Source: Neodothiora populina (lineage: Eukaryota). Taken from it: a DNA stretch of 64,000 bases. Below the pieces are notes generated by a model, which saw only the letters and a list, made by a program, of their open reading frames with translations, was not told where the DNA came from and did not search any database. Numbering within the stretch: position 1 is the stretch's first letter; each line of letters starts with the position of its first letter. The translations under genes and the position numbers were made by a program. Location: NCBI RefSeq assembly GCF_041146345.1, contig NW_027191404.1, positions 1,674,001 to 1,738,000 of the forward strand. Reading direction: 5' to 3'. Of this stretch, positions 1 through 64,000 are shown one piece after another.

Positions 1-2897
1 CTGCGCCCAGAGCCTGAGGCTGGGTTCGCCGTCCTCGCGCACCAGATACAGCGAAGGCACAATGATGCTTCCGCATCCCTTGGCGCGATGGTCTCTGCTC
101 TTGTCGATGACAGCTCGGACACGCTCGTTCATCTCGCTGTCCAAAACAGGTACACTGGTCTTGCCCTGCTTCAGGGCGTTCTTGTCGTCTGAGCCAAAGA
201 CATCCAAAAGCAGCGCGGGTACAGCGTCGCGTCCGAGCCAGAGGAACTGCGTCTGACCGTCGTCGATGAGATAAAGACCGAATGACACAATGTTGGCCGA
301 TGTGAGGTTGAGAGGCGCGGGCATAACGATAGAGCCCGTCTGAGGGTCTGGCAGACCCGCAGCGTCTGGCATGTCGTGTAACGAGTACATGCGCGGGTAG
401 ATGTACTGGATCATTAATGGTAGAGGCAAAGTCGACAGCAGACATAGCGCCGCTGATCGCAGATCACTGGGGATCTGCGCAGACTTTCGGAGACCGAGCT
501 AGAGATTTATTGGTGTCAGTGGATGATTGAAGTATATGCACAGTTGTAGACACTCACGTTCTTGATCAGACCAAGGAAAAGGATAGGCAGGCCTCTCAGA
601 TTGGCGGGGAATTGCAGGCCACCGCCACCCATGTTACCACCAGCAAGCTCCTTCTTGTAAGTCTGAAGAAGCTCGATGACCTTGGCCTGCAGGGCATCCC
701 TTGCAGCATCAAGACCACTCGATAGGGCACGTTCAACAGCCTTGTGACTGAAGTACGCGGTAATGGCTTGCTGATCTGCACTCGCGTACACATCCGCAAG
801 GTTTTGCGTGGTCGGTATCGATAGCGTCATGACACGAATGCGACGCTCGCCGTTGCAAGTGGTGTGTAGAACACCGGCCTGCAGACAGACGTATTGCTTG
901 GTGATGGACTCGTCGATGGCGATTTCAACGACATAGGCTTGGTCACGGGGGAAGGCAGGGAATGCACAAAGATCCGAGCTGCGGTTGAAGAAGTTGCCGT
1001 AGAAGGTGCTTGGGCGAAGGCCGGTGGTGGCGCGAACTCGGAGAACGGCCTCGAGTCCGATTTCTGAGGAAAGGTAATCGCTGAACTCTGTAGCAAACTT
1101 GATGGCGTCCTCTGTCCGTGCCGCGTTCCAAGCTGGGTAGAAGTAAGTCTGACCACCTGTGTACCTCGGTAGGTTGCTCAATGAAGCGACATCCTGGTAT
1201 TGGGAAGAGAAGAGGAACATGTCAATGGATACTTGAGTCTTGGAACATTCGACCGCAAAGCTCTTGTAGAAAGCATTGGCCGTCTGGAGCAGTGAACTTT
1301 CCTTGCTTGTTCCCAGCAATTTTTTATCTTCCCTCATCTCTAGCTTGCCGTAGCCAATGTTAGGCAGGCTAGCGGAGAGAACGACCATCTTACCGCCAAC
1401 ATGCGAGATCATCTTGTGACCAGCGCGGAGTGCAGAGCCCATGGCGGAGAAGCCGTTCTGAGTGTTCTGGAACATGGCTTGAAGCTTGCTGAGGAAGTTC
1501 TCGATATTGGAACGGCATTCGGCCAAGCTGACAAGAAGACCGTCAGGAAGGGGCATGAAGGGCTCGTCCAAGTCGCTCACGACGAGCATGTTGGCATCAG
1601 TCTGGCCGCTGTCATCACGAGGAATCGAGAAGTAGTTGAGGCTTGAGTCTACGGCCATGAAGCCAAGCTTGGTCCTCCTGTCGGCATTCGGGATTCTGTC
1701 GAGACTTTCGGAGATGCATCTCGCCGCTGTCGCAAGGAGTCCGGTGCTGACACTAGCGACACTGACATCGAACAGGAAGAGGTAGACAAGGGGCTGCGGC
1801 GCTCTGACCATGTACTCTTGCGGGGCCACGAATTCCATCACAGAGTAGTTGAGCTCCGGGCGTTGCCATCGGTCGACAGCCTGTTGCTTGACATTGTCCC
1901 AGTCGAAAGCCTGAGGGACATCGTTGGTCAGGTTACACATGTTGCATCTCCATCTGTGGCTGTGGTCCAGGAAAGTGGCGAAAGGGTTGATGTAGGTACG
2001 ACATCTCCTGCATCTCGCAATGACTTGATCTGTCTGGACGGGGACGTTGTCCTCGGCGTCGTGTAAGGTCGCGTATGGCTGGATCACAAGCGCGAAAGGA
2101 AGCTTGGACTTTTTGAGCAGAGAGTGCGTCGAAGGAATGGCGTTCAAGGTGGAGCGAATATACTTTGGTGGGCAGTTGGCATCTGGCGAAGGCGTCACAC
2201 TCGACTAGACAGAGATTAGTGAAGGTACGACGGTGGTTGTGCACAAGAGGAGCTGGGCACATACGTTTGGTGGCAGAATGATAGGTGGCGGAGCCAAGTC
2301 CAGATCGGCGACGTGGAAAGGCTGTCCTTGAAGACTGAGATCGACTGGCTGCAATGGGTTCAGTCTCTGGACTGCCTGGGCAGGCTGCGCTGCAGGCTGT
2401 GCGGGTTGCTGGCCCATTGCCATCTGCGAGAATTGTTGAGTAACACCTGCCACGCCGCCCTGCATCATTGGAGATGCGCCGGGAGCAGCGTAGCCGGCGT
2501 TGGGTGCCTGGTAACCCGCTGCCGGGTCTGGGTAGCCGGGCTGGCCGTATTGGCCTTGAGGCTGTTGCATGGCGCCAGCACCGTAGGCAGGTTGCTGGTA
2601 GCCCATGGCCTGAGGCTGCTGTGCAGGCATTCCATAGCCAGTGGCGGGTGATGCGCCGGGATAGACGGCGGCTACAGGAGTGGCGGCGGCGGCTTGCTGG
2701 CCAGCATTGGGTCCTGAGCCGAATTCGAATGCCTGACCAGCGTATGCGCGCTTCTTCTTACCGCCAGCGTGTGCGTGAGCTGCCTGCTGGTCATATCCAG
2801 GTTGTGCTGCACCGTCATAGGGTTGTGCTCCATCTTGGCCATACTGTGCCTGATCTTGGTATCCCTGAGGAGGGTATCCAGGTTGGTTGCTTGCCAT
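1..2897 (-). CDS. SEC24: COPII coat subunit Sec24 (3' end runs off the window start); introns 2205-2264 and 499-557
   Basis: Q/P/G/Y-rich N-terminus; Zn finger [11 protein letters not shown]...WRCNMC; trunk motif [17 protein letters not shown] and RRIRV motifs; canonical GT..CTRAY..AG introns restore the frame. Confidence 0.96.
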
Positions 2898-3711
2898 GTT
2901 CAGTGCTGTACGCGTGCCAGACCGCGGTCTATTGTGGTCGCTGGGGCGTTGATATAGGGAGGTGGATCTGACAAGAGATGCGTCGGATAGACTGCTATGC
3001 GAGCTCTATGTCCCGAATTAAGTCGAGGATGCTGCAGGCAGACAGACAATTGGTTGTCGCCTTTGTTGATGCCCTGCTGAGTTCCTATGTGTGAGCTTCA
3101 CTAATTGCTACACTGCAAGGACCGTCAATTGAGAAGTGGCTGGATGAGCTGGAAAAGCCTTGTGGTGAGGCTGCCTTGTACGGAGTGTCAGTTCGACACG
3201 TATGACGATAACAACAGAATGACAAGGAGAAATAGGTCGCTCCTTGTTTCCCACAAGTATATCGTCTATACCCCATACAAGTAGTCGAAGACGGAGGTCC
3301 AGGCTTTATTGTGCCAGCTGTTGTGCTTCGACCAATCACAGACGTCCGTGTGCCGCATCCCACCCTGCACGTCATGTGGAGAGGGTCGGTCGAAGACTCG
3401 CATCTTGCTACACAGCTACATGAGAGATACCTTACCTTATCTCGCCTTGCTGTATGTCACATATCAGGTAGAATCACAAAATTAAGCACGAGAGCGAGAC
3501 AGCGCGGAAAGTTCTGCTGCACAGCAGTTTCCTAAACGAGTATTTTGTCGACCACTTTGCAGAAATATGCTTGAGCATTGTCCTAGCTGAGGTACTGTAC
3601 CTAGTTTCTGTGTCCCACCAACGCCACGCTATGCAATGAAAGGAGCGAACAACAAGCCCATCTGGGCCATCGCTTTGGTCTTTACCTCTACCACTTCCCA
3701 TCGTCCCTGAT

Positions 3712-6043
3712 CTATACCGCCAGACGCATACGCTCTACTCCCTTGACCCCCACACCTTTCAGTCGGCCCAGTTGATCAAGATCCCGGATGACACCTGCCC
3801 GTCCTTTTTCTCCTGACTCTTGCTCCGCATCTTCCTCCATCTCGCAAAGACAGTTCACTATCATCTCTGCCTTCTTTGCTCCAACACCGCGCAATAACTT
3901 GATCTGCGCGATGTCTCTAGTGTTGATGATTTTTAGAATGTGCTGTGACCGTGGCGTCTGTTGTGTGCTCCCAGCAGTCTCTGCATACTCATCACCCGAC
4001 TCAAGTGCGTCGACGGAGCCCCTCTGCTCTGCCACTGCATCGTCCCGGAAAACTCCTAGCTGGCGTCGGGGCTTTCGAGCTTTTGTATGTTGACGACGAT
4101 AGGCTTCTTCCGCCCCATCCTCCTCGTATGCCTCGGAATCGTGCTGGTATTCGCCATCGTCACCGTCGTCGTCCTTTGTGTGCCTCGCTCTGGACGATCG
4201 CTCGTACTGCTCGTGATCGTCCGTCTCACCAAGGTCAGGCAACCTCACACCCCCAGCGGATGCCGACAAACGGCTCTCCTGTGCCTTGCGATTGATCTTG
4301 CTCTGCACCTTCAGCATCTTCTGAGCTAATTTCTCGTTTCCGGGAAAGAAAGGCAACGCCAGCTGATACATTTTCAAGGCGCTGCTATCTTCGCCTCGAA
4401 CCGTGTGCTGCTTCGCCATGAGAAGATACTGCAGTCCCTCTGCCCTCTCACTTTCCTTGTCGCCGATACGTTTTTCCAGAGCGTCCAGTCGTGCTTGTAC
4501 ATCCGCAGGAATCTCGGCGCTTGCACTTTGAGGAAGCTTCATATTCAGAGCATTTTCAGCCAACTTCTCCGAGACTTTACGCTCGATGAGCTCTTCAATC
4601 GATTGCTGAGTCATGGCTGTCGGAGCTGAACGAACAAGCTTGCTAGCCGTTTCACTGGGTCGCATGAGCTTGCTAGGGCGGCTCAGCGTTGGGACTGCTT
4701 CGCTGCTGCTGCGTTTCTGGGAGTCAGGGAGGACGCGAGGATGACCTTGTCCTGCCAGATGTCCTGGGCGGCTGACCGTGGGGCCCTTGTCAGCATAGAC
4801 AGAGAAGGCCTTGATGGGCTTCTCGATTTTGGCCGGTGGCTCTTTGGCAATGACATTGTGTGAAACAGCTTTAGGACGTAATGGCTGACGGTTCACAGCA
4901 GGTGCCTGGAGAGATGAAACTGTGGCCGCTTTCTCCTGCTTCGAGCCTGGACGGAAGAAGGGCTTGTTTTCGACTTCGTTGACCTCAATCTTCTTTGTGC
5001 GATTCGCGAAGTTGAGAGAACTCAGAGTATCCAGATGGTAGCTGCGAACTGGCGCAAGGTTCAAGATCATAACAGTAAAGCCATCATTTTGGCCCAAGGA
5101 CAAGATGCGGGTCATCTTGCTCTCACGGTATGGGATGCGGGACTGTTTCTTGCTGATAGCCTCGACGCATTGTGCGAGCACGAAGAGCGACTTGTTGATG
5201 CTTGCAGATTCTACCATTCTCTCCTTGCCGTTTTCCGTTCGCCGGTTGTCCTCGGAACCTGCCAGGTCAATCGCAGAGGCAGTACTGATCTTGACATGAT
5301 CACCAGTGGTTTGGACGACTTTGACACACAAAACAGCATGCGAGCGACTTGAGCTTGCATTCAATTTGGTCGCCGAAGTGGATCGATTGAGATTAGCTTG
5401 ATCATAAAGCTGCTCGAACTCCTTGAGAGTCGCACATGGCTTCTCAGTCAAGCCAACCACTACGGTCTTGCCACCATTGTCGCGGATCGGCAGTCCAGCA
5501 GGTGACCTCTTGTCGTCGAACAGATCAAACACCTTGTCGCAGTATATCTCATAGTAACTCATGGTGACTTCGACTTGTGTGTTTCCTTCAGTATCCTTCT
5601 CGACCTTTCGACTACGACGGTACACTGCGCTGAGTAGTCTCGGGATCACACCCCGATCTGCAAGAGCCTTTCCACCCTTCATGGTGTGTGTTTTACCTGA
5701 TCGTTGTAATTCAGTCAGTATGTGTATTTCATGCTGGACGTCGTCAATGCTGACCTGTTCCAGTAACGCCATATGCAAATATCGTGACATCGAAGCCTTT
5801 GAATAGGTGCTTGACCGTGGGTGCAATCTCATGGTCAAAGATCTGTTGCTGAGTGGTCTGCTGGTCGTATACACTGTTGAAGACGAAAGAATACGCCTCG
5901 GCCTCATTCTTTGGGTTCGGAATGCGAACAATCGTCGGATCAGCTCCCGAATCAGCAGAGGCAGCGACAGCCTCTACTATCGTGTCCTTCTCCAACTCAT
6001 TCTCGAGCAGTGGTCGAAGACGCGCAACCACGCGAACACTCAT
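3712..6043 (-). CDS. Kinesin-10 (Kid/KIF22-like) motor with C-terminal helix-hairpin-helix motifs; intron 5697-5754
   Basis: Starts MSVRVVARLRP; P-loop FAYGVTGT|GKTHTM is rebuilt across the intron; NASSSRSH, DLAGSE and RIPYRESKMTRIL motifs; C-terminal LRGVGAKKAEMI and LKGVGVKG HhH motifs. Confidence 0.9.
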
Positions 6044-6986
6044 CGCGATGAAAGAATGCGGGATGTGGTTGAACTAAAGAGTTTGTCGAATGGAAAAGAG
6101 CATGCCCAGAGGAGGGAATTAAATATATATGTACCTAATGACAAGAAACTCCCAGCTCGGTCGTAGGAACGAGAAATGCTCGATAGAGCGACCACTGCTT
6201 GACGGGAGAAAGAGGTAGTGGTCCTGGTTAAAACCGACCTACGTCGATCCCGCACACACACGTCGCGGGTCTCGTAAAGTCCACAAAGCTGGAGCGTTTT
6301 GGTTGTTTTCTCGTGACAACAAAGGGGGGTCCGAGTTGACTTTCGGCCCGAGAAAGCCGGGGTTTGCATCTACAAGTACATATCGAGCGAAATCTCTTGG
6401 CGGCTACGTTGGCCCCTGGTCACCGTTGAGATCGTCCGAGGGGCAGAAACGCTGGAAGATTAGATCTACACAGTCAAATAATGTCACATCGCAGAACTAG
6501 TATAAGCACACTTCATGGGGTGATTCCTTCCTCTCAAGCAAGATGGGAATGAAACCTCGTCGTCGATTCTTGCTGATCAGGGACTCGTGTTCCAATTTCT
6601 TCAGCTAGCTGGCTCGTCCACGGGATCGTTCCAGTAGTTTGAGGTTCTTTTGATCTTGCCCTTTCTCACCGACTTCTCCTATTCGGCTGGTGGGGACGCT
6701 TTCCTGGAGGGCGACCCTGTTCGTATGTCACAGCTGAGCGAAATATCTCGGATGTCTGGCTCGCAATACGTAGACTGGCCTGTGACGACCTATATCCTAT
6801 ACAGGCGTAAGATGTGTTCGTTTTAGTAGATTACTTGTGCCGTTGTCTACGCAGTGTATTTCTCGACGTTTGTGAAAAGGACCCATCGCATGACTTCGAG
6901 AAAGTGACTTGACAACACTGAATGATTCATTCATGCATCGCTATATTTAATAGATATCGTCGACCATCATACGGTCCAACTCGCAT

Positions 6987-9121
6987 CTACTTCTTCGCTT
7001 TAGCAGCAGCAGCAGCAGCCGTCTTGGTCGCCGTCGGTTTCGACGAGCTCGAAGGCTTGGTAGTGGACTTTGGCGCCCCCTTTGTACCATTCACGCCGAC
7101 CGTCGATGAAGGCTTCTTAGTCGCTGGCTGCTCGTTGACGGGTGGTCCCTTCTTGAGTCCATTCGCAGGCTGTTGAGGCTTCTTGCTTGCTGCTCCTGCT
7201 GCAGCTTGTTGGACTTTCTGCGTTGCCCTCTGCATGGCAAGGGTAGATAGAGGCCTCGTCACAATTGTTTCCATAGGCGCCATCGGAATCGCTTTCCTGA
7301 CGTCCGGTCGTGACCCTTTCGTTGGCCCTGGCTGCATGGTCTTCAGTAATCTTTGTCGCGTTTCTTCGTGGACGTTCTCGATGATGTTCTGTACTGCTGG
7401 GTCTAATTGTTTGCCTTGAGTGGGACTGGGTGTCTTGGGTAGACCGTTCTTTGTCATCGCTTCTAACATCTCCTGTTGATGCTGAGCGGCATTCTTTGTG
7501 ATCTTGTCGATCGTTGAACCTGGGATTGGTTGTCCTGCCGCCTTGGCCTTGGAAGCTCTTGTTAATGCCTCCCGAAGCATCTCTTGAGACTTGGTTGCTT
7601 TCGGAGCCGATCCAGTCTTCAAGAGGTTCAGTTGCTGCTGTTGAGCCACTTTGTTCAGTAGCGCGTCGAAATCGATGTTCTCTGGGTTCAGTTGTCCACT
7701 CGACAGCGCTGTTGCCGCAGCACTTATCGGGGCGAAAATGGCAAGGAATTCCTCAATCCCGCCGGCTTTGACTTCAGTGGTGATGAACTTGGCCGTCTTC
7801 ACCACAGGCTGAATGACCTTCATCTTCTCGCCATTCTTGTTCGCATTGGCAAGTTTCAATAAGGCTGCTTCTGTCTTCATGGCCTTGACAGGGTCTCCCT
7901 CCGGGAAAGCTCCATGTCGGACGAAATGCTCGAGCAAGTAGTCTTTCTCCGTCCAACGATTCTTCAGCCACATAGAAAAAGCAGCCTCGTTGTCAATTGG
8001 GATGTCACTTATCCGAAACCTTCGCCAGTACATATTGACAGATTTTGGTGGGCGTCCCTCGAAGAATGACGACTTCAATGTGAAAATGTCTTGACCGTAT
8101 TGTCCAGTACTGTAGCAGGTTAGTCGGCTAGAGCGGGCTCTTGTAGATCTGTAGTGGAGTAGGCCTACCTTACACCCTCGTATGCGATTGTACAGTCATA
8201 TAGCCAATTAGTTGATTGCTTGAGCTCCTGCAGACAAAATTGCAATCCTGTGCTGCGTGGAAGCAGCTGGTGCTTCATGTCAGCAACACCTTGTTTGTCC
8301 GCCCAGGCTTTGCTTTTCTCTCGAGTCACTGCGCTGAGGTTGGTGCCTTCAGGGAAGATGAGAAGCCACATGGGATCTCTCGGATTACTGAGCTGCTTTA
8401 GATGTCTTCGGAAGCGCGGCTTGTCGGTCTCCCATTTGCGTGCAAGAAAGATGAAGTTGTAAAACTGTGCACTCCAACCGAGAATAGGAATATTCTTTAG
8501 AGATTCCTTCAAAATGATATAAATTCGACCGTGCATCTTGTTGGTATAGGCGATCCACCATAGATACAGCCAGTCGGTATAAAGCTAAAACTGTTAGTAT
8601 CCCATCGATTATTTTGCTATCCTAGACACAAGATATACCTGATGGTTTGCCATCATGACCAGGCGATGAGGAAAGTTGCACTTCAGACTCCCGTCATCCA
8701 TCTGGTACAATTGATCTTTCATGCTTTCATCTCCAGTAACTCTAACCACGGTCGGCGCCCACCATTGAGTCATGGTGGAAACCAAAACCGCAAAAGACTC
8801 CTTGGTCCATGCCATATACCCATCGTAGAATTTAGGATCGATCAGCTTCAATGGTGCACCTATGAACTGTGAGGCAGATATCCTATCGAGATGTAAATAT
8901 GGTGCGTTTGATGGACATTAAAGATAAAATGCGACCAAAGCTGAGAGATAGACTCACGCTAAAACACCCGAGAGGAACGTCGAAGCGGCGGAGAAAGCAC
9001 GTTCGGCTTGTCCGACAGCACCGTGCTGTACGGGACCTGCTGGATGTCCATCGTCGACTTTGCCATTCACCGTACTTAGACCAACACCAGCATCAGACTT
9101 GGACTGTTTAGACACGGACAT
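6987..9121 (-). CDS. Lysophospholipid acyltransferase (PlsC family, CST26/LCLAT1-like) with a long C-terminal extension; 3 introns
   Basis: Catalytic NHQ|LYTDW (HxxxxD) spans an intron; FIFLARKWETD, LLIFPEGT, LLPRSTG, YDCTIAY and WLKNRWTEKD motifs. Confidence 0.88.
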
Positions 9122-9646
9122 GATCTCTGGATTATCAGAATGGTCGCAGCGCTGAGCAGCGGCGCGCAATTTTCTAGTTCTGGACCAGATGTGAACGAGC
9201 CACCCGACGCACTTTACGTCGCCACGAACATCTTTGGATAGACCCCTGTTCTTCTACACTTGCACCGTATAGCGTACCACACATGTACCACTGTACGATG
9301 AGGCAATGTGGATCAATATGATGAGGTTGACCCGATTCGAGCCATACTCCAGCCACGACTTGCACAGATCCCTGCTTTCTGCCCTGATTTTCTGCTGTGT
9401 GGCCCCGCATGCGCTTATGACGTTGAACCTTGAAATGCAGTGTCACCTTGCCTCACCTGCCGGAACTCGACGTCCGCATCTTTCAAACATTTGATAATAT
9501 TTTGGTTCTTGACACCTCAAGCTAGCTCTTCAGATCCCTCAAGTCGAAACAACCGGACAATCTACCTCTTTCTACGACTCCACGATCGCACCTCAACGTA
9601 AGAAGACATCGTCGAGCATTATCATTGCTATCTGATCCCACATACT

Positions 9647-10277
9647 ATGGCTGCTGTCCCATCTTCTTCTGCGCGTACCAACGGAGTCCAACGCACAAAC
9701 GGAGCCGCCAGACCAAACGGAGCACATCGCGCGAACGGAGCCACAGCTGCTAAGCCTCGCCCGACTCCCAGTCGTGCTCCTGCGCCCCGAGCACCCAAAG
9801 CCCATTCAGTCTCCGGAGGTGAAGTGCAAGCAAACGGCGTCACTTCAGCATACGCTATCATGGCCAATCGCATTGCCAACCGCGTCGCCGAGATGGCGGA
9901 AAGCATCACATTTGTAGAGAGGTAACGAAACCTTCCTCGAGTGAATCACGGTCTATACACAATACTGACATGCTTCCAGACCCAAGACGCAACAACCCCT
10001 CAACGATAATGAACCTGCAGAGAAGAAGCGACCGCGCAAGCTCGAAATGCGCCTGGACAACACCGCATCCGACGGCGTCGCTTTCAGCGCACCGTTCCTT
10101 GACAACACTCTTCAGAAGATGCTACACTTGCAGAACCGTATGCTCAAGAGCACCGCTGAGCTTTCAAAGACCGAGGGCGTCGACGAGCGCATAGTCAAGG
10201 AAAACGCTGCACAAAGTGCCGAACTCAGCAGAATAATTGCGCTCATCTGTGCCGAGAAAGCACGACAGGGAGCTTAG
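9647..10277 (+). CDS. Small hypothetical protein (~190 aa); intron 9922-9979
   Basis: GTAACG...CTGAC...CAG intron joins ORF 9647 in frame to ORF 10047; RxNG repeats, KKRPRK and a helical C-terminus; no family recognised. Confidence 0.6.
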
Positions 10278-10981
10278 AACCGCTTCCGACTCTTCCTTCG
10301 ACTGTTATCGAAAATTTCATGAGTGGATGATATGGTTTGGGTTGGTTCAGGGGACGGTACGGGATGTTTCAGAGCTACAATCTTTTGCGTTACGGGACAG
10401 TTTTGTATCACTATATACCTTATTTTGGCGCTTGTTTATGCCTTTACGTGGTCAAGTTTAGGCAACGAAATTATTTTTTATGTTCGGAAGAAACGTCGTG
10501 CATCTTCAAAGTGTCTGCTCACTTGTGTCTGCCACAATCTATGTGGTACCTTGCGCCCACCTGGACAGGCAGTCTAATGCCCCGTGTGCTTTGTCCTGGA
10601 TAAGTCAAGCTTCCCCCAGGTCTTGCTGAATGTCGATTTGCCGCCCGCCTGGGGTTGCACGCGCTGCTCATTGCCGATCGTCTAGCTACGTCATGAGGAC
10701 CCGTTTTATCAGCCTCATGCGCCTCCTCGAATTGCGGCTCGATGTCACGAAACTGCAATCCAGACCGGTTTTCGAGCTCGCTCGTGTGATGATCAGCCCT
10801 TGGTGTCTGCTCTGTGATGCTTCTGCTGCAGCACCGTGGTCTTGGCATCGATGGAAGTGTGGGCCTCATTGACCTCTTCTCTCCATTCCAATTGCGATAT
10901 CGAGCGTCTTTTACGTGAAAATTAACAATCGACCTGTGGCATTAGACACTTCAAATTCAATTTATACACGTGAGCGCTATT

Positions 10982-11850
10982 ATGACTGGATTCATCACGA
11001 ACTACATCCAAAGCACTGCCACCAACCTCTTGGCCACTGGTATCAGTGCTGCTGGGACTGTCGCAGGTATGTCTTCATGCACGGTCAACCGGCTGCGTAA
11101 ATACTGAGAACTATAGGCAATGCTGTCGGCGGCGTTGGCTCCTTGATTGAGAACAGCGGTCGTAATGTCGGAGATGGTATGTTTCGCTTCTCTGCATGGT
11201 TCCGTCTCGAGGATTGCGAATATTGATTCATTACAGGTGTGGCGAATGGCATCAAGTCGTGGGGCGATTATATCAACTCATATGGCGACAAAGTGACGGG
11301 GGCTACAGCAGCTTCGTCCGGAACTGCTGTCGCGAAGAAGACCGCCGTAAAGCCCGCGACAGGTCCAACTGCAGTCAAAAAATCGTTACCTGCATCTACT
11401 GCACCCAAGGCTTTTCCTTCAACTGCTCAGAAGGCTTTGCCGCCTGCAGGTGGCAAGCCAAAGGCTCTCCCGGCGCCGCAGTCAACCAACGGCAAGAAAT
11501 CAATCTCAGCTGCGTCGAAGCCAAAGCCGATGGGTGTTTCGAATGACACTTTGAAGAAGACTCCTGCTGCCCCCTCTGTGTATGCTGCCAGCACCCCGGC
11601 CAGCCCGACTCCGTCAGCATCTTCAAAGACTACCTCATCAGGCAAGAAAACCATCTCGGCAGCATCCAAACCTAAGCCTGCTGGAGTGTCAGGACTACCC
11701 AAACCTCCCACGGGACCGAGTCTGAACAGTGTGCCCAGGCCACCGACTGGCCCCACTCCTCCTAGTGATCCTTTTAAGAGCAACAAGACGTCTTCTGGAA
11801 AAGTCAAGATCAGTGCCGCGAGTCGGCCGAAGCCTGCCATCAAGGTATAG
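10982..11850 (+). CDS. Hypothetical protein: Gly/Ala-rich amphipathic N-terminus plus K/P/S/T-rich tail; introns 11067-11116 and 11177-11236
   Basis: Two canonical GTATGT introns give the continuous frame MTGFITNYIQSTATNLLATGISAAGTVAGNAVGGVGSLIENSGRNVGDGVANGIKSWGDY... Confidence 0.75.
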
Positions 11851-12330
11851 GTGATGGATGCAGAACCTGGGATGAGAACATGAGGAAACGAGCAATCTTG
11901 TGGGAACGAATAATTTCTGTTTGTTAGCGTATGTATCACTGTTAGGACTTCTTGTTTCAGAGGCGTAGGAAAATCAAATCTCGTATTGTTCTTAGTCTTT
12001 GGTGGCTCCAAGATGCAAATAGGTTTATCTGCGTTCGCTATCACAATGTGTCTTGAGGTACCGTGTGAAAAGCTTCGAAACCCTCCCAATGTCAAATTCG
12101 TCTAGGTAAGGTGCTTGACTCATGTCAGCACATTAGTGTCGTGGCTTATCAAGACCGAACCACATTGATATTCGCCTTTCCAACGAGTCACCACTGACAA
12201 GCCATTGACAGGCTCTTACTCGAAGTTGACACACGGACATTTCATCGTCCACGTGAGATCGTGTCGACTTATCGCGGCGATGGCTGAAAGAAGCTTATTT
12301 GCGACGCACTGACCCTTCTCCAGGCATCAG

Positions 12331-12345
12331 GCGCGTCGACGCGTC
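12331..12345. promoter_or_regulatory. MCB-like element (ACGCGT at 12339-12344, overlapping the palindrome CGCGTCGACGCG) upstream of RAD54
   Basis: Exact MluI cell-cycle box ~130 nt upstream of a DNA-repair gene; function inferred from MBF regulation in ascomycetes. Confidence 0.5.
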
Positions 12346-12469
12346 TTCCTCTTCGAGTACTTGATATTGTAAATGTCAATGCTTTCGCCTCTCTCTACAT
12401 AAGGTATCCATCGAGACAACATCAGCAACCTCTGTTATTTATTGTTCTATGACGGATACCACTGTCGTG

Positions 12470-15016
12470 ATGTATGTATAATCGACGTTGCTGCTGATTC
12501 ACAGATCACAGTGCTCACTCATGATAGGGGAGCCATTGCAGAAAAGGAAAACCTCGCCCCGACGCCAATTGCCACTCAAAAGCGTGGACGACTTTACGGA
12601 GGAACACCGAACTCAATTGATAGACTCAGCAAGCCTTTCAGATGTCCTGGATCCGCTATAGCTGCTCGTTCGTCAGAGAAGCCATCTCGTAAACGCAGAA
12701 AGGTCAATTATGCCGATGCGGATGGCAATCCAGAGGAAGGTGACAAGCCATATTGCAACGATGACAGACTTGCCTTGGCGACGCGAGACGTCAATCGATT
12801 TCCGGTCTTCGAAGTCAAGGATAAAGAGACGACCATCCGTAGAAGATTTGCTGTGCCATTGATAAACAAGGATGTCGGCGGCTACAATTCTGCTCGTCCT
12901 CCGCCATTGCTGGGCTTGCGGCAGGGCGCTGTATTTGTGGCCAAGCCGCTGCACGACCCTAGTGGTGAGTTTGCAATCGTGTTGTACGATCCAACAGTCG
13001 AAGACAAGCCGGCGGTGACGGAAGGCGAGGATCCGGAAGCAAAAACCGAGGACCCTGCACCCCAGCAACTTCAGGAACCTTTGATGCACAAGAGCCTAGC
13101 AGAGATACTAGGGTTGAAGAAGAAAGTAGAAGTACGACCAAGAGTTCCAGTCGTCATAGACCCCAGACTGGCAAAAGTACTGCGTCCTCATCAGGTCGAA
13201 GGTGTCAGATTCCTATACCGCGCGACGACGGGCTTGATCGATCCGAACGCCCAAGGATGTATCATGGCAGACGAGATGGGGCTGGGCAAAACACTACAGT
13301 GCATTGCGTTGATGTGGACTTTGCTCAAGCAATCTCCAAACGCAGGAAAGTCAACTATACAAAAGGCGGTCATTGCATGTCCTTCGAGTTTAGTCCGCAA
13401 CTGGGCAAATGAGTTGGTGAAATGGTTAGGTAAGGACGCCATCCACCCTTTTGCCGTTGACGGAAAAGCCACAAAGGACGAACTCATCCAGCAACTACGG
13501 CAATGGTCCATCTCCAGCGGCCGATCCGTGGTGCGTCCTGTACTAATCGTCTCCTACGACACTCTTCGTCTTTACGCGGATGAGCTCAAAGACACCAAGA
13601 TTGGCCTGCTTCTCTGCGACGAAGGCCACAAGCTCAAAAACTCTGACAGTCAGACTTTCGTCGCGTTGAATAGCCTAAACGTTCAGAAGCGCGTGATCCT
13701 ATCTGGAACGCCAATCCAGAACGATCTCACAGAATACTTCTCCTTACTTAACTTTGCAAATCCCAACTATCTTGGTACGCGTAACGATTTCAGAAAGCGC
13801 TTCGAGCTGCCGATTTTACGAGGCCGTGATGCTGCAGGAACTGAAGCGGACCAAAAGAAGGGTAATGAGCGACTGGCAGAATTGCTCACATTGGTCAACA
13901 AATTCATCATACGTCGCACCAACGACATCCTGTCCAAGTACCTGCCCGTCAAGTACGAACACGTTGTTTTCTGCAACATGGCGCCTTTCCAGAAGGATCT
14001 ATACAACCACTTCATCCAGTCACCAGAGATTCAGAAGTTGCTGCGTGGAAAGGGCAGTCAGCCGCTCAAGGCTATCGGTATGCTGAAGAAGCTTTGCAAT
14101 CATCCTGATTTACTGGATCTTGCCGAAGACCTACCTGGTTCAGAAGCATTCTTCCCGCCAGATTACGTGCCTAAAGATGCTCGCGGCAGGGATAGAGACG
14201 TCAAGACATGGTACTCTGGCAAAATGGTGGTGCTTGATCGGTATGCAATACGACGATTCTATCAGAGGAGCATGACGACTAACAGTGAGATACAGCATGC
14301 TTGCCCGCATCCGCGCGGATACGAATGACAAGATTGTGCTTATTTCCAACTACACGCAGACATTGGACATGTTCGACAAGCTCTGTCGGGCTCGAAACTA
14401 TGGGTCCCTCCGTCTCGACGGTACAATGACAGTCAACAAGCGGCAAAAGCTTGTCGATAAATTCAACGACCCTGAAGGCAGTGAATTTGTTTTCCTTCTG
14501 TCCTCCAAGGCTGGAGGATGTGGTCTCAATCTCATCGGGGCCAACCGACTGGTACTCTTCGACCCTGACTGGAACCCTGCAGCTGATCAGCAAGCACTGG
14601 CTCGTGTCTGGCGTGACGGACAGAAGAAGGACTGTTTCGTGTATCGATTCATCGCGACCGGTACGATCGAAGAGAAGATCTTCCAGAGACAATCACACAA
14701 GCAGTCACTATCGTCATGTGTTGTAGACTCAGCGGAAGACGTGGAGCGGCACTTCTCACTGGATAGTCTGCGAGAGTTGTTCCAATTCCGACCCAACACG
14801 ACGAGCGATACGCACGAGACCCTCAAGTGCAAGAGATGCAAGGACGGTAGACAATTCATCAAGGCGCCGGCGATGCTGTATGGTGACACGAGTTCTTGGA
14901 ATCACTTTACGAACGACGGAGAGAAAGGACCGATGGGCAAGATACAGGATTTGCTACTGCGGCAGGAGACGAGCGAACCAGATGTCAGTGCAGTGTTCCA
15001 GTACATCAGTCACTGA
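12470..15016 (+). CDS. RAD54: DNA repair and recombination SNF2-family ATPase Rad54; introns 12472-12527 and 14241-14295
   Basis: Rad54_N motif [58 protein letters not shown] and [11 protein letters not shown] motifs; ends FQYISH. Confidence 0.97.
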
Positions 15017-15519
15017 AGTAGTGTGGCTAGAGGAACGGGTCTGCTCTCCCAAAGCATGCAGATATTGGACGTGGCGGCATGAGTTCCGCGAGACGGAGAA
15101 GTCGAATGGGGTGATGATCATCTTTCGCCGTACATTATATGGAAGACCCTAATGAATTACATGGCATAGAGCAGGAATTGAACACTAAGGTACCATGCAG
15201 TACAAGAGAGTGTCTACCCTCTATACCTCAGGTGAGGATAGTGGTGGTGACCGCCAAGGAGTGAAATTGTGGGGTTTCGGAGGAAGTCGAGGTTCACAGT
15301 TTCAGGACTGGGTTCGGTCTTTCCTTTTGTATTTTGTATCTTTCCATAGTCGGCTGCTGCTTCTCCTGCGCCGCTTCCTCTGTTATGCTCTACTTTTGTC
15401 GTCTGTAGCATTTCTTTCTTTCCACCGCCTCTTATCTTTTCTCAGCACCTCCAAACCCACACAAAAGCATCTCGCCCGTCGTTTGCAGGTCGCGAACAGT
15501 TTGTAGGAGGATGACCTCG

Positions 15520-18021
15520 ATGGGCAACACATCGTCGCAGCTTGCGCCCGAATTGGGGACGCAGAGCGAAGGTGCAGCTGCCACTGGTCCAGACTCTAGT
15601 CTTCCCCAAGGTGATTATTCCTTCCACCATTTCATGTTACAAACAGCCTGACTGACCACCTGCTAAGCTATTGATCAATTGATTTTTCACGCGACGCAAG
15701 ACGACGAGAGCGCCACCCCTGCTGCAACACCTCGCAACAACAAACCCCGGAACGATGGACGCGGCGCTCGTAAATTGAAGATCTATTCCGCCAAGAAGAA
15801 GCGTTCTAGTGCTAGCAAAGCGAAAGCTGCTGAGGACAATGAGAACGACGACGATGATGATGCTGCCGTTGATGGCCAAGATCAAGTTGTAGACTCCACA
15901 CCTGTCGCTGGAGCTGGAGCAGAAGCAGAGGTGGAGCCAGAAGCCGAAGGAAGCGCGTCTCAGGCCAAGAGCCGCAGAGAGCGCGTCACGCGCAACAAGG
16001 CCTTTCTGGAATCCATACGCAGCAGTCAATCGACAACTCGCAAGACTCAGACAAAAGCTCGACGATCCAAGGGCGCAGATGCCGACGCAGGCCCTGTCGC
16101 TTCTTCACAGCAGGCGCTTGCCGAAGGAGAGAATGAGGAAGGGCTGCCGACTCCTCCGTACCACGAGCAGATTCCCGACGAACTCAAGGTGTCGACGTGG
16201 TTGACATCCCGTGGTGGAAGCGCCAAGGAAGTACAAGAAGCACAAAACGGCGAAGCAAACAAATCTACTAATGGCTACGGCGCTCTCCTCCATAATGTCA
16301 ATGGACACCCAGATGGAGCCGACGCGCCTGAGGAAGACGAAGACGAAGACGAAGACGAAGACGAGGCAGAAGATGATGTGAACGACTACGAAGTGCCTTC
16401 CGACTCAGGCGACGAGTTTGCGCCAGAGCCTGAGCCAGTCAAAGCAGCAAAGACCAAAGCCAGACGCGCATCCAAAACCACCAGCAAACGCAAAAGAGAG
16501 GAGACACCAGAACCCCGAGCCCCGTCACCCCCAAAGAAGCGCAAGAGAAATTCGGAAGTGCTTGCCCCGGCGGCTATCGAGGCCGCAAGGGCAGAAGCCG
16601 ACGACAACCCAGCCAACTTCCCCAGCGCGGGTAATTTCACCGCCACAGAGATTAAGCTCGTCGACGCCGCTTTCGACGCCGCACAAGAGGCCAATAATTT
16701 CTCACGCGACCAAATGATTGACAAGATCCAAGCGAGCGCCGCCGAAGCTCAGTCTCTACTCACCGCCATCTTGACAGACATCTTGCCCAATCGCAACCGG
16801 AAAGCCCTCCAGCGCTTTTGTCGCCGCCATTTCAACAACACTCAGCGCGGAAAGTGGACTAAGGAGCAGGATGCCTTGTTAAGTGCTGCGCAGGCCGAGA
16901 AGCCCAACAAATGGGTCTGGATTGGATCAAGAGTAGGCAGATGGCCCGAGGACTGTCGTGATCGTTGGAGAAACTTCCTTGCCTTGGGCGAGGCTCGTCA
17001 CACAGACATCTGGACCCGCGACGAAGAGGTCGCCCTTGCAAAAGCAATCTCGGAATCCCTTGCTGCCATTCGAGAAAGACTCGACAGAGACCTCACAGCG
17101 GCCGAAGAAGACGAGTACATTGCCTGGCCTGTGATCATTCAGAAAATGGGCGGCATGCGCAACAGACTCCAGTGTGCCAACAAGTGGAAGAAGATTCGTC
17201 AACAGGCCAGCAAAGAGAAGAACGGTCTACCCCTTCCAGACCCTCTGTCTCCTCAGCAACATCAACGAGAGAAAGCAGCCGCCAAAGCTCGGTTCAAGGC
17301 TATGAAGTTCGGAGACTTGCACGCCATGCTCAAGGAAATGGAATACGGCAACTTTATCGGGCAGATTGATCACGGTAACTCATTCTGGTCAGCCGTCACT
17401 CGCATGCACCCGACCTCGCCCTACAACACACAAGATCGTAAGATGGTCTACAAGAAACTGAGAAGCCAGATCGACGACGCGGATGATTTCCATGAAAACG
17501 TCAGTCGCATGATTACACTCATCGAGACGAACTTCAGCGATCTCATGCACGAGAGATTGCATCACGAAGACGAGGCGGGAGATTCCGGCGATAAGAAGAG
17601 CAGGAAGAACGCCAAGCCCAAGGGCGGAAGTTCGCGAATGTCTGCCGGTCGCGACTTTACATCCGCGGAACGTGTCGAGGAGAGCGACTCGGATGATGCA
17701 CACGATGATGTCGACGAGCAGACGACGCAGCCAGCGCATCAAGTTGCGGGTGGTGCGGAGATGGAAGAAGAAGATGAACACATGGCGGACGACCCGGCTA
17801 TACCCGAGAGCGAAGATGAACAGCAAGAAGACGACGACGACGATGAGGCTGATGACACCACACTCTTGCCCAAGGACAACAAGAACTCTCGCATAGTCTC
17901 TATCGATAGCAAAGCCAACAAGAAGGAGATTGCACAAGAGAAAATCGACAACGAGACCGAGCAGCAAGACGAAGAAGACGACAACGAGGCCCCTTTTTCT
18001 GAGGCGTCGCAGGAACTTTAA
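15520..18021 (+). CDS. Myb-domain DNA-binding protein, Reb1/Nsi1/TTF1-like; intron 15611-15667
   Basis: Tandem Myb repeats WTKEQDALL..WVWIG..RWPEDCRDRWRN and WTRDEE..IAWPVI..RNRLQCANKW; upstream exon MGNTSSQ splices in frame (an in-frame ATG also lies at 15511). Confidence 0.8.
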
Positions 18022-18923
18022 GCTTATTGTTTCTCGTGTAGAGTTTCTTATTGGTCCCCTCGCCTTCTATACACATATATATTAAACCTTGTATATGTGT
18101 AAATGTGGTCTTGCGGACATGGTCGGCTGCACTCAATTCATTGTCACTACCCGTGGGTTTTCGTCTTTGGTTCTATAGTGGTCCTGCTCGAATCGTGTGT
18201 GCAGAGGAAGACATTGAGCAAGACTTGCCATCAAGTACAGAGGCTAGATAGTAAACCATGAGAAGAAAGAAAAAAACCCTACTACCGACTGTCACTGAGT
18301 AATAGCATGTATGTAATCAAACCCTGTAAACTATACAGGATCATAAACTCACGGATATCAGATCACAAAAAGAACCGAGCCGAGGAAGAGGACGAAGGAG
18401 AAGCTGCTATGATCTATTGTATACCATGTTCTATTAGGGTATGATACCAGAGGCAATAGGAAAAAGAGAAAAGAAAACCCCCTTTCCCACATAATCAAAG
18501 AAGAAGAACAAAAAGCGGCCCCTCATTCCGAAGAACAAGTTTAAAAACAACTGGAGAGAAAGGACTCATGAAGAATAGCGACGAGAAAGAAAAACGTCTG
18601 GCTCGTCCTTTTTCTGTTACACTTCTTCTTCTTTTTCTCTCTCCTTTTTCCGCTTTTGAGGTTTTTCGCATGTCATATCATCCATCAATCATCTAAGAGA
18701 GACGAAAAACGCGAGGACGCGGAAAGTGCAGATAGGCAGACAGGCAGACAAGCAGACGAGGTAACGATGATGCGATGCAATGCTAGGAGAATGATAAACA
18801 GGAGGTTCGCGTGATGAAGGGAGGCGAAAGAAGAGAGAAAGAGGAGTAAAGCGACACGACCGCCAGGGCCGAACAACATAGTCCTGATTTTCTTTTTCTT
18901 CAGGTGTGACGTTCGAATGTCAT

Positions 18924-20861
18924 CTAAAGCCTGGAGACAGAGGAGGCGAGAGACTTGATCTCGGCGTCAATGTGCTCGCCCTCCTTGAAGGGGTCGTACA
19001 TTCTGCTGCGGACAAACTCCTCGAGTTGGGGCTCGTCGAGGTGACGCAGCGACAGCTCGCGATCGACCTTGTCTGCCTGGGCGGCGCGGATGACTCCGCA
19101 TGTGACGGTGACGGAGACGTCGCGGATGCGACGAATGTCGGGGTAGAGCCATAGATCGTCGCGCTCGGCCTGGGTAAGTGAGGTGGAGAGGGCTTCGGCG
19201 GATGCGTAGATCATGTTCTGCGTCACGTTGACCGCCTTGCACAGGATCGCGCCCAGCCCGATGCCGGGGAACACGTACATGTTGTTGCCTTGGCCGGGCT
19301 CGAGCGTCTTGCCGTCGCGCTCGATGGCGGGGAAGGGCGAGCCTGAGGCGAACAGGCAGGTGCCGTTCGTGTGCTCGATGGCCTCCTCGAAGGTGCACTC
19401 TGACTTGCTTGAAGGGTTGGAGAGGGGGAAGATGATGGGGTGCTTGTTTAGCTCCGCCATCTTCTTGAGGATGCTGGGGGTGAAGGCTCCGCCGATTGTG
19501 CTGAGACCCATGAGGATGGTAGGCTTGACGTGCTCGACAATCTCGTCGAGAGTCTTGTATTGCTTGCCTTCGTTGTCGTCACGAGAGAAGTAGAGCTTGT
19601 GCTCGGCGAGCTTGTCGCCACGGTCGTTGGTCACAAGTCCTCGCGAGTCGACGAGCCAGAAGCATCGTCTGGCTTGGTCTTCTGTGAGGCCCTCCTTGAT
19701 GAAGAACTGGACAATCTGCTTGGCAACACCAACACCGGCGGAACCAGCACCGAAGAAAACAGCCCGCTGCTCGTTGGTGGGAACGCCAGATTGCTTCACA
19801 GCGTTGATGACACCTGCCAAGATGACGGCACCAGTGCCTTGAATGTCATCGTTGAACATGCTGTAAACGGTCTGGTAACGCTCCAGAGCCGGGAAGGGGT
19901 TCTTGAAGTCCTCGTATTGGATGACGATGCTGTAATCAAAGGTCAGAAATGTTCTTTGAACAAAACAAGAGGGGAGACTTACGAAGGCCATCTCTCAGTC
20001 AACGCCGCCATGAGCTCGTCAAGGAACTCGCGCTCCTCCTCTGCGGTGATCTTCTCGCGTCTGCTACCCATGTAGAACGGGTCCTCGATGAGGGCCTTGT
20101 TCGAAGTACCCAGGTCGATGGTGAGAGGCAAAGTAGCCTCTGGGCGGATACCAGCACAAGCAGTGTAGAGTGCAAGCTTGCCAACTGGGATACCCATACC
20201 GTTTATACCAAGATCACCAAGACCGAGAATACGAGAGCCATCAGTGATCACAGTAATCTCAACCTTGTGAGGCCAGTTTTGCAAGATTGATGCAATGTTG
20301 CCCTTGTCAGAGTATGAGATATACATGCCTTTTAGACGTTAAAATCACGATTACAAAGCAAAATGAGCATGAGCTTACCTTCAGGCTGGGTGTAGATCTC
20401 AGACCATCTTTGGCATGCCTCACCAACGGTGGGTGTGTAGATGAGAGGGGTCAATTCCTTGACGTAGTCCGCCATCAAGCGGTAGAAAAGGTGCACATTG
20501 CTTGATCGCAGGTACGAAAGATACATGTACTTGTCGATAGGAGTTTGCTTCATTGCTAGAATGTTGAGACCTGCACTGTGTTAGAATTTGCTGCCAGACA
20601 TGCTCTGTACGTGGCCACTCACTTCTCTTTGCTTGGAGCTCAAAAGACTCTACAGCGGGGGGAGTGAGGCCATATGTTCTCAGGAATCTCCTCGCCTCAA
20701 TTGAATTTGAAGTGTCGTAGTCTCCACTCCTAATTGAACAGGTCAGATACGACTTGACCATACCAACAAGCCTAGACTTACGATGTAGGTGTTAGGTGCT
20801 TCGAGGGGCGGAGGCGATGACCGCCTGAGACAGGTTTAGGGGCTGGGTCTGAGTGAGGCAT
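18924..20861 (-). CDS. Malic enzyme (NAD(P)-dependent, oxaloacetate-decarboxylating); 4 introns
   Basis: PLIYTPTVG, TDGSRILGLGDLG, IQYEDF, FNDDIQGTG, GAGSAG, IIFPLSNP and PGQGNNMYVFPGIG motifs. Confidence 0.96.
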
Positions 20862-21859
20862 TCTTGGGGATTGATGCAAGAAGCGTGTCAATGGTGTGTT
20901 TGAGGGTTTGTATGATTTAGAAAAAGAACAAGATACAGAAACGAAACGGGGATTCACAGACTTCATATGTACAAGTGGAGTGCGAGTAATGCGAAGGCGA
21001 TTATCGTGATTATAAACGAGTGATTCACCAACGGAAGCGATATATCAGGATAGTCCGAACCCCAACGTACACCAACACAAATTTGGAGGGGACCCGGCAC
21101 GGCGGCGAGTACGCGAGCAGATTGCCCGCAGGGTTCGAATCTAGGCTAATGCTTGATTTCACGATAACTGTTGCAACAGCTGCTTTTTTCTACGCGGTTG
21201 ATTATCGTCTGGTGGTTGAATTTGGTTAACGGAGTGTTACGTGTGGAGTCCTACATCGGGTACCTTCGGCGGGCTGTTGAAAACCAATGGCCTAATCGCT
21301 GGGACGTGCATCTGCGCCACACGAGTGCGGAAAATCACTCACTCCTGATTGGCCTAGAACACAGGAATCTCTAGGCTGAATGCATCTATCCGTGCTAAGG
21401 AGTACCAGACGTTCCTTTTAAGAAGTTTTATTTTTTTCTTCACTTAATCTCTCACCCTGCACTAGAAAACACAACGCTGCCCTCTGCCGTTCAGAAGTCG
21501 CATAGGCCGCCATTTGGCGAACTCGTTGTTGAGGGTAAATGGCATAAGGTTTCGCGATGTTTAGTCATAAATCCATCGTACTCGGCTCAATCCTGACACA
21601 AGTGATAAAAGGTGACCATTCGGTGAGCACGCTTGGGGAACCCCGCATGACGCCAGACGCCAGACCGTCCTCGGTCGTAAGTCGCGTCGTCACTTTGACA
21701 TGGTGATGTTGTAGTTTACCTGTTCCTGCCTTGGAACAAGGTAGGTGTGTGATATCAGGTCAAGCTGCCATTCTACCTCCATTACTTCACAGAAATCAAC
21801 ATCACAAGGAACCGAGAGTAATTCTTCTCTGATCTGACATTTCCTATCCGATCTTTGCA

Positions 21860-24140
21860 ATGTCTTCATGCTTTGGGTTCCGTAAATCCAAGGGTGATGA
21901 TCGGGAGCCTTTGCTGCCGCAGTATCGCCATGATACCACTTTACAGCGTGAGCTTCATCAGAAGCTCCACTCATATCAGATGATTCGGGCCATCTCAGAT
22001 GGATACATGCCATCCAACGAACAGCTGATAATTAATCTCCGGTCCTTGCTATCAGCAGATATACTCAATCCTCAAAACCAGGAATTGAGTGATTCAGGCA
22101 GGCTGCTGATCAAACACACCAAAAGATGGTTGCAGGATTTTATTGAGCTATTGAATAACAAGAACAGCGAGGATCAGATTCAGGACTTCCTTTGGTACCT
22201 GTCCAAGTCTAGGATCTCCGTTGACGTCGATGATATTGCACATCGGGCCGTCAAGGCTAAGTCCAAGGCAGACAGTGCGGCTGGTATGTATTGCAATTGG
22301 CATTCAGCTCATAATGGTAACACTCTAATTTCATATAGCCTATCGAAGCTTGCAGACTGTGGGATCACTATTGCTGACCAACTCCGATTTTCGGATATTC
22401 CTTTCGGACCTGAATGTTGTCGGCCGGGAAGTGTTCAAGGATGCAGCTTTCTCACTCTCCAATGTTGCAGAAGAGGCGGGCAAGCAGATTGAACCTACTC
22501 CAACAGAGCAGGGGAAGCTTCAAGAGCCTGGGGCTGACGCCGGACCTCCGCCTTCGGCTAAAGAGCTTGGCGACGATGTAGCCGACATCACCAAAGTTGT
22601 GGCTAACGGGGCTGCTGATGTTGTGCATGATACTGAACAAAGCGTTGAAGCCAAGTTGACCGGTGATGAAGGTCAAGTAATGCTCAGCCGCCTGAAGCAG
22701 GCTGTACTAAAGTTGAGAAAGAGACCTGACTACTCCGACTCAGTCTCAACACTTTCGTTACTACTCAAGAGATATGCTTTGGTGTACTCGAGAGCGATAC
22801 AGGAAACAGTCGATACTCTAGACGATGATGTTCACGAAAATGCTGCTCTCGACAAGGCAGTCAAAAATCTCTGGACTTTTATCAAGTCTTTTGGAGATCG
22901 AAATGCGTGGGAGAAGACCGAGGAGAAGTTTGGCCAGGTCATGTCTCACAAGGAGAACGATCCAGAGTTCGAGAACTTGATGGTCGAAGTTGGAAACTCG
23001 CTGCAGGCTCTGTTGACCGATCCAGACTTCTTCGATCACGCACAGGAGAAATTCGAGGAATTGCGCGAGAAATCGCGCCGCATCGGCACCGAGTCATCTT
23101 TACGTACCGACGTTGATGCGCTTCTAGCACAGCTTCAGGAGACCGCCAGTTCTGTCCTCCATGACAAGGACGTCCTTCGTCTGTTACACGGGGGGATGCA
23201 GATCTTCCGCATCCTGTCTCCTCTACATGCGACTGCCAATGGTGAACTTATCACGGATGCGATCAATGTTTTCATCCCCCTGCTGATCGCTGCCGTGCAA
23301 TACGTGCCTATCCCAAGACTAGAGGTCAGCACACCTGATGTTGACCTTCTCCTAGAGAACCTCATCATCGAGCCAGGTCATACTGTGAACCATACCTCGT
23401 TCCTCCCGTACAAACTTCGAATTGAGACGTACAATGACCTCGAAATCCGAAAGGCCAAGTTCAGAACGACATCAACGTCATCTCATCTAGTGACCATCAA
23501 GGTTGATGGTATATCTGCTCGAGCCGATGAGATGGGTTTCTGGATGCGCGCCCATTCAGGTCTGTTCCGCCTTGCCGACGAAGGTATTGCATCTTTTGCC
23601 TTGGATGAGCGCGGACTTGATATTCACATGGATGTCGAAATTGCCAAGGACAGGATGGAGAGCATCCTTAGCCTCAAGGCTGTTCGAGTTCACGTGCATA
23701 AATTGAATTACCAGCTACGAAAGAGCAAATTCTCTTGGATTGCGTGGCTGGTAAAACCCTTCCTGCGTCCTATCGTGCGCAAAGTCATGGAAAAGCAGCT
23801 CGCCAACGCCATTTCTGATGCGCTGCACGCTGCAAACCGCGAGCTACTCTACGCCCGTGAGCGCCTTAGAGCGACACGCATTGCAGACCCTGATGATCTT
23901 ATGACCTTCTTCCGCGCTATTGCAGCGAGACTCACTCCAGAAGAGGACCCTGACCTGTACACTCGCGTGGGAGTGGCACAGCCAGGCAAGGGAGTTTTCA
24001 AGGGAGTATACGCACCCGGCAGCGTCGTCAAGGTTTGGAACGAGGAGGCCGCACAGGCGCAGGAGAGAATCGACGAAGGTTCAGAGACAAGGGGCTGGAG
24101 AAACGAGATATTCGATCTGCACACTCGCAACCTGTCCTGA
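21860..24140 (+). CDS. Conserved fungal DUF4449 / BPI(TULIP)-fold protein; intron 22284-22338
   Basis: GYMPSNEQL, NSDFRIFLSDL, YVPIPRLEV...DLLLENL and LADEGIASF motifs typical of this family; beta-rich C-terminal half. Confidence 0.75.
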
Positions 24141-24588
24141 GGCTGTCATAGTCACCACACTCGACTGCGAACAGCAAACACTACATGCGTTGGCACACGT
24201 ATGTGTATTTTTATGCCGCATTGACAAATAGCAGGATTAGCTGCAAATCTTCTACTCCAGGTAACCTAGCCGTGTATGCTTTTTATTCATTCCATAGTAC
24301 TTGTAATGATGTATTCAAACTATTACTATGCGTTATCATAATATAGCGAGGATCGATGTTGACATTGAGTTGAGATTTCGTATGCGGCTATACGCAGCTT
24401 CCCGTGATTCTGCAGCCCAACGATCTTGGACGTGAAGTAATTAGTCCCGACCCGTTTGCTGTAGATAAAACACCATTTTTGACCTACCATTAACAATACG
24501 GATAAACTTCCGTGCAAGTAATCTGGCTTCAAGGAACTGCTGGGGTCTACGTTCGCGTCTGATTACTTGTCACCGACAAACACGAAAG

Positions 24589-26583
24589 ATGGGTGGCTCA
24601 ATAACCGATGGAGAGCACCTTCACGGTTTGGTGGACATGGGTAGGTGAGTGCCAGATTTTTATTCTATTCATTCGTCGCGTTGTTCTCCCAATTTTGTAC
24701 AGTTTGACAAAGCGATCCTTGGGACCAGGAGGGATATATGTTGCCGTCGAGAAAAATATGCACGTTTTGTTCTGTCCGTTGACGGGTTCTTCTCTTATCA
24801 TTTCATGTTTTCAAAACCCAATTGAAGCAATCAACCCACGAACATAAAAGTCGAATTCTAGACTTGATGTCTAAAATAAAGCATTCAAAAATGGGCAATG
24901 AACAACGTCCTCTCCAACTAACCACACCTTGTCAAATCAAACAGCAATGGCGTCCGCTTCTCCATATCTGATCTATCACCACCAACCACGCGCATTCTAC
25001 CCACTCTATACACATCTCGCGCAGGAATATCCCTATATGATGCCCAGTACTCTCCGAGCGGAGAGCGCGTCGCCATTCCCGAGAAGATCATCAAGGCCGT
25101 GACCAACGAACTCGAACAATTCAAGCGCACATGCGCAGACTTCGGAGTGCCAGCGGCAAACGTGACTGTTTTGGCGACGGAAGCCACGCGTACAGCGATC
25201 AACTCCGGGGACTTTCGTCAGCGCATCAAGGACGTCACCGGGTGGGAAGTCAGCATGCTGGCCAAGGAGGAAGAGGGACGAGTGGGTGCTCTGGGTGTGG
25301 CGACTTCGCTTGGTGTCGTGCGGGGTCTAGTCATGGATTTGGGGGGAGGTAGTACGCAACTAACATGGTTGACAACCACGCCCGAAGGCGCGATCCAAAT
25401 GCCAGCCCGTGGAGCAGTGAGCATGCCCTTCGGCGCCGCAGCGCTGACCAGACGGCTCGGCGAAGCAGAACGAGCCGGAGGAAACGCCAGAGATGTCTTC
25501 GCAGACGAAGTCAAAACGACCATCAAGAACGCGTACGAGAGTCTCGAGGTGCCAGCCGAACTCCACCATTTAGCCAAAGCCGAAGGAGGATTCGCTCTCT
25601 ATCTCTCCGGGGGTGGCTTCAGAGGATGGGGCTTCGTCCTCATGTCCCAACATGCAGTGCAACCGTACCCGATCCCAGTGATCAACGGACTCGTCGTGCA
25701 ACGGTCCGACTTCCTAGACACCGTAGGCGTGCAGGCGACACTGCAAGAAGACATGGACAACGACGATGCCATCTTCCGCGTCTCGCAACGAAGAGCAAGC
25801 CAAGTGCCCGCGGTGGCCTTCCTCGTGCGCGCGCTGAGCGAAGCACTGCCCCAGATCAAACAAGTGCGTTTCTGCCAGGGCGGAGTCAGAGAAGGCTTTC
25901 TCTTCTCGCGACTGATAGACGATGTGCGCATGCAACGGCCCGTCACAGTCGCCACGCAACCACTGGCTGCCCCCGGCGCCTCGCACTACGCAAGTCTCCT
26001 CGCAGCATCACTACCCGCCTCGCCATCCTCTTTCACCGACAGACAAGCAGGCTCAGAAGCGACGTTCACCCCAGCCCTGCTCGCCGCTCTAGGGAACATG
26101 CTGAATTACTACTCGACGCACCCAAAGGACATCCGTGCGGCGTCTGCGCTGCGTTCGACGACGACGGGTGTTCTGGCATCCGCGCATGGCCTCGCACACG
26201 AAGAGAGAGCCATCCTGGCACTTACATTGTGCGAGCGCTGGGGCGGCGCTTCGGACCTGCCGCCTGCGGATCTGCCGTTCTTCAGGTCGATGCAGGCGTT
26301 GGCGGGCGCTTGGTCGGCGTGGTGGGCTCGTTATCTGGGTCGTGTGGCGGCGCTGGTCGGAGAGGTGTATCCTTCGGGCAGGGGCCGAGAGGTGCTCGCT
26401 TTGTCTGCGAGGTGGGGTGCCACGGGTAAAGGAAACAATCAGATCGTGCTGCAGGCTAGGACGAAAGACGGTCGTGTGCGGGAGCTGTTTGGAGATGAAC
26501 TGGCTCAGATTGGCAAGGCGGGTAAGAAGAAGCATTGGATTGGTGGCAAGGATGGTTGTGGTCATAGAGTAGAGGTTGCGTGA
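24589..26583 (+). CDS. RTG2: Retrograde regulation protein Rtg2-like (Ppx/GppA ASKHA family); single 300-nt intron 24645-24944
   Basis: Exon 1 MGGSITDGEHLHGLVDMGS joins NGVRFSISDLSPPTTRILP (DMGSNG phosphate motif); ATEATR, EEEGR, DLGGGS, SGGG and GGVREG motifs. Confidence 0.9.
24701..24847 (+). ncRNA. Putative intronic box H/ACA snoRNA (snR10/SNORA21-like), two LSU rRNA guide pockets
   Basis: Hairpin-hinge-hairpin-tail; H box AAAATA 24753-24758; ACA 24842-24844; in both hairpins the 3' pocket strand starts 14 nt before the box; both pockets complement conserved LSU rRNA sequence as I recall it. Confidence 0.78.
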
Positions 26584-26833
26584 CGGGCTCGCTTTGTTTG
26601 TAGTGGATTCCATTGATACCCGGTCAGTCTATCAAAGCTATCTCCCAAGCCATGACTCCTATCTTACAAGCATTTCGCAGTCCTGTGTTTCTACTGAAAA
26701 CTATGAAACTTTCACCTCAGATACATCTAGGTAGCGAAGTCAGGGTGCCTCAATCCTAGTGATGAACTGTTGTCTGCATCAATAACTACCCCCGGTCTTA
26801 TGTGCCCTGTACTCCACACTCCATGTCCGGCTC

Positions 26834-27778
26834 TCAATTCTCAGGCGGGCCCTTCCATGCGCGTAGAGTCTCGCCCCTCCATCCATATACCTGCCTCAAG
26901 GCTCTGCCAGTGAGCAAAGGCCATCCGATAAGGTTGTCACGTCCCAATCTTGGGCCGTTGAAGTGCTCCATTTCATCTGGTTCGGTCACGGGGCTGATTC
27001 TGACCATGTGTGTTCCCGCAATGAGACATTCTTCCTCGTGGTGTATAGCTTCTTGGACGTCTTCGAAGTCGTCTGCGACATATCCGAGTTGTATGAGGCA
27101 GTCCTCGTCTTGTTCCCATTCAGGGTTCAGTGTTTGGACGAGGTAGGAGCGAAGACCGTACTCCATGTATCCATAGATGGTGACGTGAGGAATGGGCAGC
27201 TGTAAGTTGACGATGGCGGTAACGATAGCCTTTTCTCCAGTGACGTGAAGATTGACTTGGTCCGAACCGATAGCACGTCTCTGGTACTTTGTGACGTTGC
27301 CTTCGCCGTTTGGGAGAAGTTGCTCGATCTTTCTGGAATCTTTCTTGTAGTCTTGCTCTAAAACATCTGCTCCACCGCATTCGGACGCAAAGTCTTCTGT
27401 GTAGCCAAAGGAGGCCATGTCGTACAGAAGCGGCTTGATGTAGTTGGAGCGGGTAAAGAGGTTAGCGCCTTTGACGACAATAGTGAGGTGGGTAAGACGT
27501 TGGCTTAAAGGTGCATAAGCGCGTAACATAGTGGACCAGGTGTCATCTTCATCGTCGAAGAAGGTATCACTATCAATGATTAAAGACAGGTGAGTTATCT
27601 GTTTGATCTCCTCGCTACCGCCAGTGATAATCCTCACGTAGAACACCTCTGCGTCATCCTTGAATTCGATGGTTTCGAATTTGTCTCCGTAATTATCGTC
27701 AATGTCAGAACCATTATCGCTTTCGGTCATCTGCTCGTCCTGCAATTGTACAGAACTTTCAGAGCCACGTCCGTCCAT
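26834..27778 (-). CDS. Intronless acidic hypothetical protein (314 aa)
   Basis: ATG-initiated 945-nt ORF with protein-like composition filling an intergenic gap; no family recognised. Confidence 0.6.
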   Translation of the reverse strand: MDGRGSESSVQLQDEQMTESDNGSDIDDNYGDKFETIEFKDDAEVFYVRIITGGSEEIKQITHLSLIIDSDTFFDDEDDTWSTMLRAYAPLSQRLTHLTIVVKGANLFTRSNYIKPLLYDMASFGYTEDFASECGGADVLEQDYKKDSRKIEQLLPNGEGNVTKYQRRAIGSDQVNLHVTGEKAIVTAIVNLQLPIPHVTIYGYMEYGLRSYLVQTLNPEWEQDEDCLIQLGYVADDFEDVQEAIHHEEECLIAGTHMVRISPVTEPDEMEHFNGPRLGRDNLIGWPLLTGRALRQVYGWRGETLRAWKGPPEN

Positions 27779-28092
27779 GACGAGGAAGGTAAGCTAAGGC
27801 TATACTGGTACTGTGAGTCGCCGTAAGGACGTTGACTGGAGTTGATGGACACAGCCGTGCCGTTGATAGGCGACGCTCAGTGAAAGTGAGAATGTGTTAT
27901 GTCGAATTGTCGGCAAAGTAGCTTAGTGGGTTTCGCGTTCAAACGGTGTCAAAGAGCAAACTTGTTGGCGGATGCGCCGCGAAAGAAGCTGTACGCTATT
28001 GTTGACACACAAAGCAATGCGCACTAGCACACGTGAGTACCATATAGTTTTCGACTTTCGCTTCAGAAGACTCGCTATCTTAGGCGTTCCAC

Positions 28093-29766
28093 TCAAGTAC
28101 GTTCATAGGCCCGCCACCACAAGGCCATATTAGCAGCCACAGTCAGGTCCAGCATTTTCAATCCTGTTTCGTCAACGATAAGTTTTCCAAGCTTGGCGCG
28201 TTTACCGTGGAAACCTCCTCCAGCGCGCTCTTGTCCCAAGGTGAGATTGACATTGCCATTCTCGTCAAAGTAATTAGACAGCTCATCGGTCATGTCATCG
28301 TCCCATTGGCTCTCAGACGCTGTATGCCTATGTGTACGTAGGTGTGGAGTAAAGGAGGCACGTTTTGAGACTCGTTCTGCAGACCCTCCAGAAGCAGAGG
28401 ACGACGAACCCGCTGCAGGGAGATTGAAACGCAGCTCACTGACTTCAGCATGCGGACCCCCAGATCCTTCAGGGTAGTGTTTACACTGGCGGTAGTATTA
28501 GCATATGGTACTTGATGAAAACACGCATCGGCTCACCTTCAACGATCGTCCAGCTACACCAGTTGCGAATTCACACTTTCCTCCCCAAGGACTTCGGAAG
28601 CTGTAACCTCTGCTCCGACGGTCGACGACTGCTCGAGATGAGACATGGAAGTCTGAGGCGCTCAACTGGAGAGATCTGCGGGAAATGCGATGGCCGTCGG
28701 CTGATGATAGTCTCTTCTGTGTATATGAGTGATCGGCAAATCTTGAACCGTCCATCCAAATCCTCCGGCGGAAGACGCCGTCAGTCTGTCCGTCAGATCC
28801 AACAGACGAGCTCTCGTTGCTGTTCCTCGACACTGGTCGCATACTATCAAAGTGGATGAACTTTGAGTAGCCAGGATTACAGATATCAACGAAGAGAGGT
28901 GCACCAGCTCTTTTCGCCCTGATTACCCCTGAGTCTGCAAGTGAAGCAGAGGACACCTCCTCGACTGGCGGGTCATATATTTTCGCAACATTCCACTGCG
29001 CACCTGATGTTGGATCTCGTCGGATAAGGGTCAAGGATATGGGAGCATCAACCTGTCTGGACCGGTCTTCGAAGGGCGAACGCCGATTGTAACGAGGTTC
29101 ATCCTGATTCTGGCCCTCCGGATCTGGACTGCGGCCTGGAGAGGCGGGTAACGCTCGAGGGTTTGCTCGAGCTTGAAGACCAAAGGAGCTATCAAAGCTC
29201 TTCATCGGCCTGTGAGAAGGTCTGGGCGGGATTGGGGGCAGATCCAGCTCGCCATTGTTAGAGACATTACGTTGCACAGGTTTTCTCCTCGGCACATCGG
29301 CACCAAACGGCGGATGTCGTTGCGAGAAAGTGGCCATACCATCGTCTATAGGAGATAAGGGTGGAGTGGGCAGGGGTTTGCGAGCAATATATGCGCTGTC
29401 ATAGCCGCCTGGATATTGGACCTGGGGAGACAAGAATGACTGGCTGTCCTGGACAGGGACGAGTGCCGTATCTTCCGGCTCATCCACGTGCAGATAGTAG
29501 AGTGAGCTCTGCACGTCTTCGGCGCTGACAACCTTTTCTCGAGGTTTCAAGGGAGTCAGGAAGACATCTATACCAAAGGTCAGTCAATTCTCCGCAATAA
29601 AGAGACTTGTACAATTTTTGGAGCTACCTTTACTACCAGGCACGCGAACAATGTATAGTACTATCGGTCCATGTGAGGCATGTGTAGGATTATGTGGATA
29701 GAGAGGTGGATCAGCAGCCAGCTTAGTCAAGAGGCCTAGTGAACGAGCTTCTACAATTTGTGTCAT
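28093..29766 (-). CDS. Conserved hypothetical fungal protein; 2 introns
   Basis: LYIVRVPGSK|DVFLTPLKP, SSLYYLHV, LTLIRRDPTSGAQWNVA, YSFRSPWGGKCEF, VSELRFNLP and LGQERAGGG..AKLGKLIV..LDLTVAANMALWW blocks, typical of a widespread uncharacterised Pezizomycotina family. Confidence 0.8.
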
Positions 29767-30690
29767 TGCGAGGAAGTTGTGGCGGGTGTGCGAGTATTGC
29801 AATTCATCTATGGGTCAAGGATTCGAGTAAGATGGCAGGCCCAAGTCGACGATCATGTAAACTTGTCTATAGGTGAAAGGTTGCCCTGAATCGAAGAGAG
29901 GGAATCGTTACAAGACAAATAGATTCCTTCTGCTTTAACTGAGTGCCTAGATATCGTGGCGCTAAGCAGGCAGTGATGTCGTGGCAGGCAGTAGCATTCG
30001 ATTAATGAAGATGGCTGTCGTCAGAAGGTGGCTGAGCACAGTCCTTTTATAACAGCAGGAACAGAAAGCGCTCGAGTCTTGTGAAAGCGTGGAGTGGATG
30101 AATTATTCATGTCAACTCTCGAGACTCTTTCCACAGAGATCCGGGGGGCGTATATAAAATACCTGAATAGAACATTGAGGGGAGGTGACTATATTTACGG
30201 AACACCTGCATGTAGTTGATAGAGCAACGCGGATACTTTGAAGCCTACAAGTCAAAAGTCGTCACAGCCCCAGACATTGTAATCTGTTTGATGCTGCACA
30301 GGTATCATGGTCCGTACGCTTTTTGATCACCTAAGACATCAAAAGACCAGCATTGACGTGGCGTGCTATCTACGTTGGTTATTTCATGAATCAGTGATCA
30401 GGCAGCGAGTGAGAAGCAGCAGACAACGGTCATGCCGTTTAGTAGAGAGCAGGTTTCCGAAAGAAGTGTGAATGGTGGCCATATATCAAGGTGCCGGGGG
30501 CCGAGGGTTGATCTTTGACCCGCCAAATGGGGATTCGAAAGGTCTTGGCACCTTCCATACTGTACGGAGACGGCGTCACCATCGCTGTGATATCGTGCAG
30601 TTACCTTATTGTAAGCTCGAGATCGCCTCCATATCGCTTCATTCCACGCCACACCATTTTAACTCCGTCGTCTCATACACTCAGCACATC

Positions 30691-31887
30691 ATGTCGGACC
30701 CACGGGAGATGTGGAAGCAGCTTCAGAACAACCTGCAAAAGGCGCAGCAACAGGGAGCAAAGTACGCCAGACTGCAAATATAAGCCACTCACAGTGCAGA
30801 AGCTAAGGCAAATCCATCTAGATTCGGCGCAGGCGGTGCCCCCAACCCGCGAGGAGCATTAGGAGGAATTGCCCTTCTGGGTCTCGGTGTAGGAGGTGTT
30901 TGGTTGTTCAACAATGCCTTGTTCAACGGTATGCCGTGTCTTCTTGTCCTATGTTGCCGAGGCGGCGAAAGTCGGTTGGAGAGCTGAATAAATGCTGATA
31001 TATCACTAGTCGACGGAGGTTGTCGCGCTGTCAAGTACAGCCGGTACGATACGAAACATCGGCCTTTGATGCATTGAGAGGATACTGATACCCGCCGCAG
31101 TGTAGGTGGTGTTAAGCCCGACATCTACCCCGAAGGAACCCACATCAAGATTCCCTGGTTCGAGACGCCCATCGTCTACGACGTGCGAGCAAGACCGAGA
31201 AACGTCGCCTCCCTGACCGGAACCAAGGACTTGCAGATGGTTAACATCACCTGCCGTGTTCTTTCCCGACCGCGAGTGGACGCTCTGCCCCAGATCTACC
31301 GCACACTCGGCACCGACTACGACGAGAGAGTCTTGCCCAGCATTGTCAACGAGGTCCTCAAGAGTGTCGTGGCTCAATTCAATGCATCTCAGCTCATCAC
31401 GCAAAGAGAGAACGTCTCAAGACTGGTCAGAGACAACCTGGTCAGACGAGCAGCAAGATTCAACATCCTTCTTGACGATGTCTCAGTGACGGTACGTCCA
31501 TTCACAACTTCCTACAATTGACAGCACAACATAGAGACTGACATGAAAAAACAGCATCTCGCCTTCTCTCCTGAGTTCACCGCAGCAGTAGAAGCCAAGC
31601 AAGTCGCCCAGCAAGAAGCCCAGCGCGCCGCCTTCGTAGTCGACAAGGCCAGACAAGAGAAGCAGGCCGCCATTGTGCGCGCACAGGGTGAGGCACGTTC
31701 CGCCGAGCTCATCGGTGACGCCATCAAGAAGAGCAACAGCTACATCAACCTGCGTGAGTTTGAGAACGCCAGGAACATTGCTTCCATCCTCGAGAAGAGC
31801 AACAACAAGGTCTACCTCGACACCGAGGGTCTCGGACTCAACATCTCTCAGACCGCCAGCGACAAGGCTGCCAGAAAGGAGAGGTAA
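30691..31887 (+). CDS. PHB2: Prohibitin-2; 4 introns
   Basis: [77 protein letters not shown] and [17 protein letters not shown]. Confidence 0.97.
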
Positions 31888-32524
31888 ACGCTCCGCCTTT
31901 TCGAATGTGGCAGGGATTTGAGTGAAAGCAATTTCTGAGGGGAAGAAGGCTGCTTCTAGTGAGGAAGAAAAAAAGAGAAGAAAGAGAACCAACGAAAGAC
32001 ACTCCCGACAAGGGGGTTGGAAAGACCGCAACGGGTAGCATCTCACAGGCGTTCATTTCTGACGAAATACGGGAAGGGGAAAAAGGGGGTGGGTGGTCAC
32101 AGAAAGGCGAATTGTCGTCGTGTCCGCTGTCGCTGTCTGTTTGAATATAAAAATAAGGAACCAGGAGAGGAGGAAAGAACAGATGGACACTCATTTCCTT
32201 GCACTCGTATTATACTCCACTTCGACTCTTTCCTTTTTCTTCTATACATGCCTTACCTCGCCTCTCACTCCTCTTTTGCTGTCGAGGCTCTGAAAAAGGA
32301 CACGAATGGACGACACGTCGGCTTCCAGTATTCATCTACCTCTTTCCACGCAAGAAAGTTCGTAAGACCTCGTAAAGCACTTTTGTTGTAGTTTGCTTTC
32401 GAGCATGGATGGTACTGTACGAAGCCAGTATGACGAAAACAACCACGCAACAAAGTGACAAGAACATGAAAAAGGAAAACCAATTCAATGCACGACAAAA
32501 TCTTCTCCATGACATTATATTAGA

Positions 32525-35243
32525 TTACATACCCCCACTACCACCAGTGACGCGATCGAGGTTGAACGCCGCACTGATGAGCGCCAGATGACTGAACGCC
32601 TGGGGTGTATTGCCCAACTGCTCGCCGCTGCGGGCGATTTCCTCGGAGAACATGTTGACGTGGTTGGAGAAGGAGAGCATGTTTTCGAAGATGTTGATTG
32701 CTTTGACGAGGTATTTCTTTTTTGTTTTTCACTCGTCAGATTATGTTTGGATGCATGGGGAACGGAGAAATTGTGGATAGGGTCAGGGTTAGAGAAAGGA
32801 AAGACTTACTTTGTCGTAGGCGCCTGCTCGGGTCAAGGCTTCGACAAGCCAGAATGTACACATTGAGAAGGCTCCCTCGCGGCCGCCGACACCTGTTGTA
32901 GGGAGTACTGTCAGTCGAGGGAAGTCTCCATATAATGGAAGAGTGAGAAAGAAGTGGATTACCGTCATCGCTCTTCAGAGTGTTGTAGCGGTACACCAAG
33001 CCTGTGCTCGTGAGCCCTCCCTTCTCAGGCGGCTTGAGGATCTGGTCCAGAGTGTTGGTAAATCGTGGGTCGTTCGGCGTGATGAAGAAGACCAGAGGCG
33101 CGATCAACACTGCGCTGTCGAGCACGTCATACGCCTCGTAGGACTGGATGAAACAGTTCATCTCCTTGTTGAATCCTTTCTCCATGACTTGTTCGTATAT
33201 GGTGTCTCTGGTCTCGATCCATTTGGTCCTATTGGGGCAAGGGAGGTTGCTGCGTTTCTCTGCTAGACGAAGAGATCGGTCCAGTGCGACCCACAGCAGC
33301 ATCTTGCTGTACACGAATTGCTGGATTTGGCCGCGCACTTCCCAGATCGACATGTCTCTCTCTTGCCACACGTCGCAGACATGGTCCGCGAGAGATCGTA
33401 TAGCTATCCATTCGTCGTAGCTCACTGGGTGGAGTCAGAAAGTACGACCTGGTTGACAGGAGACAGTAATTTTGACTTACCGGGTTGGCAATACTTGTTG
33501 TAGAGATACCAAGCATCGAGAAGCTCTCCGATAGTATCGAGCTGTTTATGGAATGCAGCTCCGTTACCGATACGAACCGGCCTACTTCCACGATGACCGT
33601 CAAGATGCGCCAACTCAATCTCTGGCAAGTCTGTTTCGCCGCGGATAGAGAACATGATGGGCAAGCTACCATCTTTGGTACGTGAGTATTTCATGCGATC
33701 ACTCATGAACGCCATGTAAGCCTTGGCTTCGTCGGTGAAGCCCATCCTCAGAAGGATATAGACGGTGAAGGATGCGTCACGCACCTGGAGGCTGGTGATT
33801 AGTGTCGTACCATGAATTCTAAATCAAACACAACTCACCCAACAAAATCGATAATCCCAGTTTCGGCCTCTGTTCAAAAGGTCAGTACACGGAGGCCTCA
33901 AAAAGCAAGTACCATGGTCATCGATCAACATACCCACCGAAATCCTCGGGCAGAGAGAAAGTAGGGGCTGCTACGATCGCACCCGTCGGTTCGAATGTCA
34001 ACTGGACACACTATCAGTACAAAAGACATCGTGCGACAATATAATCGAAGCGAGTATGACGATACCATTTTCAGGAGCATCAGACTCCTTGCGACGACTT
34101 CACGCCAACGACCTTTGTATTTGGATCTAGAAATCCAATTGAACCAAAAGGTGGTAGTGTCCCGCTGGACCTGATCGACCAACGCAGTAGTAATGTTCTC
34201 GTCATTCTTGTCGTCATAATCTTTGAGGACGAAGGAGATGGCTTGGCCCTCTTGCAAGCTCACGCGTGCTGTCACACCCTCACCAAGATACGACTCATTG
34301 GTCTTCTTCTGGAAAGACATGGATGGACAAGATCCGTCAGGCTGTTCGCCACAGTCTACGGTAGCGTAGAGCTCCAATGACAAGGACTTGGACTTGAAGA
34401 CAACACTTTCGTGGCACTCGCGTTCTTCGCATCCTCTCTTCTTGATGTCCGTGGTGTGGTCATCCCGGGCGTAGTTAAAGGCCGGGAACACTTCAATGTC
34501 AAGCTCAACTTCACCTCTGATGCATTCGACTCTACGAACAAGCCATTTCTTCAGGGGCGCACTGGGTGCTTGGACAGGTCTAGGCTTGTCACTGGCTTTG
34601 TCAAGAACGGCCGACAACTTTTCTGGACTTGCAGGGCGGGGAAAAAAGTCGAGCAGATTGGCCACACCGTCTTCGTGCATAAATCTAGTCTGTAGGATGT
34701 TGTTGCTCGGAAGATACTGCTGCTTGGTGGTGAGGTTGTCGGTTTGCACAGGACTGATGGAGAAGTGACCTCCTTTGTCTTTGTCAAGCCTAGTGCAACG
34801 AGGGTGAGTTGAGATACTTGGTCAAGTGTTTACAAGGATTGTCATACATGCGCGCAAACACAGATGGAGAATCAAAGTCCGGCCTTCGGTGGTCAGTCAT
34901 AGTATCCGTGAATATGGACAGAGTACGAGTCGGCTTTACCAGCACATGAAGTCGACACCTCCGTCAATGGCCTATGGCATGTTCAATAGACTACTCGCCG
35001 AGGGCTTTGTGAACATAGCATCGAGACTCACTGCGTAAGCCGCGGTGTTCATGTTTCCTATGGCAGTCAGAGTTGTTGCATCGTCCGATGGCTCCGCAAC
35101 TCACCGATGAGGCCATAATGTTCAATCTGTGTTTAGCACGTAAGACGGACGTTCACTCGTCATGGTCGATGGCATTGACTTACAGGCATGTAACCAGTAG
35201 TGCGTCTGTATCCCGTAGGGTCAGAGACATTCTTCGAGGACAT
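32525..35243 (-). CDS. Intracellular glycoside hydrolase family 15 (trehalase/glucoamylase-like); 12 exons
   Basis: Spliced [60 protein letters not shown] and [14 protein letters not shown] motifs; no signal peptide. Confidence 0.92.
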
Positions 35244-35781
35244 ACTTTACTATTACAAAAGAAAACACGGGTGACAAGATATCCAATGTACTAGATATGC
35301 AGAGACTCGGAGAGCTCGAGCTCCTCGGATGGTATGGCAGAGACCCAGAAGAGCATTACGTCAGGTCAGCATCAACAAAAACGATTACGCCCATGAGGGG
35401 TTCAGGGGAGATGGAGGGGCTCCATTGTTCTTTCGGAGACTATTATGCGAGGTGGCACAATCCAGATCGACCTACAGTCCAGTCTATTCATCATGTGTAA
35501 TTGAGATGTCTGATGTTCGGCAAGATGCAATGCATGATGCACATACGCGAGCATCGCTCAATCAATTAATTCCACAGAAGCGGACGTGGGGACAGACTCT
35601 CGGATGATCAACGCGGAGATGCAATTGACCATACCTGATTCATCCAGTAACAGTAAAGATGCAAACGCAGCAAACAGCAATATCATTTCCTCAATGAGCT
35701 ACCCACCTTCAGTGATTATATGGCGAGAAACAAGCGACAGAGTGCAAGGGCGGCAAAGAGCACCAGCAATCAGCAACTGAC

Positions 35782-38013
35782 ATGCCATGCCAAACGCCAC
35801 TCTCGGGCGTCCTTGATGGCTGGACGGCGAGACAAGTCAGACTGAGTGCGAGAAATGTGAGACGATTCGGGACACAACCGCGCAGGCTCAACAGCAACAG
35901 CGACAGCGACATATCTCGTCGTGAATTCGACACCCCCGAGCAGCGCAGAAAGCAGCAGGAGCAAGACCTGCAGCGTCTGGATCGCGCCGTGGATCATCAC
36001 GACCTCGACAACACTCTGGAAGCCCATCGAGAATCCAATCTTGCCTCCGTCATACGGCCCATATACACGAACGGCCCCGTATCTACCGACTTTCGGCGGC
36101 CTAGCTTTTTGAAGGATGTGCCGAACCCGAAACTAGCCAGATCTTCCAAGAGCCGGCCGCCTCGCCGGCCTCTGCATCAGGATCGAGAGAACTACGAAGG
36201 AAGCAATGTGAAGTTGCCCGCCAGCGACATGCTCAACAAGATGTTCGGCATTGCCAAACAATCCTCTGCCGACCTTCAAAAGGCTGCGCCGAACAGGAAT
36301 GTCCCCTCGACGACGAAGCCCACCTTCCAAGTGGAGACATGGGAAACGCTCAATGTCGACCGGCCGCAGGGACACATCGTGGAGGAGACAAGACGAGCCT
36401 TCCTGCGGAAACACGAAGACCCTCTCCTTCCATTCAGCGAGATCCGAAACCGAGCAGCCTATCTCGACAGCATGAGAAGAGTGAGATGGACTTTGGCCAA
36501 GTTGGCACGAGAGACGAATGCATACAGATCAAATCCTCCGGGGCTGATAATGGGCATTCCGGACATCTCTGAAGACATCCTCGAGTACGTGGGTCAGGCT
36601 GTGCCTCTGACCGCATCCGATCTCGACCCCACCGCGTCAGAGCCCTGGGCGTATCGTCCACAGACGGAGGACTACACACCCGAACAACAACTGCAGTTCG
36701 AGATTGACCTATTCATGCAATGGTTGGCGCCCACGCTCGGCGAAGCAGCCGGTCGAAGAGCAGTATACCTCGAGATGGAGGACCTCCTGCGAGAAGCCGT
36801 CCCGATCGTCAAAACCAAGACCTTCGGCTCCGAGACGGTAGATCTAGTGACGCCCATGTCCGACCTCGACATTCGCATCTTCCGCGCCGACGAAAGCCAA
36901 TACAGCGGCATCGACAGAGCCAAGAACATGAAAGCAAGCATGGACACCATCTACGAGGCGCTCGAGAAGAGCCCTGCGTGGACGAACATCGTGAGACACC
37001 GAGGTCGCTTCCCCTTGCTAGGCGCCACCCACGTGGCCAGCGGTCTCCCCGTGCAACTCGTCGCCCACTCAGGCACCACCGTCACGGCATCACAGAGATC
37101 GCAACTGCAATACCTAGCCGAGTTCCCGACGCTCAAACCTCTCTATCTCCTCGTCCGCACAATCTTTCACATGCGCCGCCTGACAGACGTCTGGGACGGC
37201 GGCATGGCGTCCTACAGCATCTTCATGATGACGGTCGCGAGCCTCAAGCACCAGAAAAACGCCCACGACCCTTTGGTCAAGCAACTCGTCGCCTTCATGG
37301 ATTTCTTCGCCAGCTTCGACGTCTACAAGGCCGGGCTCAGCATCGAGCCACCCATGCTCTTCGTCAAGAAATGGCGAGACGTGCCGCAGACGCCTACCCA
37401 GAGCCCTGAGCGCTGGAAGGTGAGTTATTATTCTTCCTCTTCTCCTACTCCCCTCCCTTCTAAGCTAGCCCCCGTCTCTAAGGTCGGCCACGGCCAATTC
37501 ATCCTGCAAGCCCGCCCCTACTACCAACGCTACCTCTTGTGCCTGCAAGACCCCTCGGACCCCTACAATGACCTCGGCAAGAAGTCTTTCGCTATAAAAG
37601 ACATACAAGTGACGCTCGCAACTCTACGCGACGACCTGCGCGGCCGGCTGCACGAGCAAAAGGGCGCGCTGAGCTTCACGTCTGCGCCGATTCTGAGACG
37701 CCTCGTCGGCAGGTGCGATCAGATTTTCGATCAGAGAAGGTTGAAGCTGGAAATTAATGGGGAGGAGGCTTTCGAGGGGTTGGTTGCAAGGGGGTGGATG
37801 GTCAGGAGGTCGCGGGAGAGGGATGATGTGGAGAAGCGGGATTCGACGACGAAGATGACCGAGGACGGTGGAGAGGAAGGAGAGGAAGATGAAGTCGAGC
37901 ATGAATATATCTTGCTCCCGCAACAAAGTACAAAGGGGAAGCAACGCGACGCAGATCGTTTTGGAGACAAGGATAGCAAGAGTGACTTGGCCGACGAGGC
38001 AGCAAAGGAATAG
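35782..38013 (+). CDS. TRF4/Cid1-like non-canonical poly(A) polymerase / nucleotidyltransferase, probably mitochondrial; probable in-frame intron 37420-37482
   Basis: FGSETVDLVTPMSDLDI (hGS..DxD); GGMASYSIFMM; PAP-associated LCLQDPSDPYNDLGKK; Arg-rich presequence-like N-terminus. Confidence 0.82.
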   Translation: MPCQTPLSGVLDGWTARQVRLSARNVRRFGTQPRRLNSNSDSDISRREFDTPEQRRKQQEQDLQRLDRAVDHHDLDNTLEAHRESNLASVIRPIYTNGPVSTDFRRPSFLKDVPNPKLARSSKSRPPRRPLHQDRENYEGSNVKLPASDMLNKMFGIAKQSSADLQKAAPNRNVPSTTKPTFQVETWETLNVDRPQGHIVEETRRAFLRKHEDPLLPFSEIRNRAAYLDSMRRVRWTLAKLARETNAYRSNPPGLIMGIPDISEDILEYVGQAVPLTASDLDPTASEPWAYRPQTEDYTPEQQLQFEIDLFMQWLAPTLGEAAGRRAVYLEMEDLLREAVPIVKTKTFGSETVDLVTPMSDLDIRIFRADESQYSGIDRAKNMKASMDTIYEALEKSPAWTNIVRHRGRFPLLGATHVASGLPVQLVAHSGTTVTASQRSQLQYLAEFPTLKPLYLLVRTIFHMRRLTDVWDGGMASYSIFMMTVASLKHQKNAHDPLVKQLVAFMDFFASFDVYKAGLSIEPPMLFVKKWRDVPQTPTQSPERWKVSYYSSSSPTPLPSKLAPVSKVGHGQFILQARPYYQRYLLCLQDPSDPYNDLGKKSFAIKDIQVTLATLRDDLRGRLHEQKGALSFTSAPILRRLVGRCDQIFDQRRLKLEINGEEAFEGLVARGWMVRRSRERDDVEKRDSTTKMTEDGGEEGEEDEVEHEYILLPQQSTKGKQRDADRFGDKDSKSDLADEAAKE

Positions 38014-38515
38014 ACATCAAGAAGGACCGTTTACATGTAAAATGCAAATCGTCACGAGTCCTACCATTGTCATTCCGATCGCATGGTCCACTACATTGTC
38101 ATTCATCTTACTCTCTCGACCGCAGCCACGTCCCGGGTCAGGCCAATTAATCATCATGGGAAACCGTCTCGATTGCATGATATTATGCCTATCTATTGAT
38201 CCCAAGAAAAAAAGAAAAGGAAAACGCCCCAACGCTCGTATCACTGTGAAGAAGCAAAGGGCAAAAGTTGGGAGACTGATAGTTTGTGTGCATGAACATC
38301 CATTCGCAGCGCCGAAACAGGGAGATTGCCAATGCATTTTCTCAAGGGCTAATTTATGCCGTAGCAACACTGCGCGGCCCGAGGCTGAGCCAATGAATCG
38401 CTCTCCTCGAGGGCAAAATAGCCACCCATCATACGAAACCGCCGCCGTGCGGGGAGGCAAAAAGCACCATGCATCGGACGTCGCGTGGGCCGTTAATTCG
38501 TGCATACGCATTCGC

Positions 38516-39527
<1,012 letters not shown>

Positions 39528-40380
39528 TTTGGATGGATGTGTAATGTGATGTGAACAGGAATCTAGATTGTATCTAGGATCAACGACACAAGGGTCTGAA
39601 AAGGGAAGTTCTGATGTTTGCGCGGGGTTGTGTTGGATATGCGGTGTGGTAGTGGTAGAGGGAGTGTTTGTTCTGAAGAGAGAAGTCGTTAGTGCCCTGA
39701 AGAGGCTTCGGTCAGGGCGGAGGGGCGGCCCAACGTCATTAGATTCTTTCGCATTTCACCAAACCGCAACACCACAACAATGCAACAGCAGTCGTTGTTA
39801 TTAGGAGATGACTTACATTTATATTTCTAATCAATTAGCATGCATTGCTGTCGAAGAGGGAAAGCAAGACTCTTGTGGTCGTGAATCAACCATTCATACA
39901 GCACACTGTGGCCAAGCCAACTGCGGACGACAAGTGGCGATACGTAAGCAAAGGCGCTCAGCTGCACACTGTTTTCTCCTAATTGTCACGGGGGCTGACT
40001 GCTGCTGCCAGGACCAAAATGTCTTGCACGACTGATCAATAAAAACAGCGGTGCATTGGCTTTGTAACCGCCATCTACCTTGCCATACGGGTAGACTCCA
40101 TAATTGTGCATACCAGTAGTCAGACTTGCAGCGCCTGGCTTGGAACTTGCGTCTATATTTACATGACATCGACCACACGTGCTATATTACAGTACAGATG
40201 AACACTTCCCTGCATACATTTGACAACGCACCATGTCAAGCTTCCCTTGCTTCAGTGCTCGCATGATGCTCTGCTGCTCATCCTGCCCGAAGCGAGACTT
40301 ATGTGTATGACCGCATTCGTTCTTTGCTTCAAAAGTCTTCTAGAGGCGTGTGATCACCCACCAATGCAGCTCTTCTACTC

Positions 40381-41825
40381 TCAGCAGAAAGCTTGAAGAC
40401 CAGTTATAGCTCTTCCAAGAATAAGCGCTGTGCTGAAATTAGTAAGTCGTCCAAATGGATTTGCACTTTCCAGCAACTTACCGTGAATATCACTCTGGCC
40501 TTCGTATGTTTGTGTCACAAAGAGATTCGATACGTGTCGGCCAATGTGGTACTCGTCGCTGACGGCGTTTCCTCCAAACACCTCTTGCAGACTGTTGTAT
40601 CATTAGCGCTTGACTTCATTTTTCCTCGACAGCAAATCAAATCGTCTTACATTCTAGCATTCACGAGCGCGCGGTCGCAATTCTGTCGCTTGATCATCGA
40701 GATCATCTCCGGCGCCGCCATTCCTTCGTCCTTGAGTCGACCGACTTGCACAGCGGCAAGTATGCCGAATGCAGCGTCCGTTGTTGCATCAGCGAGCTTC
40801 TTCTGCACCAATTGATACTTGGCGATCGGGTTTCCCTTGAACTGCTTGCGCTCGAGGGCATACTCTCTAGTTCTAGCAATGCAGTCTTCGAGAGCGCCCA
40901 TTGTGCCCCAAGCGATGCCGTATCGTGCTCCGTTCAAGCAGCTGAAAGGGCCTCTTAGACCTTCAATGTCTGGGAACATGTTCGCCTCAGGCACTGGACA
41001 GTCATCTAGCTGAATCATTCCTGTGATAGATGCGCGGAGTCCGTTCTTGTTCTTGATGGCTGGCGTCTCCAGAGTGCCAGGAGGACATTGGTCCCGTTCC
41101 ACGAGGAAGCCCCTGATTTTGCCAGTCTCTTGTAACTTTGCCCACACCAGGAAGACGTCTGAGATAGGCGAGTTTGTGATCCACGTCTTCGCACCGCTCA
41201 GGCTGAAATAGCCTTTCTTTGTGGGATGCGGCTTAGCAGTAGTCTCCATGCTGCCCGGATCACTGCCGTGGTTGGGTTCGGTCAAGCCGAAGCAGCCCAA
41301 CATCTTGCCCTTGGCCAGCTGGGGTAGGAACTTTTCCTTCTGCTCCTGAGTGCCGAATTCGTCGATGCCTCCCATAACGAGAGACGATTGTACAGACATG
41401 CCGGATCGGTAGCCGGAATCTACTCGCTCGACTGCTCTGGTGATCAATCCCGAAGCGACACTGCTGACACCGGCGCATTCGTAGCCTTCGATTGTGGCAC
41501 CAAGTAGGCCCAGTTCTCCCATCTCTTCCAGGATTTTCTTGTCATAGGTCTCAGTGCGATATGCATCTACATCGAATTAGTCTGTGGCGAATCCTGTACA
41601 TGACTGATACAGCATACCTAGAACTCGAGGCAGCATTCTTTCCTGACAGTATGATTCGGCAGTCTCGGCAATGGCCAATTCTTCTTCCGTAAACAGATTG
41701 TTCGAACCTAAGGGGTCTTTCCAATCGAAAGAAGACGGTGCATGTGCGTAACGACGACTGCATACTGTTGCCGCATTATGCGATCTGAGTTGCCTTGAGG
41801 TCTGACGGGCAATGGATTTGAGCAT
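40381..41825 (-). CDS. Mitochondrial glutaryl-CoA dehydrogenase; 3 introns
   Basis: Presequence, then [46 protein letters not shown] and [19 protein letters not shown]. Confidence 0.95.
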
Positions 41826-42304
41826 CTTGTTGACACGAAGTGACACAACTAGATCAATCACAAGAGTAATTGGAAATTGCGGAGAAGAAGGATTGGAAAA
41901 GATATAATATATATGAGGCGAAATGTACTTTTAGTATATAAAGTATATACAATGGGATATGGTCATGGTCGGCTTGAGTGCCGATTAACCAGACCCCGCC
42001 TGTCTCTAATAGTCTGGAGATGCCGAGGCTCGAGCCCTTGCTGCTTCGTAGATGGGCCAAAAGTAGAAAGTGAGCTCCGAAGTATTCATTTTGACCCTTG
42101 GAGACTCATCGTTCTCGTTTATTATGGCCGAGGGTAGCGGGCAAACTCGCAACTTTTGATGGAATGGATATTCTTCGATCCTTGTTGTTGAAGTTGGGGA
42201 GTCCTTCAGCTTGGTCAATGCTAATGTGTCCGACTGTCCAGAGATGTAGAAGACGCGAGATCAATTATATGTCTTCTTTAGGCAGTAGCGCACTGACGTC
42301 AGGA

Positions 42305-42320
42305 ACGCGTTCTGACGCGC
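42305..42320. promoter_or_regulatory. MCB-like elements (ACGCGT 42305-42310, ACGCGC 42315-42320) upstream of FEN1
   Basis: Paired CGCG boxes ~170 nt upstream of a replication/repair gene. Confidence 0.5.
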
Positions 42321-42476
42321 GACTTCCTCCTCCAGGGTTCAATAATTGACATACAACATCTCACCTGCAGATAACTTTCTTACCTAGTTTACTGAATATT
42401 GCTCATTTCTACCATCGTGGCCTGTCTGTAGCCTCGAATCTGGATAGTTGGGTCAATATCCACAAGCGCAGCCGAC

Positions 42477-43830
42477 ATGGGTATTAAACGTGAGTTATAA
42501 GAGCGTCCTATTATCGGAGGGCAAGTATCTCATATTTCTTACAGAGCTGTACAAGCTCATTGATGAGCATTGTCCCGAAGCAGTGAAGACGGGAGAAATC
42601 AAGAATCAATTCGGTCGCAAAGTTGCCATTGTAAGTAGCCTCGATGCATGTTACTTGGTTTTCAGGCAAAACTTGATACTAACCATGCGCAGGACGCGTA
42701 AGAAAGATTATACCATGGATACTAGCTTTTCAATCTGACTTATTCTTTCTAGTTCCATGTCACTTTACTCTTTCCTCGTAGCCGTTCGGTCCGATGGTCA
42801 ACAACTCATGAACGAGTCTGGTGAAACGACGTCTCACTTGATGGGCATGTTCTACCGCACCCTTCGCATTGTTGAGAATGGCATCAAGCCTCTCTACGTC
42901 TTCGATGGAGCCCCACCGAAGCTCAAGTCTGGAGAGCTGGCGAAACGATTCCAGCGCAAGTCCGAAGCCCAAGAAGCTCACGAGGAGGCCAAGGAGACGG
43001 GTACCGCAGAAGAGATTGAAAAGTTCAGTCGTCGTACTGTCAGAGTCACGAGGGAACACAACGCCGAGGCGCAACGGCTGCTCAAACTCATGGGTGTGCC
43101 GTACATCATCGCCCCCACCGAAGCAGAAGCACAGTGCGCTGTCCTCGCACGAGCTGGCAAAGTCTACGCCGCAGCGAGTGAGGATATGGACACACTCACA
43201 TTCAACAGTCCTGTCCTGCTGCGCCATCTGACGTTCAGCGAACAGCGCAAAGAGCCCATCCAGGAGATCCATCTCGACAAAGTCCTGGAGGGCTTCGGTA
43301 TGGAGATGCCACAATTCATCGATCTCTGTATCCTGCTGGGCTGTGACTACGTGGATCCGGTCAAGGGAATCGGCCCAAAAGTAGCCTTCAATCTGATCAA
43401 GGAACACAAGACTTTGGACAAGGTAGTCGAGCACATCAAGACAACGAACAAATTCACATTGCCAGATGACTGGCCCTTCGAGGACGCGAGAATGCTGTTC
43501 ATCGAACCCGATGTGCGCTCAGCAGACGATCCAGAGTGCGACTTCAAGTGGGAAGCGCCAGACACCGAGGGACTCGTTAAGTTCCTGGTTGAAGAGAAAG
43601 GATTCAGCGAGGACAGAGTGCGCTCAGCGGCAGTGAGACTATCCAAGAACCTCAAGTCAGCACAACAAAGCCGGCTGGAGGGCTTCTTCAAGCCAGTGGC
43701 CAAGACGGATGAGGAGAAGCAGAGTCTGAAGCGGAAGAACGAGGCCAAGATTGAGGAGAAGAAGAAAAAGGCCAAGACTGCTGCGGCTGAGAAGAAGGCT
43801 GCCAAAGCGAAGCCAAGGGGAGGTGCTTGA
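42477..43830 (+). CDS. FEN1: Flap endonuclease 1 (Rad27); 3 introns and a 5-nt micro-exon at 42693-42697
   Basis: [51 protein letters not shown] and LLGCDY..KGIGP motifs; PIP box QSRLEGFF. Confidence 0.98.
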
Positions 43831-44174
43831 GCGGTAATATCTTTTGCTTCTTGTGTCTGATGGAGAAGCAAAAGGAGTTTTCCTTGGTGGTCAGTGGCAG
43901 GACGGGTCGGATGTTGCTTTTCTCCCCCTTATGATACCCCTTCATGTCTCTCTTTTTACATCGAGGAGAATGGACTACAAAGGCGGGAAGTTTCTTTCTG
44001 GGGTTTTAATTCTTCGAGGCGTTGCTCAGTATCAAGGAAGATAAGGTATGTATACATATACAAGTAGTCTTAAGTCAAAATGAAACCGAGATGAAAAAGA
44101 GAATGATTTAATATTGTAATAGATCTACACTACAATGAAGAAAGAAGCTCATCTTCTGGGAAATACACTTTACT

Positions 44175-45631
44175 TTACAGATACTTCTTGGGAGCATTGT
44201 CTCTGCGCTTCTTGTAGACCACGTAGGCGCCGATCAACATGACCTGGACGGCGACGACGACAAAGACAAACATGCCCATGCGGGGAGCCGATGTCGAGAT
44301 CACTGTTCGAGATAATCAGTGATGCGACTTCCCTTGACAGGGGCGAAGAAGAAGAAGATAACACGAGGGATGAAGACAAAAAAGCAAAGGGCAAAAAGAA
44401 AGAAAAAAAACTCACTCTTGGTGATGTGGTCAGGCAACTGATCGGTGACACCGCCCCTGACGCCCTCGACGGCCTGCTGCAGGTTCTTGAGAGACTCTCT
44501 ATAGTCCTTGCCCTCGACGTCTCTCTTGATATCCTGCACCGCGCGCTCGATGGTCTCCAGCCGTCTGCTCAGAGCGGCCAGAGCATCGTTGTTGTTATTG
44601 TTGTTGATTCCTCCCTGTTGTTGCGACTGCTGCGACGAAATACGCTCGAGGAGAGTCTTCTGCTGCGCGTCCATGTTGGCGGCGAGTTTGCCGAACTCGG
44701 CGAAGATGTTGGCAAATTGGTGAGACATGCCTTGTAGCCTGTTGTGCAGGTCGGCGAATTGCTCTTCTTGTTTCTGGATCGCGCTCGCGTCGACGTCGGG
44801 CAGTTGTTCGGGCGAGGAGGGGAATTTGTCGAGCTTTTCTAAGTGGGGAGGTTGCTGCTGCTGCTGCTGCTGCTGTTGGGGCTGTTTGTTGGGCTCTTCG
44901 CGGGTGATTGAGGTCGTGGTCGAGACGACGAATTTGTTGACCTCGAACGAGTCCGGGTTGTCTGCCGTGGCGGCGGTGACTCCGAAAAAGTAGTTTGGCG
45001 GCAGGTTCACGTTGTCGCTGGCGAAACAGGTGCGGTCGTCGATGTTGACCCTGAGGCCATTGTGGCCGTTCTCGATGCGCAGCTTGCTGGGACGGCCGAG
45101 GTTGCGGTACGAGTAGTCGCAGTGGGCGAAGGCGAGACTGTCCGGGTTGTGGTGGTCTTTGAAGTTGGCGCTGCCGTCGTTGAGGAAGCCCCTGATGGAG
45201 CCGCCGCCGTTGCCGTACTGATCGATGACCAGAGCGAAGCCGTCGAAGTTGCCGATGGTGTAGATGCTCGATTGGCCGACCGCTCTGCGTCCGTCTTTGA
45301 CGAACCAGATGTTCATGTTGCCGCTTCCTCTTTCCGGTCCCGAGGCACGGAAGTCGATCTCGGCCGACCATTCTGGGTGCAGGATGGCTTGGTCTGCCCA
45401 CACGGCTCCACGTGCAGAGCCTGGCGCTGGAGGAGTGACGATGACGCGATCAGACAGAAGCTGTGGAATGTGGTTCTCGCCAGACAGATGCCAGCCCGGG
45501 ATGCCTCGTCCATTGGGCGAGATTGGTGTCTGGTGGCCGAAAGAGACCGAGTCTATGACATATTGCGCCGAGGCAGCAGAGGCCAGGAACAGCGTGTAGA
45601 GCGCAGCGGCGGTGGTGGTGCTCGAGATCAT
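44175..45631 (-). CDS. L-type (legume-like) lectin cargo receptor, Emp46/47 / ERGIC-53-like; intron 44303-44415
   Basis: Signal peptide, ConA-like beta domain, coiled coil, single TM helix and dilysine tail KKRRDNAPKKYL. Confidence 0.88.
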
Positions 45632-46455
45632 TTTTATGTCGTTTATATTCATCGAGTGACGGCACTATCCTTGGAGAAAGCTGATCGGGTGGTCTTGATG
45701 GCAGTGACAGCAATCCAGGAGACGGCAAGGACAAGGACCAGCTTGTTTAATTCCTTGATGGCATTGACGACGTTGACGGAACAGTCGAAAGAATGATTTA
45801 TACCAAGACTGCCTGCGTGTTGGACACTGAACTGCTCCATGCTACTGTACCTTTTGTTACAACATATAATATATACGGAGATCACCAGCGGCAGATTATG
45901 TGGCCTCTTCCGACAAGATATAGAGCTTCTGCCACTAATTAGGTCCCGTTTCTGGTACTGGTTCTGGTTCTTACTGTACCCTAACAAGAGCAAAGACCAT
46001 CTCTGACTAGCAGGCCCGTCATTGATTTTATCTAGTTTGTGTGCAAAGTACCTCTTGTTTCATCGCGGGTATCTCAAGGTTCCGGAAGTTCTCTGTGTTT
46101 GTGAAAAAAGTTCTTACAGATAGGTCTGCCGTTGTACTACACAGTAATTATGCTGTACATGTTTCTATCTGTAATTACATGACAATCATTATGGAATAAA
46201 CGGAAGGTGACCCGTGCATCTGGACAAACTCGCGCCTTCCCCTCCCCAGGGTGTGCGGTATTGTAATTAAGGAAGCAAGTAACTAAAACTAAACCTAAAA
46301 GAAGGGCTCTTTCTGCCAAGATTTCGAACCCTCTCTTCTTCCACTCGTGAAAGTTTCAGAGAAGTTCTGGTTGAGAGAGAAATAATCTATCCATTTTGCC
46401 ATCATTCTGTCATTTCCTTTTATTGAATTGCATCTTCTTGAAAGAGACCGTAATC

Positions 46456-48134
46456 ATGGCTGACGATCTAGAGGTATTTCCCAACACACTATTGTTTCTC
46501 TGATTTTCTCCCGAATCTGACACGTCCAAAAAATAAAGGCGAGACTGGAGAGCCACGCTCAGGCATTCGAAGGACTTCTTTCCCTCATCCCCGCAAAAGA
46601 TTACTATGGCCAGGACAACAGTGTATGTTTGCAGCCACCTCTTCCCTCCAGCGCCGTCGTCTGACTGTCCCAGGATCAATGGACGAGGAAGAAGCAGACC
46701 AAAGAGCAGAAGCGCGCCGCCAAGCGAGCAAAGCTGAACCCCGAGAACCAAAAGACGGCAAAGGACGTCATGGATGAGAACGAAAAGAAGAGAAAGAGGG
46801 AGCTCGGCATCGACTCTGACAGCGAAGACGAATCAACACCCGCCACAGCCATTCCCGAACCAGAGTCAACAGGCGACGAATTACGGAAAAACAAGAAGCA
46901 AAAGGTAGACGGCAAACCAGAGACTTCCGAGGAAAAGGAAGCCGCGAAGAAGGCTGCCGCCGCCGATAAGCGAAAGGAGAAGCGTCAAGCAAAGAAGGAA
47001 AAGGCCGAGAAAGTCAAGCAAAAGCAGGATGCCAAAAAGTCCAAGAAGCAGGACAAGGATCTCGACGAACTCGCCGCAGAAAAGACCAACGCCGATGACG
47101 CCGACTCAGACGACGATCAAGACATGGAAGACGCTCCTCAATCCGACCATGTCGATGCCATGGACTTCTCCGGCCTGGTAGACGAAGACGACCACTCCAT
47201 CCCCACAAGCCCTGAACGCGACTCGTCCGTTTTCGACACCTCAAATCAGCAGTCTGCCGCTTCTTCGTCATCTTCAATAGTCCCGCCCGCCGAAGCTCCC
47301 ACATCAAATGCAACCGAGACCAAAGAGAAGAAAGAAAGGGCACTCAAACTACCCGAGGTCGACGCAGAAGAGCTCCAGAATCGACTAAGGGCACGCATCG
47401 AGGAACTCCGCGCACGACGGAAAGCAGATGGACCCACGGGTCAAGCGAGAAGCAGACAAGAGCTCCTCGAAACCCGCCGCAAAAAGGAGGAAGCACGCAA
47501 AGCGCACAAGAAGGAGCTCCGTCTCAAGTCCAAGCAGGCAGAGGAAGTCAAAAACAACGAGCGACTCCGCGGCAGCGGCAGCCCTCTGAGCACCGACATC
47601 TTCTCACCTCGCGTCGAAGAAAACAACTTCTCCTTTGGCCGTGTGGCATTTGAGGATGGAGTCGAGGCCGACGCCACTCTTTCCTCACTAAACGAGCACA
47701 AGAAGCGCAAGGGACCGCAGGACACGCGCTCGGCGCTTCAAGCCGCCGAGAAGAAAGCCCAGCGTCTCGCGGGCCTAGATGTCGAAAAGCGCGCCGACAT
47801 TGAGGAAAAAGACCTGTGGCTGAACGCCAAGAAGAAAGCACACGGCGAGAAGTTGCGCGACGACCAGAGCCTGCTGAGAAAGGCACTCAAGCGCAAAGAA
47901 AAGATCAAGACCAAGAGCGCGACCGAGTGGAACGAACGTCTTGACAACGTGAGGAAGGGCAAGGAGATGAAGGACGAGAGACGCGAGAGGAATCTGGCCA
48001 AGAGGAGGGAGGACAAGGGATCCAAGAAGGGAGGCAAGAAGGGTGGCGCGAAGGGTGGTGCCAAGGGAGGGTCCAAGGGCTCGTCTGGCGGCAAGAAGGG
48101 AAGACCTGGTTTCGAGGGTAGATTCAAGGCTTGA
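46456..48134 (+). CDS. RRP14: Ribosome biogenesis protein Rrp14 / SURF6; 2 introns
   Basis: N-terminal RLESHAQAFEGLLSLIPAKDYY..KRAKLNPE; SURF6 motifs GEKLRDDQSLLRKALKRKE..KSATEWNER and RPGFEG. Confidence 0.93.
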
Positions 48135-49505
48135 GAGAGGTATAGTAGGAGTGACACCCAGAAATGAAGGATACATACCTTTTATCAAAAGCGAGGTAAC
48201 CCTGGTCACTGCTTGAACAAAAAACGGGTCGAATGACTTTTCCGTTTCCAATACGCGTCTCACCTGCCTTTTCATCTCTGATCGTTCTGACATGACAAGC
48301 GACCATCGCTTGTGTCTTGTTCAGTCCTATGACCTGACTTACAAGTCATTTTCTCTTTCCTCTCCTTTATGGATGAGAGCGGATTCTTGAATTTTGTTCT
48401 CCACCACATCAATGTGCTGCCTTATCAGCCATTTACCCCAAAAGTATACTCACCTATTCAAATTTTACCTCAGAGTAAGGTACTGTATACCCACCTTTTC
48501 GGCCAAGGTGTCTGTCCCAGCTACCGCAAAGATACGCACCTTCCCATCCATCCTTCCAGTCCTTCCAAAGGCCAACACCCCTCTTCCTCTCCAAGCGATT
48601 CCACCAAGTCATCGAATCTTCTCGATATGGGTTATCCCGCTTCGTTTCTCTAGCTCTCGTCTCCTGTTGCTCGAGTTTTGAATTTTTTTTTCTTTTCTCT
48701 GTTTTTCGCTCTCTATCTTTCTGCTAGACTGATCGGTCTCTATTTTCCATCGTCTGTCTAGCGTGCATTCTGATTCTTATACTTCCATGAACTTAGTAGC
48801 TAGCGTGGCGTAGCATGACTTTTGAAAATCACAAAACAGAAGCAAGGGCAAGAAGAGGAGAGGAGAGGAGAGCGGGAAAGAAACAGATGAGAAGGGATAT
48901 CACTCAAAGACATACATTCTGAGTGGACCTGTAACTCTGCAGTTGCCCGACTCGAGACTGAGATAATAGGATATAGACGCAGGATTCGATCTCGGATATC
49001 CATCCCACTTGATCCTGATTAGCTTTTCTATCGGCAGGTTAGGAACGGACTCGACTGTTTGGTGGGATATGTCACTCATAAACGATGATAGATCAACAGG
49101 TGGTAGAAATGGGAGATCGGGGAGAGATGTCCATGAAAGATCAAGGTCAAATGACACAAGCGCGGAGAGCCAGAGGGAAACCAGGCGCATGGAACAGGAG
49201 ATGCATGAATGGTTTTTTTTTCGAAACAAGAAGAGGGAAAAAGTTGTTTATCTGTACAAAGAGGGTACAAAAAGACAAGCGAGGATATATATATGAGTGG
49301 GATGTGACTTGTGTGTCTTTCGACCCGAGAGATGCTCTGAGCACAAGCAGCGGCGGAAAGAAGAAATGCGCGCTTTCCTATCGTTTGCCCCTAGCCATGC
49401 TAATTCTCAAGTCTTTTGATTTCTCGTTTTCATATCTCCTCGGCTCCCAGCACGCCTCTGTCCACAATGCTCGGTTGATAGGAGAAAGAGAAGAAAAAAA
49501 GAGGT

Positions 49506-50314
<809 letters not shown>

Positions 50315-50495
50315 TGCGCAAGATTGTGTATGAAAAAGTGGTGAGAAGGTGATGATCTCGGCGAGTGTGTGTAGTGCTACTGTAGTGTCGCCTGCTGCTC
50401 TACTGTGTGTAGAGTGTCTGGCTCTGGCTGTGGCTCTGGCTGTGGCTCTGGCTCTGTGTGTCTCCGATGCTTGGGACTATTCCTCTTACTCTCGT

Positions 50496-50502
50496 CCAAT
50501 CA
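50496..50502. promoter_or_regulatory. CCAAT box (CCAATCA) in the NDUFS8/ACP1 divergent promoter
   Basis: Match to the Hap/CBC site, lying between two respiratory genes. Confidence 0.4.
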
Positions 50503-50791
50503 CAGTCCTTCATTTACAAAGCCCGGGTCATCAAGCTTTATCTTTATACTGGGGTTTGGGACTCACTCAATGGCCCGTTACGGCAGTCTTGCGCTCGATG
50601 ACGGAGCACACCGGCTTGGCACTGGCGAATCCGAAGTAGAGACAAGTTCACTTCGTCAAGTCGAGTTGCAACAGCTCGAGAAAGCAGAAGTCAGATTTAC
50701 TGCCGTTGTATTCCCTCCTCCTCCTCCTCCTCCTCCTGCTCCATCAATCCCAACACCTTTCTCCCACAACACCCTCCGTCTCGTCGCAGCC

Positions 50792-51456
50792 ATGTTCCGC
50801 ACCGCTATCCTCCGATCTGCCAGATGTCTCGCACAGGCTGCTCCCAGGGCCCAGGCTCCCGTCGCCCGCAGAGTTATCCAGACCTCTTTCCAGTCCCGAA
50901 CTGTCGCCCCTTCGACCATCCTTCCCGCCATCAGATTCTATTCCGCACACGCCGGTCTGTCGCAAGACGAGGTGCAAGGCCGCATCCTTGATCTCCTCAA
51001 GAACTTCGACAAGGTCACCGACGCCTCCAAGGTACATGACTTGAACAACATCCGCCCGCCCAAATGCTCACCCTCCGCGCTTAGCTCTCTCCCACCGCAC
51101 ACTTCACCAACGATCTCGGACTCGACAGCTTGGACACCGTCGAGGTTGTGATGGCCATTGAGGAGGTTGGTTTTCAATCATGTCTTTTGCCTCGGCTCCG
51201 AGTGGCGCGTGTCTGACAGAGAGGTACAGGAGTTCAGCATTGAGATCCCCGACAAGGACGCCGATGCCATCCACAGCGGTACGTGGTCACTCACTTTTAC
51301 CATTTTTTTGTCTTGCGAGAGAACAACATTACTGACTTGCAGTGCAGTGAACCAAGCGGTTGAGTACATCACCAGCCAGCCCGATGGTCAGTCATATTTG
51401 CCCTACATTCATGCTCAATCCTCGAACCAATTACTGAATCAACAACAGCTCACTAA
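50792..51456 (+). CDS. ACP1: Mitochondrial acyl carrier protein (NDUFAB1/SDAP); 4 introns
   Basis: Presequence; phosphopantetheine site DLGLDSLDTVEVVMAIEE|EFSIEIPD; last exon is 8 nt (CT CAC TAA). Confidence 0.97.
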
Positions 51457-52242
51457 ACGTATCGAAAATAAACACAAGTGCATGGCGGGTGGATGGACGA
51501 GTGGATGGATGGCGGCTGTCTACATTTCTCGAGGAACGAGCATCGCGACGCCGTCGGAGTTCTAGCACCTTTATACACCTGCAGCTGTAGAGGTACTGCG
51601 CTTAGCAATCTCGGTCAAGGGACCGCTGTACTATGAAATGTTTCTTCTTGCCCGTAAAGCAGTCTTTTCGAAGCCGTGTAGCTCAAGCGCAAGGCCGAGG
51701 CCATGCGAGTGTAGAGGCGTGTAAAGTACACTATGCTGATACAGAGTACAAAGTACAGGAGAGGAGGGTCTAGGAGGAAGGTCTAAGCGGAAGGGAATTG
51801 GTTCCAATTGTTGTTTTTGCGAGATGCGACGCTTCAGCCTTTAATTCCTTCTGGACTGCTTCTGCTTCTGCTTCGCTTCACTGCTTGTTCAAATCCCGCC
51901 GCCAGACAGGACCACTACGCGCTTGATCGAGTCGTGTTACCGCCCACTCTTGACACTACTGCCCCAATTGCCAGTTGCACGCCGCACCCACATAGACCCT
52001 CTAGCCAGTCTACTGTGTCACAAGTGTGCAATACCACGTCTAACCAACATATTTGTTACCCCACACTCCCCTCGATTGCACCTCCGTGTCTGCGAAGCCA
52101 ATCTCACCCAACAACGCCAGCTCCCCGTCTCTCCTTGCTTTGTTGTGCTTCACACCCCAGATTCGTAGCCAACAACACACACGCACATACCGCCCTCGCT
52201 GCCTGAGCCCCTCTCTCCCTCTTCTAACTCTCACCTTTCGAC

Positions 52243-53491
52243 ATGGCCTCTACCTCGGGCTTGACTCGGAGGAGAGGAGGCGCAGGACCGACCGACGACG
52301 GAGACGGCAGCAGGGTCAGCTCTCCCGCGCCCACCAACAAGCGAACAGAAGACAGCAGGTCCGGCCCAGAGACGTCCTACGAGAGCTCCGAAAATGGACA
52401 CAAGATCGCATTCGACCCGCGCGACATCAGCGAGAGCGCCGAGCGGAGCAAGCAGCCAAAGCTCACATTGATGGAGGAGATCCTATTGATGGGCCTGAAG
52501 GACAAGCAGGTAATTTGCGACACACCACCACTGACCCCTGTGCGCTGTTATCTCACACTCCATTCCAGGGCTATCTCTCTTTCTGGAACGACAACATCTC
52601 GTACGCCCTACGGGGCTGCATCGTCATAGAGCTGGCTTTCCGCGGGCGGATAAGCATGCAAAAGGACTCGGCCAGGCGACGATACCCCCTTTCCGACAGA
52701 CTCATCGAGGTCATAGACGATACTCTGACTGGAGAGGTGCTGCTGGACGAGGCCCTGAAGATGATGAAGACCAGCGAGAAGATGAGCGTGGCCTCGTGGA
52801 TAGATCTTATGAGTGGTACAAATACATGTCCCCGCCCGGAATGGGTTTCGATCATCTGCCAATGCTAACTTCTCTCGCCAGGTGAGACGTGGAACCTTAT
52901 GAAAATAGGCTATCAACTCAAGCAAGTGCGAGAACGCTTGGCCAAGGGGCTTGTGGACAAGGGCATCCTTCGCACCGAGAAGCGCAACTTCCTGCTCTTC
53001 GACATGGCCACCCACCCCGTCGCCGATGGAGGTGCCAAAGACGAGATCCGCCGTCGCGTCCGAACCTTACTCACCAACCGCACCGTTGTTCTTCCCGCCA
53101 GCCAATTCCTCCCAGACGAGCTGGAATTCCGATATCTACGCACCATCACCATGGTCTGCGCTGCATACGCCGCCAACGTGCTGGAGAACGCCCTCACCAC
53201 CCTCGGCCACGAGTCACGTGAACGAGCCTTTGCTCAAGTGGACGAGTTGCTAGCAGAATACTCACAATGGCCATTTGGCAAGCGAACAGGTGGTCCTGGA
53301 ACTATCGGTGCAAACTTGGGACAGGTCGTTGCCGACGAAGTGAATGGTTCCAAAGACAAGGAACTTCAGCTGGAGGTAAGCCCATACAAGCCCTCCCTGT
53401 CTACCTCGCACAACACATTATACTGACCACATGACCACAGGTCGTCGCTGCATGTTTGAGTGTCTTTACCAGATTGGACTCGCTGCTGTAA
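52243..53491 (+). CDS. VPS74: Golgi phosphoprotein 3 / Vps74; 3 introns
   Basis: [43 protein letters not shown] and [12 protein letters not shown] motifs. Confidence 0.97.
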
Positions 53492-55276
53492 TGAATTTGA
53501 CGGTGATTATAGAAAAATGTAATGGGAGTGTTGCAGAACTGGGAGAGGCAGAGCGAATGTCCCAGACGATGGAAAATTATATGCACGGTGAAAGTTTCGG
53601 TTACCAAAAAAAAATAAGATAGGACTGGACTCAAGTATGTTCGAGCGCTACCGGAAAGGTGTTTTCCGCTTGACGACCTTGATAAAAACAATTACCCCCG
53701 TCTTAGGTGGGAGAAGAGCGAGTGGCACCCTCCAGCGATGGCGCTGCTGCCCTGACATATGGGGATTGGAGATGCAGCGCGCTGAAGGCATGCCACCGTA
53801 AGATCTTGCACTTCTACAACCACAACGATGCACAATTTCCCCTTCTACCACAGATCGCGATCTTTTACTACAAGTGAATTATAATCATACAATGCGAATA
53901 GGGTCCCACATGGTGGTCTCGGCTATTGCGGTCGCCATTATACTTGTATCTCGAAGCACGTGGTTTAGAATGTCAACATGTCAAGCGACACGTGACATGA
54001 CCATCATAGAGCAGTACGATAGGTGTGATTCGTGAATCAAGTCGCCTTATGCCCTGCTGTGTTGTCGAGCAGACACAAAGTAAAGGGCAGATAAATCGAC
54101 TGTGATATCTGACACGTAGCACAACAAAAGCGAGTCATTTTACGTGTAGACCGACTGTCTTCGGCGAGGTACAAGTAATAGTCAACAAATGTGTTGCTGA
54201 TTATAAGGGCAAAGCTGCAGGCAAGGGTTGATCAGGGCTAGAGCGGGCATCATCTGCCCATTTTCCAACGTACAGTACGAGTGACCGCCAATTACCAGGC
54301 TTTGCCTCACGATAGTCCCGGATTCGCCGCACAGCTCTCGAGTCTCTCGGATACAGCCAGCAGCAGCAGCAGCAGCAGCAGCAGCCATCGGCGGAACCGT
54401 CTAGAGAAGCAGTGTCAGGGCTCCCGTAAAGTGGTACCGGTCTCGAACCCGAGGGGTCAGAAATAATTCACGCTTTCAAACACACGCCCTCAATCTCCGC
54501 GCCCGCCCAAAGGGCCCGACGGACGGTGACGCAGACCAAACCCAGGCCAGGTCGGTCACATTAGCTGCCTTACCTTGTCCCTTCTGGCATGCTCTCTGGA
54601 AAGGTATGTGCATCACTTTCTCTTGTCGTTTTCCCCTCGTTCTGATTTGATTGCCTGTCTTGTCCCTGGAAAAAGGTACTACTGTTGTTGTCACCTTGAT
54701 TGTTGCAGCTGCTGCTTCCATCTCATCATCCCGTATCGTGAGGACATGCGCACAATTACATTTACACACACACATACCCTCTATCAGTTCCCTTTTTACC
54801 CTTTACCTTTTACCTTGCCAGATCATACTTTGGCTCAAGGCCTGAACAAAGCCCTACCTACTGTACACCAGAGGCAGTCTTAGCCTACCCTGCCCTTTTC
54901 CCCACGTCTTCCCTCAGTCTCTCTCTTCACCTAAGAACAGACGGCACAAGCAAAAGAACGCCAAGTCGGCTCGTCTTGTCATGGCTTCGTCGTTGCATCC
55001 CCGTCCCTCGCTCGCGCTTCTTTGCTCACCTGGACCCGCACGGCCGCCCAATTGGCGACGACGCGTCCATGCTCCATCCTTGTCGCTGACCATCTGTTGC
55101 TCGTAGCCCGTTTTCGGCCCTGCTTGTTATTGTTGCTTTGCTTGATTGATTGATGAATGATAGTCTCTGAAGCGCGTCATTGTTGGATGAGCGCGTCGCG
55201 CTATCACGAGAGCTGTGTGTCTTGAACCATCATCATTAAACCTCCACCCTCACCCTCCCCCCATCTCCGATTTATC

Positions 55277-57896
55277 ATGCAATCTCCCTCCATCAACTCA
55301 CCTGCGCCGCCCTTTCAGACCAATGGCCAGGCATTCAATCTGTCGCAACCCCCCGCTGGACGAAATGCCTCGGCCCAGCCTGCCTCACCAGCTGTCAACA
55401 ACTCTGCTTTCTCCTCCCCGGCGGCCACTGCTTCGGCTCAACAAGAAGCATCGTCCTCGTCCGACACTGGCGATGCCATCCGCAACGGCAAGCAACGCGC
55501 AAAGGACGTCATGGCCGCCTCTGGGATAGATGTGCCTTCGCCATCCCCCGCTGTAGGTGGTGGTAGTGGTGCTGGTGCGGGTGCTGCGTCCTCCAATGGA
55601 CCTTCGACTCCCAACGACAGCCAGTCATATGGCGCCCAGATGAGCAGGAAGCGCTCACGTTCCGGCACGCGGAAATCAATAAATACCCCTTCGGCCGTGG
55701 ATGGCCCGTCGTCTCCTCCAGCCTCGCACGACGAGATAATCTTGAATCGCTACATACAGCGCGATTCTCTCCATGCTGCTACAATGAACGATCAGGCTGA
55801 CAGGTCGCGCACTCTCCTTCGCGCCAAAGAGCAGGAAAAGGAGTGGTACATGCACGAGGTCGGGCGGATAAGGGCGCAGAACCCCGGAGCAGTATTCGGC
55901 ATGGGATATGCTGGCTACGGCAATGGCCGTACAGACGACCGAGCTCATATTGAATATCCAATGCATCGCAGGCCGCCTGCCGGGAGACGCTCGCGTCCGC
56001 TATATCTCCCGAGGAAAGACCTCGCTCAGCAAGCCGAATATCTGGAAGAGCTGGTGCCTGTGCGCCTTGATATCGAATTGGAAAAACTGCGGCTGCGTGA
56101 CACATTTACTTGGAACCTCAACGACAGACTCATCGACCCGCAACAGTTCGCCGAGACTCTGGTCGAAGATCTCAAACTGCCCCAGGATTCAAGCCCCATG
56201 ATTGCGCGTCAGGTCCACCAAGAACTCATGGAGCAGCTGCAGAACTACTTCCCCCACATTTACCCTTCAGGCGTGCCTGCCGAGCCTGATCTGCCCTACG
56301 GTGCCCACAAGAACGACGACATGCGAATAATGATCAAGCTCAACATTACCATTGGACACATCACTTTAGTTGACCAGTTCGAGTGGGACACTAACAATCC
56401 CCTCAACTCCCCCGAAGACTTTGCGCGCCAGATGGCTCTGGACCTTTCTCTTAGTGGCGAATTTGCTACTGCCATCGCGCACTCCATACGGGAGCAGTCG
56501 CAGCTCTACACCAGGAGTTTGTTCTTGACCAACCATGGCTTCGATGGAAGACCGATAGAAGACCCAGACATTCGCGATAATATGCTACCCACACCTCTAC
56601 CTTCCATATTCAGGCCGCACCAAGCACAGAAAGATTGGACACCATACATGTACGAGCTCAGCGAGATGGAGTTGGAGAAGACCGAGCTCTCCATGTTGCG
56701 AGAACAGCGTGCGCAGAAACGGCAACTCAACCGGCGTGGCGGACCCGCCCTTCCAGATCTCAAGGAGCGACAGAGAACGGTGCGCTCGCTCGTGGTGTCA
56801 TCGGTCATCCCTGGAGCTGCCGAAACCCTCGAAGCTAGCGGTATCTTCAAGATCCGTCGCGCGGCTTCCGGCAGAGGTCGTAGGCCTGGCGCGCGTCTTG
56901 ACGAAGGAAGCGACTCGGAAGATCTCGAAGCAGATGAGTCGGGTGCTGAATCGCCTGCTCCATCGCAACTGGTGGGAGGCACTGCACGTACTAGAGGTAT
57001 GCGCGGTGCAGCTTCTGCAGCAACTGCAGCGATGCGCGCAAACTATGGTAGATCAGCGACACCCGATATCATGGCGTTCAGCGAATCGCGGACCTCACGT
57101 CGCACAACTGCGGGGCTAGATACCCGTGAGGACACAGCCGAACCGACTTCCCTGCTCGTCAAGCTGAAGATCAGCCCTGCGAGATTCAGGCAATGGTTGT
57201 CCAAACGCAAGTTCGGCCGCGCAGCAGCACCGCCGCTCTCTGGTTTCCCGACCTCTTTCCCGCAAGCTTCAGCAGCACAGGCTCCGAAGCAGGCACCTTC
57301 AACGCCAGCGATGCAGAACAAGTCTTTACCGGCATCGCAACGCAACTCTGCCACTCCAGCCCGTACGCTGCCTCAGGCTGGGGATTCATCTGTTCCTAAA
57401 GATATAGAGTATGACTCTCAAGGCCGTGTAGATGCGCCACGCACGCCCATGCCAAACGACTCAACAGTACGACTCTCTCGTTCCTCTCTCGCTCTTTTGC
57501 ATCTAATGAACAGTGTACTAACGATGCTTTTTGCAGCCTCCTATACCCCCTTGGTTGACCACCGCCCTCGACCAACTCCGCACCCGTCACCCACGATCAA
57601 AATTCAGCGGTCTCATGCGCTTCGCCGCCATCGACGCCGACAATGGCACCGCAGCCCGCTTCGATCCCAAAACGCTACCCCAGGGGTCGTCCCCACCTCC
57701 GCCCATCGATCTACCTGATTCTTCACGTCAGCAACGCATCAAGTTCATGTGGGTGCCCCGCATCAAGTGCTTTGACTGTCCGCAGAAGCTCTATACCGCG
57801 GTGCCCGAGGACACGGCAGCCAAATTCGAAGTGCATCTGATGAACAGCAAGCACAAGGCTGCCGTCAAGGAAAGATTAGAAGGGAGCGGAAAGTAA
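55277..57896 (+). CDS. SNF5: SWI/SNF subunit Snf5; intron 57467-57536
   Basis: Two SNF5 repeats: LVPVRLDIE..LRDTFTWN and DMRIMIKLNI..LVDQFEWD..SPEDFA..GEFATAIAHSIREQ. Confidence 0.95.
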
Positions 57897-58262
57897 GAAA
57901 AAGAGAGTTTCATTCGGAGAGGAAGGGACGACGACGAAGCAGAGGTGAATGACAGGCGCTTAGTCTCAACCATCTGACCCGAGCCCCGACCTCTTCTTCC
58001 GTTCCTCGGGTATCTCATGCGGGCCGGTGAATACAAGCAGAAGAAGCAAGGGAAGGGAACGGAGATTGAAGGTCAAACGAGGACTCGGAACGAAGAAAAG
58101 ATAGGAAACACATACTAGAATGCAAAACCAGAAATCTGTACCAATAATGTCTCCTCCCTTTCCTTCTCCGTGTGCCCATCTACACAAAGGCAAAGAAACC
58201 CCCGAAGAGAGTATCGGGTATCGAAAAGCCATCTAGATTGTGAATCAAAGACACGGCGAAAC

Positions 58263-58372
58263 CTTCTTCTTCTTCTTCTTCTTCTTCTTCTTCTTCTTCT
58301 TCTTCTTCTTCTTCTTCTTCTTCTTCTTCTTCTTCTTCTTCTTCTTCTTCTTCTTCTTCTTCTTCTTCTTCT
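58263..58372. repeat. Perfect (CTT)36 / (GAA)36 microsatellite
   Basis: Uninterrupted trinucleotide tract counted directly from the sequence. Confidence 0.98.
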
Positions 58373-58490
58373 CAAGTCTTACTATTCGTAAATGGCGCGG
58401 ATGAACAGGAACAGATGAACAAACGTGTAACAGGCAGAGACCAAACGCAAGGAGCAGAAAAGCAGGAAACACGACAATTAGCCTGGCTTA

Positions 58491-58540
58491 GGCAAGCAAG
58501 CAGGCAAGCAGGCAAGCAGGCAAGCAGGAAGGCAGGCAGG
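58491..58540. repeat. Imperfect GGCAAGCA / GGCA tandem repeat
   Basis: ggcaagcaagcaggcaagcaggcaagcaggcaagcaggaaggcaggcagg. Confidence 0.8.
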
Positions 58541-59466
58541 ATCCGACATGGCTTACATACACGAAAACAACAAAGTCTTCCCCAGCGCCCTCGATGCCAT
58601 TTTCGCCTCTCGTTTCCTTCATACGGCTATATCGAGTCGACCACGCACGCGAATCAGCGGAATAACTCTAGAGGCCGACATGAGAACAAGGGAATCGTAG
58701 AAAAGATGTCTGTCCCTTCTTGTCCCCTCGTCTTGTTGATTGCGCGATGAACGGGATCGGAAGGAATGGATGGTGTGGAAATGGGATGATGCGGAAAAGG
58801 TATAGATAATGGTACAAATTACTGGATTTCTCGTTCGTGGGGGTTCTTTGTTAGGCTGCCTTGCTCTGCTCTGCTCTGCTCTCTGCTCTGCCTCTCTGCT
58901 CTGGTGGAAATGCTAGTGCTACAACTGCTACTACCTCGTCTCTTCTGCTTTGTCCTTTTTTTTTTTTGGTGCCCTTCTTCTTTTTCTGATTCTTCTGTAT
59001 GTATGCAACTCTTCTCGTATGCTTGGGGGATGGCTGTGCGCTAGTCGTTGGGCTTTCGCTTTTTCTTTTCCTTTCTTTTCCTGTCGTGGGATCGGTAGTT
59101 GATGACAATATGATGATACCGTTGTCGTGATGGTGGTGACGGTAGCTGTAGCGGTACCGCTGTTTTTTGTGAACAAAAGGGGGGAAAAATCATCGCCAGG
59201 AATATCGACCTGTCGTCTCTTGCAGGCCAGGCAGGTATAGCGGCGCGATGTTGTACCTCTCTCTGCCTTTCAGATGATCGTCGACTCTGTATCGTATCCG
59301 TTCCTTCAAGGTCATGCAGATTCGCGCCTCTTCGTTTCCGTGGCATCTTGCGAAACCCTTCACCAGCCTCCCTTTCAACAGTCTCTGTTCTATTTCACCT
59401 CGCTGATCATGCTCTCTCCTACGCATCACCCTACCACAACGTCTTTCCCAAGAATTCGAGTCTGGT

Positions 59467-61785
59467 CTATTCGGCAATCAATTCGAGTTGTTTTTCGATC
59501 AGCGATCGAAGCATCTCCAGTTTCTCACGCTTCTCTTCGGATTCTTTTGCTCTGGTCTCCTTTTCGGCTTCCAGCATCTTCTCGACAACCTCTTCTGGGG
59601 CCTCAGCCTATTGTTGTCTGTCAGTGAATGAAAACGCGTGTGAGACTTCTGATGGGGTTCTTACAATCACGGTACCAAGTAGAGTCTCGACTTTATCGCC
59701 GCTGAGGTTCAATTCGTTCTCCTGGTGTGCGAATTGTACAAGAGATAGAGCAATCTTTTGTTCAAGGAATGAGTGTCGGATGAACTCAGGCCTGCTCAGT
59801 TGCGGTGGCAGAGCGGGTGGCGCAGCGGGCTGTACCGCGTTCAAGTCATCCATGCTCCTAGTCCTGTAACAAAAATGATTAGTTGATGCTGCACGGACAG
59901 AACTTTAAAGCAGCACTTGCTTGTGAACGTGATCGATAAAGTCGAGCTTGATACCCTTCTCGGGCAGGCGATAAACAACTCCCGACACTTCTTCTTCATA
60001 AAAGTCTGACTCTTCTTCACTCTCGTCGTTGATAACTTCAATAACACCATTGTTGATAAATCCCCGATTAAGAGATGTGTCGATAACTTTGGCGTTTCGA
60101 GGCCTGCGCATGAAAACCTTTCTGTCTCTCTCGAGCTGATGAGCCGCGAGGCGTGCCAAGTCCATCTCACGAAGTTCATGTTCGACATGAAGAGGACATA
60201 GCCAGTCGCGAAACTTCTTTCCCCACGAGTCACGGAAGGGTGGATTTGCGAGGGGCGGGTCCAGACAATCAAGATGCCAGTGCGCACTGCATTGGTCGCA
60301 GGTGACAATCTCCCGACGACCCATGGATGATCGGTTGCATTGATAGCAGAGAATAGACTGTCCCTTGGCGTCTTTTGTTTTGAAGTTGTCCGGAAGCTCG
60401 TCATAGCCAGCGCGGCTCCTGATAGTAGATTAGCTTCTGCATAGCGGGCGGTGCCTCACAGTCGCGGGTGGCAAACCTTGTCTTGTTATTCGAAGCTTCG
60501 AGGAAGCGACCATCCTTGCCAGTAGCGACTCCATCGAAATAGTCTCTGATGTCTGCCGGCAAGCTGAATATCGATGGATTTCGCTTGTCCAGATCGGTCA
60601 GAAGCGTGGAAAAGAGCCCACGTGAGTGCTTCTGCGGTTGCCCGCGTTTCGCCACACACTTGAAGCAGAACCACGGTTCCTGGAGCTCATTTGATTCTTG
60701 TGTCATCGGCGGATCGAGACAAGCAAAATGGAATGCTCGATCGCAGCCGTCGCAACATAGGAGGTAACCACTGGTGCGACACGAGGAGCAGTAGTCATCG
60801 TTATCGGACTGTACACAATGTGTCAATATATGTCGATCCCGAAACTTCCCCATCAGGCTCGGGATGTGTGACGTGTGGCATTTGTCAAGCAAACGATGTG
60901 TATAGGGTGCAGATGGGAAGAATGGAGGTTGGTGAGGGCTGATGCTTTCTGGGGAAATCGTACCTCTGCATTGTCATCGTAGCCGAGGGGGCTTTCTCTC
61001 CCGCCACTGCCGTTAATTCCTCCACCATTGCCCGTTGTTTGTTTCTTCGTCGGCCTGTATGACAAGAGAGTATTAGCAGACAGCACTCATAGATGAAGAA
61101 AAGAAAATCCGACAGTCATCAAGTCAGTCTTGCGAGGTGTGGTGCAGACTGTAACACGTGGCCTTCCACATGACCGAGTCTTGGCAGACGATTGGCTTTA
61201 CAGTAGCATAGAATGAGTGGTGACTTACGATTGCTTGGTCTTTGCCTTTTTCTTCGTGTTCTTGATGGATGCTGCTCCGGACGGAGGCGTGGCTCGTCTA
61301 AGCGGAGGCGATGACATGTCGGTGAGCGGAGAGCCTGCACCAGGAGAGTCTGGTTCCTGGCCCTTGGAGTCATCGTCCCATCCGTTCGCCGTGAGGCGCA
61401 CAGGAGGATTGACAGGCTTGCCGTTCGTCAGGGTTGGAGCGGAGGACTCAGTCCGCTCAGCGCGCTCGTAGCTAGGGCGACTTCTATCCACACGATCTAT
61501 CGTTTGGCTGAGCTTTTGCTTCTTCGTGGCGAGTAAGCCCTCGCGATCTTCAATGTCAGCATCTGCAGATGAACGCTTCAATGACGCGTGTCCATTAGCT
61601 TGCGCGGTCAGCAGGCCATCAGCCTTAGGAATGCCACCCGAAGTAGGGAGTTGAGCCAGTGAATCGTCGTCGGTGTCTACGTCCATGGCATCTTCTTCGA
61701 AAGATGTGAGGGAAGACAACGAAGACGAGCTTGATGCGCTTCCAGACCGTTTGCGAGGAGTCATGACTGTGCTCTCCTGTTGCTC

Positions 61786-61820
<35 letters not shown>

Positions 61821-62913
61821 GAGCCTTTGCCTGGGCGGCCGCCGACGTCTTTTTGGAGACGTTCACACGAATCGAGATCTTCGGCCGAGGTAGAGCAGCC
61901 GGCGCCTCGATGGATTGGCGCGGGACTGACTCTAGCGGAGGAGCAGAATTTGACGACGTGCTACCGTTCTTACGAGAAGGCGATTTCTTAGACTTACGAG
62001 GGAGTTCTTCTTTAGCTTTGATATCCTTCTTGACACGATTGAGGTGGCCGCGAAATTGATTCACTTGGTCTGGCGTAGCCGTTTGATCAAGGATGACGGC
62101 AAGCAGGTCCATCATACTCTGGTCCAAAAGACTCTCGTTGTAAATCTCGCGGAGGCATAAACCAAGGGTAGGGTTGTTGACTTCTCGCGATTTTCTGACT
62201 GCTGCGTCGATGATTTCCGGCAGGTTTGGTCGAGCGATCTTGACCTGCTGAACGGTGGGTTTTGGAGTGGTGGATTTTCGCGGGGCACGCTTTGACGCAG
62301 GAGTCGCAGATGCAGGCTTTGCAATTGTTGAAGGTGTGGCCGCGTTGCGAGTGCGCCCAGAGGCTTCCGAAGGCGATTTACGTGGTGCGATGACAGGAGT
62401 TGACTGAGCCGGGGTAGATGCAATTGCAGGAGACGAAGCAACAGTTCTGGCCAAACTGCTCCTGGAAGTCTTTCCTTTGCCCGTCTTTTTGGCCTTACGA
62501 GGCATGTAGTCTTGATCCTTTTCGTCGTCGAAGATGACTAAAGGCGGCTCTTGTGTCATGGCAGCATCCTCAGGGAGCGCAGGGAGGTCGAGCGAGGGAG
62601 TCATCTCAGGAGTGTCCTGGGTGTCTGAGAGAACGCCGCCAGCACTGCTCTTGCCTGATACGTTCTTCTTCGGCGCTGGATCTCCGCGCACCCTTGATCT
62701 CACTTTGGCATTAGGAGCCTGGCCTAATGGCAACATGTCTTCCAACACTCCGAAAGCTGCGCCTCCGTGGTCTTCATAACTCGCTTTGGGGTTTTCCAGG
62801 GGCGGCTCTATCCACCCCGTGCTTTCGTCATCTTTTTTCTCCTTTGGCACTGACTGCGATGCTCGCGCGTGACTACTCGAATGTCTTGATCTGCCGTTAT
62901 TCGTTCCAGGCAT
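59467..62913 (-). CDS. Double PHD-finger chromatin protein, Rco1/Cph-like (Rpd3S subunit candidate); 5 coding introns, one GC-AG
   Basis: PHD1 NDDYCSSC..LLCCDGCDRAFHFACLDPP..WFCFKC; PHD2 CDQCSAHWHLDCLDPP..WLCPLH; NNGVIEV and VYRLPEKGIKLDFI blocks; polyQ at 61779-61820. Confidence 0.87.
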
Positions 62914-63770
62914 GACTTCCGGATACCGCCTTGGGGTTGTGTGGTTTCCGTACACTTAAGTGGTTCCTGCCTCACAAAGTCGAGCCCGGTTCCCGTGTGA
63001 CGCCTCTGCACATGTTAGCGATTGCCTATTCTTCCGCTACGGGATCATCCTCCTACCCAGGGCTGTCCAATTGCGGGCGGACCTTTCAGTAAATCAGAAG
63101 ATTCTATACGTTCTATCACGTCTCGGCGCGTCGTGGCGTCAATATTTGGTTGAAATAACGCGATGCGTTGATGCAGTGCACGAAGTTCGGAGGTCAGCGA
63201 AGTGCACCACCGATCTAACTGGGCTTCTAACAACTCTATTGTTGCTATGCCTGGATTGTTGCTGTACGGATAGGGGCAAATTTTCCCAGCCACTCCACTG
63301 GGTGTATATCAAGACGAATGCTCTGTTGAATAGATGTGAGAAATTCACGTGATGTAACATATATCCGTAGCTGCCTCGTTCGAAAATTATTGGGTTTCGT
63401 GTTACACAGCAAGGTCAGAGGCAAGACCAGCATTAGCATTAGGCTGCTACACTGCTTTGTTCAACCGAATGCATATGACACTCCTTCACCTGCACACTCT
63501 AATGGATCTCTGCAATGCGCTGCACAATGCTTGTCTTTCAATACAGTCGAAATATACTCTACTGTACTTCATATTGTGTCCCAAGTGTCCCATGCGTCAA
63601 CTTTTTTTCCTATATCTTTGTGCTTCGTGGCCATTTCCCAAGACTAGGCCCGAGGGCGCTGCATGTATCTGCTATATGCGTCACGAGGAAATGGCGTATT
63701 CGCATAGTAGCCAAGCTTGTGTGGCCGCTCATGCGTGATTCAGCTCTGCCTTTGGGTAGAGATGTTTCTT

Positions 63771-63946
63771 CTACGCCTCTGTCTTGGCAGCGGGCTTCTT
63801 CTTGTTCTTGCTCTTTGTCGCCTTAGCGAGAGGCTCTTCGAGGATCTTGAGGATCTCCTCATCGGTGATCTTCTTGTCCGTCTTGTACTTCTCGAGATCT
63901 AGTGCAGGAGGAGCACTCAATCTAGTGAGGCCGTTCTTGGTAATGG
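63771..63946 (-). CDS. Last exon of a curved-DNA-binding protein Cdb4 / PA2G4 (M24 fold) gene; the rest lies outside the window
   Basis: After a GCTAAT..CAG acceptor: ITKNGLTRLSAPPALDLEKYKTDKKITDEEILKILEEPLAKATKSKNKKK, matching my recollection of fungal Cdb4 C-termini. Confidence 0.72.
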
Positions 63947-64000
63947 CTGAGTTTGGGAATTAGCTTTGCGCACACCAAGACAATTGCTGAATCTCGAAGT

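Follow-up and report, generated by a model that had tools for sequence, protein, structure and literature searches.

Yeast snR10 is independently transcribed. Psi2923 is guided by the 3' hairpin of this RNA only, the 5' hairpin serving 18S pre-rRNA processing. In vertebrates, a single box H/ACA snoRNA, ACA21 (SNORA21), serves two sites. According to the published chicken data, the ACA21 homologue GGgACA45 is 131 nt long and resides in intron 3 of RPL23; its 5' hairpin guides 28S-3886 with 6+5 nt of complementarity and its 3' hairpin guides 28S-3955 with 6+4 nt, the latter site being common to snR10 and snoR74. The sites of human ACA21 are entered in the tables as 28S:4391 and 28S:4460, also 69 nt apart, and a published table gives ACA21 as the guide of human 28S U4401. 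The earlier note on this DNA had stated that ACA21 guides both sites and snR10 only Psi2923, and the published tables bear this out.

Homologues of snR10 have been described in Pezizomycotina, where their annotation is intergenic or 3'-UTR. Nc ACA13 (Nc_HACA_13) is the published homologue in N. crassa, is 208 nt long and intergenic; Trnc_1472 of T. rubrum, 188 nt long, was placed in the Rfam snR10 family by the authors who described it. Literature searches for a snoRNA in an RTG2 intron gave nothing relevant by title among the papers listed, and a search combining SNORA21 and snR10 returned one review, with nothing on targets.

The element described here lies in intron 1 of an RTG2 gene, within a window of 64,000 nucleotides (the whole stretch of DNA analyzed, to which all coordinates refer; Table 1). 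The RTG2 frame is restored only by splicing out 24645..24944. The spliced product reads ...HGLVDMG-S-NGVRFSISDL across the junction, and carries the Pfam domains Ppx-GppA (6e-38) and RTG2_C (2.7e-66). RTG2 relatives were found at three loci in a metagenome scan. One (L112, 72% identity) has no 5' end, and is unread at the intron site; in the two others (L113 and L114, 43-47% identical) the HGLVDMGSNG motif is unbroken, the intron being thus absent at this codon in 2/2 relatives with a readable 5' end. No ORF call in the relatives matched the pseudo-protein translated across the intron. The 300-nt intron in this ascomycete RTG2 gene is real, splice signals, frame and intronless relatives all confirming the length given in the earlier note. 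The accompanying statement that introns in the window are mostly 50-65 nt long is upheld in rough form only, since a crude splice-signal scan placed 15 of 50 candidates in the 50-74 nt bin, the remainder being scattered.

Table 1. Positions of the RTG2 gene features and of the parts of the candidate H/ACA element in the window.
Feature	Position	Strand	Description
RTG2 exon 1	24589..24644	+	from the ATG to the splice donor; MGGSITDGEHLHGLVDMG plus 2 nt of the Ser codon
RTG2 intron 1, 300 nt	24645..24944	+	GTGAGT at 24645, CTAAC 24918-22, CAG ending 24944
RTG2 exon 2, rest of coding region including stop	24945..26583	+	open frame, translation, Pfam domains
Candidate H/ACA snoRNA, ~147 nt	24701..24847	+	ends inferred from first hairpin and ACA + 3 nt
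Hairpin 1	24703..24751	+	lower stem 24703-08/24746-51 (TTGAC 24704-08 / GTCGA 24746-50, one T.G pair), pocket, upper stem ATCCTT 24715-20 / AGGGAT 24730-35, 9-nt loop
Hairpin 1, 5' guide strand AAAGC	24709..24713	+	pairs with rRNA GCUUU
Hairpin 1, 3' guide strand TGTTGC	24739..24744	+	pairs with rRNA GCGAC(A/G), one G.U
H box AAAATA	24753..24758	+	fits ANANNA; 14 nt after 3' guide start
Hairpin 2	24768..24841	+	interrupted lower stem, pocket, 4-bp upper stem CTTC 24789-92 / GAAG 24824-27, 31-nt loop
Hairpin 2, 5' guide strand GGGT	24784..24787	+	pairs with rRNA ACCC, U-U-C left unpaired
Hairpin 2, 3' guide strand CAATC	24828..24832	+	complementary to rRNA GAUUG, immediately 5' to the A-loop uridine
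ACA box	24842..24844	+	14 nt after 3' guide start

All of the motifs named in the earlier note (stems, pockets, AAAATA, ACA) are found in the sequence where it had placed them, and so is the hairpin-H-hairpin-ACA layout. An ANANNA motif lies in the hinge, an ACA on the 3' side, and the distance from guide to box is the canonical 14 nt in both hairpins (24739 to 24753, 24828 to 24842), target uridine and box being 14-16 nt apart in H/ACA RNAs. In hairpin 1, unpaired ATA (24736-38) and G24714 (3+1 bases) separate the guide from the upper stem; hairpin 2 has no clean lower stem adjoining the pocket. The H box has A at position 2, vs. G in about 80% of fungal H boxes, and the length of 147 nt lies at the lower end of the fungal range, 90% of fungal H/ACA RNAs spanning 148-266 nt. 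A second ANANNA match, AGAAAA (24750-55), overlaps the H box and lies partly in the lower stem. A C/D box snoRNA in the intron was ruled out, neither TGATGA nor CTGA being present; H/ACA is therefore the only snoRNA class that this intron could host.

Each pocket is complementary to eukaryotic LSU rRNA on either side of an unpaired U-N, as H/ACA guides are. Hairpin 1 pairs with GCGAC(A/G)UUGCUUU (site 1) by 6+5 bp, two target bases being left unpaired. Hairpin 2 pairs with the A-loop sequence GAUUGUUCACCC (site 2) by 5+4 bp, a weak match of 9 bp which leaves three target bases unpaired, an atypical number, two being expected. rRNA was monitored by a contig scan, which gave 111 loci, three of them eukaryotic LSU fragments; of two scans of viral contigs, one gave a 3'-terminal LSU fragment and the other nothing. 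Both target sequences, which the earlier note had given, are present in 3/3 Rfam-confirmed eukaryotic LSU fragments spanning the region (L035, L060, L083), and are 69 nt apart in the two fragments that have no masked bases. The background on the target side was made up by these three fragments, of 590-1233 nt, and by random sequence. Against it, pocket 1 alone finds site 1 as the best-scoring U in 3/3 fragments. The match to site 2 alone is not distinctive, since 499 of 286,798 random U sites reach its score, which is surpassed by that of another site in L060.

Motifs, spacings and target pair taken together suggest that RTG2 intron 1 probably encodes, on the sense strand, a real and compact SNORA21-like box H/ACA snoRNA. 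After splicing and debranching, trimming of the intron would leave a two-hairpin core of about 147 nt, which would be bound by Cbf5, Nop10, Gar1 and Nhp2 and accumulate. The 5' pocket AAAGC/TGTTGC would place for isomerisation the first U of GCGAC(A/G)-UU-GCUUU, corresponding to U4401 of human 28S and U2854 of yeast. With the 3' pocket GGGT/CAATC, the residue so placed would be the A-loop U of GAUUG-UUC-ACCC, which corresponds to yeast Psi2923 and human U4470. The further proposal that ribosome modification may be tied to RTG2 expression and retrograde signalling finds no support, and is pure speculation.

The candidate shares with vertebrate ACA21 the pair of sites and the order of the hairpins, with pairings of 5+6 and 4+5 bp, and would be, as ACA21 is, a compact, intron-encoded dual guide. 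It differs from ACA21 because no sequence or structure homology is detectable (Rfam, E<=10), because the host is RTG2 rather than a ribosomal protein gene (human ACA21 resides in an RPL23 intron), and because three bases stay unpaired in the A-loop pairing and hairpin 2 has a very weak upper stem. At gathering score, no match to any Rfam family is found in the whole window. In segments of 361 nt and 153 nt around the candidate, searched with Rfam 15, no H/ACA family, the snR10 and SNORA21 models included, is found at E<=10. Chance is taken to account for the near-matches to snoCD11 (16.8 bits, E 2.1, minus strand) and to MIR5286, U6 and REN-SRE (E 5.6-6.9). The covariance search against snR10, SNORA21 and fungal H/ACA models that the earlier note had proposed is thus negative at E<=10, and the label of orthologue used there is not borne out, no Rfam family matching at this threshold.

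As in yeast snR10, the 3' pocket fits the A-loop site, if weakly (9 bp); unlike snR10, the candidate is intronic, much shorter, and features a guide-like 5' pocket. The closest parallel in geometry is found in Nc ACA13, the 3' hairpin of which has a 5-bp stem below the pocket, UGGGUG on the left side, CAAU on the right side and ACA 14 nt on, an arrangement resembling pocket and lower stem of hairpin 2. Inspection by eye of the 5' half of Nc ACA13 revealed no site-1 guide motifs. Both Pezizomycotina homologues have a long, GC-rich upper stem and measure 208 and 188 nt, vs. 147 nt in the candidate, and Trnc_1472 is reported to match Rfam snR10, whereas the candidate does not. Nor does the candidate reach the length of about 190-250 nt expected of the snR10 family. 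As a longer snR10 homologue, encoded on its own, is already present in Pezizomycotina, the candidate would be an extra or a replacement guide, and not simply the snR10 orthologue.

The candidate folds weakly, and folding statistics lend it no support. The MFE of the whole 147-nt element is -23.2, vs. -31.2 for shuffled sequences (z +2.0), 198 of 200 shuffles folding at least as well. RNAfold yields both stems of hairpin 1, at -10.5 kcal/mol (z -0.34), a value no better than that of shuffles. Hairpin 2 is weak (-7.8 kcal/mol, z +0.84); its lower stem is formed according to RNAfold by 24774-75/24838-39 and 24778-82/24831-35, and in an alternative fold GGGTT (24784-88) pairs with AACCC (24833-37). 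With pockets and boxes constrained as single-stranded, the best fold differs from the two-hairpin layout. A stable-fold signal was sought along the intron, and no 80-nt window has z < -1.65; extending the 3' hairpin to the next ACA (24902) gave no better fold, and this alternative was rejected.

Folding no better than shuffles at any point, the lack of Rfam matches and the poor structure of hairpin 2 are in line with an ordinary intron, long and 5'-proximal, which hosts no RNA and in which the H/ACA pattern and the complementarities are coincidental, and were spotted by a reader knowing the targets. This is the strongest of the rival explanations, rather unlikely on balance, and to be taken seriously. 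Short bipartite matches become common once criteria are relaxed, the window containing 7 site-1-like and 9 site-2-like matches under intermediate criteria, and 35 and 40, respectively, under loose ones; by extrapolation, each pocket would match by chance roughly one to a few U sites per full rRNA set. What an ordinary intron accounts for poorly is the combination. A single known snoRNA family has these two targets, served by its hairpins in the order seen here; each guide is exactly 14 nt away from a box, and the hairpins adjoin on the sense strand of an intron of outlier length. Even under loose criteria, the window contains no adjacent pair other than the candidate, and pairs of the site1-then-site2 type, under intermediate criteria, number 5 per 10 Mb of random sequence of intron-like composition and 0 per 10 Mb of window-like composition.

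Strict criteria, by which guides, stems and box had to equal or surpass those of the candidate, gave one match per target over both strands of the window (2 x 64,000 bases), both matches corresponding to the candidate, which is hence the only strict dual-target match in the window, the significance of this count being inflated as the criteria were chosen after seeing the candidate. The same criteria, applied to 10 Mb of Markov sequence, yielded 7 site-1 and 13-21 site-2 matches, i.e. 0.7 and 1.3-2.1 per Mb. Since about 1-2 such hairpins are found per Mb of random sequence, the occurrence by chance of two of them, side by side and in the right order, is very unlikely. A better-looking A-loop match, of 4+10 bp, is found inside a coding frame at 12964-12996, and shows that a single match of this kind may originate by chance, as an ordinary intron would require.

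That the element is a decaying or non-functional H/ACA copy, with an intact 5' and an eroded 3' hairpin, making little or no stable snoRNP while a canonical snR10 encoded elsewhere does the A-loop job, is highly improbable: hairpin 1, with 6-bp stems and a guide match of 11 bp, is indeed well formed, in hairpin 2 the upper stem measures 4 bp, a mismatch lies beside target U+1 and a self-complementary alternative fold exists, and longer stand-alone snR10 homologues are found in N. crassa and T. rubrum, but the two boxes and the two 14-nt spacings have all been kept, and erosion is not expected to spare these.

If the compact SNORA21-like snoRNA is real, a filamentous ascomycete may have an intron-encoded dual-guide H/ACA RNA with the architecture of animal SNORA21, a wider claim, which falls a little short of an even chance. 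The two-site design (the A-loop U and a U 69 nt upstream) would then predate the split of fungi and animals, and the 25S rRNA of this lineage would carry a pseudouridine at the position corresponding to yeast U2854, near the peptidyl-transferase centre, a modification that budding yeast lacks (to our knowledge, U2854 is unmodified in S. cerevisiae). The candidate would exist alongside a long snR10-type RNA, or replace it. It would add to the snR10/SNORA21 guide group a fungal member with the animal-type two-site design, would bear on the gain and loss of snoRNA guide functions between fungi and animals, and would be an example of a functional H/ACA RNA missed by both covariance models and folding statistics. 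Even so, it would open no new kind of biology. Outside fungi and animals, plant snoR74 is listed for the A-loop site, and Entamoeba ACA-Eh-LSU2997a/b for the site equivalent to U4401. These are single-site assignments, vs. the two proposed for the candidate, and were compared by table entry; the listings indicate that both sites are old snoRNA targets.

Intron 1 of RTG2 probably hosts a real, compact H/ACA snoRNA of the SNORA21 type. Judged only from motif and complementarity statistics, the reading is plausible; with a documented parallel in ACA21, it stands on firmer ground than most analogies of this sort. The host gene product features Ppx-GppA (6e-38) and RTG2_C (2.7e-66) Pfam domains, and the protein-atlas clusters closest to it are ascomycete 'retrograde regulation protein 2'. 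Splicing of the intron is confirmed by the peptide ...HGLVDMG-S-NGVRFSISDL, uninterrupted in the metagenome RTG2 relatives L113 (43% identity) and L114 (47%). These two distant relatives, the ones with a readable 5' end, lack an intron at this position; a third (L112, 72% identity) is cut off before its 5' end. Neither TGATGA nor CTGA is present in the intron, which excludes a box C/D snoRNA.

Table. Features of the RTG2 locus and other segments discussed (window coordinates)
Feature	Position	Strand	Remarks
RTG2 exon 1	24589-24644	+	ATG at 24589; sequence and open frames
RTG2 intron	24645-24944	+	300 nt; GTGAGT at 24645, CTAAC 24918-22, CAG at 24944; sequence and open frames
RTG2 exon 2	from 24945	+	sequence and open frames
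Candidate snoRNA	24701-24847	+	about 147 nt
Pocket 1 (hairpin 1)	24709-13, 24739-44	+	AAAGC, TGTTGC
H box	24753-58	+	AAAATA
Pocket 2 (hairpin 2)	24784-87, 24828-32	+	GGGT, CAATC
ACA box	24842-44	+	
Rejected A-loop match	12964-13002	+	match at 12964-12996, in 641-codon open frame 12403-14328
Open frame of upstream gene	22329-24140		

The motif pattern described in the earlier note is correct: each named element lies at its coordinate, and the 3' pocket strands of both hairpins begin 14 nt before their own box, the canonical spacing. Omitted there were G24714 and ATA 24736-38, unpaired between guide strands and upper stem of hairpin 1, and the 31-nt loop over the 4-bp upper stem of hairpin 2. 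The hairpin 2 lower stem favoured by RNAfold (GTTGA 24778-82/TCAAC 24831-35) consumes part of the CAATC 3' guide strand; in an alternative fold, GGGTT 24784-88 pairs with AACCC 24833-37. Folding statistics lend the candidate no support. Its MFE is -23.2 kcal/mol vs. -31.2 for shuffles (z +2.0, i.e. weaker folding), hairpins 1 and 2 score z -0.34 and +0.84, the entire intron +0.77, and no 80-nt window along the intron has z below -1.65. The Rfam search proposed as a check matched no family (0 in the whole window at gathering score), and at E<=10 only unrelated chance matches were obtained on 361 or 153 nt around the candidate.

Target sequences were taken from eukaryotic LSU rRNA in contaminating contigs of a prokaryote genome collection. 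A 14-base A-loop motif was found there at 111 loci, three of which (L035, L060, L083) are LSU rRNA (LSU_rRNA_eukarya by Rfam, 401-677 bits). L060, 1233 nt long and assigned to a bacterial MAG, carries a group I intron at 62-373 (Intron_gpI, 116.5 bits); L035 and L083 are also eukaryotic rRNA contigs within prokaryote assemblies. Site 1, ...AGCGACG-T(T/A)-GCTTTTT..., and site 2, ...GATTG-TTC-ACCCAC..., are both present in all three fragments. In fungi, A replaces the last G of GCGACG; T24739 of pocket 1 can pair with either base. Pocket 1 can form 6+5 bp on site 1, including one or two G.U, with 2 bases unpaired, and pocket 2 can form 5+4 Watson-Crick bp on site 2, with 3 bases unpaired.

The same target pair is known from vertebrates. 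According to the chicken snoRNA table, GGgACA45 (131 nt, RPL23 intron 3), the ACA21 homologue, uses 6+5 nt of its 5' hairpin to guide 28S-3886 and 6+4 nt of its 3' hairpin to guide 28S-3955, the latter site being assigned also to yeast snR10 and plant snoR74. The two residues are 69 nt apart, as are sites 1 and 2 in both LSU fragments free of masked bases. Human ACA21, hosted by an RPL23 intron as well, targets 28S:4391 and 28S:4460 in the numbering of the source paper, and an Entamoeba survey attributes U4401 of human 28S to ACA21. In yeast snR10, Psi2923 is assigned to the 3' hairpin only, and 18S processing to the 5' hairpin. The comparison drawn in the earlier note is borne out by this literature: the candidate shares with ACA21 both its pair of targets and the order of the hairpins that guide them, and is similar to it in guide lengths and overall size.

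A longer snR10-type RNA is already known from filamentous ascomycetes, so that the candidate would act as a further guide or as a substitute for it rather than as the usual snR10 of fungi. N. crassa Nc ACA13 (208 nt, intergenic) was matched to snR10 in later work, and T. rubrum Trnc_1472 (188 nt) is assigned to Rfam snR10. In the published supplement sequence, the 3' hairpin of Nc ACA13 holds the A-loop guide (UGGGUG + CAAU), a 5-bp stem under the pocket and ACA 14 nt past the right strand. Hairpin 2 resembles it in geometry, but the Nc ACA13 upper stem is long and GC-rich; no site-1 guide was seen on reading the 5' half of Nc ACA13. In a fungal snoRNA survey, H/ACA RNAs have a median length of 188 nt (90% within 148-266), about 80% have G at H-box position 2, and 15% are not predicted to form both hairpins; against these figures the candidate falls on the unfavourable side in folding, length and H-box position 2. 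Among the papers listed in a literature search for a snoRNA in an RTG2 intron, none was relevant judging by its title.

That the pattern arose by chance is a possible, if doubtful, explanation. Each pocket-target match taken alone is unremarkable: the pocket 1 score at site 1, the top U in all three LSU fragments, is equalled by 204 of 286,798 random U sites, and that of pocket 2 at the A-loop by 499, with another site in L060 outscoring it. Single matches arise easily, as indicated by a 4+10-bp A-loop match (GGTG ... CGATCCAACA, ANANNA motif 15 nt further), rejected as a chance match since it lies in a coding frame, with 19 nt between strands. Both strands of the window were scanned for hairpins combining guide match, upper stem, lower stem and box. 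Under strict (as-good-as-observed) criteria one site-1 and one site-2 hairpin were found, both the candidate (7 and 13-21 per 10 Mb of random sequence); under intermediate criteria, 7 and 9 (304-445 and 858-1459 per 10 Mb); under loose criteria, counted in the window only, 35 and 40. A site-1 hairpin followed at 60-140 nt by a site-2 hairpin occurs, under intermediate criteria, 5 times per 10 Mb of random sequence at intron-like composition and 0 at window-like composition. The candidate is the sole adjacent pair in the window at loose criteria, adjacency being judged by eye from hit lists. Strict criteria were set after the candidate was seen and intermediate ones were not fitted to it, which places the real significance somewhere between the two sets of figures. 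What carries weight is the combination: the hairpins match both targets of a single known family in the correct order, each has its box 14 nt away, and the two are adjacent within an outlier intron, on its sense strand. A decaying snoRNA copy is improbable.

If real, the SNORA21-like RNA adds to an already known kind of RNA; a coupling of ribosome modification to RTG2 expression is speculation. Some 100-400 nt before the start codon of RTG2, L113 (190-480) and L114 (2590-2880) share a well-conserved non-coding block, with CCAAT-like GCTGATTGG directly ahead, hairpin-like CACGAGCTGCTGACCGTG and three GGGGTAA-like repeats; it was not seen upstream of RTG2 in the window. A contig of sequencing run X3 ends at 24330 (+) and then extends into 22 A's lacking a genome counterpart; this resembles the upstream gene's poly(A) site and suggests that X3 is cDNA.
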